A DNA stretch of 64,000 bases. Source: Octopus vulgaris (Eukaryota). The notes under the pieces are model-generated. The model worked only from the letters and a program-made list of their open reading frames with translations, made no database searches and had not been told where the DNA came from. A program made the position numbers and the translations under genes. The stretch covers positions 23,126,001-23,190,000 of the forward strand of contig OX597835.1 of the NCBI GenBank assembly GCA_951406725.2, in the 5' to 3' direction. How positions within the stretch are numbered: position 1 is the first letter of the stretch; every line of letters starts with the position of its first letter. Positions 1-64,000 of the stretch are shown in pieces.

Positions 1-89
1 CAAACTACTTATCTGAAAGGGAAGTAATTCTTCAAATAAATTCTGAAACAGGGTTGAGGTGAAGTCTTCAGTAGCAGCACATATCATCA

Positions 90-1035
90 GTCAGTACAAA
101 CCTTTGTCCTCTTCCTCCATGAGAAGCAACATTTTCAGGTCACCCTTCATCACAAGTTCTCCTTGGTTCCACTCTTCTGCAGGTTCCACTAACTTGGCAT
201 GCCTGGCACTTTTGTATGCAGCAGTCATTCTCCATACACATCAAATGCCTGTACTAGAACAGCCTCTTCTCTTGCATAATACACCAGATTCTTTTTATAC
301 CCTGTTTTTCTCTCAACTCATTTGTGATCTAGCATACACATCCACTGGAGCATGTAAACTTCATTTTCCACTCACCTTCTGCATTCAAGACCCAGGTCTT
401 GCTACCATGCAGCTTTGCAGTTCTAACAGAGGCATCCTACAATCTGCCCTTCACTCTGAATGAAAAAGAAAAAAACCTTTGTTGCCAGCAGTGGTCATAG
501 CTCCCTCGATTTTTTCCAACACATTCTTACCGTAGCTACTATACTTTCAGAGCTGCCACCACTTAATCATGTCTCCTAAGTAAAAGAAACTCCTAACAAC
601 TCATAATGAGCCATCTGGGCATTTAAAAGATCCATTTCCACTGTCCATATGAACAGAAGAAGGCTGAGAACTAACCCTTGATGGATCCCTATCTTCACCC
701 TAAATTGGTTACTGAGATTACTGACTCTTACTTTACATACTGAATCTTTGTATCTGGCTTGCACAGCCCTCACAACCCATTTGTCTAAACCTAAATTCCT
801 CAGTAACCACCAAATGCTTTCTCCAAGTCAACAAATACCAGGAATAGAAGTTTACTCTTAATCAAGTATTTCTCTTGCAGTTGCCTCACTAAGAAGATTG
901 TATCTGTTGTATTTCTTTCAGGCACAAAGCCAAACTGCATTTCATTTGTGCTTATGGATCAATCATGCTATAACTCTCCATAACCTTCATGACCTAATCT
1001 AGCAGCTTAATGCCTCAACAATGTCCTCTTCCTAA
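90..1035 (-). mobile_element. Decayed RTE-clade LINE fragment (reverse transcriptase and C-terminus)
   Basis: Minus-strand remnants RGIKLLDQVMKV, FVPERNTTDTIFLVRQLQEKYL and VKIGIHQGLVLSLLLF; homologous to 57870-59335; frameshifts and deletions. Confidence 0.8.
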
Positions 1036-2214
1036 GAGGCTGTTTTGTTGATCGGACCAACTAGAACCCATGTTGTCGTAAATGACAGTGCCAGTTAAAC
1101 ACACACACACACACTTGTGTATCATGCTTAAAGCAGACACATCATTGAAAGCCTAATGAACTTCAGTATTCATCTTAAGATAACATCTCTAATAGACATA
1201 CAGTGTTAAAAAAAAAACAGAAATACAGCAGTAAACACTATGTCTATAAGTGATGCTGTCTCAGGATAAATACAGTTGATTAGGCTTTCAATAATGTATT
1301 AATATGTCTGCTTTGAATATGATACAAAGATTGCTGTTTTAAACTAATACTCCTCTGTTGCATACAACATACCTACATACATATAATTGTTTGTTTTCAT
1401 GTTCAGTTATAATAAAAACAATTTTACATTAATCTGAAGGGTTACTCTATATTTGTGTAGAGTACAAATTTATTATTTTGATACAAGAATGTTGTTGACA
1501 GTGACTTTGAGGTTTCAGTCAGCTAAGCCATCAGCCAATGATTGCTTAGCTGACTGAAACCTCAAAATCACTGTCAACAATATTCTTGTATAAGAATAAT
1601 AAATATGCATATATATTTTACAAATTTCAATATTTCAGGCTTTGGCCATGCTATAACACCATCTCTAAAGATATAACCAGTTATATAAGCTCCAGAAATA
1701 TGACTGGTACTTATTTTATCAAATCTATAAACTCAACATTAATGTCCATTCCTCCTCCTCCTTTGGCTGCTAACTTCTCACCTTCTCCATCTCATACAAA
1801 ATATTTTTTTCCGTCCAGTCTTTCCTCCCAGATTAGCAACCCTCAAAGTCTGGAACCCTCACAATATCAAACTTTTTCCTGCAAATATCCATTTACAGAT
1901 GTCCTAGCTACCTGAACGTCAGATTATGCTCATCCCACTCCAATCTTGGAGAACATGCAACAACCACCAATACTGGCCTTCCAACAAATTCAGGAAAAAG
2001 AAAGAAAGATGCATAGCCTGGGGATCAGGGAGTCCCAGCAGGTCAAGCTGTTACTTCTCTGCATTGAGAGGTCGCAGCTCCAGTACTAAGGACCTACAGA
2101 CATGTGTTTAGAATGTTTCAGGAAAGAATCATGAGATGGATTCTTCAAGCTGAGCTAACCAGTAGGAGACCTAGGGTTAGACCAAGAATAAAATGATTGG
2201 ATAATATCCATAGT

Positions 2215-2602
2215 CTATCATCATCATTCATCATTGTTCGACCATGGTCGAGACAATGGAATTTACCATGCTACGCCAGACTTCACGGTCCATCATAGCA
2301 TTACGGAGGTCCTGTTGCTGGATGCCTGTATCCCTGGAGATTACATCAGGGTAGGAGAGTGTGCGCCCTCTGGTATTGTGAGCAGATGGCTTCCAGAGGA
2401 GAAGAGTAGAAATTGCCTCGTTTTCAGCTCTACAACAATGTCCAGCAAACTGGACTCTCCTACCTTTCACAAGAGATGACACAGGTGGTAGTTTCCCATA
2501 TATTTGCATTTTGGTTGGATGATGCTTCCACGAGAGATTTTGAGCTCTCATAAGGAGGCGAGTGTAGGTTCCATCCAACCGCCTCTCAAGCTTCTTTGAT
2601 AG
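2215..2602 (-). mobile_element. 5'-truncated 3' end of a second RTE-like LINE family
   Basis: ORF 2231-2578 (DGTYTRLL...RRVQFAGHCCR...AMMDREVWR) is a typical RTE C-terminus, followed by a (GAT)n-like tail. Confidence 0.75.
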
Positions 2603-3013
2603 GTCGCACTTGGGAATCCTAGTCTGGAAAACCTAGTCATGCTTTGCTTTTGATAGGACCCTATTGAGGAGGTACCTGAAAACTCTACTTCCACAACCCT
2701 CCAACGAATAATTGGAGAAAATAACAGATGGATGAATTAAAAGAACCAGAACAGCTGGTAAAGGGGCCAAAAAGTTTTTTAAAAAAAGGTTTTTTGATAG
2801 TTTAAAAACAAAACAACAACAGCAGCAGCAACAGCCAATATATACATATAGTTTTATATAGAGATATTAATTTTTATAAACTTATTTCCTTGAACATTAA
2901 AAAAAAATCAGGAAGTTAGTATTACATTTTTGTTGTAACAATGGAGTCTAAAATATATAAAAAGAAAAATCTCTTAAACATAAACAAGCAGAACACCGAA
3001 TGTACATATTTAC

Positions 3014-3050
<37 letters not shown>

Positions 3051-3593
3051 GTAATAATAATAATAATAATAATAAAATTTCAAAAGAAAAAAATAAATTG
3101 AAAATACAATCCAAGATATTTAACAGGTCAGTGATCTGCTTTCCAAAACAGTAAATGGTGTTCTAGCTGTATTTACAATTATATACACATATATTTATGT
3201 ATGTATGTTTATTGTATGTGTGTGTATACAAAGTAAATGCTAATTTCATGTTACTGCTTCAAAACAAGTTTAAGAACAACAACAAAACATTTACTGATAG
3301 AGAAACTCAATATTGAAAATTGAGTTGAATCTGTTGTAAAACTTGTTTAGTGTGGGACTTTTCAGCCAGACAGATTATTCAACCAACACAAGGTGAATAA
3401 GCTGTCTGGCTAAACTTAAAAGTCCTAGTGAAAAAAAAAATTGTATGATATATAAGTATTATATATGTATATATATATATCTTCATTTTTGTGTTTGTTT
3501 TGTAAGATTCTTGATGTTAATTAATGTATTCAAACAAATCCTGTTGTGTCTTGGAAGAGCCATTACACCAATAATGATAATAATAATAATCCT

Positions 3594-4325
3594 TTCTACT
3601 AAAAGGCACAAAGCCTGAAATTTTGGGGGAGGAGACTAGTTGATTATACTGACCCCAACTCTCTCACTGGTACTTAATTTCTTGACCCCGAAAGGCTGAA
3701 AGGCAAAGTTGACCTCAGTGGAATTTGAACTCATAATTGCAATGGGCAAAATACCTATTTCTTTACTACCCACAAGGGGCTAAACACAGAGAGGACAAAC
3801 AAGGACAGACAAACGGATTAAGTAGATTATATTGACCCCAGTGCCTAACTGGTACTTAATTTATCGACCCCGAAAGGATGAAAGGCAAAGTTGACCTCAC
3901 TGGAATTTGAACTCATAATTGCAATGGGCAAAATACCTATTTCTTTACTACCCACAAGGGACTAAACACAGAGAGGACAAACGGATTAAGTAGATTATAT
4001 TGACTCCAGTGCATAACTGGTACTTAATTTATCGACCCCGAAAGGATGAAAGGCAAAGTTGACCTCACTGGAATTTGAACTCATAATTGCAATGGGCAAA
4101 ATACCTATTTCTTTACTACCCACAAGGGACTAAACACAGAGAGGACAAACAGATTAAGTAGATTATATTGACCCCAGTGCGTAACTGGTACTTAATTTAT
4201 CGACCCCGAAAGGATGAAAGGCAAAGTCGACCTCGGTGGAATTTGAACTCACAACGTAACGGCAGACGAAATACCGTTAAGCATTTCGCCCGGCGTGCTA
4301 ACATTATTGCCAGCTCGACGCCTTA
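3594..4325 (-). repeat. Tandem array of tRNA-derived SINE segments (about 4 units of 168-182 bp)
   Basis: ggtacttaatt(t)atcgaccccgaaaggatgaaaggcaaagttgacctc recurs at about 3669, 3851, 4019 and 4187; the intact SINE head is at about 4230-4325. Confidence 0.85.
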
Positions 4326-6487
4326 ATGATAATAATAATAATAATAATAAAGACACATACACTGGCTCCATATTACTTCTTTGTTGTTAATTGATTGGTT
4401 AGCTGTCTAACCAACTACATACCATATTTTAACATATATAAGGAACTCTTTTTTGTCAAACATTAGGTTAAAAAAAATATGGGAGTTTCTTATACATGGA
4501 TAGTATTATAATCCCTTACAAAACCTTTTTCCAAATTTTAAGCCCCAAAAATTAGGGGATTCCTTATACACATTAAAATATGATAATCAATTGTTTGTGT
4601 TGTTGCAACCTCATCAATGATGTACCTCCTCTCTATTATTATTGGTGTAATTGACCCTTCCTGGACAAACCAAGATAGAATATATGTATTATATATGTAT
4701 ATAAATATATATAAAGAGACAGAAGTTTTTAAGTTGTCGTTTTTCACTTACCACAGCTAGAAATGTACAGAAAAAGAAACATAATTTCTTACTTTAGCAT
4801 AAAGTCACATTTTTTTTTTTTGGAGAAGATTGCAGTCATTAATAAAACTGACTCCAGTTCTTTGGCTTTCATCCTTCCAAGTTCAAAAAAAGTTGAGTTG
4901 CCCATGCTGGAATTTGAGCTTATCATAAGCTGTTTTGACTGATGCTCTACAAATTCTGACAATTCAATACCCTTAATACCACTACTACTACTACTAGTAA
5001 TAATAATAATAGTAATAGTAGTTTCAAATTTTGGCACAAGGCCAGCAGTCTTGGAGGAGGGAGTAAGTTGATTACATGAACCCCCCAGTACTTAACTGGT
5101 ACTTATTTTATTGACCCCCCAAAAGAGGAAAGGCAAAGTCAATCTCAGCTGAATATGAACTCAGAACAAAAAGACAGACAAAATACTTTTAAGTACCTTG
5201 CCCAACATGTCAATGATACTGCCAGCTCACTGCCTTAAACTAATAATAATAATAATAACAACAATAATAATAATAATAATAATAATAATAATTTTGGAAC
5301 AAGGCCAATAACTTTTTTTGGGGAAAGGAGAAAGTTAATTATGTCGTTCTCAGTGCTCAAATGGTAATTATTTTATTGATATTGAAATTATGAATGGCCA
5401 AGTCCACCTTGACAGTAACTGAACTCAGAATGTAAAGAGCTGGAAGAAATGCAACTAAACATTTTGTCCAACATGTTAACAATTCTGCCATATTAATAAT
5501 AATAATGGTTTCAAATTTTGCTACAAGAGCAGCAATTTGGGGGGAGGGGACTAGTCAATTACATGAACCCCAGTACATAACTGGTACTTAATTTATCAAC
5601 TCTGAAAGGATGAAAGGCAAAGTTGACCTTGGCGGAATTTGAACTCAGAATGTAAATAATAATAATAATAATAATAAAAATAATAATAATAACAGTAATT
5701 TCTAACATATGCACAAAGGTAAAAAATTTTGGTGGGAGAGATAAGAGTTGGCTTTGGCAACATTTGAATTCAAAACATAAAAGATATAAGTATTGCAAGA
5801 CATTCTTGTCTGCCACACAAACCAATTCTGCCTAACTGCTACTCATTCTACGACGATAGTTTTTCTGCATCTCCAACCCATCTCCTCACTACAACTCCAC
5901 AAGAATTTAAACATGGAAATTGACTCAATGTGTTCAGTTAAAAGAAACCCAGTTATATTAATCCAGCTCTGAGTCTCATCAACACTGATGTGTGTGTGTG
6001 TGTGTGTGTGAAACCATATAATAATGCATTTGTTTTTCAGGTTTACAATATACAGCTGCTATGAAAAAGTTGACAGAAACAGAAAAAAATAATAATAATA
6101 ATCATTTGGTAGTTTTATTATAAATAATTACAAATAAAATTTAAATATAAAAAAAAAAAAAAAGATCACAAACCAATAAGGGAGCATTTATATGGTCAGT
6201 TGACCTTGCTAGAAATAGAAGCCAAATGTCTTTGCAATTATACTTTACCATATATATGTGTGTGTGTGTGTGTGTGTGTAACAAAAATACGCATGGAGAA
6301 AATCACATCTTTAATTGTTGAATTTGCCTTACAAAACCAACAATTGTTTCTATTGAGTTAACATATTTAGACATATCATTGAAATTGATATTTCTGAAAA
6401 TAAATGCTAACATGTTTTCAAGACGATCAAAAATTAGTTAAATTCAAAGTGATATATGCCTCAATTTTTTTAATCCCTTTTTTTTCT

Positions 6488-6489
<2 letters not shown>

Positions 6490-6536
<47 letters not shown>

Positions 6537-6819
6537 TATTTATATATACATACATATATATATATATATTTATATATACATACATATATATATTTATATA
6601 TACATACATATATATATTTATATATACATACATATATATATTTATATATACATACATATATATATTTATATATACATATATATATATATATACATACATA
6701 TATATATTTATATATACATACATATATATATATATATATATACATACATATATATATTTATATATACATACATATATATATATATATATATACATATATA
6801 TATACATACATATATATAT

Positions 6820-6853
<34 letters not shown>

Positions 6854-6861
6854 CATACATA

Positions 6862-6899
<38 letters not shown>

Positions 6900-6916
6900 C
6901 ATACATATATATATAT

Positions 6917-6947
<31 letters not shown>
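6490..6947. repeat. Compound (TA)n/(TACA)n microsatellite
   Basis: About 460 bp of TA, TACA and TATT units; source of the spurious YI-rich ORFs. Confidence 0.95.
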
Positions 6948-8454
6948 GGAAAGTTACAATGGATAATGTTGTCTGCAATAAACTCTATTGATGGAAGGCC
7001 TGTTCAATCAGGGGCTGAGCAGGTACTAAACAATAACAACAATACAATTTAATTAGTGAGGAAATCCTTTTTACATTTTTTTTTTTACTTATAAAAAAAA
7101 AAAGATCTTTTTAGTTTTTTGGGTTTTATTGTTATGTATTTTTCTTTCTTCCAAAGAACTGGAAAGGATATAAAGATGGGTGAGAAGATATAACAAAGGA
7201 ACAAAAGAAAAAAAGCCAATCAGACATGATTGTGTGATTAGGACATTTGCTCTGAAATGTGCTTCTACTTATAGCCTTTGCTTGACTGATTCCTTTCTAG
7301 TAAAACTTGGTAGACAGAAACAGAGCAGAAATCTATTACATGTGTGTGAGTGGGCGGAGGTGAGGGTGTCGCTTTTGTCAATAATTTTTACCTTTTATGC
7401 ATTTCAATAATTAGATTGTGACCATGCAAGGTTTAGTGTGGGAATTCTCAACCATTTTTTATCTATGGACCCCTTTGATTATTATTTTATTCTGGTGGCT
7501 CTTGAAGTCATTCAACGTTTAAAGACTAGTTTTATAGAAACTCCTTCCAAAATCCCTATTTTGTTTCCCACACATTCCCTTGTTTAGGTTGAACTATGTA
7601 AAATGTTAGAGAAAGAAACCCAGCTGTTTCTTCTAATACATAACCAATACATACATCTGAAGCAAAATTTTTCAGGGGCCCTTAAATTACTATTGCGGAT
7701 TCCCAAATAACTGTTTTGTTACTTGGACCCCACTCCCCAGTCTTATATGGCCCCTAAGTGTCCATATACATCCCGGCTGAGAATGACTGGTTTAGGGAAC
7801 AAATCGCTCCCAGTATTTAAGCTTGGTACACGTTTTAGCATTCTCTTCTGCCAAACTGCTCAGTAATGGGGATGTAAATAAACCAACACTGGTAATCGAG
7901 TGGTGGGGCTGAGGTTGACACACACACACACACACACACATGCAATTACAATGAGCTTCGGTGCAGTTTCTGTCTACCAAATTCACTCACAGGGCATCAA
8001 TCAACTCCAGATTGCAGAGCTATTATAGAAGACCATAGAGGGTGCCATGCATTGGGACTGAACCCAAAATATAGAACATAGTTGCAAAGCAAGCTTCCTA
8101 ACCACTCAGCTATACCTGTACCTATACTAACAAAAGATTTACAAGTCAGCGAAATGACAGATAAACCAGTGTTTTGATAAAAATAAAAAATACTGTCTGA
8201 TATTGACTTCACCCAAGTTCCATGGACACTCCCTTGCAACATCTGCCCTCAGATATACAGAGAAACAGCGTGACTGCTCCATTCAAGACCTCTAACCCCA
8301 ACAATGTTTATTATTGTTTACAAAATGCATGATATAAAAAATAATGTAATTTATTTGCTACAAAAATAATAACAGCAGTAGCAGCAACATTAATTGCCAG
8401 TGATGAGGAAATGTAACATAAAAATAAGGATGTTATAGTAAGCAGTAACATATA

Positions 8455-8830
8455 GGTGCAGGAGTGGCTGTGGGTAAGTAGCTTGCTTGCCAACCACATG
8501 GTTCTGGGTTCAGTCCCAGTGTGTAACACCTTGGACAAGTGTCTTCTACTATAGCCTCGGGCTGACCAAAGCCTTGTGAGTGGATTTGGCAGGCAGAAAC
8601 TGAAAGAAGCCCATCGTATATGTGTGTGTGTGTGTGTGTGTGTATGTGCATATGTTTGTTCCCCCCACTATCGCTTGACAACCGATGCTGGTGTGTTTAT
8701 GTCCCCATAACTTAGCAGTTCAACAAAAGGGAATGAACTAGGCTCACAAAGAATAAGTCCTGGGGTTGATAGGTTTGACTAAAGGCAGTGCTCCAGCATG
8801 GCCAGGAAAATGCCTGAAACAAGTAAAAGA
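8455..8830 (+). mobile_element. tRNA-derived CORE-type SINE (octopus family)
   Basis: Head ggtgcaggagtggctgtg with A/B-box-like motifs, core caccttggacaagtgtctt, internal (TG)n, tail gaaacaagtaaaaga. Confidence 0.85.
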
Positions 8831-10729
8831 ATATCTTTTACTCCCTCAGCAAATATTTCAATATCCATTTTTCAAGAGTTTGTAGTAGAGACGATCATCA
8901 TCACCATCATTTAGTGTCTGCTTTCCATATTGGCATGGGTTGAATGGTTTGACAGAATCTGGTGATCTACAGGGTTGTACTGAGCTCCAGGGTCAGCGCT
9001 TTGGCACGTTATTTTTATGGTCGGATTCCCCTCCTAATGCCCATTGCTTTGCAGAGGGTACCGGGTGCTTTTTCATGCTACCAGCACTAGTGAGCTTGCC
9101 AAGTAACTTGCAAGATGAGAAAGAACAGGAAAAGGAAAAACCCCATCATATAAGCAAGAGTATTTGAGGGTGAGATGAGGTTTAAAGCCAGAAGTTGAAG
9201 GGCTGAGGTAGGGTAGCATGACAAGCACAGGTGTCTAGCTATAGAAAAGATACATGGCTATTCCATACCATATACAGATGGGTGGGAGTATCTGGAAAGA
9301 AGGTAGAGACGGTGGGGATGAGCTGTCAGAATCTTTACTGGTATGGGGCATTGCATAGATTGCTAAATGTGGGGCACAGGCCCCACTGGTAGGGCCTGGG
9401 AAAATTGTGGTGGAGTGTGGTTCTGTACTTGCCAGGCACAAGGTTCTCATTAAAGTCATTCATTTGTTTTCTTAGTTTTTTTTTTTCTTTTTTGGTACTC
9501 AGTACTTAATAAAAAAGATACTGGTAGATTATTTTGAATTAAGTAGTTGATAGAATATTAAAAATAAAATTGTTTTTTCCAAACACCGATGGGACATACA
9601 TTCTTCAGGAAAGTTATAGTGGGGCCTGGTGGTGGGGAATAAGATTGAGAAACACTGGTTTACACCATAATTATCATGCTAATGTTCCCTTCCCAGCTGA
9701 AGGGGGTTTTGTAATACACGTTGCTTGGTGACACTGTTAGTGCAGGTACCACATGAAAAGCACCCAGTACACTGGGTAAAGTGACTGGCAATAGAAGGGT
9801 ATCCAACCATAGAAACCAAGCTGAAACACATGGCTGGAACTTTGTGCAGCTGTCTAGTTTGCCAGCAGTAGCCAAAGCGTCCAACCCATGCCGGCATGGA
9901 AAACAGATGTTAAATGGCAATGACGAGGATTCACTCTATATTTATTGTAACACAAGTTTGAACGATGAGAGAGAGAGAGAGTGGGACTATCTCTGTGTAA
10001 ACGAAGTCCATTATGATAGTTATTCATCATGCATGTTCTTCAGCAAACCAAGACACCATCACACTTTCTTGAAAGATCTAGTGCTGATAAGGAAAGAAGT
10101 AAAGGGAACAGGTAGACAACGCCATTGAAAGTCTTCAACTTTGACCCTTCACAAGGGTGGCTACAAGGGTGATGATAATTTTCCACAGACCTGGGGTAGA
10201 TGTTGACTTCCTACCCACCTAAGGATATAATAAAATACTAAACTAGAAACAATAAGGGGTTATGTTTTGCTGAACGCTCAATCATCGAAATGATGAGGGA
10301 GTCCACCATTTATTGTGATGTTTGTTATTAACAGTTTTACAAAGCAAATTCTCTTCTGGAGTTCTGTGATTTGTAATTTGTCCTTTCTATTACAAAAATA
10401 CACTTAATTTGAATGTCCAGCACACACAATACTGTCAAAGTTACACAATAAGAATAAGAGTTTTCACAGTTTAAATACTTTGAGTTGTGACCTTCATCCT
10501 TTTACAATAAAATGCATTTATAGAATCTCCGTGAAACATAACCAAAATAACAAAGATGTTATCTCTACATAGACGTAAAAAAAAAAAAATAAGAGGTGGG
10601 ATCAATCTCATTAGCTTCTACTCTCCTGGGGCCGTCAAAAGATAAAGATTATCCAACTTGTATCCATAGAAAGATTAGTAGTTTATAGTTTATACTTATC
10701 ATCCTCACTATCAACCCCACCAGGACATT

Positions 10730-10985
10730 ATTGCTTTGGGCCTGGGAGCCATAGGGGCAGCTACCTGGTTTCCATGGCATATAAATGACTGAGATCACAG
10801 CATTTCCTTTGAATGGGATGCCAGTGTGTCACAGGGAGACCCATTTACAGCTGAGTGGACTGCAGCAATGTAAAATGAAGTGTTTTGCTCAAGAACATAA
10901 TGCATTGCCCAGTCTGTGAATTGAAACCACAATCTTGGAATCAGGAGTAAAACACAGACAGGACCATGAGCCTTCACTATCATCT
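10730..10985 (-). mobile_element. Older tRNA-derived SINE of another family
   Basis: Minus-strand gttcttgagcaaaacacttcattttacattgctgcagtccactcagctgtaaatggg; related copy at about 48650-48900. Confidence 0.55.
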
Positions 10986-11821
10986 ACCAGCTTCTAATAC
11001 AGCTATATATGGTGTATACCAATGGGGACTTGGTTAAACTAGTCAGACTGGTTTGTAGTAATTGCTGTGGTTTTTTTTTTATAACCATGTTGGCTTTGAA
11101 TTCAGTCTCCCTGTACGGCACATTGCTTAAGTATCTTCTGCTATAACCCTGAGCCAGTCAATGCCTTGTAAGGCAATTGGTGTGTGTATGTATGTGTGTA
11201 AATGTATTTGTGTATGTTTACAACCTTTGGCGAGATATGGCTACAAACAGCGGTGTCGCTATTTGTGGCTGGGCTGCTGCAAGTGGTGACATTTGTTGAC
11301 ATTCCTTGTCAACAAATCGTCTGTAGGCTCTGCACTTTTTAATTCCACTGATATTGAAAATTCCCTTCCTTGGAAACAGATATGGGCTCACAACAATGGA
11401 GAACTTATGGCCATAATAACCCGGCTTCAGATATCTCTCCATCTAACCCTTACTAAGATGGAAAAACAGATATTAAATGAAAGAACGAATGAATGACTGT
11501 ATGCAGTAACAACATGGATTAATTACACCTATGCTGCAGGGACTTTGTTACTGTTGACGGTAAGGTTAAAATTGTATATTTATAAAAGAACAATACATAC
11601 CCTTTAGGCATGGTCATATGGTACCTTGGGCAAGAGTCTTTTGCTATAGCCCTGAGCAAGCCAAAGTCATGTGAGTGGATTTGGTAGATAGAAACTGGAA
11701 GAAGCCCATAGTGTGTGTGTGTGTTTGTACATTTGTGTTTTCTTGTCTCGGCATTGTGTAATAGTTGTGAATAAGTGTCACTGTCATTCTGCAAAAACAT
11801 ATTTGCCAATGGGGAAATATT

Positions 11822-12052
11822 ACCTATTTCTTTAATACCCACAAGGGGCTAAACATAGAGGGGACAAACATGGACAGACATAGGTATTAAGTCGACTACA
11901 TCGACCCCAGTGCGTAACTGGTATTTAATTTATCGACCCCGAAAGGATGAAAGGCAAAGTCGACCTCGGCGGAATTTGAACTTACAATGTAACGGCAGCT
12001 GAAATACCGCTAAGCATTTCGTCCGACGTGCCAACGATTCTGCCAGCTCACC
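11822..12052 (-). mobile_element. tRNA-derived SINE (gagctggcagaa...cctttcatcctttcggggtcgataaattaa family) nested in another repeat
   Basis: Same family as 3594-4325; many decayed copies, e.g. 5030-5235, 21920-22120, 22185-22355, 22560-22738, 43555-43765, 53445-53640. Confidence 0.8.
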
Positions 12053-12992
12053 TGGGGAAAATATTACCTTGCTGGGAAACAGTTAAGTGTTGATGACAGG
12101 AAGGGCGGCCAGCTGTAAAAAAATCTACCTTAATAAACTCCATCCGACCCATGAAAGCATGGAAAAGTCGATATTAAAATGATGATCCTCGCCATCGTTT
12201 TCATTTCAAATTATCCAAAAATTGTGTAGAATATTATGTGTTAATTAACTCAGTATCCTGTTAGATTATGTCCTCAAACAGAAGAAACTGTTTGTACTGA
12301 AGTAAAGTAAACTGTTCTATTAGGTTTTGTAAAGTCTTGCTGCTTCTGTTCACTGGTTTCTTTCTCTATATTCAATTAAATCTCACATTTTATGGAATTC
12401 TTGCAGAATTACTAACAAAATGACTGACGAGCCAGAAGTTGGTATATGATACTTTTGAAATTTGTGCTTTGGGGATTGACAGAAGCCTCATCAAACTCAG
12501 CACTGTCCTTTTGAAGCTAAAAAGACATCAGATTCAGCATGAAAGAACTTGAATTATGGATATCTTGTGTGATGTTAGCACACATTAAAATACATTCCTA
12601 AAGTGTAGCATTTAGCAGGAAAGTAAACCAAAGATTATTTACATTAACAAAAGAGAAGTCTTTTTACTGAGTCTCAGACAAACTCTATGAATTGAGACTG
12701 AGCTTAATAGTCAATCCTCTTCAGTAGACTTATTATCAGGCTTAATATCTTTCAAAGCTAGTATCTGAGGTCACTGCTCCACACTCTTAGTTAAGACAGT
12801 GCTAGATAGAGTGGAAGCGGACTGTACAAAGAAATAAATGGCACTAAATCAATCAGACCCTTGCTAGAATGGGGTCACCATGAAATATACTGATTCACTC
12901 AGTTCTTGAGTCCAAGCTTGTCTACTTAACCAAGCAAGAAGTTACAAAAACAGAAGCAAAAACATGAATGAAGCAAGAGAAACACATCAAGT

Positions 12993-13230
12993 TTTAACCC
13001 TTTTGATACCAACCTGCCAATACTGCCCCTGGACCCATGATACAAACTTCCTGTTTTATAGCGATTTAAATTAAAACTGTCCATTAAAATTTCATGCTAA
13101 TTTATGCTTGAAATCCCAGCTTAGAAATGACAGAGTTATTTTATTAAATTCTTCATTAATTTCCAAATTAATTGAAACAAAAGCAGTGCAATTCAATAGG
13201 GATTTTTGTAACAAAAGAAACAACATGTTA
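12993..13230. mobile_element. piggyBac-like MITE (TTAA|CCC...GGG|TTAA family)
   Basis: Starts ttaacccttttgatacc; homologous copies at about 14198-14424, 40571-41174, 43080-43320 and 44415-44645. Confidence 0.6.
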
Positions 13231-15004
13231 ACCACCATGGCCTGTTACTGGAACTCACTTGTTACACCACATATTTTGCATAGTTACACTGCATGCTGTT
13301 TGATTACAAATGTAATTTTTTTTTTGTATTTTTACAATATTTCATAAATAAACTTTAATAATTAACACTCATGTTGTTATCTTCAAAACCATGTCAAAGA
13401 TACAGAACAAAATATTTTCTCAAATTATGAAAATGTACCACCGGTGGTGTATATGGCGGTTGTGTGAAGTTTGTGACAAACTGCTGATGGTACAAGTGGT
13501 AGTTAACGTGTTAAAGAACTATGTAGACTTTATATTTTGGAGAAAGTCTACAATGTGGCGAAAATTATATGAGAATTGTTAATGACAATGATCAATTAAT
13601 TAGTTGAAGATGATTGTTTGGTATCCAATCAATTTATATTCAAAGACTTTGATACGCTCTTTTTTGTCTAACAGTAGAATGCTGTGTGGAGACTAGCATG
13701 CCAAAGAATAGACCCAACATTTCCTCTGCTTGTCATAAAAAGAGACTAAAAAAAGTTGAGGTAGCATTTGCACTTTGACCTCATAAAACCCTCACCAGCA
13801 ATGACTACCCAAACAGATCTAACAAGTCCTCTCCCCTGGGGAAGTACCTTGATTGCCTATAAAGCATATTGTATGAAATGGTTGGGGCAAAGACACCAAG
13901 ACACCCATCCACCTAATGGGGAAAACTCTGGAGGACAGATTGGGTTGGAGGGTTGTAGCCTGGGTGGTGCAAAGGTGTCATCCACCAGGAGTAGGGAATC
14001 TCAGATCCACCTGAGAAAACCTATTTGGTGGATTGCCCCCATACCTGACAAGAGAAAGACACCTTAGTAAGAATGGATGAACAGAACACTATGATTTTGA
14101 AATTTATTCAAAAAGTCCTTTTCAATCATGAAAAACTGCATCCCCCTTCGTGGGAGCCTGTACAACAAGGATCATTTTTTGCTAATAGAAACTTACTTTA
14201 ACCCTTTTCATGCTAACATGCTAGAGATCACTCCTGGTTCCTTGACACAAACATCTTGATTTACAATGATCTAAATTCAAACCTTACATCAAAATTTCAT
14301 GTTAATTCAAGTTCCAAACACCAACTTAATAATAACAAAATTGTCATTTCCCTAAATCCTTCATTATTTTCAAATTTAATTGAAACAAAGGCCATATACA
14401 TCAAAAATATGGTAACAAAAGGGTCGAAGCACTGTAATTAACAAGATTATCCCAGCCTTGTTCTTGTATCTTCTCATTTGAATTAAGAAGTTCACTCAGA
14501 TACTTCTTAGTAAATTAATTATAAAATTAACAAAATGTCGATGTAAAACATTGTTAGAATTTAAGTTGATTCACTGGTCATTCTTATTTGTTTTTCATTT
14601 CTCAAACTGACCAATGATATTCTGCAAGGTTTCATTATAACAATATATTTGTACTGATACTGCATCTGCTACTGTCTTAATACCAGATTCCAAAGAAAAA
14701 CCGAAACACTTTGCATAAAACTGAACCTGAGCACTTTGTAGTGCACCTGAGCATTGTATACAATAAGTTCATTATTCTCAGTTTAGCATTTCACATTAGT
14801 AAATTCAGATAAAATATTACAAGGAAGGGGAAAAATGGTTCTTTGCAAACATCCTGAGAAGAATGATAATAAAATAATAAATCAACCAGACCCACACCCC
14901 TCAGAAAACCCCCACAATATCTTCCTAAAATAATTCTAAATATTTTACAGTTAAATGTTAGCTATCTTCATTCTCTAATTAATCACTGTTCATAACACAC
15001 ACAC

Positions 15005-16262
15005 ACACACAATTAATTCTTTATTTTGAGACATGTTTCTAGAAATTCTTCTTCATTTTGACTATTTTTATTTTTCTAGATATTTCTTCTTTGAACACAC
15101 CAAAAGAAAATAAAAATTGCAGAATGGAATTCAATCCAGCATTTACACCACAAATATTAGTATTTCGTGTTTTACATTATTGTTTTATAATACATTTCTT
15201 CCAAATATTTACACAAATATTAGAATATATCCTTAATTTTTAGATTTTACAGGGAGCATAAGAAAGACGACTATCATTTCCTATTAAAAAAAAAGAAAGA
15301 AAAAGGAGGGGTGTGTGTGTGTGTGTGCACTATCTGCAAAAGTGCCGTGACTACAAAACATTTTATAACAAACAAGACATAGAATAAAAATATAAGTGAA
15401 ATACAAAAGAATTGTTTTCAATGCAAGTCATGATCTGGTTTGGGGATCTTCTCTCTCTCCCTAATTTATTACCCACTTTAAAGCAGCTTTTTTGTTTAAC
15501 TGATTTTCTTCGTTTATTTAATTTTTTTTTTTTTTTTTTTTTTGGTGAGGGGGAGCAGCAATTTTGTTATTACAATTTCTACATTTTCAGAAACAGTGAT
15601 AAGAAAAAATAAAAAAAACAAAAAAAAAAGGGTGGGGAAATGGAAAAAGTTCCAGTTATATGCAATAGCAGCAGACTTTAGATACAGACTTTGGAAATAA
15701 AAGATTTGAAGGAAAATATCAAACAGAACATCAAATTTGAGGATTACAGGAGGTGAGGAGAGGGTGTTTAAAAAAAAAAAAAGAACTTGACTTTAGATGG
15801 GTTTTTTAATTCATTTCAACAAGTTTTTGCAGAAATGGACAACTACATCCTCCAAGACACCAAACTCAGTTCTAAACACTGGTGGAATGTCGGAGGCAGA
15901 TATACATACATTATATATAAAATCACAAACATATATTTGTACACATACATATCATAGGGAGAGAAGAGAGAGCAGGTATAAACTGGTTGTTTTCTTATTT
16001 ATTATATCTAATTATCACAGATTAACATCAATAGAGTTACTATAATTGTAGGAACACAAGAGCTGGACAATTTTAGAGCAACAAAAAAAATAATTTTTTT
16101 TTTAAAAAAAAAGAGAGAGAGAAAATATGAAACTTTCAAATTTCCATCACCATCTGAAGAGGATGAGTAGGTCGGAAACCTTGGGAGCGTTTGTTTCAGC
16201 AAAAACATTATGCAGGATTTTCAAGAGTTCAACAAAAACAGAGTTTCCAGGGTTTCATGGAG
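15005..16262 (-). other. Candidate alternative terminal exon and 3' UTR of the TAB2-like gene
   Basis: Acceptor ttttttttgtatttgaccattcttacag|CT CCA TGA; SINE-free U-rich sequence; AATAAA at 15025-15020 followed about 10 nt later by (GT)n. The link to TAB2 is inferred. Confidence 0.45.
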
Positions 16263-19124
16263 CTGTAAGAATGGTCAAATACAAAAAAAAAGAAACATTT
16301 AACAAATTACAATTTTTGAAGAACTATTTTTTAAAAAAAAGACGCTTTATAAAAAAAAAAAATTTGACTCCAATATGCACTGGTATACCACTGTGCATAT
16401 TACATGAGTTTTGAGGGTGTTTTTGATAAAACTATTTCACTGTTACATTTCTTGTTATTTTTGTTTTTCACACCAAAATCAACACCTTAGAACAGGTGAT
16501 TTATTTTCCATCGTTTACTTGTCACTAGACAGTGACCATGCCAGGGCACTGCCTTGAAGGGTTTAGTCGAATAAATTCATCTTAGTACTTGGTTTTTAAG
16601 CCTGGTACTCATTCTGTAGGTCTCTTTTACCAAACCACTAAGTTAAAGAGGCGAACCTGGAGCCATGTCGTTGGGAAGCCAACTACTTGCCACACAACCA
16701 TCGTTTGAGAAAATGCAGGGGGAGATAAACTATATCCACTTACTTAGCATTATCTCCCTTCGTTAACATGAGTTTTTTTTGTTTTTGTTTTGTTTTTTGA
16801 AGGTGCAATGTCAATTTTTTGGCGATTGAATAGACATGTTTCTCAATAAATTTCTCGAGAGGGGATAAAATGATCCAGAACACAGAGACACTCAACTAGA
16901 CTTTCGTAAGATCTGTCATGGCAAACAGTCCTGCTTTGGCGTTAAACTTCATTTCCTCCAAATTCGTTCCACTTTGAGCTTTATACAGAAACATTATGAA
17001 GTTGTCATTTAACCCCAGCTCAGTTCTAATCGATCAAACCTATGATCAAAAGCGTTTCCACCATGGCCATCTCACCTATATTTTCATTTATGAGGGTTTT
17101 ATGAGTACTTTAGTCAATGCATTCTTTTTGTTAAGACAGCAGGTGAGATTTGTTGAAACCCAGCTCATCTAAGCGATCAAACTTATGATCAAAACATTCC
17201 TGTCATGACCATCTATCTTGTATTTTAATACACAGTGTATTTAGGAGTACTTTTATCAATGCATTCCTTCAAGACAGTAGGGTGTGATTGGGGGAGGGAT
17301 TTAGGCTACTATTTTAAGCAAGTCTTGTACCTATGTAAGAGGTTTCTTACATACGCAGTGTAGCTTTGCAAAATAACGGATTTAAACCTAGTCTAAGGTA
17401 AATTGTTATTAGAAAACAATTCACTGCTGCAAAAAGCTTGAAATATGGGCAAACAATAGTTCAATATTGATGTAATATTAACTCTAAAGCCACATCAGTA
17501 GTGGTGGGTTGACATGGAAACGTATGAATGATTTCATTTAGTCTGCTCATTACATAACTGTATTTCTTAGGTGTCATAAATAGCTTTTAGATACACCTGT
17601 CTTTACAATACCTGTAGGGTTTAAGGGTGAAAGGGTCCTGAAACACCATTAAAGGTCGGCAGGATACAGAGAGAAGAGGTAAAAATGCATTAAATTATAC
17701 ATATAAAACAAGAATTCCTGCCATGAACCAATTTTTAAAAAGTTAAATTGATGAATTACAATGATTGAAAAGTATCAGCCATTTTATAAAGTTTGTTAAA
17801 AAGTACAAAAATAAAATGTAAAAAAACAAAAACAACAACATTAAAGAAGGATTAGACTCAAAGGATTCAAAGCATTTGTCCAAGTGGTTATTTATTAGCT
17901 GCGGTAAACATTCCAAAATACACATCACATGGTAGTTTTTTTTTTTTTTTTTTAACAGGTGAGGCAGAAATATGTTAGGAATAAAACAAAATACAAGGGC
18001 TGATTAGTAGGTTTTTATGAAATAAAGGTGTCCTTAGAATGGTGACAATTACAAATACACTGATTTATTTTCTTACAATTTTCAAGTAACTTACCATTCA
18101 ACACCTGCTTATCCGTGTTTGCATGTATCATTCAGAGAAAACTTGCCGAGGCAGACTCTGTACGGCCAGATGCCTTTCCTGTTGCCAACCCTTACCTATT
18201 TCCAAGCAAGGTAATCTCTCCCCATGGTCTGACATGCTTTTCAGAGAAAACTGGAAACAAACATCATTTATATGATGATGCTCATTTACAACCATCATGG
18301 ATTTGTTAGGCAGAAACTGAAAGAAGCCTCTCTGTGTGTGTGTGTGTTCTCCTCTTGACATTGCATAATAGTTGTTGAACATATTAGTGTCACTGTCATA
18401 CAAGCAATGTCATTCACTTCACTTCCAATATTCTGCAAAAACATGTCTGACCCTGGGGGAATATTACCTTGCTTGGAAACAGGTAAGAATTGGCAACAGA
18501 AACGACATCTGTCAGTAGAAAATCTGCCTCAATAAACTGTGTCCAAGAGTGTCAGACAACCATTAGCTGATGGACTTATTGTTTGAAAACAACCATTGGC
18601 ACTATTCAATATTGCATTCCTGACAAATTCTCTTATGTACTTGGACTAGATGTTCTTACTGCAAACGGTGATGCAAGTAGCAGTACAACACACAGCTGCA
18701 AAGACTGGGAGCAGTGGCATCTGCCAAAATATTTCATTATTTATTTGTAATGTTGCATTAACTTGAGACTTAGAACTAATAGAAATGGTCATATCACACT
18801 TTCATGGCGGTGGAGTTCTATCTCAATAAAATCTATCACCAAATAAGAACATAAGAGAATTGAATTTTTCTCCAGAAATGACTTTAGTTGAAAACACACA
18901 CGATTAGATATATTAACAGAATTAGAAAGGAAAACACACACAAACAAAAACGAATTAAAAGGTGGTTTAGTATGTGTGTGTGTGCGCGTGTGTTATTTTA
19001 ATGATTTTATCAATGGACAGGTAGGGACATACGTGCCCCTTCAAAAATGAACCTTTTTTTAGAAAGTCTTCTTGTAATATCTCTATGTAACCATTTACTG
19101 GTTGCATATCCCCCTCTCTCTCTC

Positions 19125-19496
19125 TCTATGTACATATATATATACATACACACACACACATAAATATACATACATATATATATACACATATTATACACAC
19201 ATATATATACACAAACATACATATTATATATATACATACATACATATTATACACACATATATATACACAAACATACATATTATATATATACATACATACA
19301 TATTATACACACATATATATACACAAACATACATATTATATATATACATACATACATATTATATATATATATATATATATACATATACACGCATATACAT
19401 ACATATACACATATATATATACATGCACATGTATATACATATACACACACACACACATACACATATATATATATATATATATACATACACACACAC

Positions 19497-19537
<41 letters not shown>

Positions 19538-19604
19538 CACACACATATATATATATATATATGCTTATCCTCTGAATATATTTAGTTATACATATCTATC
19601 TATC

Positions 19605-19635
<31 letters not shown>

Positions 19636-19690
19636 ATCAAACCTAATCATGTTTTTCTATTTCTCATATATATATATATATATATATATT
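19125..19690. repeat. Compound (TA)n/(CA)n/(TG)n microsatellite
   Basis: Direct inspection. Confidence 0.95.
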
Positions 19691-20060
19691 CACTTACTTG
19701 TTTCAGTCATTTGACTGTGGTCATGCCAGAACCTTAGTCTAACAAATCAACCCCAAGGACTTATTCTTTGTAAACCTAGTACGTATTCTACTGGTCTCAT
19801 TTGCCGAACCACTAAGTTACAGGGACATAAACACACCAACATTGGTTATCAAGCAATGGTGGGTAGGTGGGGGGTGACAAGACACACACACACACACACA
19901 CACATAATGGGCTTCTTTCAGTTTCCGCCTACCAAATTCACTCACAAGGCTTTGGTTGGTCAGAGGACATAGTAGAAGACACTTGCCCAAGGTGCCATGC
20001 AGTGGAACTGAACCAAGAACCATGTGGTTGGGAAGCAAGCTTCTTACTACACTGTGCCTA
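19690..20060 (-). mobile_element. CORE-type SINE
   Basis: Reverse complement of the 8455-8830 family. Confidence 0.85.
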
Positions 20061-20716
20061 TATATATATATATATGTAGACAGAAACATAATACTTGATT
20101 ATGTTATAACACAGATATATTACTACTAATATACATATAATCATAAGCCATAGAATAAGAAATATTACAACAGCCATTTGGTTGGTTTGTTCATGAACAT
20201 TTATTCATAATTACTGACATAATTGTAGTCTCCAGATTTATTAAATTCAATTCACCCTCATCATTTAATGTCTACTTTTCAATGCTTGCATGGAGCAAAT
20301 AGAATTTGTCGACAGATTTTCTACAGCTGAATGCCCTTCCTGTTACCAACCCTTATCCGGTTCTAAGCATGGTAGTATTTCTCCCATAGCCAGACATGGT
20401 TTTCATGGAAGACTGCAAACACCACCACTTGTATAACACTGATGATTATTTATAACCATTACATGACGTCAAGACAAAAGTATATACACAATGTGTGCAT
20501 ATATATATATTTTTTTACCAGTGTATATTGTCAAGCAATGCAAACATTGTCAAGAAAAACTGATAAACAGATGTTTTTGAACAGAAACACCCTGAGTAGT
20601 ATTCTACTCAAGTTGCACCGATTCTCCTCAATTATTCTCATCCAAAGAAACACAGTAAACCAGTAACAAGAACTAATGAAGCTAATCTAAACAAAATGCG
20701 ATAAAAAAAATGTACA

Positions 20717-20883
20717 CAGGAGTGGCTGTGTGGTAAGTAGCTTGCTTACCAAACACATGGTTCCGGGTTCAGTCCCACTGCGTGGCACCTTGGGCAAGTG
20801 TCTTCTACTATAGCCTTGGGCCAACCAAAGTCTTGTGAGTGGATTTGGTAGACGGAAACTGAAAGAAGCCCGTCGTATATATG

Positions 20884-20914
<31 letters not shown>

Positions 20915-21127
20915 TTGTGTGTCTGTGATTGTCCCCCAAGCATTGCTTGACAACCGATGCTGGTGTGTTTATGTCCCCGTCACTTAGCGGTTCAACAAAA
21001 GAGACTGATAGGATAAGTACTGGGCTTACAAAGAATAAGTCCCGGGGTCGAGTTGCTCGACTAAAGGCAGTGCTCCAGCATGGCTGCAGTCAACTGACTG
21101 AAACAAGTAAAAGAGTAAAGAGTAAAC
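20717..21127 (+). mobile_element. CORE-type SINE, near full length
   Basis: caggagtggctgtgtggtaagtagc...cgtggcaccttgggcaagtgtc...gaaacaagtaaaagagtaaagag. Confidence 0.9.
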
Positions 21128-22145
21128 CAAAAATAGTTACAAGTGAGACAGAGAGTATCATACCAAAAAAAAATAGTATTAATTTTTTTTGTGCACAGAG
21201 AGAGGACTTGATCAACTCTTTGCACTTCCTTCTGCCAGCTAGTATCCTGCTATTAAGAGCAATCATCTGATTCACCTGGTCACTTACTTAGCTCTTCACT
21301 ATTTAGATTACTCTATCAAATGCAATGCTTATTTAATTACACTGTTTTTAATTAATCATACATTATCTCAGCTTTAAGATTTTGACAATGTGATTGCTTA
21401 TTTTTAGAATGGCATTGTATCATAGACCAGATCTGGCTGGTTTGAACAGGTAGAATATTTGGGCCAGATATGGCTGGTTTAAATAACTTTCTAAGCCCAT
21501 CACTATTTTTAACAGGTCCTGAAGGGCTCATTTCTTTCTGAGACATGACTTGATTTCAGAAGAGTTAAAGCAGATACTGATATGTATCTATTGCAAAGCA
21601 TTTCATCTGGTGCCCTAAGATTCAGCCCATCCACTGACCAGGATCAGTACATTATTTATCGACCCTGAAAAGAGGAAAGGTAAAGTTGACCAAGGTGGGA
21701 TTTGAACTCAAAGCATAAAGAGTTAGAAGTAACACTGGAAGGCATTTTTATCTGAGGCTCAAATGACCCTCTCCATTTGACACTAATGTAGGTAACAATT
21801 AGAATATTGTTGGCCATCAACTATTATACACAAAATTAGGCAATGGCATCAAACACATTTCAGGTTATATATTATAACTAGATAAAATTATTGTTATTAT
21901 TATTATTATTATTATTATTAAGGCAGTGAGTTGCCAGAATCATTAGCATGCTGGGATAAACGCTTAGTAGCATTTTGTCCGTCTGCATGCCCTCAGTTCA
22001 AATTCCACCAAGGTTGACTTATCCTTTCGGGATTGATAAAATGAATTCCCTGTTGATGTCAATGTAATCGACTAGTCTCCTCCCCCACAAATTCCAGGTT
22101 TTGTGCCTGTAGTAGAAAGTATTATTATTATTGTTGTTGTTATTA

Positions 22146-22185
<40 letters not shown>

Positions 22186-23395
22186 GGCAGTGTGCTGGCA
22201 GAAATGCTAAAGCATTGGACAAAATGCCAGCAACATTTTTTTTATCTGTTTACTCACTGAGTTCAAATTCTGCTAAAGTCAACTTTGCCTTTCATCTGTT
22301 CAAGGTTCTTAAAATAAAGTACGAGCTAAGTTCTGAGGTTGAGGTAATTGACCGACTCCACAGTACTTGAATGGTACTTTATTTTATCAAATCCTGAAAG
22401 ATTAAAGTAGTTAACCTCAGCAGGATTTGAATTTAGAACATAAAAAAAAAAAAAGACAAATCCAGAAATAATCACTGTTATTTTGACAACGCTAACAATT
22501 ACACCAATCCAGCAAATGAATGACTTTGTTGGTCACAAAAGCATAAGACACCAGTTTCAAAAGGCCAGTAATTTGAGGGGAGGGAGTATGTCGATTATAT
22601 AAAACCCAGTGCTAAACCCCGAAAGGATGAAAGGCAAAGTTGACCTCGGCAGAATTTGAACTCAGATCGTAATGACAGATAAAATGCTGCTAAGCATTTG
22701 CTCCATATGCTAACAATTCTGCCATCTTGCCGCCTTCGCAAAGGCCCAAGATATTGAGGAGAGTACAAGGACAAAATATATATATATAAAAAAAACGAAA
22801 ATTACTTAAAATAAAAGATGAATAAAACCCACAAATATGGAGAGGAGGAACATAGTCAATCCAATATTTAAAACAATAATTATTTTATTGACCCCCCGCC
22901 AACCCCTAAGGAAAGGATATGCAGGATGAAAAGCAAAGCCAACTTTGGTGGGGTTTCAATAAATAAAAGGGACAAAGCAACTGAACACTACAAGGCATAA
23001 TAATCTCTAATAGTTTTCTGTTACAGTCTATAAAACACTTCAACAACAGGACAAAACTGAAAGACACAATCCATTATACAAACAACACATATTATTCATA
23101 AGACTGGTAAACTATGGAATGAAACTGAAGACATAATCTACTGGAGACATAATATTTATTCATAAAATAATTGATAAAGTAAGGAAGGTAATTGAAGACA
23201 TAATCTAGTGTACATACAATATTTATATTATTCACTTTATTTTTGAGACAAATGTCAAGAAAATGAATATTTTAAATTAATTGTGATATCTTTTTCCTTT
23301 TCTAAATCTTTTTGTTTCAATCTTTGTACTACGGCTATGCTGGGGCACTGCCTTGAAATGTTTAGTTGAACAAATTGACCACAGAGCCTATATCT

Positions 23396-23614
23396 TTAAC
23401 CCTTTAGCATTTAACCCGGCCAAAGGTATTCTGCCTGTTTTATGTTCAAACTGGCTAGATCTGGTCTCTTACACCAACCCTACAATATCGTTTTAAAAAT
23501 TAACAGCTACCTCATCAAAATCTCATAGCTACAAGATAATGCCTGATTAGTTCAAAACAATGTGGATGAAGAAGCATTAACTTTGGCAGAATAATGTGAA
23601 CACTAAAGGGTTAA
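23396..23614. mobile_element. piggyBac-like MITE inserted in a CORE-type SINE (about 23315-23883, minus)
   Basis: TTAA-CCCTTTAG ... CTAAAGGG-TTAA termini; related copies at about 21290-21480, 25527-25815, 48935-49305 and 52087-52210. Confidence 0.75.
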
Positions 23615-26550
23615 ACTTTGTACTTATTCTATTAGTTACTTCTGCCGAACCACTAAGTTACAGGGACATAAACAAATTAATGCTGATTGTCAAGTCGTAT
23701 GTTGGGGACAAACACAAGCACACATATATACAACAGGCTTCTTTCAGTTTCCGTCTACCAAATCCACTCACAAGGCTTTGGTAAGCCTGAAGATATAGCA
23801 GCAGACACTTGCCCAACATTCTACGGAGTGGGACTGAACCCAGAACTGTGTTTGGTAAACTTCTTATAACACAGCCATGCCTAGCTTTGTTTTTTTTTTT
23901 AGAATCAACACGGAGATATTTATTGTACTTGAATCTAAGGGCTAAAGGTTCAAGTCCAGCCCTATGTACATTTCTCTGATGCGAAACTAAGGTTGTAGTA
24001 CAGTGCTTTAAGAATTAGTTTAAGCTTTGCCAAAATAATAATATAATGTCTTCGATTTTGTTCCATACTTAAGATGATTCAAAGCATTTGCTTTATACAT
24101 ATTCTTTCAATAAACTTTAATATTAATAATATAGTCACAATGGGAAGGTGGAGAAAAATGAAACAATATTTTCTCTGCAGCATGTTCACACCCTGCCATG
24201 AAAAAATATAGATAACAACACTATAATAAAATATAATGGATAACAATGGAATAAAGAGGTGACAAGTGCATAACAAAGAATATAGTTTTCAAAGATGCTC
24301 CCTCCTAAAACAACACATTCAGTACCACCTCTGTGGACTTGACACTGTTTCAAGAACCAAAAAGCTTCAGATGAAAAAAAAAAAAAAGATTTCAAAAAGA
24401 AATCATGTATTTCACTGTGCTCTATACACTTTGAACCATCAAATAGTTTTTCCAAACAACCGCAGAATTTCCACCGGTACTGCTAGAACTAGCAATTACT
24501 CAATACAAACAATTGTTGCAGGAAGCAAGCAAACAAGAACAATTATGTCAAAGAGTCTTTGAAAAATTAAATAACATTAGAAAAGGGATTTTTATTTTCT
24601 GCTTTTTTTTTTGGTTCTTTCACTGGTTTCATTCACTCAGCATTTTGGCCAAGCTGGGGCACAGCTTTCAAGGGTTTTAGTCAATTATATCAAACCCAGT
24701 ACATAGTCAGGCACTCTTGTTTTATTATTCTTTATTTTAGCAAATGGCTGAGTTTACATCAAGTTACAAGATTTTAAGGAGTTATCTCCACTTTGGGAGC
24801 AAATACCACAAGGGAGTTACACCAACTGACACAAGTACACACAAAGTAATAGTATATATATACACACACACACACGCATATACATACAGAGCATAGAAAT
24901 GCATGCATGGCTGTGTGGTCAAGAAGTTAATTCTTCAACCACATGGGTTCAGGTTCAATCCCACAGCACAGCACCTTGGGCAAGTGTTTTATATCAAAAT
25001 CCACTGCTCTGGTTGAATTTGGTAGATGGAATCTGTAGGGAGCTTGTCATATGCATGTGAATGTGTTCGTATGTATGAATATGTCTATCCTCATCAATTT
25101 TTGAACAAAAAAGTACTGCAGTTTTCATTCCTTATTACCATCCAACCCATGCTAGCATGGAGAACGGATGTTAAACGATGATGATGATTAATATTGCATC
25201 CAGTTGGTCTGCACTTTCTAAGACCTGCGGAACAGAAAAATCACCAACTTGAGAATCAGGTGAAGGCTGTTAACAAGAAGAACATCCACTGTCTTCCACA
25301 CAATTTCCATCTACCAAATTTCCTCTTGTATGGTGTTGGTCAACATGAGGCAATGATAGAAGAATCTATCTGAAAGGCACCATTTGGTGCTAATGAACCT
25401 AGAACATGATTAAAAAGTAAACTTTACAGCACATTTATAATTGAGCTCAATTATGATTAAAACCATTACATAATTAAAATACTAACACTGAAAGTATAGT
25501 GAAGAATACAGAGTTTTGTGTCATCTTAACCCTTTAGTATTGAAGTTGACCAGATCCAGCCCAAATATTTTAACTGCTTTAAAAATAATAATAATAATAA
25601 TAATAATAATAAACATTGTGTACAGTGCTCAGGTGCACTGCTCAAACAGACCAGATACAGCCTCTCACACCTATCCTACACTAACAATGTCATTCTAAAA
25701 ATAAACAATTATATCACTGAAATCTTGAAGCCATGTGACAATGCATGATTAATTCAAAACAATGTGAATAAATACGCAATACATTTCACAGAGTTCTCTG
25801 AATGCTGTAGGGTTAGACACAAATGGAAAGTAAAAATAGATAAAACTGCACTGTTGTGGTGCTGTTTGTTATAATAACAAGGAATATAAACAACAGGAGG
25901 AAAAAAATATTTAGAGCAACAGGAGAAAATTAATTTGGAAGAGATAATTATTGTATAGCTCATTTATAAAATCCTCTAAGACATTGGAAGATGGCCTGCA
26001 AAATGGACTTAGCCGGTAGTGATTGCTTGTAAAGAAGTAACCAAAAATAAAGTAAACAGGTCAGGTGACTTTTTTCTAAGTCATGTTGACATAGACGAAT
26101 TGTTAAATTGAGAACTGAAGTATGTTTGTTGATATGACGATGAGATTAACGATAAGTGGGGAGTAAAGAAAACTAATATTAATTAATATGTATGTGTGGC
26201 AGTCTCTTGTAGAAGGAAAGGGTGTGTGTGTGTGTGTGTGTGGTTTCATCGTCCATGGATAGATAACTGAAAAACATTAATGATCCAAGGATTAAGGAAA
26301 CCATTCACACAAGGAAAGGCTCAATACATTTTGAATGTAAAATAGAACATTTATTAATTGCAGAGTATCCAACAATTGTATGAAAGTTTTAAAGCTGGTA
26401 AGCCAGAGCTTAACGATCTCTTTTCAGAGATTTAGGAAATATTGCTATGCCCTGACAATCTGCAGATACCCTGTATTATATATATAGATCTATATATATA
26501 TATATAGAGAGAGAGAGATCTATATATGTGTATATGTATGTATATATGTA

Positions 26551-26583
<33 letters not shown>

Positions 26584-29500
26584 ATGCATGCTCTATAATT
26601 CCAAAAAACTATTAAACTAAAAGAAATAACAGATCAGTTAAATGCTTTGTGTGTGTGTGCATGTGTGTGATTCTTAATTGTTAAAAAATAGTTGGCAAAT
26701 ATTTTAATCAAAAAATATATATATCAGGAAAAAAAATCAAATGAATTAGCAATTGTATATCATTTGCCATTCTAAAATGGTATTTTGATGCAGCAAAGGT
26801 TTCACACACACACACACACACATATATATATAACAAAAGAAAATAGTAAGTAGGTTAAAAAAAAAAACATTACATATTCATTTCACAAATTTAAAAGACA
26901 ATACAGTAATAAGGTGTGACCATTTATTTATTATTAAATATTTGTATAATGTGTGATCAACTACCTGCACTGGTAGAAATGGAAGACTGGAATTGAGTTT
27001 CAGAATATTTTGTAATCATATCTTGGGAATAACTGAGAAAATAAAATTATTTTACGAGCTAAATCAGATACAAATCTTCTTCTGAGGCTGTGAAGGACAC
27101 AGACACACACAATTACACACATATGTTCTGTATTGCAGTCACTCAATAGATTTACAAACAATTAGGCTCAACTAAAGAGAAATTTTAATTGCAACAAGAG
27201 TACAATAAATTTCTTAATACTTTTATAGGGAGAAAACTATTGTTAATCTGTAAATACAGTTTCAGTCAAAATAATTTTGCTTTTAAAATTAGTTTGTTCA
27301 AGAAGCTGTAAAAAGTCAATAAAATTTTATTCAAGCTCAACAAAAAAAAAAAATGCTGATTTTTTTTTTTTTTTAAGGTGACAAAATATTTACAGAACAG
27401 TGTTGATTGAAGTAACATTTTGTTTTAAACATTTTCAGTGATTATTATTATTATTATTATTTCTTGCTTCTTCTTACCACTATAACATGGGTAGATAGTT
27501 TAGCATGAATTGTGGGGTAGGTGTTTTTATTTGATTCACCTTTCATTTACTCAAATGCAGTTGTTCTCTGCTACATTATTGCCCTATATGAATTACAGCA
27601 GAGACCTCCCATATAAAAGAGAGAGCGGATAAGGAAGATTTGTTGCTTTCCCAAGAATGCTAAAGAAGCAAAAGCCAATTTATTCCTTCTTCCTGTTTAA
27701 CAATAATTCTGACCAATTGTACACTTGACCACTTTGTTACAATATTTTAATATCTGTTGCTTTCTTCCACTTCCTCATTATCCCTTGCTTTCAGAGATAA
27801 ACGTCTCCAATTTATGAACTTCAGTCCTCACTAGAAATCAACATCGGTCTTCAACCCCCCCCCCCACCTAAATAACCATGAACAGGTGTGCACAATGGAA
27901 TATCTCGACATCTCAATCTTGTAATTAAATATTCTAATAGAGCTCCTGATTAATTTCATGTCTCTTCTTTCATCTGACTTCTTTTATTATGTATATTCAC
28001 AATAGCCATCTTGAAGTATTATAGAATTCACAATACATAATTGCCCATATCAGTCCATCTGTCTGTCTCTCTCTCTCTCTCTCTCCCTTGCATGCAGAAT
28101 CCAATCCTTATACACCTTCTCCTAATCCAATGTTTTAATGGACATTTTCTACAGGCAGGTCATGGATTGGATAAAATTGCCCCCACCCCACCTAAAACCT
28201 ATTACCACTATCCTCTGTTTCCCATCAACTTATTAATTTATCAGTGAACAAATTGTGGACAGAGACCATATCTGCAATAATTGGATGGTTAAGAAGTTCC
28301 TTTTGCAGTCATGAAGTTTCCAGTTGAATCCAAGCATGACACATCTCTTGAATGAACCCAAATTTTGTGAGCGAAATTGAGATGGAAATTACGTAAAAGC
28401 CCTTTGGGTGGAGTTAACTTCTAACATGCCACATTGTGTCATGATGATTCAACCCAAGAGTTTTCATAAGGATATCAGTGTCTGTGGAATCCTCAACCAC
28501 TTACACATTAATGAGTGGGATTAAAACAACTGAATGCTCCTCATCAAAACCAAGAGAAGACAGATCCATTAAATTGTCCATTGGATACATAGTGACCTCT
28601 CTCTCTCTCTCTCCATATATATATATTCTTTTATTTGTTTCAGTCATTTGACTTCAGCCATGCTGGAGCACTGCCTTTAGTCAAACAAACCAACCCCAGG
28701 ACTTATTCTTTGTAAGGCTAGTACTTATTCTATCGCTCTCTTTTACATATATGTATATAAGTAATGCCTAGGGGACAGATGCATTCATTAAGATGACACA
28801 CTTTATACTATTTCGATGCCTCAAGTCTCAAACCAAACAAGGAGCTAAATAGCAGTAATATATTGGGGTCCAGTTGGATCTCTTTATTCCATTTCCGCCT
28901 TCTCAGAAGCCATTTCTACAATTCTCAGTTGAAATGGTTTGGCACAGAGTTAATGTTCCAAGAAAAGAAATACTAGATACACCATCAACTATTACTCTCC
29001 TGAAATGACTAAAGCCCCATTGAAGTCGAAATCAAAGAGATCGTTATGTACGCATTTCATTCATTCCTAATTAATCTATTCAGCATCTCAGCTTCTCTCC
29101 CCATCACCTTATTTCTGCTTCTGTTCATGGTTGAAATAAAGGTTGGAGGAGATGTGTGAGTTTGCCAATAATAAAAGTGTCCACTGCAGACATTACTCAG
29201 AGAAATTATGAGGAAAGAAATAAAATAATTTAACAATATCTCCAGGATGGGGTACTGGTTAATGCTTTACCCTTGATGTTTCTCATCAAGTAATTTATAC
29301 CTCATGATGATGTAGATGTGATTGTTCAAGATAACTCAGTAACACCTGTACCAGATGGTTGTAGACCATTTCCACAGTTAACTGACAGATTCTTACTACT
29401 ATGAATCACTCAGCTGTGTAGTTAGCGAACCGCTTGTCCCCTAACTACCAAGGCGCACTCATCTGTGAAACAGAGGACTGTTGGATACAACGGTAGATCA

Positions 29501-30605
29501 CTCAATGTGAAGTAGCAGTTTGTTTGGCTCTGTCTGCTGTGGTACACCTAATTGTGAAATAGGAGACTGCTTGATCCCCTACTTCCATTTGTGAAATAGG
29601 TTATTTGACCCTTATTGAAGAACATCCAGACATAATTTTATGACGTGACTTGATCAGTGACACAACACCATGGCTGGGGTAACTGTAGCAATAAAATTTA
29701 ATAGTCCGCTATCATAACCCCATAACCATTGTGTATTTCAGTGTTGGTCTTATTAATTTACAACTGTTAATTATCTGAATTTAACAATTTTTCTGTCTGT
29801 CTTTTTTTTTTTTTTTTTTTTTTTTTGGGTTTGGTTCTGTGAGAAACATTAGAAAGAACAGGGAGGAATTTAAGCAAGGATAGTTTCAGTGTCTGTTTAA
29901 CAAGTTCTTTCTGTCACAAAGAACAGTGTAGTATGAGGTTCTAAAAACCAACAATCTTAGTTAGTTTGTAGTAACATGTATTTAGTTGAACATCATTAAG
30001 TTTAATAATTAGTAAGAGGAAGAAGAGAGGAGGGAAAAAAAAAAGCAAAAAAATATTCTGTTAATTTGTTAATGAGTTGTTTAAGGTTGTGAAACACTGG
30101 GTAAAGTGGAATTGGTAACTGGGATAACAAACAGGGTCAAGTTAGTAAAGTTAGTGTACTTGAAACACAGAAAGTACCCAGACTGATGCAGTTATATAGA
30201 GCAAGTACATATGTATGTACATGTGGTGTTTTATGTGAGAGAGAGAGAGAGAGTGTGTTTGCTTGTGTGTGAGGGAGAGAGAGCAAGCATAAGAAAGGAA
30301 GAAACAGATAGCAAGCAGGAGGACAAGGGAAAAATAAAAAAAAAAAAAACAGCATTTAGATAAAAGATTTATCATTATATCATTTTGTTTTTTGTTTTGC
30401 TTTTCACAAACCAAACATTAACAAAAAAAAATTAAAACAAAAACAAAAATAATAATAATAATGTTCCGTCAGCAAACACGTCAGTATTTCAAAGTTTCCA
30501 AATACTTCTTTTTTTTTCTTTGTTTTTTTTTTTTTCCCTCTTCCTCCCCCGAGTGAAAAACATTGTAGAAGAGGGGAGTTAGTTTAGCAGTAGAGTTGAG
30601 GTTTT

Positions 30606-30838
30606 TTACCGATCATGGCAATAACAGAGTTCATGGTTACACCGAGAGTGGGGGATATATGTAGTATTGTTTACTCTACCTTTGGAATTACGAGGGAACT
30701 CGCACTCCTCACACTTCTCCAAAGCCGGGTGGTTGAGAAATGTGCAGGCAGCACAGTTCCAGTGTTCTCCTTCAAAGTCATTCATTGGTAGTGTCGGAGG
30801 TGTTTCAGGGTGGCGTGGTGGTAGAGGAGGGGGGGTCA
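30606..30838 (-). CDS. TAB2: TAB2/TAB3-like gene, NZF (RanBP2-type) zinc-finger exon with stop codon
   Basis: ttttccattgcag|TG ACC CCC; encodes [28 protein letters not shown], nearly identical to the TAB2 NZF ([24 protein letters not shown]); TAA at 30608-30606. The five exons total 1494 nt (498 codons). Confidence 0.93.
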
Positions 30839-30859
30839 CTGCAATGGAAAATAGATAAC

Positions 30860-30916
<57 letters not shown>

Positions 30917-31704
30917 ACAATACACACAAACACATGCATACATTAAGATATAAATACACACAGATGTGCACATCTATACATACGTATATATAGATATATA
31001 TATACACATACATGTGTATATCTATACATACGTATATATAGATATATATATACACATACATGTGTATATCTATACATACATATATACACATTTATTCATG
31101 CACATGTGCAATCTGCAATGGACAAGGAATAGTAAATGTATGCAACATATATGAATATATATACACACACACACACATAATATAAACCTTCACATATATC
31201 CCCATATATACATATACGTACAGGCTGTGATCACAGAATGATAAGAATGATAAGAAACTCTAAATCAATATGCAATGGCAAAATAGGACACAAGTGACCT
31301 CCCGACTATGTAATCACATAGCCTGCTCAACACAGTAGCCAATTCCCTTGCAAACGCTTTTGTGGCTAAATCTTATGAAATAATCTTTAATCTTAATGAC
31401 TTGTAGTGATGCGGTATTTCGTTATGCAACCATAATATACTATGAAGTATATTAAATGATTTTTTTTTATAAATCAATACCATGTTCTACTGTGTTAGCA
31501 GTGCACATTACATCGCTGAGATATCGGTATAGGTAACCATAGCAAAATCTTTTATCTATCTTTTACTTATTTCAGCAAATGGACTGCAACCATGTTGTGG
31601 CAGTGCTCTGAAGGGTATCAATCAAGCTAACTGACCCCAGTACTAATTTTTAAAAAATCTAGTTCTTATTCTATTGAAACATAATGCTAAGTTAAAGCAC
31701 TTAC

Positions 31705-31794
31705 ATTCGCGAGCAAATAAGGATCCGCTCTGACCAGTGTTCATATTCTTATAAAAGTTCTGTTGTTCTGAAGGATCAAGTACTCCGATGGGTG
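31705..31794 (-). CDS. TAB2: TAB2/TAB3-like gene, pre-NZF exon
   Basis: ttttaacag|CA CCC ATC ... GAA T|gtaagt; 90 nt, phase 1 to 1; (T)PIGVLDPSEQQNFYKNMNTGQSGSLFARE, with NFYKNM resembling NFYDNI of TAB2/3. Confidence 0.88.
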
Positions 31795-31854
31795 CTGTTA
31801 AAAGAAACAGAGTGTGAGTGTTAATCACATCAGGAGTATTTCGAAAGTTACATA

Positions 31855-32187
31855 GATATTTACAAAGTAAGAAAACAGCACAGCTCCCATGACTTCAGGA
31901 AACATTTTTTCACGCTGAGAGTTGCTGAAGCATGGAACAAACTGCCGGCATCGGTTGTTAGTTGTCGGAGCACTGCATCCTTCAAAACTTCCATGCTTCC
32001 TGAGATTCGCCAACACTACACCTGATTTTCTCCCCTCCATACACACACAAGCATGTATCTGACTCATACACTGTTCACTTTCCAGACATTTCTACATTAC
32101 TGCATGTACTTTATATGCACTTTCTGACAAGTTGTGGTGCACCTGAGCACTGTATACAATAATTTCATTATATTATATTATATTATA
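31855..32187 (+). mobile_element. CR1/L2-clade LINE 3' end
   Basis: Encodes YKVRKQHSSHDFRKHFFTLRVAEAWNKLPASVVSCRSTASFK, then a 3' UTR and an (ATT)n-like tail. Confidence 0.8.
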
Positions 32188-32619
32188 TGCACAAGCAACT
32201 ATAATAGGTAATAACTATACCAAAACTGTAACTAAACAATCACTCAATTGTTAATTAGATAAGTTGTTTACTACAATCAATGTAATTGCCAAGTTTATAT
32301 TTGAGATCAATACATTTGCCATATGGAGCATCTTAACAGAAGAAACAGCCACAGAATTCAAAATGTATCTGACCATCATAATTCCTTGGCATTAAAGAAC
32401 AGATAAAGAAATAAACATGCATACACACAACCACATCATCATAATCATCATTATTCTAATGTCCTCGTTTCCATACTTTTGCATGGCTCAAATGGAGTTT
32501 ATTGAGGTAGATTTTCTATGGTCAGATCTCCTTCCTGTCAGCAACTCCCACCCGTTTCCAAAAGCAAGGTAATATTTTCCCATGGTCAAACACGGTTCTG
32601 TAGAATATTCAAAATGAAT

Positions 32620-33030
32620 ATTGCATATGAACGAGGACAACTGTGTAAAGAAGTGCTGATCTCTAACTGTGGAGGGAAACTGTGGAACAGGTAGACACAG
32701 GAAGAATTGGGATGAGGTGCTGAAGCAGGATCTTCAAACGTTGGGCCTCACAGAGGAAATGACAAGTGACCGAAACCTTCGGTGATATGCCATGCTTGAG
32801 AAGACCTGTGAAGCCAAGTGTAATCATAATCATGGCCGATGCCAGTGTCACATAACTGGCACATAAAATGCACCCAGTACACTCTTGGAGTGGTTGGCAT
32901 TAGGAAAGGCATCCGAGTGTATAAACCATGTCAAATCAGACTGGAACCTGGTGCAGCCCTCCCTCCAGCTTACCTGTTTCAGTCAAACCATCTAACCCAT
33001 GCCAGCACGGAAAGCAGATAACAATGATGA
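32620..33030 (+). mobile_element. RTE LINE 3' end and 3' UTR with (GAT)n tail
   Basis: Homologous to 59090-59330 and to the tail ggagtggttggcattaggaa...aacccatgccagca...gatgatga. Confidence 0.75.
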
Positions 33031-34692
33031 ATGATGTTGTTTATATCACAACAACACTAACAACTATTATATGATGTCAAGATAAGAAGACCCAGGCACA
33101 CACACACACACACTCATACATACATACATATATACATACATACATATATATATGTGAACAATGAGAAAAAATGGACAACAGGACAAGTAAGCACAGAGAA
33201 ATGACCCTTCATCAGTTGCTGGCAGTCTGTCTACTCCGCATTTCAAGCATTCAATGACAAGATAAGCCTTCAAAGACAGTTTCTCCCATAAATTCTAAAA
33301 TAAAATTTAGGATTTATGGAGGGTCAAAGATGGGAAAAAAAAACACGAGTGGAGACATACAAGGAGAATGAACAAAAACAAACATGGAGGGTCGTTAGAC
33401 CAGAATGAGAGGAAAATAGTGAATGCTAGGAGAAACATTTTTTTGAAAAGAGAAAAGACAGAAGAGAAAGAGAAAAAAAACATGCCTGCACTTTTTATGT
33501 ATGTATGTGTGTGCGTGCGTGTGTGTGTGTGTGTATGTATGTATGCATGTATATATCTATCATCATCATCGTTAAACGTCCATTCTCCATGCTAGCATGG
33601 GTTGGACAGTTCGACCGGCGATTTGGGAAGCCAGAAGGCTGCAGTCGTATCTGGCAATGTTTCTACAGCTGGATGCCCTTCCTAACGCCAACCACTCCAT
33701 GAGTGTAGTGGGTGCTTTTTATGTGCCACCTGCACAGGTGCCAGGCGAGGCTGGCATCGGCCATATATATATATATATATTCATGCATGCATGTATATAT
33801 ATATATGCATGCATATGTGTATATGTGTGTATATATATATACACACAGTTATAGTTAGACCTGCAGAAGATTTGTCATTTGACTTTGAAATATTGGAAAC
33901 ATGAAACTGAAGAAAAAGTAATGGAAATTCCTGGTAGCAGGCAAAACAGGCAAAATGTAAATCAAAACAAGGGTAAACACACACACACACGTGTGTGTAC
34001 AACGGGCTTCTTCCAGTTTCCATCTACCAAATCTATTCACAAGGCTTTGGTTGGCCTGCTGAGGCTATAGTAGAAGCTGCTCAAGGTGCCATACAGTGGG
34101 CCTGAACCCAAGACCACATGCTTGGGAAGCAAGCTTCTCAACAATACAGCCATGTCTGTCACATCATTATGTGCCTCAAAACATCTCAAGAAGTTGTCGT
34201 AAACATTCATGAACTGCATATGATTAGAAACCAATCTCTTCAGGAAGCTGAACTACAGAAATATTTATCTACGTAACGTCTGACGACAGAATTCAGACTA
34301 CAAGTTTGATTATACAACGCTTCTCTGTAAACAATATTTCCAGTTAATCCTATGTTATTATTTATACCACAGGACAATCAACACACATACACACTTTGCT
34401 ATAACCAGTTAGAAACAGGATGTATAACCTGACGTACGTACACACAGCTTTCACTGTTATTTTGAAATATTTGTGGTATATTTCAAGGTTGTTCTCGCAT
34501 TCAGTTGTCCACAAAAGAAGCAGTATATAATAGATCGGTTTTGATGTTTCTCAATAAATATGACAAAAATCAGGCCTGGTAGGATATATTTGTCTTCAGA
34601 AATGATAGAGATTAAGGCCATTTCCCTACTCCCTACTGGTGACATGTAAAAGCACCCACTTCTTGGAGTAGTTGGCATTAGGAACCATGTCT

Positions 34693-34901
34693 CTTTTACT
34701 CTTTTACTTGTTTCAGTGATTTGACTGCGGCCATGCTGGATCACCGCCTTTAGTCGAGCAAATCGACCCCGGGACTTATTCTTTGTAAGCCCATTACTTA
34801 TTCCATCGGTCTCTTTTGCCGAACCGCTAAGTGACGGGGATGTAAACACACCAGCATCGGTTGTCAAGCAATGCTAGGGGACAAACACAGACACACAAAC
34901 C

Positions 34902-34966
<65 letters not shown>

Positions 34967-35130
34967 GACAGGCTTCTTTCAGTTTCCATCTACCAAATCC
35001 ACTCACAAGGCATTGGTCAGCCTTGGGCTATAGCAGAAGACACTTGCCCAAGATGCCACGCAGTGGGACTGAACCCGGAACCATGTGGTTGGTTAGCAAG
35101 CTACTTACCACACAGCCACTCCTGCGCCTA
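34693..35130 (-). mobile_element. CORE-type SINE, full length
   Basis: Full head-to-tail match to the family; internal (TA)n. Confidence 0.9.
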
Positions 35131-35341
35131 TGTCGATGTGTATAAATCATTGAAACATGGCTTACAAGTGCTTTGAGTGAAACATATATTCTGGTTTTTA
35201 TTTAATTTGAGTTGCATAGAAACCCCCTTATTACTCTAGCCCAGTGGTTCTCAACCAGGATCCATATGGCCCTTAGTGGGGGGCCCATATAAAATTCTGA
35301 TGTCGAAAAAATTTATTTGCAATGAATTAGTAATATCTCTA

Positions 35342-35778
35342 TAGTTGTATGCTGTCAACTTAATGTGACAGTCCCATGAAGGGAATCATACAACTGCTAT
35401 TTAGCCCTAGGAAGCAGCAACGCTTCCTGTCGGCTTTGACACATTTCCTGTGTCCTTATGTTTTCAAGGGGGAGATAAGCATCTCCACCCAGCTAAGCCT
35501 GCATCCAGAGACTAGTTTCCGAGTCTTTGCTCGTCATCAGTCTAGAGTAGCATGGCCTGCTAGTTGGAGATGCCTATCTAGCCTTTGCAAATATATAAGA
35601 ATTCTAGTGAAATACATTCACTGATTACGAAAACAGAAGTAATCCTAGGGTAAATAGCAGTAGTATGATTCCCTTCATGGGACTGTCATATTAAGTTGAT
35701 AGTATACAACTACTTTATTGTACCGTTACTGCATAAATCTCTCCGAGATATTTAGAAATGTATTATTTCTATTTTCAT
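35342..35778 (-). mobile_element. Non-autonomous hammerhead-containing element with long inverted repeats (probably Penelope-like derived)
   Basis: Inverted repeats at 35342-35412 and 35643-35712; inner hairpin 35473-35579 carries the ribozyme; flanked by near-duplicate 17-mers aattagtaatatctcta (35325-35341) and aatcagtaatatttcta (35779-35795). Confidence 0.7.
35504..35546 (-). ncRNA. Type I minimal hammerhead ribozyme
   Basis: Minus strand reads UCUAGA-CUGAUGA-CGAG-CAAAGA-CUCG-GAAA-CUAG-UC^UCUGGA. All core nucleotides present, stem I 6 bp, stem II 4 bp, palindromic ACUAGU stem III, GUC cleavage triplet (cut between 35510 and 35509). Confidence 0.85.
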
Positions 35779-35980
35779 AATCAGTAATATTTCTACAATA
35801 CACGAAGTATTTTAAAACTTTCTGTTTATACAAGTCCTAATATTTAATTGTCAAAATATACGATTTTTTAAACATCGAATGGTTAGGAGGGTCCATCTGA
35901 GTAAAATGGGAATCAAAAGGGTACACAGAAATAGTTGAGAAACACTACTGTAGCCATTGAGAACCCTATAAAACTATGTG

Positions 35981-36019
<39 letters not shown>

Positions 36020-36026
<7 letters not shown>

Positions 36027-36930
36027 AAGAATAGGCTGGGCAAAGTTCAGAGAGCTCCTATCTCTGCTGGTAACAAAGAGCCTCTCTCTCAGAGTGAAAG
36101 GCAGATTGTATGATATGTGTGAACAGCCATGCTACATGGCAGTGAAATATAGGCTGTGGCTCAAGGACATGCAAAGGCTTGTAAGAAATGAAGCTTATAT
36201 GCTCAGCTCTGCTGGATGTGTAATGTCAGTGTGCATGCATGACAGTGTAAGTGCCCTGAGAGACGACTGCGCTGGTATGGTCATGTGATGTGTATGGACG
36301 AGGAACAGCTGTGTGATGAAGTGTTGCACTTTAATGGTGGAAGGAACCCAAGACATGGGACAAGGTGTTGAAGCATTATATTTGAATGTTGGGCCTATTA
36401 TAGGCAATAATAAATGGCCGAGACCTTTGGCAATATGTCGGGCTTGAGAAGACCCATCAAGTCAAGTGAGATCATAGTCATGACCACTGCCAGTGACGCA
36501 TAACTGGCACGTAAAAAGCACCCTTTAAATGTCGGACGATATGCTGTGCTTCAGAAGACTTGTCAAGCCAAGTGAAATCATAGTCATGGCCAATGCCAGT
36601 GGCACGTAAAAAGCACCGTTTGAGCATTGGACCTCATGGAGGCAGTGACAAGTGACCGAGACCTTTGGCGATATACTGTGCTTGTGCAGACCTGTCAAGC
36701 CAAGTGAGATCATGGTCATGGACGATGCCGGTGTCACATCAATGGCACCTGTGCCATGGCAGGTTAAAGGCATCCACTACACTCTTGGAGTGGTTGGCAT
36801 TAGGAGGGGCTTCCAGCCATAGAAACCTTGCCAAATCATATTGGAACCTGGTGCAGCTCCCTGGCTTACCAGTTTACAGTCAAAATATCCAACCCATGCC
36901 AGCATGGAAAGTAGACGTTAAACAATGATG
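36020..36930 (+). mobile_element. RTE LINE C-terminal fragment plus 3' UTR
   Basis: RIRIGWAKFRELLSLLVTKSLSLRVKGRLY; repeated ggcacgtaaaaagcacc units; tail ending aacaatgatga. Confidence 0.8.
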
Positions 36931-37256
36931 ACGTGTCTCTTTTACACACACACACATACAGAGAGACATAGAGAGATAGTTTCATTTTTATGAGATCGCT
37001 AAATTGCATAGTTTTGGGTTTGACAAAATTTTTTAATTTAAAGAAAAAAAAAACAATAACACAATATTTCAGTATTATATAATAACCAATGTGAATGACT
37101 GTACACTCAGAGATGACTAAATGTCAGCTCTGTGAGTTCAACCAGTAAGTGAAGAACAGATAAAAACACACACACACGCATGCACACACACGTGCACACA
37201 CGCGCACGCACGCACACACACAATTATATTTATATAAATTTAAAGAAATGACCTAC

Positions 37257-37332
37257 TTTGTCCATTGTTGTGAGCGTCAAGTTCCTTCAGCATACCTTTT
37301 ATTTCAGCTTGTATTTTATAAAAGTCAGCAGG
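37257..37332 (-). CDS. TAB2: TAB2/TAB3-like gene, second coiled-coil exon
   Basis: tttaccag|CCT GCT GAC ... GGA CAA A|gtaggt; 76 nt, phase 0 to 1; PADFYKIQAEIKGMLKELDAHNNGQ, similar to LQIDIDCLTKEID of TAB2. Confidence 0.85.
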
Positions 37333-39174
37333 CTGGTAAATACAAAAGTTGTGAGAAACTAGATTAAATTTTAACATATTTGCAAGTTTATATCAAAGAT
37401 TCTCAAAGCTGACTTTAGGCAACTAATGTTTCTCAGAAACTTGGTTTGGAAAAGTTCTTTCACATTCTGCTATAAGGTATTTATTTCACTATCACAAGAA
37501 ATGTCAGCTTATTTTTTACTGTTTGGGGCACATAGAGGGCAAGAAACTTAATAATGCATATTGTCCCTTATATAGAGATATAAACAAAATAAAATGTACT
37601 TAATACATGTAGTAAAGTTCATTCTGTGTGTGTGTGTGTATGCCGGTATGGGTATGTGGTTAAGAGGCTCACTTTCCAACCATGGAGTTTCAGTTCAATC
37701 CCACACCACAGCACCTTGCATAACTACCTTGTACTATAGACCCAGGATGACTAACGCCTTGCAAGCAAATTTGATAAATGGAAACTGTGTGGAAGTCTGT
37801 TGTGTGTGTGTGCATGTTTGTCCCCATCTCACTGCTTGATAATCAGTGTTGGTTTCTGTAGTTAGTAATTCAGCAAGAGAGACCCATATAATAAGTACCA
37901 GACTTAAATAAAATAAGGGGGCTGATTTGTTCAAAATATATATACAAACATACATACACACACATCATTTTGTTCAAGAGATTTGAAATTTAAACAAACA
38001 GAATTCTCTGATATAGATGATATTTATCTATTATATATATAATTACAAACACACAGATATAGCTCGATTTAAGTTGTTCTCAAATATAAGTCGGTTTTCA
38101 AAAACAATATACGGAAAAATAAAAATCAAGTTATATCATTCTACTCAACTTTACATCTGTCCACCACAAATATTGGAATTGTAAAAATCACTAGAAATCC
38201 ATTAAAAGCACATAAAATCAATTCAGGAATGATTTTAAGGGGTTTGATAATGTTGCCATCAACAAAATGTTAGTGACTACGAGCGAAGAACTAGAAATGG
38301 ATTTGGAGGAGGAGGAGGATTTCACAGACAAACGAGGATTTGATAGACCTTCACAAGAATAAGAATGGAGAGAATCCCATCTTTAATTGGTGAGTATACC
38401 ATACATTAGTGATGATGGCTTCTATTGTGCCAACACGTTTAGATACAGAAAAGGGTATAAAATACCAGTCAAATTAATGTATCTGAATATATATGTGAAT
38501 ACAATGTTATCAAGGCAATCCAAAATGGGTTAAATTCATAAAGAAAAAGAACTTTTAGGAGAAATAAAATATTCTAAATAAGCCATTTTAGCATTTATCT
38601 TTTGATGACGTCAATAGATAAGGAAAGAATAAGAAATAAATACAGGAATTCTACGTCTCAACAATTAGAAATAGAAATTCTGCATCACAACAATTAGTTC
38701 ATATGCTTAAAAATTTTTTTTTTTAATTATGCATATTAGATTATAATTAATGGGTTATTTGGTATTGAAACAACCTTCTAATACATTTCCTATGTATTAT
38801 ATAATTACTTCTAAATTAGTATTATTGAATTGCAAAGGTAATTTTACATTGAAATGTTCTAACAAATATAGAAGAACATTTAAATATTTCAATACTAAAA
38901 TAATCCATTAATTATAATTGCATTTCCTATAATCTAATATATACTGGTGCCCCAGTATGGTGGCAGTCTAATGACTGAAACAAGTAAAAGATAAAAGACA
39001 TCTCTTTATTCTATTAACCAGCTGTGAAATAAGACATTGAGTCATTTGTATGTTGCTGTTGTTCAGAGTCAAGTCAATCCTCGTCAAGCAGACCAACAAT
39101 CAATAGGTATTCAAGCCCTTACTATCTAGTCGTTTATTCAACTTTTAAAATGGCTTTTTTTTTTTTTTTTTTTT

Positions 39175-39576
39175 TACTTGTTTCAGTCATTTGACTGCGG
39201 CCATGCTGGAGCACCACCTCTTAGTCAAGCAAATCGACCCCGGGACTTATTCTTTGTAAACCCAGTACTTATTCTATCGGTCTCTTTTGCCGAACCGCTA
39301 AGTGACGGGGACGTAAACACACCAGCATCGGTTATCAAGCAATGCTAGGGGGACAAACACACACAGACACACAAACACACACACACACATATACATATAT
39401 ATACATATATACGACAGGCTTCTTTCAGTTTCCGTCTACCAAATCCACTCACAAGGCATTGGTCGGCCCGGGGCTATAGCAGAAGACACTTGCCCAAGAT
39501 GCCACGCAGTGGGACTGAACCCGGAACCATGTGGTTGGTTAGCAAGCTACTTACCACACAGCCACTCCTGCGCCTA
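39175..39576 (-). mobile_element. CORE-type SINE, full length
   Basis: Close match to 34693-35130 and 55340-55713. Confidence 0.9.
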
Positions 39577-40056
39577 TGATTATATTATTATCCATTGTAT
39601 CATTTCTTTTATTTTAAATGCAATATAGTGTGGTCTGAGGACGATTTAGTTGCTACTTCTAGCAAATCAAAACAACCACATGGAGGCTCCTTTGAACAAG
39701 TCTTAATTATTCAGTGAGGCACACTCTAATAGGCAGAGTTAGCTCCCTTCCCAAAATACAACTTGACACCCATTCACCCTCACCACCCACAATTAACAAA
39801 TCAAGAAAGCTTCTATTATTAGTCATGCGAAAACTGCAGTCCATGGGACTTTGTGAGTGGCACATCAAATTTCACAAGGAAAATAGCATTTATTAAAATT
39901 TTTCTGTAATACAGTCTGCCTGATAATGAATCATGTTTCATACAGCCTGTTTCTCGAAAAGGCTGCCCATGATTAATCTATATAGTCAATCAACTTGCTA
40001 GAAATGGCAGCCAAACCTCACTCGCATCTTTAAAAAATGTAAAGGCTGCTATATCT

Positions 40057-40318
40057 GAGTGGTTAGCAGTCACCCAGTTATGACCATGTGGTGACTTGCT
40101 ATAACCATGTGGTCAGTAGTCACCAAATTAGAACCATGTGGTCAGCAGTCAACCAGCCATGACCATGTGATCAGTAGTCCAGCACCTATGAACATGTAGT
40201 CAATAATCCAACCATGATTATGAGGTCAACAGCCCTTTACTATGACCAAGTGGTCAACAGTCCAACATGACGAGGTGGCCAACAATCCAGCATCCATGAC
40301 CACATGGTCAGTTGTCCC
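40057..40318. repeat. Degenerate minisatellite, about 10 units of mostly 25-29 bp with a palindromic core
   Basis: Consensus atgaccatgtggtcagcagtc plus 4-8 variable nt. Confidence 0.85.
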
Positions 40319-40637
40319 TCACATTATTTCTCACAACCGTTGGGCTAAATGTGCTTGTGTCAACAGAAACAATAAGTGTTAATACAGGTGAGTGATATCT
40401 CTATAGATTTTATAAGAATTCCTTGATTAGTAGAGGAACAGGTTAAGATTGGTTAGGATGAGTAACCTGAAGTCATCAAATTAATCAGCATCAACAAGGC
40501 TTGAACACGTGACCTGACTCTATTGTCATTATTAGAATACCTCTAAAAAAACAATATTGGATCTACTATATTAACCCTTTTGTAACCAAATTTCTCTTGA
40601 AATATACCGCCTTTGTTTCATCTAATTTTGAAAATCT

Positions 40638-40993
40638 TTCACTTGTTTCAGTCAAACTGTAGTCATGCTGGAGCACCGTCTTGAAGAGTTTATAGTTGAA
40701 CGAATCAATCCCAGTGCTTAATATTTCTAAAGCTTAGTACTTATTCTATCAGTCTCTTTTGCTGAACTGCTAGGTTATGGGGATGTAAACAAACCGACAT
40801 TGATTGTCAAGCAGTGGTGGGAGACAAGCACAGACACAAAAACACAAAGAGCTTTTTCCAGTTTGTCTACAAAAGCCACTCACAAGACTTAGATCAGCCC
40901 AAGACTGTTGCTCAAGGTACCATGCAGTGGGACTGAACCTAGTACCATGTGGTTAGGAAGTAAACTTCTTACCACACAGCCATGCCTGCTCCT
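40638..40993 (-). mobile_element. CORE-type SINE nested in the piggyBac-like MITE 40571-41174
   Basis: The SINE interrupts an element bounded by ttaacccttt and aaagggttag. Confidence 0.75.
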
Positions 40994-43815
40994 ACAGAAA
41001 GGCACACCCGAAGAATTTAGAAAAATAACTTTGTCACCCTGAAGCTGGTTTTTGGAACGTAATTTAATATGACATTTTGATGGCAGTTTTTATTTTAGAT
41101 CACTTTAAACCAGGAAGTCTACATCAAAGGACCAGGGATAGTCTGTCCCAGGCCATCTGGTATCAAAGGGTTAGATGTGGTTGAGGGAGGGGAACGTAAC
41201 ATCAATTATGATACATGTTCAATAGTTCAGTAATTGAATCATAAATTACTATCACTACAGAACTGGGGGGGGGGGTAGTAGTAGTAGCAGACAATGAACA
41301 TAGAGAGCATAGTATAGTAGAAGGAAATGGAAAGGAGAGAGGAAGAAGAAATGTGAGAGGGAAAGAGAGAGAGAGAGAGAGAAGAAAAGGGAGAGAGGGG
41401 AGAAAGAGGAAAGAGACAGAGAGAAATGAGGAAAGGTGAGAGATAAAGAGACGCAATGTTAAAGAGTACACCACCTGGAAAATATCTGAGTTTTGAGCTA
41501 AAAATAAAAAGGTAGGATTAGATAATTAGACCAAACTGTTTGACTGTTTATCATTGTGAACAGTTATATAGCTATATCTAGTTACACCACTAAACATGAA
41601 TGTGAATACTGGTTTAACCTCGAGCCAGCAAGGAAACCTCAATGTGGTAAAAATAGCAGCCAAATCTCTTTTGTATCACAAACTACTGTTTTAAAAAAGA
41701 AAACAGAGCAAAAGGATAGTACACGTTGCATAATGTAGTCCTAAATGGACTTATGTCTGATGGGGGAAAAACAGAAAAGAGGATGGCTACAGTTGGGATG
41801 CCTTTGATCATAGGCTTGCTTAATCAGGAATTTACATCCACTTTCCATGTTGACATGGGTTAGAAGAGCCATCACAGCCAATCAGTTCTCATTCAGAGTC
41901 ATTGTCCTCCTAAATGGTTGGAGGACCACACATCGCTCAGGTCTTTCACGATACTGGTAAGATCAATGCAGTTAATGTTCTTGAAGCACTGCAATTCAAC
42001 ACCTACCGAAAGACACAAGCAGAGAGGAATTTCTAAAGAGCAAAAATTCTGAGCAGTATGGACTGAAAGTGGCAATTAGTGTGGAACCTGAATGATGAGA
42101 GAAAGGGAGACAAGGAAGTCAGGAATGCCTGAGTAGAAAGGATAAGGGTCCAGCCAGTTCCAAGGAACATAAGCCATTGTAGTCATCACTGACATCCTCA
42201 TCATTTCATGTCTACTTTTTCATGCTTGCATGGATCAGTTAGAATTCATTGAGGCAGATTCTCTATAGCCAGATGCCCTTCCTGTTGCCAACCCATACCT
42301 GAATCTGAAGCAAGGTGATATTTCCTCATGATCAGCCATGTTATTCATAGAAGACTAGAAATAAAGAACCTCACGTGTATGATAATGATGCTCATTTACA
42401 ACCATCATATAATGTCTAGACACACACACATACACACACACAATGACAAGTTTCCTTTGGTTTTCAGTCACAAAATCTACTCACAAGGCTTGGTCAGCCC
42501 AGGGCAATAGGAGACACTCATCCAGAGTGCTACAGTGGGACTGAAACCAAAACCACATGACTGAGAAGAATTCTTCTTAACCATACTTGTAGTAGGAGGG
42601 GGAGGATGTATTTACAACATTAGGGATGACTGGGGGTTAAATAACAACTGGACTTTAAACTAACAAAACAGGGAGCCTCTATGCAAGTAGATCAATCTAC
42701 AATAAACAGCAGAGAAATATCCCTCAAATCACATTCTACAGTGTTAGAAAGTGGAAAGACACATTAGATATGCAGTTCAAGATAGATGCACCATCCCTGA
42801 AATTAAAGATATGATGGTCATGGCTGGAACATCTTTGATTATAGACCTGCAGCTTCAAGGGTTTATGACTTGGGTTTATTTCCTGTTTAAGATATTTAGC
42901 AAATATTTTCACTCTGACACTGACAGCCCATGGAATACAAACAGTTCCAAATTAGACAACTCCTCACACGTACTATTTCTAATATCATCCACCAGGATTC
43001 AACATTCTAACAAAATGGACAGGCAATTTATCTCTATCCCTCTCTTTCTTCTCTCAAGCCTTTGAAAAGGAGTATTTAACCCGAAATATTAAGTCTAATA
43101 TAATATTTCATAATATGTCTAATACAATATTTCATCCCCCTTGGTTCCACAATAAACTTCCTGTTTTAAAGTAATCTAAATTAAAACCTATCAAAATCTC
43201 ATGTTAATTTATATACAAAACCCCAGCTTAATATCGACAAAGCTATTTTGCTGTATCATTTATTAATTTCAAAATTAATTGAAACAAAGGCAAAAGAAAT
43301 ATGATAACAAAAGGGTTAATGCTCAGTTTGCATTGCTATCATCTTCTACAACACACAGGCTTCCTACATACTGCACAATTCTTCAATCAAATTACGTCAC
43401 TCATCTACACTATCTCACATTTCGATAAAATTCTTTAAAATATATATATTTAGAATTTAGAAAAAAAATAAATATAAATATACTATTTCCAGTTAGCATA
43501 GGGTTTTGGAGGAGGGGAAGATTTCAATTATAATTTTATAAAGGCGATCTGTGTAAGCTGGCGAATTGGTAGAATCATTAGCATGCCAGGCAAAATGCTT
43601 AGCGGCATTTTGTCCATCTTTACATTCTGAGTTCAAATTCTGTTGAGGTCAACTTTGCCTTTTATCATTTTGGGATTTATGAAATAAGTACCAGTTGAAC
43701 ACTGGGGATCAATGTTATCAACTTACTCCTCCCCCAAATTGCTGGCCTTGTGCCAAAATTTGAAACCTGTATATATATATATTGTTTTTCTCTCTAGTTT
43801 CAGCTCAGAGCTGCA

Positions 43816-43875
<60 letters not shown>

Positions 43876-45467
43876 ACTCATGCACTGGTATTATAGTAAG
43901 TATGGTCGGAATTGCAACGGTTACAAATCGATGCAGTAGAAACATGTGTAGGTCTATTTGAAGCTATATATATATATATATATATAAAAAGGAACTAATG
44001 GTAATTCTAATGCTACTTTGTAATAATCCACATTATTATATATTATTATATACACATACATACACACACCCGTACCATATTTTGATCAGCTTGATCTCTG
44101 ATCATAATCAGAAAATCACCTGGTGATAACTGGAAATCAAAATGAAAATACTGGAAAGTGTTTTGCATCATCTGCAAAGCTTGATAGTCATAGTTCCAAA
44201 AATTTATGATCTTACTATTAACAACAATATATCTAACGATAATTTTAAGTTTAAATTTTTTCGAAATTCACATTTTGAAAGTCTCCAAATGGAACATGAA
44301 TTTATTCTGTCCAACATATTACAAGGAATTCTACAAGTAAATCAAGAAGTCATAGTGCAGTTGCTCAATCTGTCAGAAGTACCTAAATCTCCCTCAAATC
44401 ATACCATTGTCTTAATGCTTCTGATACCAAATAGCCTGAGGCCACCCTTGGTTTGTATGATACAAACATCCTATTTTCAAGTGATTTAAAGATAAATCTT
44501 CCATCAAAATTTCATGTTAATTTATGTTCCAAACACCAGCTTAATAATGACAAAAATTATTTTACTAAATTTTTTTTATTTTCAAAATTAACTAAAACAA
44601 AGACAGTATTTTTCAACAGAATTATAGTAATAAAAGTGTTCGATTAACAGAAGAAAAGAATACGCTAAGCTATGTTGTCCTTGACATGCATAGAAATACA
44701 CAGAAAAAGAACAGTCAAGGTTGCAATGCCTTTGATCATAGATCTGCTTGACAAGTGCTACCTGGGGCTAAACAGCAAGAAATTCTCAGAACATGCATGT
44801 TGTCACTTATAATTTCTAGAATAGGCACAAGGCCAGAAATTTATGGAGGGAGTAGCTGTTGGTTAAATCAACCCTAGTACTTTATTGGTACTTTATTTTA
44901 TTGATCCTGGCCTCCACCCTTACTCACCTACCATCACCACCATATGGTTGAAAGGTAAACTTGGGAGGATTTAATCTCAAAATATGAAGAAACATAACCA
45001 AAAATCACAAGACATTTCATCTGATAATCTAATGCAATACTTTACAAGGCAGGAGCACATGCCCTACCAGCAAGGCATGGCAATATTTTGATGGGTCGTA
45101 GGACTTCAAAATGGGAGTTCGGAATGCAATAAAGCTTTAATTAAAACTCCTTTTAAATACACAAACACAATGGGCTTCTTTCAGTTACTGTTTCCTGAAT
45201 CCACTCAAGTTTTTGGTTGACATGAGGCTATAATAGAAGACACTTGCCTAAAGTGTTACATAATGAGAACTTCATTCATTCATGTTGGGATGCACAGTAT
45301 AAAGATGATTGCTCTGAGTCTACCAATCCATGTCATTTATATAAACAATAGTATATCAAGAAGGAACTTCCACAGTCATCACAGCAAGCTGAAGTGTATA
45401 GTATGATCCTCAACTAAGTGGAAGTCTGATGATGTAAGTGGGACACAGCTAGTGGTTCAGCCATCTA

Positions 45468-46710
45468 TTAGGTTGTCCAGAAAGCTCTGAGCGTTTTTAA
45501 GCTAAATCTTTTAACACTTCATTGAACACACCTGAAACGTAACACAGTTAAAACTTCAGTGTTGTTTGAATTGGTAGAGCATCTCTACTTTGTTCCTGAC
45601 TAAAAATGGATTTATCTTTCATTCCGGTTTCCCCTTATTGACATTTGAAATGGATAACCCAAAAATTTCATATTTGTGTTGTAATGCTTTTCTTTTTTAA
45701 AGGAGAAAATGTTGCAAAGACTTGCAAAAACATTTGTGGAGTTTATGGTGATGATGATGCTGTAGGTGAATCAACTGTTCGAATTTGGTTTGCAAAATTT
45801 GAAGATGGAGAGTTTAGCTTGGAAGATGACAGTCAAAGTGGAAGACCTTCAAAATTGGATGGAGATGTTTCAAAGGGAAAAACTGAAGAAAACTCAAATA
45901 TCACGACCAGAGGACTTGCAGAGGAGTTGGAAGTTTCTAAAAGTATGGCTCATGAACACCTAGTGAAGCTAGGATACATTTCTCACAATAATGTATGGGT
46001 CCCTCACAAACTCTCTGAAAAGAATTGCTTAGACTGGTATTCCATTTGTGATATGCTGTTGAAACAGAATGAAAGCATGCCTTTTTTGAAACAACTTGTG
46101 ACTGGAGATGAAAAATGGATTTAGGGTAAAAAATATCCTGGAGCTTGCATAAGGATGCTCCAAAACAGCAACCAAAGACGAATATCCATGCCAAAAAGAC
46201 TATGCTTTGAGTTTGGTGGGATCATAAAGACATTATTATGAGCTTCTCCCACAAAACCAGACCCTTAATTCTGATGTGTACTGTTGTCAGCTGGCTAATT
46301 TGAACCAAAATATCGAAGAATTGAGGCCAGAGATTGCCAACAGGAAAGGGGTAGTGTTCCAACAAGACACTGCCTGACCACGTGTCTTTGGCTACCCAAA
46401 CAAAGTTACATGAACTTGGCTGGGATCTCTTCCACCATATTCTCCTGATATTGTGTCATCCAACTATCACCTGTTTTTGTCTCTACAGAACTCATTGCAA
46501 GGAAAAACATTTCATTTAGATGGAGTCAAAATGCATCTAGATTACTATTTTTCTTCAAAACCAGTCAAATTTTATGCCAATGGAATATTTAAATTGCCTG
46601 GTAGATAAGCAAAGGTCATTAGTAGTAATGGAAATTTTTCATTATTGAAAGGTCAGTTATTTATATCCCTTTTTGCATATTTAAAAACGCTCAGAACTTT
46701 CCAGACAATA
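45468..46710 (+). mobile_element. Mariner transposon, full length, inactive
   Basis: TIRs ttgtccagaaagctctgagcgtttttaa / ttaaaaacgctcagaactttccagacaa, flanked by TA; about 1.24 kb. Confidence 0.92.
45645..46645 (+). pseudogene. Mariner transposase pseudogene
   Basis: HTH region, WVPHKL, TGDEKW, VFQQDTA*PR (HDNARPH), PPYSPDIVSSNYHLF (YSPDLAPSDY), FYANGIFKLPGR*; stops and frameshifts. Confidence 0.9.
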
Positions 46711-47217
46711 TAAGTGTACCAGAAGACTGTTTGATCAGAACTGATCCGGGATTACACCACAACGAGGAAGCCACTATGTGCTTGCTTCTTGCAAGAAATA
46801 GCTGCGAAATTTGAATTTACATTCAGACTATCATCTTGAAAGGAAAAAGACAAAACAAAATGGATATCCAAAAGGATGTAGTGATCATAGCTGGAATACC
46901 TTTGACCGTAGGTCTGACAGATGAAGGTTGACCAAGGTCAGATTTAGACCTAGTGGGAGCGCCTGGTCCAATAGGTTTTAGGAGTCCCTACAATTTTGCA
47001 AATGTAAATTTTCAACTGTTTAGATGTAAACAATATGAATGTGCATTGTAAAAAGAAATATAATGTTGTAAATAATCTAAATACAAAGAACATTTTTAAT
47101 TTCATATCAGTTTTGTATTTTCCTAAAAGTCTTTTTTTTGCATATTCCATATAATTTCAATGGCAATCAGCACTTTGAAAGCTTTTGACATATTGCTGTT
47201 GCCTTGTTTGTTTGTTT

Positions 47218-48120
47218 GCATAATGCATTGCTGTGGATTGGAATGCCCTCTTTATTATATAAGAAAACATATGTTCAAAATATTTTTAAAAAGGCACAAC
47301 CTAAAAAAAAAAGAGCTAATTCAAAACACAAGACAAAAAAAAGGGGGTTCCATTAAATTTAGGGACCCCAAACAGTTTAATGAGGCCCTAAAACTTAAAA
47401 GGGTCTCAGTAGCTTCAGAGGGATTCCATTAAATTTAATTATATCTTATATCTAAATGGGCCCAATAAATTAAAAGGGAGCTTCATAATTAAAAAAAAAA
47501 CTCAATTGGATAAAAAAAATTTAAACAAATTATCTATTTGACTGCTGTAAATATATTTCTTAATCATTAACTCCAAGCTCTAGGTTTTTCTGAGTTAAAG
47601 GGGTTTTGGGGCCATAACCTATATTGGCTCATACATAAATCTGGTGCTGTGTGTGTGTGTGTGTGGGGGGGTTAGACCTATGGTTAAATAACAGCATAAT
47701 ATATTGCTGTAGATTGCACTCTTTATTATATGAGAAGAAAACATATGCTCTGAGTATTTTTAAAAAGGTGCTACCTAAAAAGGAGCTAATTCAAAACACC
47801 ATAAAGAGGGCACCAGACAGTTTAACGAAATGCCAAAACCCAAAGTTTCAGTAGCTTCAGAGGAACTCCATTAAATTTAATGATTTTTAAAATCTAAATG
47901 AGTCCAATAAATCACAAGAGAGCTTGATAATTAAAAAAAAAACTTTCTTCAATTAAAAAAATTTAAAGAAATCATCTATTTGCTTGCTTTAAATACATTT
48001 CTTAATCTTTAACTCCAAGCTCTAGGCTTCTCTGAGTTAAAGGGGTTATTGGGTCATGACCTATAATGGCCAGCTCATATATAAATCTGGCCCTAGGGTA
48101 GGCCGAGGGTTAAACAACAG
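47218..48120. repeat. Diverged tandem duplication of about 430-475 bp
   Basis: 47218-47692 and 47693-48120 share collinear blocks (gagctaattcaaaacac, cagtagcttcagagg, taactccaagctctagg, ctgagttaaaggggtt). Confidence 0.85.
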
Positions 48121-48146
48121 TAACACTAATAAACAGAGTAACTTAC

Positions 48147-48280
48147 AGTTGGTATATTCTGTTCTGTCTTGTTTCTCTGAATTGCATCAATTTCAGAACT
48201 TAATTCTTGAGTTGTCTTTATTAGATTATTGTAGTCTTCTGATAGTTTCTCATATCTCTGACGCTGGTGGTTTAATAAAG
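48147..48280 (-). CDS. TAB2: TAB2/TAB3-like gene, coiled-coil (TAK1-binding) exon
   Basis: ttttttggcag|CT TTA TTA AAC CAC CAG ... CCA ACT|gtaagt; 134 nt, phase 1 to 0; encodes (A)LLNHQRQRYEKLSEDYNNLIKTTQELSSEIDAIQRNKTEQNIPT, similar to ALLVHQKARMERL of TAB2. Confidence 0.9.
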
Positions 48281-48409
48281 CTGCCAAAAAAAAAATTTTT
48301 TTTTAATTAAAAATGCCATAATTTTTTATTTCATTTTTCATTCTGCCATAATTTTTTATTTCATTTTTCATTCTGCCATATTTTAACAACAGTAGCATCA
48401 AACAATTTT

Positions 48410-48560
48410 TCATCACCAACATAACCTTCAATAATATCATTATTTTAATCATCACCACCATCATCATCATCATACCCATCAGCAATCATCATCATCATAA
48501 CCATCAACACAATCACTATCATAACCATCAAAACAATCATCATCATAACCATCATCATCA
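48410..48560. repeat. Degenerate (ATC)n microsatellite
   Basis: Direct inspection. Confidence 0.9.
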
Positions 48561-50236
48561 GTTTCTTCTTCTTGACCAGCTATGCAGTTGCCAGACCTGC
48601 TAGAAATATCACCTAAATCTCTTTACCGCATATTACACCATTTTAGGTCTTACAGGCCTATTAAGCTGGAGTTTATCACAGTTTCCATTGGGTATAAACA
48701 AGCAGACATACAATAATACTCCCTCCTGAAAATAGGATGCCACTTTGCTGCAGGGTTAACCCCAAGCTGTTGCTGATATTCATGTTTAACCAAACTCACT
48801 GCAACAATGAGAAATGAAGAGTTTTGCTCAATAGCACAATTCTCTGCTTGGTCTGGGAATCGAAACCACAACCATATGACAGACAGCAAGTTTGACACTG
48901 TATCAGGCAACATGTCATCACATATTACACCATACTGCCTTTAGCATTTAAAACAGTTGTATCTGACCAAATACTCTATTTGTTTTATGTTCAAACTGGC
49001 CACATCTGGCCCCTCACACCTCCCCTACACTGTCACTCTACAGATAAACAATCACATCATCAAAATCCCAAGTTACAAGATAATGTAAAAAGCACCCACT
49101 ACACTCACGGAGTGGTTGGCGTTAGGAAGGGCGTCCAGCCGTAGAAACATTGCTAGATCAGACTGGGCCTGGTGCAGCCTTCTGGCTTCCCAGACCCCAG
49201 GTGAACCGTCCAACCCATGCTAGCATGGAAAGCGGATGCTAAACGATGATGAATGTGAGTAAATAAGCATTTCATTTGACAGAGTAATCAGAGGGCTAAC
49301 GAGTTAAAAAAGAAACAGAAAAGAAAGGCCTCATTAGACAATGATTACAGATATGCAAAGACAGAATGGTCACAACAGAAATGCTTCTGGTTGACCATAA
49401 GTTTGTTCAATCAGAGCTGGCCTTCACCTGGGGTTAAATATCATCATAACCATCAACAATACTGTTATCAGCATCACTATTATTACAATAACCAATGCAC
49501 TAATTTCTGCAGGTAACAGACTGGTATATTCTTTCATTAGAGCCACCCAGATGAAAAGCTAGGGTAAGATTTGAACTCAGAATGTTAAAAAATGAGAGTG
49601 AATATGTAGATAAGATAATGCCAAGATGAGAAAACAGCATAGCTCCACTCCCTAATTAAACCCCAATTAGATACACTTCTCTGCCACATATTTTATTGGC
49701 TCTGGATAGATGAAAGGTAAAGGGGACCTGAGTGAGATTTGAAATCAGAATATAAAAGGAGGTAACTAGATACACAAAGGCAAAGTCGTACCACCTGACT
49801 GACTCCTGTGCCGGCAGCACATAAAAAGCACCCATTACACTCTCGGAGGGGTTGGCATTAGGAATGGCATCCAGCAGTAGAAGCATTGCCAGATCAGACT
49901 GGAGTCTGGTGCGACCTCCCAGCTTGCCATTCCCCAGTCAAACCATCCAACCCATGCCAGCATGGAAAACAGATGTTAAACGATGATGATGAATTTCAGC
50001 AGCATTTCAACTCAGAACATACAGATGGACAAAATGCCATTTTGGCATTTTGTCATATGTGCTAACAATTCTGCCAGTTCACTGCCTTAATAATAACAAT
50101 CTTTTCTCCTAAAGGCACAAGGTCTGAAATTTTAGGGAGGGGGTGAGTCAATTACATCAACCCCAGTATTTCACTGGTACCTAATTTATCAACCCAAAAG
50201 GACTGTAGTGGTTCGCTGTCATAATAATAATAATAA

Positions 50237-50793
50237 TCATTGCCCTGATGCCAGTACCAGGCAGTGGCTCTCATGGCTTCTAATCTTAACTGATTGGAAT
50301 TGTTCTTATGTACATTGTTTTGTCTTGGTATAAAAGATGGGTTACAGCAAATATTCTGCTCAGCACCACAGATTTGCCTGTCAGTTGTTTGACCATAACC
50401 AGTTGAGCATGTCCCTTAGTAGCTGACGATATGTGCATCTCTGATGACAAGCAGAAGTAGTGGGGGAGCATCATAGCCATGTGTTGAGAGGAATTCTCCG
50501 GAGTTTGGTAAATTCCCCTCTGGAAACATGGGTGTTCTGTTCATCATCCTTAAATAACCCTCATTCAGAGACTTTTTAAGCGAGATGGGGCAACTCGACA
50601 CGAAGAAAACTTTAACTGGGCCCCATGTGAAAGGTCATGCGTTGTTCATCATGATATCACTATGTCACGCACATATGGTTGTGATGCATAAGCCTGGTGT
50701 ACCCTTATCAGACAGGTAGTCATGATGGGTATATAGGGATTCATATGTTTGTACCCCAATGTCACTTTGAAAGCATGCATTACTCTCTCACTC
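50237..50793. mobile_element. Unclassified non-coding interspersed repeat next to (TAA)n
   Basis: GC-richer block with sharp ends abutting an (AAT)n tract. Recognised only as octopus-repeat-like; there is no second copy in the window. Confidence 0.4.
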
Positions 50794-50929
50794 CATAGAA
50801 ATCAGTGAGTGGGGAATACTGAATGTATTATAACAAGCGGAAAACAATAGTTTAGAAAGAAATAAAAGCAATATCATGATAAGCTTTGTTTTAATTTACA
50901 CTTGCCGCTTAATAAAAATATGAATATAA

Positions 50930-51200
50930 CAATTCAGGCAAGTGGTACCAGATAGTGTAATTATTCCTACAGGCAAAACACTGCAGGTATGGAATTTAGA
51001 AAAGATTCTGAACTATATTGATTTAAAAATAGAGATATCAAGAATGGAGAGATGCCCAGCAGCAAAAGTGAATGTTGTATCAGTTATCATCAGAGCAGTA
51101 AAGTCTATCATATCACCTGAGGTAGTTGCACAATAAGACAGGTAGTACAGAAGTGCTCCCCAGGTCATTAACTTAGAAAGGTACTTTCTATTAAAGGATT
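50930..51200 (+). mobile_element. Decayed R4/Dong-type LINE fragment (restriction-like endonuclease C-terminus)
   Basis: EKILNYIDLKIEISRM...VVSVIIRAVKSI resembles the EK..KY.DL.IEI.RMW...VPVIIGALG motif. Confidence 0.55.
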
Positions 51201-52964
51201 TTCAAAGTAAAAAAAAAAACCCCAAAACAGTATTTTATGTTGATAAATAGTAATGTCCAAGAATTTGAGAGGAGGGGTTAGCTGATTTTTATCTTTACTT
51301 GTCTCAGTCATGGGACCGTGGCCATGCAGGGGCATCACCTTGAAGGATTTTTAGATAAACAAATCAAGCCAGCACTTACTTTATACAGTTTAGTACTTAT
51401 TCTATCAGTTTCTTTTGCCAAACTGCAAAGTTGTGGGGGCTATAAACAAACCAACACACACATATATATATATACATGTATACACACATGATGAACTTTC
51501 AGTTTCCATCTACAAAATCTATTGACAAGGCTTTGGTTGATCTGGGACTATAATCAAAGAAACTTGCCCAAGGTGCCAACCAGTGGGTGGGACTGAACCC
51601 AAAACCATGTTGTTGGGAAGCAAACTTCTTCCCACACAGCCACACCTGCACTTATCAGTACATTATTCTATCAACCCTGGAAGGATGAAAGGCCAAGTTG
51701 ATCTTGGTGGAACTTGAAAGCAGAACATAAAGAACTGGAACTATTGCTATGGTGCCTATTGTATGACATCCAAATGATTCTGCTAATCCTATCATCTCAT
51801 GATTTGTAACCTAGACACAAGGTCACAAATTTGAGGGGAGGGGTAGTTGATTAAAATGAACTCCATATTAGACAGGTGCTTTACTTTATTGACCTTGGGA
51901 GGATGAAAGATAAATGTGGCCTTAGTGGGATTTGAACTCAGAACATAAAAAGCCATTACTAAATAACTAAGGTAATTTTTCCTACACTAACAATTCTGTC
52001 GTTCCACCATACTGATGATGATAATGTTAATAGTGATGATTTCTAACATAGCCGGCACAGGACCAAAAGTTTAAGGGTTTGTCAATTAACCCTTAAGCAT
52101 TCAGTTTGTTTTATCAAATGTAATTCTTATTTAATCAGACTGTTTTGAATTAATCATGCATTATCTCATGGCTTCAAAATTTTGATGATGAGATTCTATG
52201 TTTTTAGAATGACACAGTGCTCAACTGGTACTTACAATAGCTTACTTGTTTTTCTTTAATGTCCAAAACTGACCTCGCTGGTGTTGGTACCATGAAAAAA
52301 GCACTCAATCCACTCTGCAGGGTGGACGACAGGAAGAGCATCAAGCCATGAAAATCTTACCAAAACAGACACAGAAGTCTGGTGCAGCCTTCTGCCTGGC
52401 CAGCTCCTGCCTAACTGTCCAACCCATGCCAGCATGGAAGGTGGACGTTAAACGATGATGATGATGATGTCCACTTCTCATGCTAGCATGGCTAAGAGGG
52501 AAGGAAACTGAGGCAGGATTTTTACAGCTGAATGCACTTCCTGTAGCCAACCCTCACCTATTTTCATTATTCCAAAGGAACTTAAAAGTGCAGAGCTAGC
52601 AGGCAATTTGTTAACAAGAAATGTAAATGAGGGTCACCAGTTGTAGCCCAACCACAAAAAGTGACATCACTGATTGCACTTGAGCTGCAAATGCTAATGC
52701 CATGCTTTGAAGAGAAACACAGTTTTGTAAACATTTGTGTGCGCACACACGCACACTGCCTTCTGCCTAAAAATTCCTTTAAAACCATTAACAGAATTTG
52801 GTGTGTGTGTGAGTATTAAATATTCATATAGAGTCTGACGAGCTGCCCACAAGGGATAGCTTTGTGCATGCAAAACCTTGGGTAACTCTTTATAAAATTT
52901 TGTTATATGTGTGTGTGTGTGTGTGTGTATATGTGTATATATGTATATGTGTGTGTGTGTGTGT

Positions 52965-53380
52965 CCGAAATCGATCAACATCAATGGAAATTGCAGCTGT
53001 GATACCAGTGCCGATGGCACGTAAGAGAACCATCTGAACATGGCCGTTGCCAGCACCGCTCCAACTGGCCTCCGTGCCGGTGGCACGTAAAATGCACCAT
53101 CCAATTGTGACCTTTGCCAGCCTCGCCTGGCCCCCATGCCGGTGGCACGTAAAAAGCACCATCCGACCATGGCCGTTTGCCAGCCCTGTCTGGCACCTGT
53201 GCTGGTGGCACGTAAAAAACACCCACTACACTCACGGAGTGGTTGGCGTTAGGAAGGGCATCCAGCCATAGAAACATTGCCAGATTAGACTGGGCCTGGT
53301 GCAGCATTCTGGCTTCCCAGACCCCAGTTGAACCGTCCAACCCATGCTAGCATGGAAAGCGGACGCTAAATGATGATGAT
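52965..53380 (+). mobile_element. RTE-tail-related element with internal ~60-bp tandem units and (GAT)n tail
   Basis: Four ggtggcacgtaaaaagcacc-type units; closely similar to 63300-63815. Confidence 0.8.
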
Positions 53381-54171
53381 ATGTGTGTGTGTAGATAGAT
53401 GTGATTGATTCCATTACTTTACACACATATACAGAACATTATGGTAGCAAGCTAGTAGAATCATTCAAAAGGTCAAGCAGCATTTCTTCAATCTTTACAT
53501 TCAGAGTTCAAATTCTGCCGAGGTTGACTTAGCCTTTCATCTTTTTAAGATTAATGAAATAAGTATCACTAGAAAATGGGGGTTGATATAACTGACTAAC
53601 CCTGTCTCCCAAAATTTCACGATTTGTACCTATGGTAGAAAGGATTATTATTATTATTATTAAAAAGGCCACAAACTGGCACAATCATTAATACATCATC
53701 ATCATCGGATGAAATGCTGCTAAGCATTTTGTCCTTCTTAGCGTTCTGAGTTCAAACTTTGGTGAGGTCGGTTTTGCCTTTCATCCTTTTGGTGAGCTCA
53801 ATAAAATAAGTACCAGTTGAATACTGGGGTCAATAGTGACACATGTGTCAACCCAAGTGTTCAAGAGGTACTTACTTTATTGACCCTGAAAGAATGAAAA
53901 GCAAAGTCAACCTCGATAGAATTTAAATTAAGAACATCAAGAGCCAGAAGATAAGCCATTAAACATTTTATCTGGCGTGCTAATTAATTAGTTTGCCAGT
54001 TCACTGCCTTAATGATGATGATAATGATTTGTAACCTTGAGACAGCTAACAAATTTTGAGGACAGGCAGTGAATATAATTGATTCCAGTAATTAACACAT
54101 ATACGTAACACTAATACACAAGTACATATATGTTACATATGGGAGGGATGTGTGTGTATATATATATATAC

Positions 54172-54530
54172 AGGTGCAGGAGTGGCTGTGTGGTAAGTAG
54201 CTTGCTTACCAACCACATGGTTCCAGGTTCAGCCCACTGCATGGCACCATGGGCAAGTGTCTTCATTATAGCCTTGGGCTGACCAAAGCCTTGTGAGTGG
54301 ATTTGGTAGATGGAAACTGAAAGAAGCCCATCGTATTTATATATGTATGTGGGTGTCTGTGTTTCTCCCTCACACCATCGCTTGACAACTGATGCTGGTG
54401 TGTTGACGTCCCCGTAATTTAGCGGTTCGGCAAAAGGGACCGATAGAATAAGTACTAAACTTACAAAAAATAAGTCCTGGACAGTGCTCCAGCATGGCTG
54501 CAGTCAAATGACTGGAACAAATAAAAGAGT
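54172..54530 (+). mobile_element. CORE-type SINE
   Basis: Family match. Confidence 0.85.
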
Positions 54531-54688
54531 GTGTGTGTGTGTATAGATAGAGAGAGAGAGAGAGAGAAGGGGGGATAGAGACTAGATTCCAATTGCATAA
54601 GACTATATATTACACCCCTAGGTATTGGTTTACTATGTGGTTTGTTGCCTGATATCCACTAAAGGACCTTTTTTGTGAGTACTATAAG

Positions 54689-54740
<52 letters not shown>

Positions 54741-55057
54741 TATATGCATACATATACATACATACATATATATATACATACATACATATACATGTGTGTA
54801 TTTAATTGATTAATGAAAGAGACGGAAGATGGAAGATACAAGAACGTTTATTGATCACTACAATTGTTTTGATCCATCCAGCATCAATCCCTCATGGGTG
54901 GATACTGAACAACTGGGTCAAAACAATTGCAGCAATCGATAAACGTCCTCATATCTTCTTCCTTCTGTCTCTCTCAATAATCAGATATCCAACAAACACT
55001 GAAAGTGAACCTGCTTTACTAGTAAGCTACCAGGTGTATACAATATGATTTATTATC

Positions 55058-55094
<37 letters not shown>

Positions 55095-55214
55095 TTATTT
55101 TATATGTGTGTGTATATATATATATATATTCTTATTTTCATATATATATTGATAGAAATGGTAAGACAACAAAAGAATGAAAGAGACCTCAATATTATGT
55201 AAATAGAGGAATTT

Positions 55215-55288
55215 ATCTGTAAATGTAATATGTGACAATTATTCGGTAGCCATGGCTACCGAATAATTGTCACATATTACATTTACAG

Positions 55289-55290
<2 letters not shown>
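55215..55290. repeat. Perfect 76-bp spacerless palindrome
   Basis: atctgtaaatgtaatatgtgacaattattcggtagcca|tggctaccgaataattgtcacatattacatttacagat. Confidence 0.97.
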
Positions 55291-55331
<41 letters not shown>

Positions 55332-55339
55332 ATATCTTT

Positions 55340-55713
55340 CTCTCTTTTACTTGTTTCAGTCATTTGACTGCGGCCATGCTGGAGCACCGCCTTTAGTCGA
55401 GCAAATCGACCTCGGGACTTATTCTTTGTAAGCCCAGTACTTATTCTATCAGTCTCTTTTGCCGAACCGCTAAGTGACGGGGACGTAAACACACCAGCAT
55501 CGGTTGTCAAGCAATGCTAGGGGGACAAACACAAACACACAAACATATATGTACATATATACGACAGGCTTCTTTCAGTTTCCGTCTACCAAATTCACTC
55601 ACAAGGCATTGGTCGGTCCGAGGCTATAGCAGAAGACACTTGCCCAAGATGCCACGCAGTGGGACTGAACCTGGAACCATGTGGTTGGTAAGCAAGCTAC
55701 TTACCACACAGCC
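55340..55713 (-). mobile_element. CORE-type SINE
   Basis: Family match. Confidence 0.9.
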
Positions 55714-56019
55714 AATATATTATATATTCTTATTTTATTTTATTATTTTTATTTCTTTTTTTATATTTTATCAGTTTCAGCTGAGAGATTTGAATGATGT
55801 GGTTGCTCACTTTTAGAATAACATTGTATGGTAGGTGGGAGAGGCTGGATGTGGCCAGTATGAACATAAAACAGAATATTGTAGCTGAATATGATCGGAT
55901 TAGATGCTGAAGGATTAAATTATGGGGATGATGATGACATCTTTCATATGCATCATAGAGCTGTACCAGAGTCTTCTCTCTTGTACACTACAGCTGATTT
56001 ACACTTGTATATTATTTTA

Positions 56020-56178
56020 TACTCTTTTACTTGTTTCAGTCATTTGACTGTGGCCATGCTGGAGCACCGCCTTATTCTTTGTAAGCCTAGTACTTATTCT
56101 ATGGGTCTCTTTTGCCGAACTGCTAAGTTACGGGGACGTAAACACATCACCATTGGTTGTCAAGCGATGTTGGGGGGG

Positions 56179-56219
<41 letters not shown>

Positions 56220-56393
56220 CACATATACACGACAGGCTTCTTTCAGTTTCTGTCTACCAAATCCACTCACAAGGCTTTGGTCGGCCCGAGGCTATAGTAG
56301 AAGACACTTGCCCAAGGTGCCACGCAGTGGGACTGAACCCGGAACCATGTGGTTGGTAAACAAGCTACTTACCACACAGCCACTCCTGCACCT
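56020..56393 (-). mobile_element. CORE-type SINE
   Basis: Family match with a small internal deletion. Confidence 0.88.
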
Positions 56394-56461
56394 AGGTCGA
56401 TAGTTTATGATGTCAAGCTGAAATCTTAAGCCTTCACTCTTAAGAATCCTCATAACAAAAT

Positions 56462-56499
<38 letters not shown>

Positions 56500-56795
56500 A
56501 GGGCACGCACACACACACACACATATTTGAAGCCAAGTGAAATTATAGTCATGGTCGTTGTCAGTTTCATGTAAATGACACCTGTGCTGGTGGCACATGA
56601 AAAGCACTCACCACACCCTTAGATGGTTGGGGATCAGGAAGGGCATCCAGGCATAGAAACCATGCTGAATGAGATTGGAACCTGGTGCAGCCCTCCGGCT
56701 TACCAGTTCCAGTCAAACAGTCTAACCCATGCCGGCATGGAAAGTGGATGTTAAATGATGAAGATAATAATGATAATATATGCATGAATCTGTGC

Positions 56796-56851
<56 letters not shown>

Positions 56852-56904
56852 ACAGTCAAACGTTCCAAATAGATTGGTGTCAGTCTTGATCAGCAAAACT
56901 TGTT

Positions 56905-57121
56905 ATTACTCTTTACTCTTTTACTTGTTTCGGTCAGTTGACTGCGGCCATGCTGGAGCACCGCCTTTAATCGAGCAACACGACCCTGGGACTTATTCTT
57001 TGTAAGCCCAGTACTTATTCTATCGGTCTCTTTTGCCGAACCGTTAAGTGACGGGAACATAAACACGCCAGCATCAGTTCTCAAGCGATGTTGGATGGGA
57101 CAAACAAAGACACACAAACAA

Positions 57122-57173
<52 letters not shown>

Positions 57174-57333
57174 CGGGCTTCTTTCAGTTTCCGTCTACCA
57201 AATCCACTTACAAGGCTTTGGTCGGCCCGAGGCTACAGTAGAAGACACTTGCCCAAGGTGCCACGCAGTGGGACTGAACCCGGAACCATGTGGTTGGTAA
57301 ACAAGCTACTTACCACACAGCCACTCCTGCGCC
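56905..57333 (-). mobile_element. CORE-type SINE
   Basis: Family match. Confidence 0.9.
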
Positions 57334-57869
57334 TTGTAAAAATCAACAAAAACCGTGAGCTTGTCATGGAAAGTGGAAAATCCATTGTTTCAAAACAGAG
57401 TCCTCATTCAGAGAAAAGTTGACAGGAAAGAAATTAAATGTCCTTTGAGGACAACTATCTGAAATGTTGGATTTTCCACCTCCTACACTTACCTCACTGT
57501 TCTCATTTTGTCAATTTTACAACCTTGTGCTGGTGGCACGTAAAAAGCACCCACTACACTCACAGAGTGCTTGGTGTTAGGAAGGGCATCAAGCTGTAGA
57601 AACACTGCCAGAACAGACTGGAGCCTGGTGCAGCCTCCTGGTTTGCTAGACCCCGGTCGGACCATCCAACCCATGCTAGCATGGAAAACAGACGTTAAAC
57701 AATGATGATGATGATATGCTTGACCACTAGTTTATTCTTTATTCTCTCTCTGCTTATTTTCTCATTCCTTTCTATTGAAGAGCTTGGCTCAATACGTAAA
57801 ATCCTTTATCATTTTCCCCAACCATCAGACTAATATACCTGTTGTTCATAACACACACACAAAGGTTAC

Positions 57870-59335
57870 ACATAAGATAGGAATAATTACAGAGGTATCA
57901 AATTGTTGGATCAGGTAATGAAAGTCAGAGAGAGAGTCATAGCCCAACTTAGGGCAACAGTTAGTTTAGATGAGTTTGGGTTTGTGTCATGTAAAAGCAC
58001 CACTGATGCTATATTTCTGGTAACACAGCTGTAGGAGAAATTCCTAGCCAAAGATAAACCTTTCTACTTGGCTTTTGTTGACACGGAGAAAGCCTTTAAT
58101 AGGGTCGCCAAGCCCTTATCTGGTGGTCAATGCAGAAACTAGGGATGAGTGGTTAGTAACAGCTGTACAAGCCAAGTACAGGGATGCTGTCAGTAAGGTG
58201 AGGGCTGGCAACAAGTATAGTGAAACATTCCAGGTAAGAGTAGGGGTCTATCAAGGATCAGTCCTCAGCCCCCTCTTATTCATCATAGTCCTCCAAGCAA
58301 TAACAATGGAATTCAAGACAGGATGCTCCTGGGAGCTCCTCTATGCTGATGACCTTGTTCTAATAGCTATGTTACTACCAGAACTAGAGGATAAGTTTCA
58401 GGTGTGGAAGCAAGGTCCAGAATGGAAGGGTCTTAGAATCAATCTAGCAAAATCCAAAGTCTTAGTAAGTAGGAAGGCAGACAAATTACAAATCCCTTCA
58501 GGAAGATGGCCCTACTCAATATGTAGGAAAGGCATAGGTAGAAACTCTATAAGATGTATCCGGTGTAGGCTACAGACACGTAAGAGGTGCAGCAATATCA
58601 AAGGACGGTTAACTGGGATGATAGTTTTTGTGTGCAGCAGATGCACAGGAGTAATAAACACAGTAAATGTGCAGAAAACTGATTCCATCACATGCCAGGG
58701 GGAAAACTTGAAGTAGTTGATAGCTTCCAGTACTTAGATGACCAAGTCAGTAGTGGAAGTGGAGACTGAGAGTGTAGCTGTTAGAATACGAATAGCCAGG
58801 GCAAAGTTCAGAAAGATCCTACCTCTGTTAGTAACAAAGGGCCTTTCACTCAGAGTGAAAGGTAGACTGTATGTGTGCAAACAGCCATGCTACACAGCAG
58901 TGAAACATGGGCTGTGACTGCTCAGAACATACGTAGGCTTGAAAGAAACGAAACTAGTATGGTCTTTTGGATGTGTAATGTCAGTGTGCATACACAATAG
59001 AGTGCAAGTGGCCTGAGAGAAAAGTTGGACATAAGAAGCATCAGGTGTGGTATGCAAGAGAGACAATTGTGCTGGGATCGTCATGTGTTTCGTATGGATG
59101 AGGACAGCTGTGTGAAGAAGTTCCACACCCTGACAGTGGGGGGGAACTTGTAAGTGGTAGACCCAGGAAGACCTGGGATGAGGTGGTGAAGCACGACCTT
59201 CGAACATTGGGCCTCACAGAGGCAATAACAAGCAACCGAGACCTTTGGAGATATGCTGCACTTGAGAAGACCCAGCAAGCCAAGTGAAATTGTAACTGTG
59301 GCTTGTGCCAGTGTCACATAACCGGTCCATTTAGG
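57870..59335 (+). mobile_element. 5'-truncated RTE-clade LINE (RT domain, Cys-rich insert, C-terminus), disrupted
   Basis: NYRGIKLLDQVMKV, STTDAIFLV, GVYQGSVLSPLLF, LLYADDLVL; stops and frameshifts. Confidence 0.92.
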
Positions 59336-59579
59336 AGTTTCCTTCAACTGTTGGGCAACGTGCTGTGCATGAGAAGACATCATCATCATCATCGCTTAGC
59401 GTCCGTTTTCATCATCATCATCATCATCGCTTAGCGTCCGTTTTCCATGCTAGCATGGGTTGGACGGGTCTACTGGGGTCTGTGAAGCCAGAAGGCTTCA
59501 TCAGGCCCAGTCAAATCTGGCAGTGTTTCTACGGCTGGATGCCCTTCCTAACGCCAGTGTATATATATATATATATATA

Positions 59580-60093
59580 TATTGTTGTGACCCCCTTTGT
59601 TCATGAATGACCATGGGATTGCACCTAGAAAGTTACCCTCTGAGGCACAAGTCTGGGCAAGGTTGTTTATGGAAGGCCAGCAGTCTCCCACGTATACCAG
59701 CCTCCCCTCTCCACGCTACCGATGTTATCCAAGAGAAAGGCAAAGGCCAATACAGCTTGGCACCAGTGACGTCGCAGCTCATTTTTATTGTGCAAGTGGC
59801 TGAGCACTCCACAGACATGTGTACCCTTAACGTAGTTCTTGGGGAGATTCAGCGTGACACAGAGTGTGACAAGGCCGGCCCTTTGAAATACAGGTACAAC
59901 AGGAACAAGAAGAAAGAGTGAGAGAAAGCTGTGGTGAAAGAGTACAGCAGAGTTCACCACCACCCCTTGCCGGAGCCTCGTGGAGCTTTAGATGTATTGC
60001 TCAATAAACACTCACAATGCCTGGTCTGGGAATAGAAATCATGATCCTATGACTGCGAGTCTGCTGCCCTAACCACTGGGCCATTGCGCCTCC
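59580..60093 (-). mobile_element. tRNA-derived SINE (ggaggcgcaatggcccagtggttagggc head), long-tail variant
   Basis: A-box tggcccagtgg and B-box-like segment; body shared with 61122-61510. Confidence 0.85.
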
Positions 60094-60479
60094 ACATATA
60101 TATACATGCATTTATATGCATACACACATGCATGTGTGTTTGTCATGACATTTTGCATCATTCATTTCCAATATTGTGCAGGAACATGTCTGGCCATGAG
60201 AAATTATTACCTTTGACCATGGAAAACCCATCAAGCATGGAAAAGTGGAAATTAGATTTATAATGAGAGTGCTCCACTTATTGCATGTCTTCTACTGACC
60301 TTATGAACAGAGTTTTTTTGTTTTCTTTCAATTTAATAGGAATACCACAAAGACGAGTGGTTGGTTAGTTAGTTCAAGTCTGGCATCTTCAGCAAACATG
60401 TATAATAGCCTTGGAATGACTAATGCACACAAGTGAAATTGGGCAACGAAAACTGCATGAACATGTGCACATGTATGCA

Positions 60480-60510
<31 letters not shown>

Positions 60511-61121
60511 ATATGTAGGAACATATATGTTTGTATGCATTTTTCCCTACACTTTTTCTTCATGTACTCTAACATAGAGATGTGACAAAACGGTTACTGA
60601 AACAAGTCTCCATTTTAAGTGTAAATAATGGAATCGACATGGTCAACTAAAAACTCTTCAGGGTGGTGCTTCGGCAAGGCTACGGTCCAGGGACAGCAAT
60701 AATCTAAAGAGCAAAGAGCAGTTACAACAATATCTTACAATAACCTTGAATCAAGAATAAAAATAGAAATAAAATTCATTCTAGAAGTTGTGTCATATGA
60801 TCAACTACAGATTTCACATATTAAGTACTACCTGTGGATTACTGAATAAAAGGTTGGCTTAGAAATTGTTATGATATTCAGAAAAAGAGAATAAAATACT
60901 CTCCAAAATATAAAACTAAAATATTCATTTCAAAGCTTGGCACAAGGCCAGCAATTTCAGGGAAGGGGGCAAGTCGATTGCATCGACCCCTGAGTTCACC
61001 TGGTGCTTAATTTTATCGATTCCAAAAGAATGAAAGACAAAGCCAACATTGGTGGAGGATGTGAGGATGGATGAAATGCCAAAAACATCTTGCCTGGTAT
61101 GCAAACAATTTTGTAAACTCA

Positions 61122-61510
61122 TGGATGGAAGCACTCCGTCGGTTACGACGACGAGGGTTCCGGTTGATCTGAATCAACGGAACAGCCTGCTCGTGAAATT
61201 AACGTGTAAGTGGCTGAGCACTCCACAGACATGTGTACCCTTAACGTAGTTCTCGGGGATATTCAGCGTGACACAGAGAGTGACAAGGCCGGCCCTTTGA
61301 AATACAGATACAACAGAAACAGGAAGTAAGAGTGAGAGAAAGTTGTGGTGAAAGAGTACAGCAGGGATCACCACCATCCCCTGTCGGAGCCTCGTGGAGC
61401 TTTAGGTGTTTTCACTCAATAAACACTCACAACGCCCGGTCTGGGAATCGAAACCGCGATCTTATGACCGTGAGTCCGCTGCCCTAACCACTGGGCCATT
61501 GCACCTCCAC
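61122..61510 (-). mobile_element. tRNA-derived SINE, short-tail variant, with 12-bp TSD
   Basis: TSD tttgtaaactca at 61110-61121 and 61511-61522; B-box-like ggtttcgattccc. Confidence 0.9.
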
Positions 61511-61668
61511 TTTGTAAACTCAATACCTTAATAAAATGAAAATATTAATTTTAAAAATTGCATGAAATCACGTTTGAGAAGAAAAACAATCAATCATGAG
61601 AATATTGCATTTGTAAAAACAAAAATCACAATAAAAATAGTTTTAAAAAAAATTAAACAAAGACACAC

Positions 61669-62629
61669 CTTTAGTGTAAGCTTGATCATCTTGCGAAGTT
61701 CCAATAGGGTACACTAAGTTTTCAGATTGAGATGGCAAACCAGACACATTTGGGTTAACAGAATGAACATAGGTGTTCTTAGTTGGTCTGTAGTGTAAGG
61801 CTGTTTTACTGTTTATTGCAATAGGATGTTGGTGTTGAGAAACGCTAGGTGCATAACCATGCATGTTAGCAAATTGATATTTGAAAGGAGACTCAGCTAA
61901 CTGGTGATAATCTAATTGCTGAGAAATTTGAGTCGATGGGGAGTGCTTGGAGTTAACGTACTGTCCAACCAGACGTGGACTGTGGTTTCCAGTAACAGAC
62001 TGCGGAGAATAGGGACTTGGTGGCTGCGATCCATGCAGAGACGGCTGAGGCGAGTGCAAAGTACTAGTTACTGGATGCAGCATGCTAACTTGGTGATCAT
62101 ATTCAAGTAATTGGCCTTTGTTCATATTTGGGTGGGCCTCGATATAAATATTAGCATGAGTAGAATGCTGAGAACTGGAAGCAACAGGAGTGGACATAAC
62201 TAGTGGGTCAGCGTTCTTTTGTAGAGTTGGCCAGTGTAGTTTATCATTATGTGGACTGCTAGAATAGTTACAATACATTTGTGGCATGCTGTATTTATAA
62301 CTGTTCAGATCTACATCAGAAGTCTGAATGTGCTGAACAGAAATCTGTCGTTGGGGAGTGGTCGATGTTTTGCAGGTAATATGTGGAATCATACTGGAAT
62401 TTGGAACATGCTTATATTGATCGAAATCAACAATTTGATTTGAGTTTAGTTCTGGTGAATGTGAAGTAACAGCGCTATTTTTATTATATTTGGATGTCAC
62501 CGATGCTTGTGAGACATCAGTATTTTTAATTTCCAAATTCAATTTCTGCATGCTATTATTCACAGAGCTGATAGTATTAAGAGGGTTCTTATTCAACTCT
62601 TCCAGGCATTTATCCTTGTCATTGTTGAA
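61669..62629 (-). CDS. TAB2: TAB2/TAB3-like gene, large internal coding exon (end of CUE domain, Ser/Pro/His/Gln-rich linker, start of coiled coil)
   Basis: Acceptor tttcag|TTC AAC AAT GAC AAG GAT AAA TGC (FNNDKDKCLEEL, like the CUE end of vertebrate TAB2); open frame (ORF 61643-62596); ends QDDQAYTK-G|gtgtgt in phase 1, matching vertebrate DAAYTQALL. Confidence 0.9.
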
Positions 62630-63299
62630 CTGAAATATAAAAGAGAAAAGAATTAAGTTCTATATTGATGTGTGTGTGTGTGTGTTGTATACATAAGTAA
62701 GTTTTAATACAGAATACCAACCTGCTCATAACTATGGATATCAAAGCGTGACAAAGAGAAAAGTTGTGACGGTCTATATGTCAGCAAAAAACTCACTCAA
62801 AGAAATACTTTTGCTATGAGGAAGTCAAATAGTTTGGAGTAGACTCCTTTGGAGAAAGATGAAATGTTTATTGATGATGCTGAATAAATCGAAGTAATAG
62901 AATGAAATAGTGCTATACGTGAATACCAGTGACTAGGGAATTTTAAGAACATTGTAATAAGCAAGCAAAATATGTATATGTATTACATGCATCTTTTTCT
63001 TCACTTCTTAATTTCAAATTCAGACTTTTAATCCCACCCAATATTATGAAGAAATTGCTATCTCCCTGTCTGCTGGGAACACCACATATCTGAATAGTGA
63101 TTGTAACATCTATAATCATTTCATCTCTTTCACGAATAGTTCTGATTGAAACATTACAAATAGCTTCTTCCTCTAGAAAAAAAGTATGTGTATCATAATA
63201 ATAATAATAATATTGCCACTGTCTAACCCTCTTGCCCATCAGTCACTGAGTTAACCTTCTTAACCCCTTACCTATTATGTTTAAGACAGTAATCTGGGA

Positions 63300-63815
63300 T
63301 GTAGCCAGTCAACTTATGAATACCTTTCCTTCTTGGGACACAAAACTCCATTTGTGAAGACCTGTTGAGGCAAGTGGAAATCAGAACCAAAATCGAAGTC
63401 GATCAACATCAATGGAAACTGCAGCTGTGATGCCGGTGGCACATAAGTGAACCATCCGATCGTGACCGTTGCCAGCGCCGCCCTGACTGGCCTCCGTGCC
63501 GGTGGCATGTAAAAAGCACCATCTGATCGTGGCCATTGCCAGCCTCGCCTGGCCTGGCCCCTATGCCGGTGGCACGTAAAAAGCACCATCCAACCGTGGC
63601 CGTTTGCCAGCCCCGTCTGGCACCTGTGCCGGTGGCACGTAAAAAGCACCCACTACACTCACAGAGTGGTTGGCGTTAGGAAGGGCATCCAGCCGTAGAA
63701 ACATTGACAGATCAGACTGGGCTTGGTGCAGCCTTCTGGCTTCCCAGACCCCAGTTGAACCCTCCAACCCATGCTAGCATGGAAAGCAGACGCTAAATGA
63801 TGATGATGATGATGA
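63300..63815 (+). mobile_element. RTE-tail-related element with internal tandem units and (GAT)n tail
   Basis: Homologous to 52965-53380; short copies at about 9730-9925, 33560-33760 (-), 49085-49250, 49805-49990, 56530-56765, 57525-57715 and 59380-59555 (-). Confidence 0.8.
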
Positions 63816-64000
63816 ACACTATGTCCAATATACATTACTTATTTAAGCATTTACAACTCCATAACTAGCTATGACTTTCCTTCTGTTTCTAACCTTGATG
63901 TTACAGGGGCTAGACAGAACTAACAAACCCATCTCTCCATTTTACTTATACGTATGTATGCATATATACACACACACACACACATATATATATACATACA

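Follow-up and report, generated by a model that had tools for sequence, protein, structure and literature searches.

Animal non-LTR retrozymes are small non-coding repeats that have already been proposed to be non-autonomous derivatives of Penelope-like elements (PLEs), and dispersed monomers of them have been reported (Li, Clavereau and Pollet, bioRxiv 10.64898/2026.07.22.740005). The nature of the enzyme that copies them into the genome has been argued from co-occurrence and sequence likeness (PMC7229834; bioRxiv 10.64898/2026.07.22.740005), and these papers are not known to describe insertion junctions in terms of two fixed ends, a tail and a target-site duplication (TSD). Where PLEs insert, they leave partial tandems together with a truncated copy in inverted orientation, and one of the two ends bears a tail (PMC8557442, PMC3846280). 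In work with a purified PLE protein, whose predicted form is dimeric, both target strands were cut and extended (Frangieh et al. 2024, PMC11167929). The protein initiates at two sites inside the RNA, between which the tail lies, and hammerhead cleavage is dispensable for it (PMC11167929). For the hammerhead ribozymes of PLEs, pairing of helix III between two copies has been described (PMC4209133).

We analysed a 64-kb stretch of Octopus vulgaris DNA (the window), which contains a hammerhead-bearing element. According to our best explanation, the element is an old, 5'-truncated and partly inverted copy of a non-coding repeat unit of 351 nt, probably inserted by target-primed reverse transcription with the RT/GIY-YIG protein of a PLE acting in trans; we assign this explanation as a whole a probability of about 0.82. 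Two pieces of the unit meet in the element. The forward piece (35342..35643, minus strand), which has the sense of the hammerhead, covers unit positions 1-302, differs by 5.0% from the majority sequence of its subfamily and has its 3' end at 35342, equivalent to end site A of the family described below, with no tail. The inverted piece (35643..35785, plus strand) covers unit positions 232-351 and then 1-24, and ends at or just beyond end site B (unit positions 11-13, corresponding to 35772-35774). Between the two end sites, a Penelope-type 'tail' (35713..35774, plus strand) is present on one arm only. The inverted arms (35342-35406 and 35648-35712) are 92% complementary over 65 ungapped nucleotides, and in the fold prediction their stem extends to about 70 nt. 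An earlier note on this DNA had marked these arms, as 35342-35412 and 35643-35712, and we recover them; they are not terminal repeats of the unit but the overlap of its forward and inverted pieces. The same note saw a 66-bp extension on one side. The extension is one-sided, but it does not end at 35778, and unit-like sequence runs to 35785.

The element has a far more stable predicted fold than shuffled sequences (z = -17.8 for the plus and -15.3 for the minus strand, with none of 100 shuffles equally stable). On the minus strand, a long imperfect hairpin belonging to the unit (35457..35595), with compensatory changes between subfamilies, bears at its tip a minimal type I hammerhead motif (35504..35546), in agreement with the earlier description of a nested hairpin tipped by a hammerhead. 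The core CUGAUGA begins at 35540, and cleavage is predicted after the C at 35510, that is, between 35510 and 35509. Helix I has 6 bp, helix II has 4 bp, and helix III is palindromic (ACUAGU). This is the sole match in the window of a motif scan requiring at least three pairs in helix II, and an Rfam search of the window gave no match at the gathering score. The type I core, the tiny palindromic helix III and a bulged base before helix II are common to this motif and the minimal hammerheads of PLEs (Cervera and de la Pena 2014, PMC4209133), unlike which helix I here continues into the long imperfect hairpin of about 140 nt. An RNA folded as a long stem with nested hairpins had been suggested; the hairpin is part of the unit, but the outer stem comes from the inverted insertion.

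The element has no recognisable coding capacity, as had been claimed for it. Its sole ATG open reading frame longer than 30 aa is an antisense frame of 82 aa (35376-35624, plus strand), which gave no match in a Pfam search and is open in 4 of the 62 family copies that span the region. In the 351-nt unit an ORF for RT and GIY-YIG is absent, and likewise any ORF conserved among these 62 copies. Elsewhere in the window we observed a zinc-finger exon (30606-30860, minus strand; match to TAB2/TAB3, E 1.4e-13) and a long minus-strand exon (61643-62659), and a TAB2/3-like gene likely holds the element in one of its introns, gene and hammerhead having the same sense strand. The window also holds fragments of a mariner-type transposase (HTH_48; 45642-46124, plus strand) and of a LINE-type reverse transcriptase (RVT_1; 58048-58716, plus strand).

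The insertion splits a host MITE (35242..35947) with short terminal inverted repeats (TIRs), which is about 250 bp long when empty according to its joined flanks. The host is flanked by an 8-bp duplication (35234-35241 and 35948-35955, one mismatch), and a duplication of this size with up to two mismatches flanks 9 of the 12 other host copies in which both ends were found, giving the host element the TSD of fixed length by which MITEs are defined. We take an 8-bp TSD together with such TIRs to be the hAT pattern, and thus regard the host as hAT-type, as it had been labelled before. A direct repeat of 17 bp with two mismatches surrounds the inserted element (35325..35341 and 35779..35795). We searched the genome with the right part of the host MITE, scoring the best 40 matches of 2100 candidates; a site resembling the 17-mer was present once in 23 of the 24 other host copies fetched, all without the interruption, and the 24th had no match to it. 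Since uninterrupted hosts hold the 17-mer once, the insertion duplicated all or part of it. The first seven bases of its right copy (35779-35785) match both the element (unit positions 18-24, 7/7) and the left target copy (6/7), so that the true duplication is 10-17 bp, its secure part on the left being 35332-35341, and the 17 bp reported earlier are its upper limit. The seven-base match between target and element at the right junction is likely a microhomology.

When the genome was searched with the element (best 40 matches scored of 3600 candidates), the extension was seen in many copies to follow the arm without a break and in the same orientation, and some copies ran on into the start of the unit again; extension and arm are therefore continuous parts of one unit. 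Mapping of the genomic copies gives a unit of 351 nt, circularly permuted among copies, with a GC content of 39.6%. The family is multicopy, so the possibility of a single-copy element, raised as a check, does not apply: an internal 21-mer of the unit has 808 exact matches in the genome (0 for the reversed control). As this 21-mer is exact in 68 of 144 units that were not selected on it, we estimate about 1,700 units, and the number of insertions at 1,000-2,000. A looser hammerhead pattern gives 869 matches versus 7 in controls, and takes in other families too. Most copies are dispersed pieces of less than 1.7 units, with frequent inversions, and the longest colinear run is 921 nt (2.6 units). 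Two cores are spanned at 10 loci, which remained from 17 pattern matches after 4 unrelated, 2 non-colinear and 1 duplicate were left out. Li et al. take two or more hammerheads in head-to-tail tandem as the mark of an active element; the window copy carries one core. At one locus (G000:C1:150061098-150064744) the family 21-mer is present in both orientations at a spacing of about 905 bp, which suggests that an inverted insertion was afterwards multiplied as part of a larger tandem repeat.

The unit falls into two large subfamilies (126 and 42 segments), which are 11.8% apart and each about 6% from their own majority, and three small groups. Judged by the median divergence of 5.6% from the majority, the family is old, and it looks inactive. 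Arms or repeats within one insertion differ by 8-10% on average, compared with 14-15% between loci, as expected if each insertion derives from one subfamily source. Assembled contigs from four runs with four organism labels (A, B, C and E) cover the unit and are uninformative about transcription, ends or circles; no record that contains the unit is listed as RNA. The earlier proposal of a short, non-autonomous, retrozyme-like family holds at the level of the unit, the attribution to cephalopods being that proposal's own label. The unit's length of about 350 nt lies within the range of about 170-400 nt for animal non-LTR retrozymes and compares with 350-390 bp in mussel (Cervera and de la Pena 2020, PMC7229834), and it has in common with animal non-LTR retrozymes its non-coding nature, low GC content, single type I hammerhead per unit, stable predicted fold and co-occurrence with autonomous PLEs. 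In contrast to the arrays of PMC7229834, two-core tandems are rare here and inversions frequent. By its unit the element qualifies as an animal non-LTR retrozyme with a predicted self-cleaving motif, and by its insertion footprint it behaves like a non-autonomous PLE.

The footprint was examined in two sets of loci. Set 1 consists of 89 loci. Resemblance to the window copy guided the choice of 30 of them, a selection that favours pairs of ends of both types, and an exact hammerhead pattern that of the other 59. Set 2 consists of 67 loci chosen by the internal 21-mer (70 were fetched and 3 duplicates dropped); it still counts one duplicate locus and one locus common to set 1. The 3' ends concentrate in two short stretches, site A (unit positions 296-310) and site B (5-17), which together make up 8% of the unit. 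Set 1 has 51 ends at A, 48 at B and 36 elsewhere (99/135 at A or B), and set 2 has 39, 34 and 21 (73/94). Several of the other ends lie at unit position 291 and are probably A ends of a diverged subfamily in which the alignment stops early. The distance between the sites, about 58 nt, is the length of the tail, compared with 30-40 nt in the PLEs of PMC8557442. Two outward-facing 3' ends are present in 46/89 insertions of set 1 and 27/67 of set 2. Where both ends of an inverted insertion lie at A or B, they are nearly always of different type: set 1 has 22 A+B, one B+B and no A+A insertions (17 A+B versus one same-type among its 75 hammerhead-pattern loci), set 2 has 16 A+B versus one A+A, and A+B thus accounts for 38 of 40 cases. 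In 24 of the 89 insertions of set 1 a colinear run exceeds one unit. Inner junctions often overlap by 1-8 bases, several of them using one short palindrome near unit positions 88 and 206, and most copies read through the hammerhead cut site.

Targets are often microsatellites or AT-rich sequence: a microsatellite lies within 30 nt of an end in 72 of 154 distinct insertions, as against 11% of 2100 background positions. Among the 82 non-microsatellite insertions a TSD was recognised in 26, compared with 0.3% of 300 mismatched-flank controls, and no clear TSD was found in the other 56. TSDs in the family are 8-17 bp long, mostly 12-15 bp, with a mode of 12, so that the 17 bp of the window are the longest; the fixed short TSDs at the inverted repeats that would mark an ordinary MITE are not seen. 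An ordinary DNA transposon of this kind with a chance hammerhead-like motif could account for the 65-70 bp inverted arms and the lack of coding capacity of the window copy. Across the family, however, arm lengths vary, ends are permuted, duplications have the range just given, and an inverted arm is lacking from roughly half of the insertions (43/89 in set 1 and 40/67 in set 2). These variable arms, permuted ends and duplications refute MITE identity for the element, a reading to which we give next to no credence, and they bear out the earlier view that the element is retro-inserted.

The same features are those of insertions of endonuclease-bearing PLEs (Arkhipova et al. 2013, PMC3846280; Craig et al. 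2021, PMC8557442; Frangieh et al. 2024, PMC11167929), which likewise show partial tandems, an inverted 5'-truncated second copy, a tail at one end, two start sites of reverse transcription, short and variable TSDs, AT-rich or microsatellite targets and a hammerhead inside the repeat. Because of this footprint we infer that the mobilising enzyme was a PLE protein, and the Penelope-type mobilisation put forward earlier fits the end structure of the copies.

Twin priming is an insertion mode of L1, a LINE. The non-coding unit could have been mobilised by another retroelement in this way, acting on a tandem RNA, and two details of the window copy would be expected from twin priming: its inverted arm stops close to the start of the forward piece, with an overlap of 24 nt, and target and element match at 6 of 7 bases. 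A PLE partner was, moreover, not found among the loci sampled. In most inverted copies, however, the arms would not lie next to each other on a tandem RNA, while their outer ends are fixed at A and B, and the unit includes no poly(A) or simple-repeat tail. We therefore consider mobilisation by a LINE or other retroelement very improbable.

Under target-primed insertion by a PLE, the PLE protein would nick both target strands about 12-15 bp apart, and each nicked 3' end would serve as a primer for copying the unit RNA into cDNA, with one start at site A and one at site B. Head-to-head joining of the resulting two truncated cDNAs, in many cases at a short stretch of common bases, would leave outer inverted arms that resemble the TIRs of a MITE and a tail on one side. 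The template would be an RNA running through the unit junction and the uncut hammerhead site, which would make it a multimer that escaped cleavage or a circle closed by re-ligation.

Alternatively, an autonomous PLE with a coding part that escaped sampling might be the source, and the copies would be its 5'-truncated ends (pLTRs). Their footprint is the same as that of autonomous PLEs (PMC3846280, PMC8557442), and coding flanks were checked at 161 of the estimated 1,000-2,000 insertions. At these 161 loci a PLE-like coding match occurred near 4, none of them arranged as an ORF followed by the unit, and no coding flank was shared; of the tandem copies and PLE links for which a search had been suggested, the former exist and the latter were not found at the loci searched. 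Upstream of unit position 1 the copies break off, turn into an inverted piece or run on into the end of the 351-nt unit, and never enter a common foreign sequence (sets 1 and 2, up to 2.6 turns). Two distant sister families, at 24 and 20 loci, likewise have no shared upstream coding sequence. Truncation from an autonomous PLE is accordingly an unlikely origin of the copies.

The genome contains many PLEs, with at least 148 GIY-YIG matches listed from 6136 candidates and an RT + GIY-YIG ORF of 781 aa that recurs intact. For likeness to the unit we examined 30 of the 148 listed loci and about 27 further coding loci. Comparison by blastn and a family HMM with 75 loci (57 PLE-coding and 18 with other hammerheads) returned non-coding sister repeats only. 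Unit likeness was absent from the 30 GIY-YIG loci, 6 longer PLE loci and 19 further copies of the PLE family adjacent to the unit at locus L019, and 22 loci with other hammerheads that have the same helix III gave no link to the hammerhead region of the unit. The 351-nt unit, unlike autonomous PLEs, has neither an ORF nor a sequence link to the PLEs sampled in the genome. It shares with the non-autonomous PLEs of Chlamys such as MRC1 (PMC8557442) the lack of coding sequence and the pLTR-like partial tandems, and probably also the dependence on PLEs. The Chlamys elements, however, resemble their autonomous partner at the 3' end, a likeness the unit does not show to the PLEs sampled, and they lack the canonical hammerhead that the unit has.

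Two candidates for a partner were rejected. Hammerhead variants with another helix II loop proved to be subfamilies of the 351-nt unit, and the copy at L019, which a TA run separates from a truncated PLE, is taken for a nested insertion. The PLE family at that locus (L019:1426-770, minus strand; L156-L175) has two 3' ends about 40 nt apart and inserts into TA runs, and retrozyme-type units abut it at L019 and L162. A separate, young PLE family (L150:906-4587, plus strand, and L151 on G000:C16) has the recurring 781-aa RT + GIY-YIG frame, upstream of which lies another frame, of 330-360 aa and with no Pfam match; motif scans of its repeat gave no canonical hammerhead.

The hammerhead core occupies unit positions 104-134 and is intact in 132 of 142 spanning segments, many of which had been chosen for their core. 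Where another motif served for the selection of copies, the core deviates at 12 of 404 bases, compared with 1187 of 9031 elsewhere, subfamilies being pooled. The predicted circular fold of the unit is stable in both main subfamilies (MFE z about -9.6 and -7.7). Over 87 confident pairs of this fold, we compared four groups with the main subfamily and counted 3, 0, 7 and 9 compensatory changes, where random placement of the same substitutions gave 0.6, 0.3, 1.9 and 1.2; the values of 3 and 7 have P of 0.02 and 0.0008, and 9 was reached in 0 of 5000 random placements. Three of the four groups consist of 3-5 segments from 2-4 loci each. The compensatory changes between subfamilies support selection acting on the modelled RNA fold of the unit. 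Helix III is always palindromic, in three spellings over subfamilies and sister families, and a fold prediction for two copies pairs helix III between the molecules; the hammerhead is thus predicted to work as a dimer.

Both sister families consist of partial tandems and inverted pieces. One (L162:2446-2201, minus strand; L153:5578-5808, plus strand; L193:5295-5118, minus strand; L303-L327) has a period of 353-355 nt, its palindromic helix III is longer, and about 47 nt separate its two 3' ends. The other (L104:17-274, plus strand, and L328-L347 in G000) has a period of 360-362 nt and is younger, its copies being about 97% alike. Positions 3 and 8 of the hammerhead core pair with each other, and in 24 of 25 matches of the younger family the core is UUGAUAA instead of CUGAUGA, a paired change at these two positions. 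Many older, unrelated hammerhead-bearing repeats have the same palindromic helix III (L283-L302, L192, L193); among them, L192 is a near-perfect palindrome of 2 kb with one core per arm.

A more specific version of the PLE reading is that the template is a ribozyme-made RNA circle of 351 nt, copied by a dimeric Penelope protein from both nicked strands simultaneously, at A on one and at B on the other, and that the unit is one branch of an ancient lineage of such circles that encode no protein, comprising three or more families (351-362 nt) whose hammerheads covary and renewed repeatedly without a genomic master array or a sequence-related partner. Taken jointly, we hold these propositions tentatively, at somewhat short of even odds. 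In the 21-mer-selected set, copy lengths do not peak clearly at one full turn, and 5' ends do not cluster at the hammerhead cut site. Over 112 positions we found no base differences specific to unit position (lowest P 0.016, uncorrected; few upstream units). The 2.6-unit copy L237 was rejected as evidence of rolling-circle copying: two of its units share private changes absent from the third, which points, at least for part of the copy, to a later local duplication.

In the titles and the opening lines of abstracts on octopus hammerhead ribozymes we found no description of the 351-nt family. The word 'ribozyme' is absent from the main text of an octopus repeat annotation (PMC13282606), whose repeat library may list the family, as may the supplements to bioRxiv 10.64898/2026.07.22.740005. 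What the window locus adds by itself is modest, since the class, the link to PLEs and the one-sided tail are in print and the family looks inactive. The family as a whole displays the full Penelope insertion footprint on a unit without an ORF, and in its inverted insertions a tailed end is almost always paired with a tail-less one. It also provides a warning that such partly inverted copies can be mistaken for MITEs. The two sites A and B are exact candidate start sites of reverse transcription on a 351-nt RNA, testable in the published PLE assay (PMC11167929). If the template was indeed a ribozyme-made circle, these copies would be direct genomic evidence of how retrozyme circles re-enter animal genomes.
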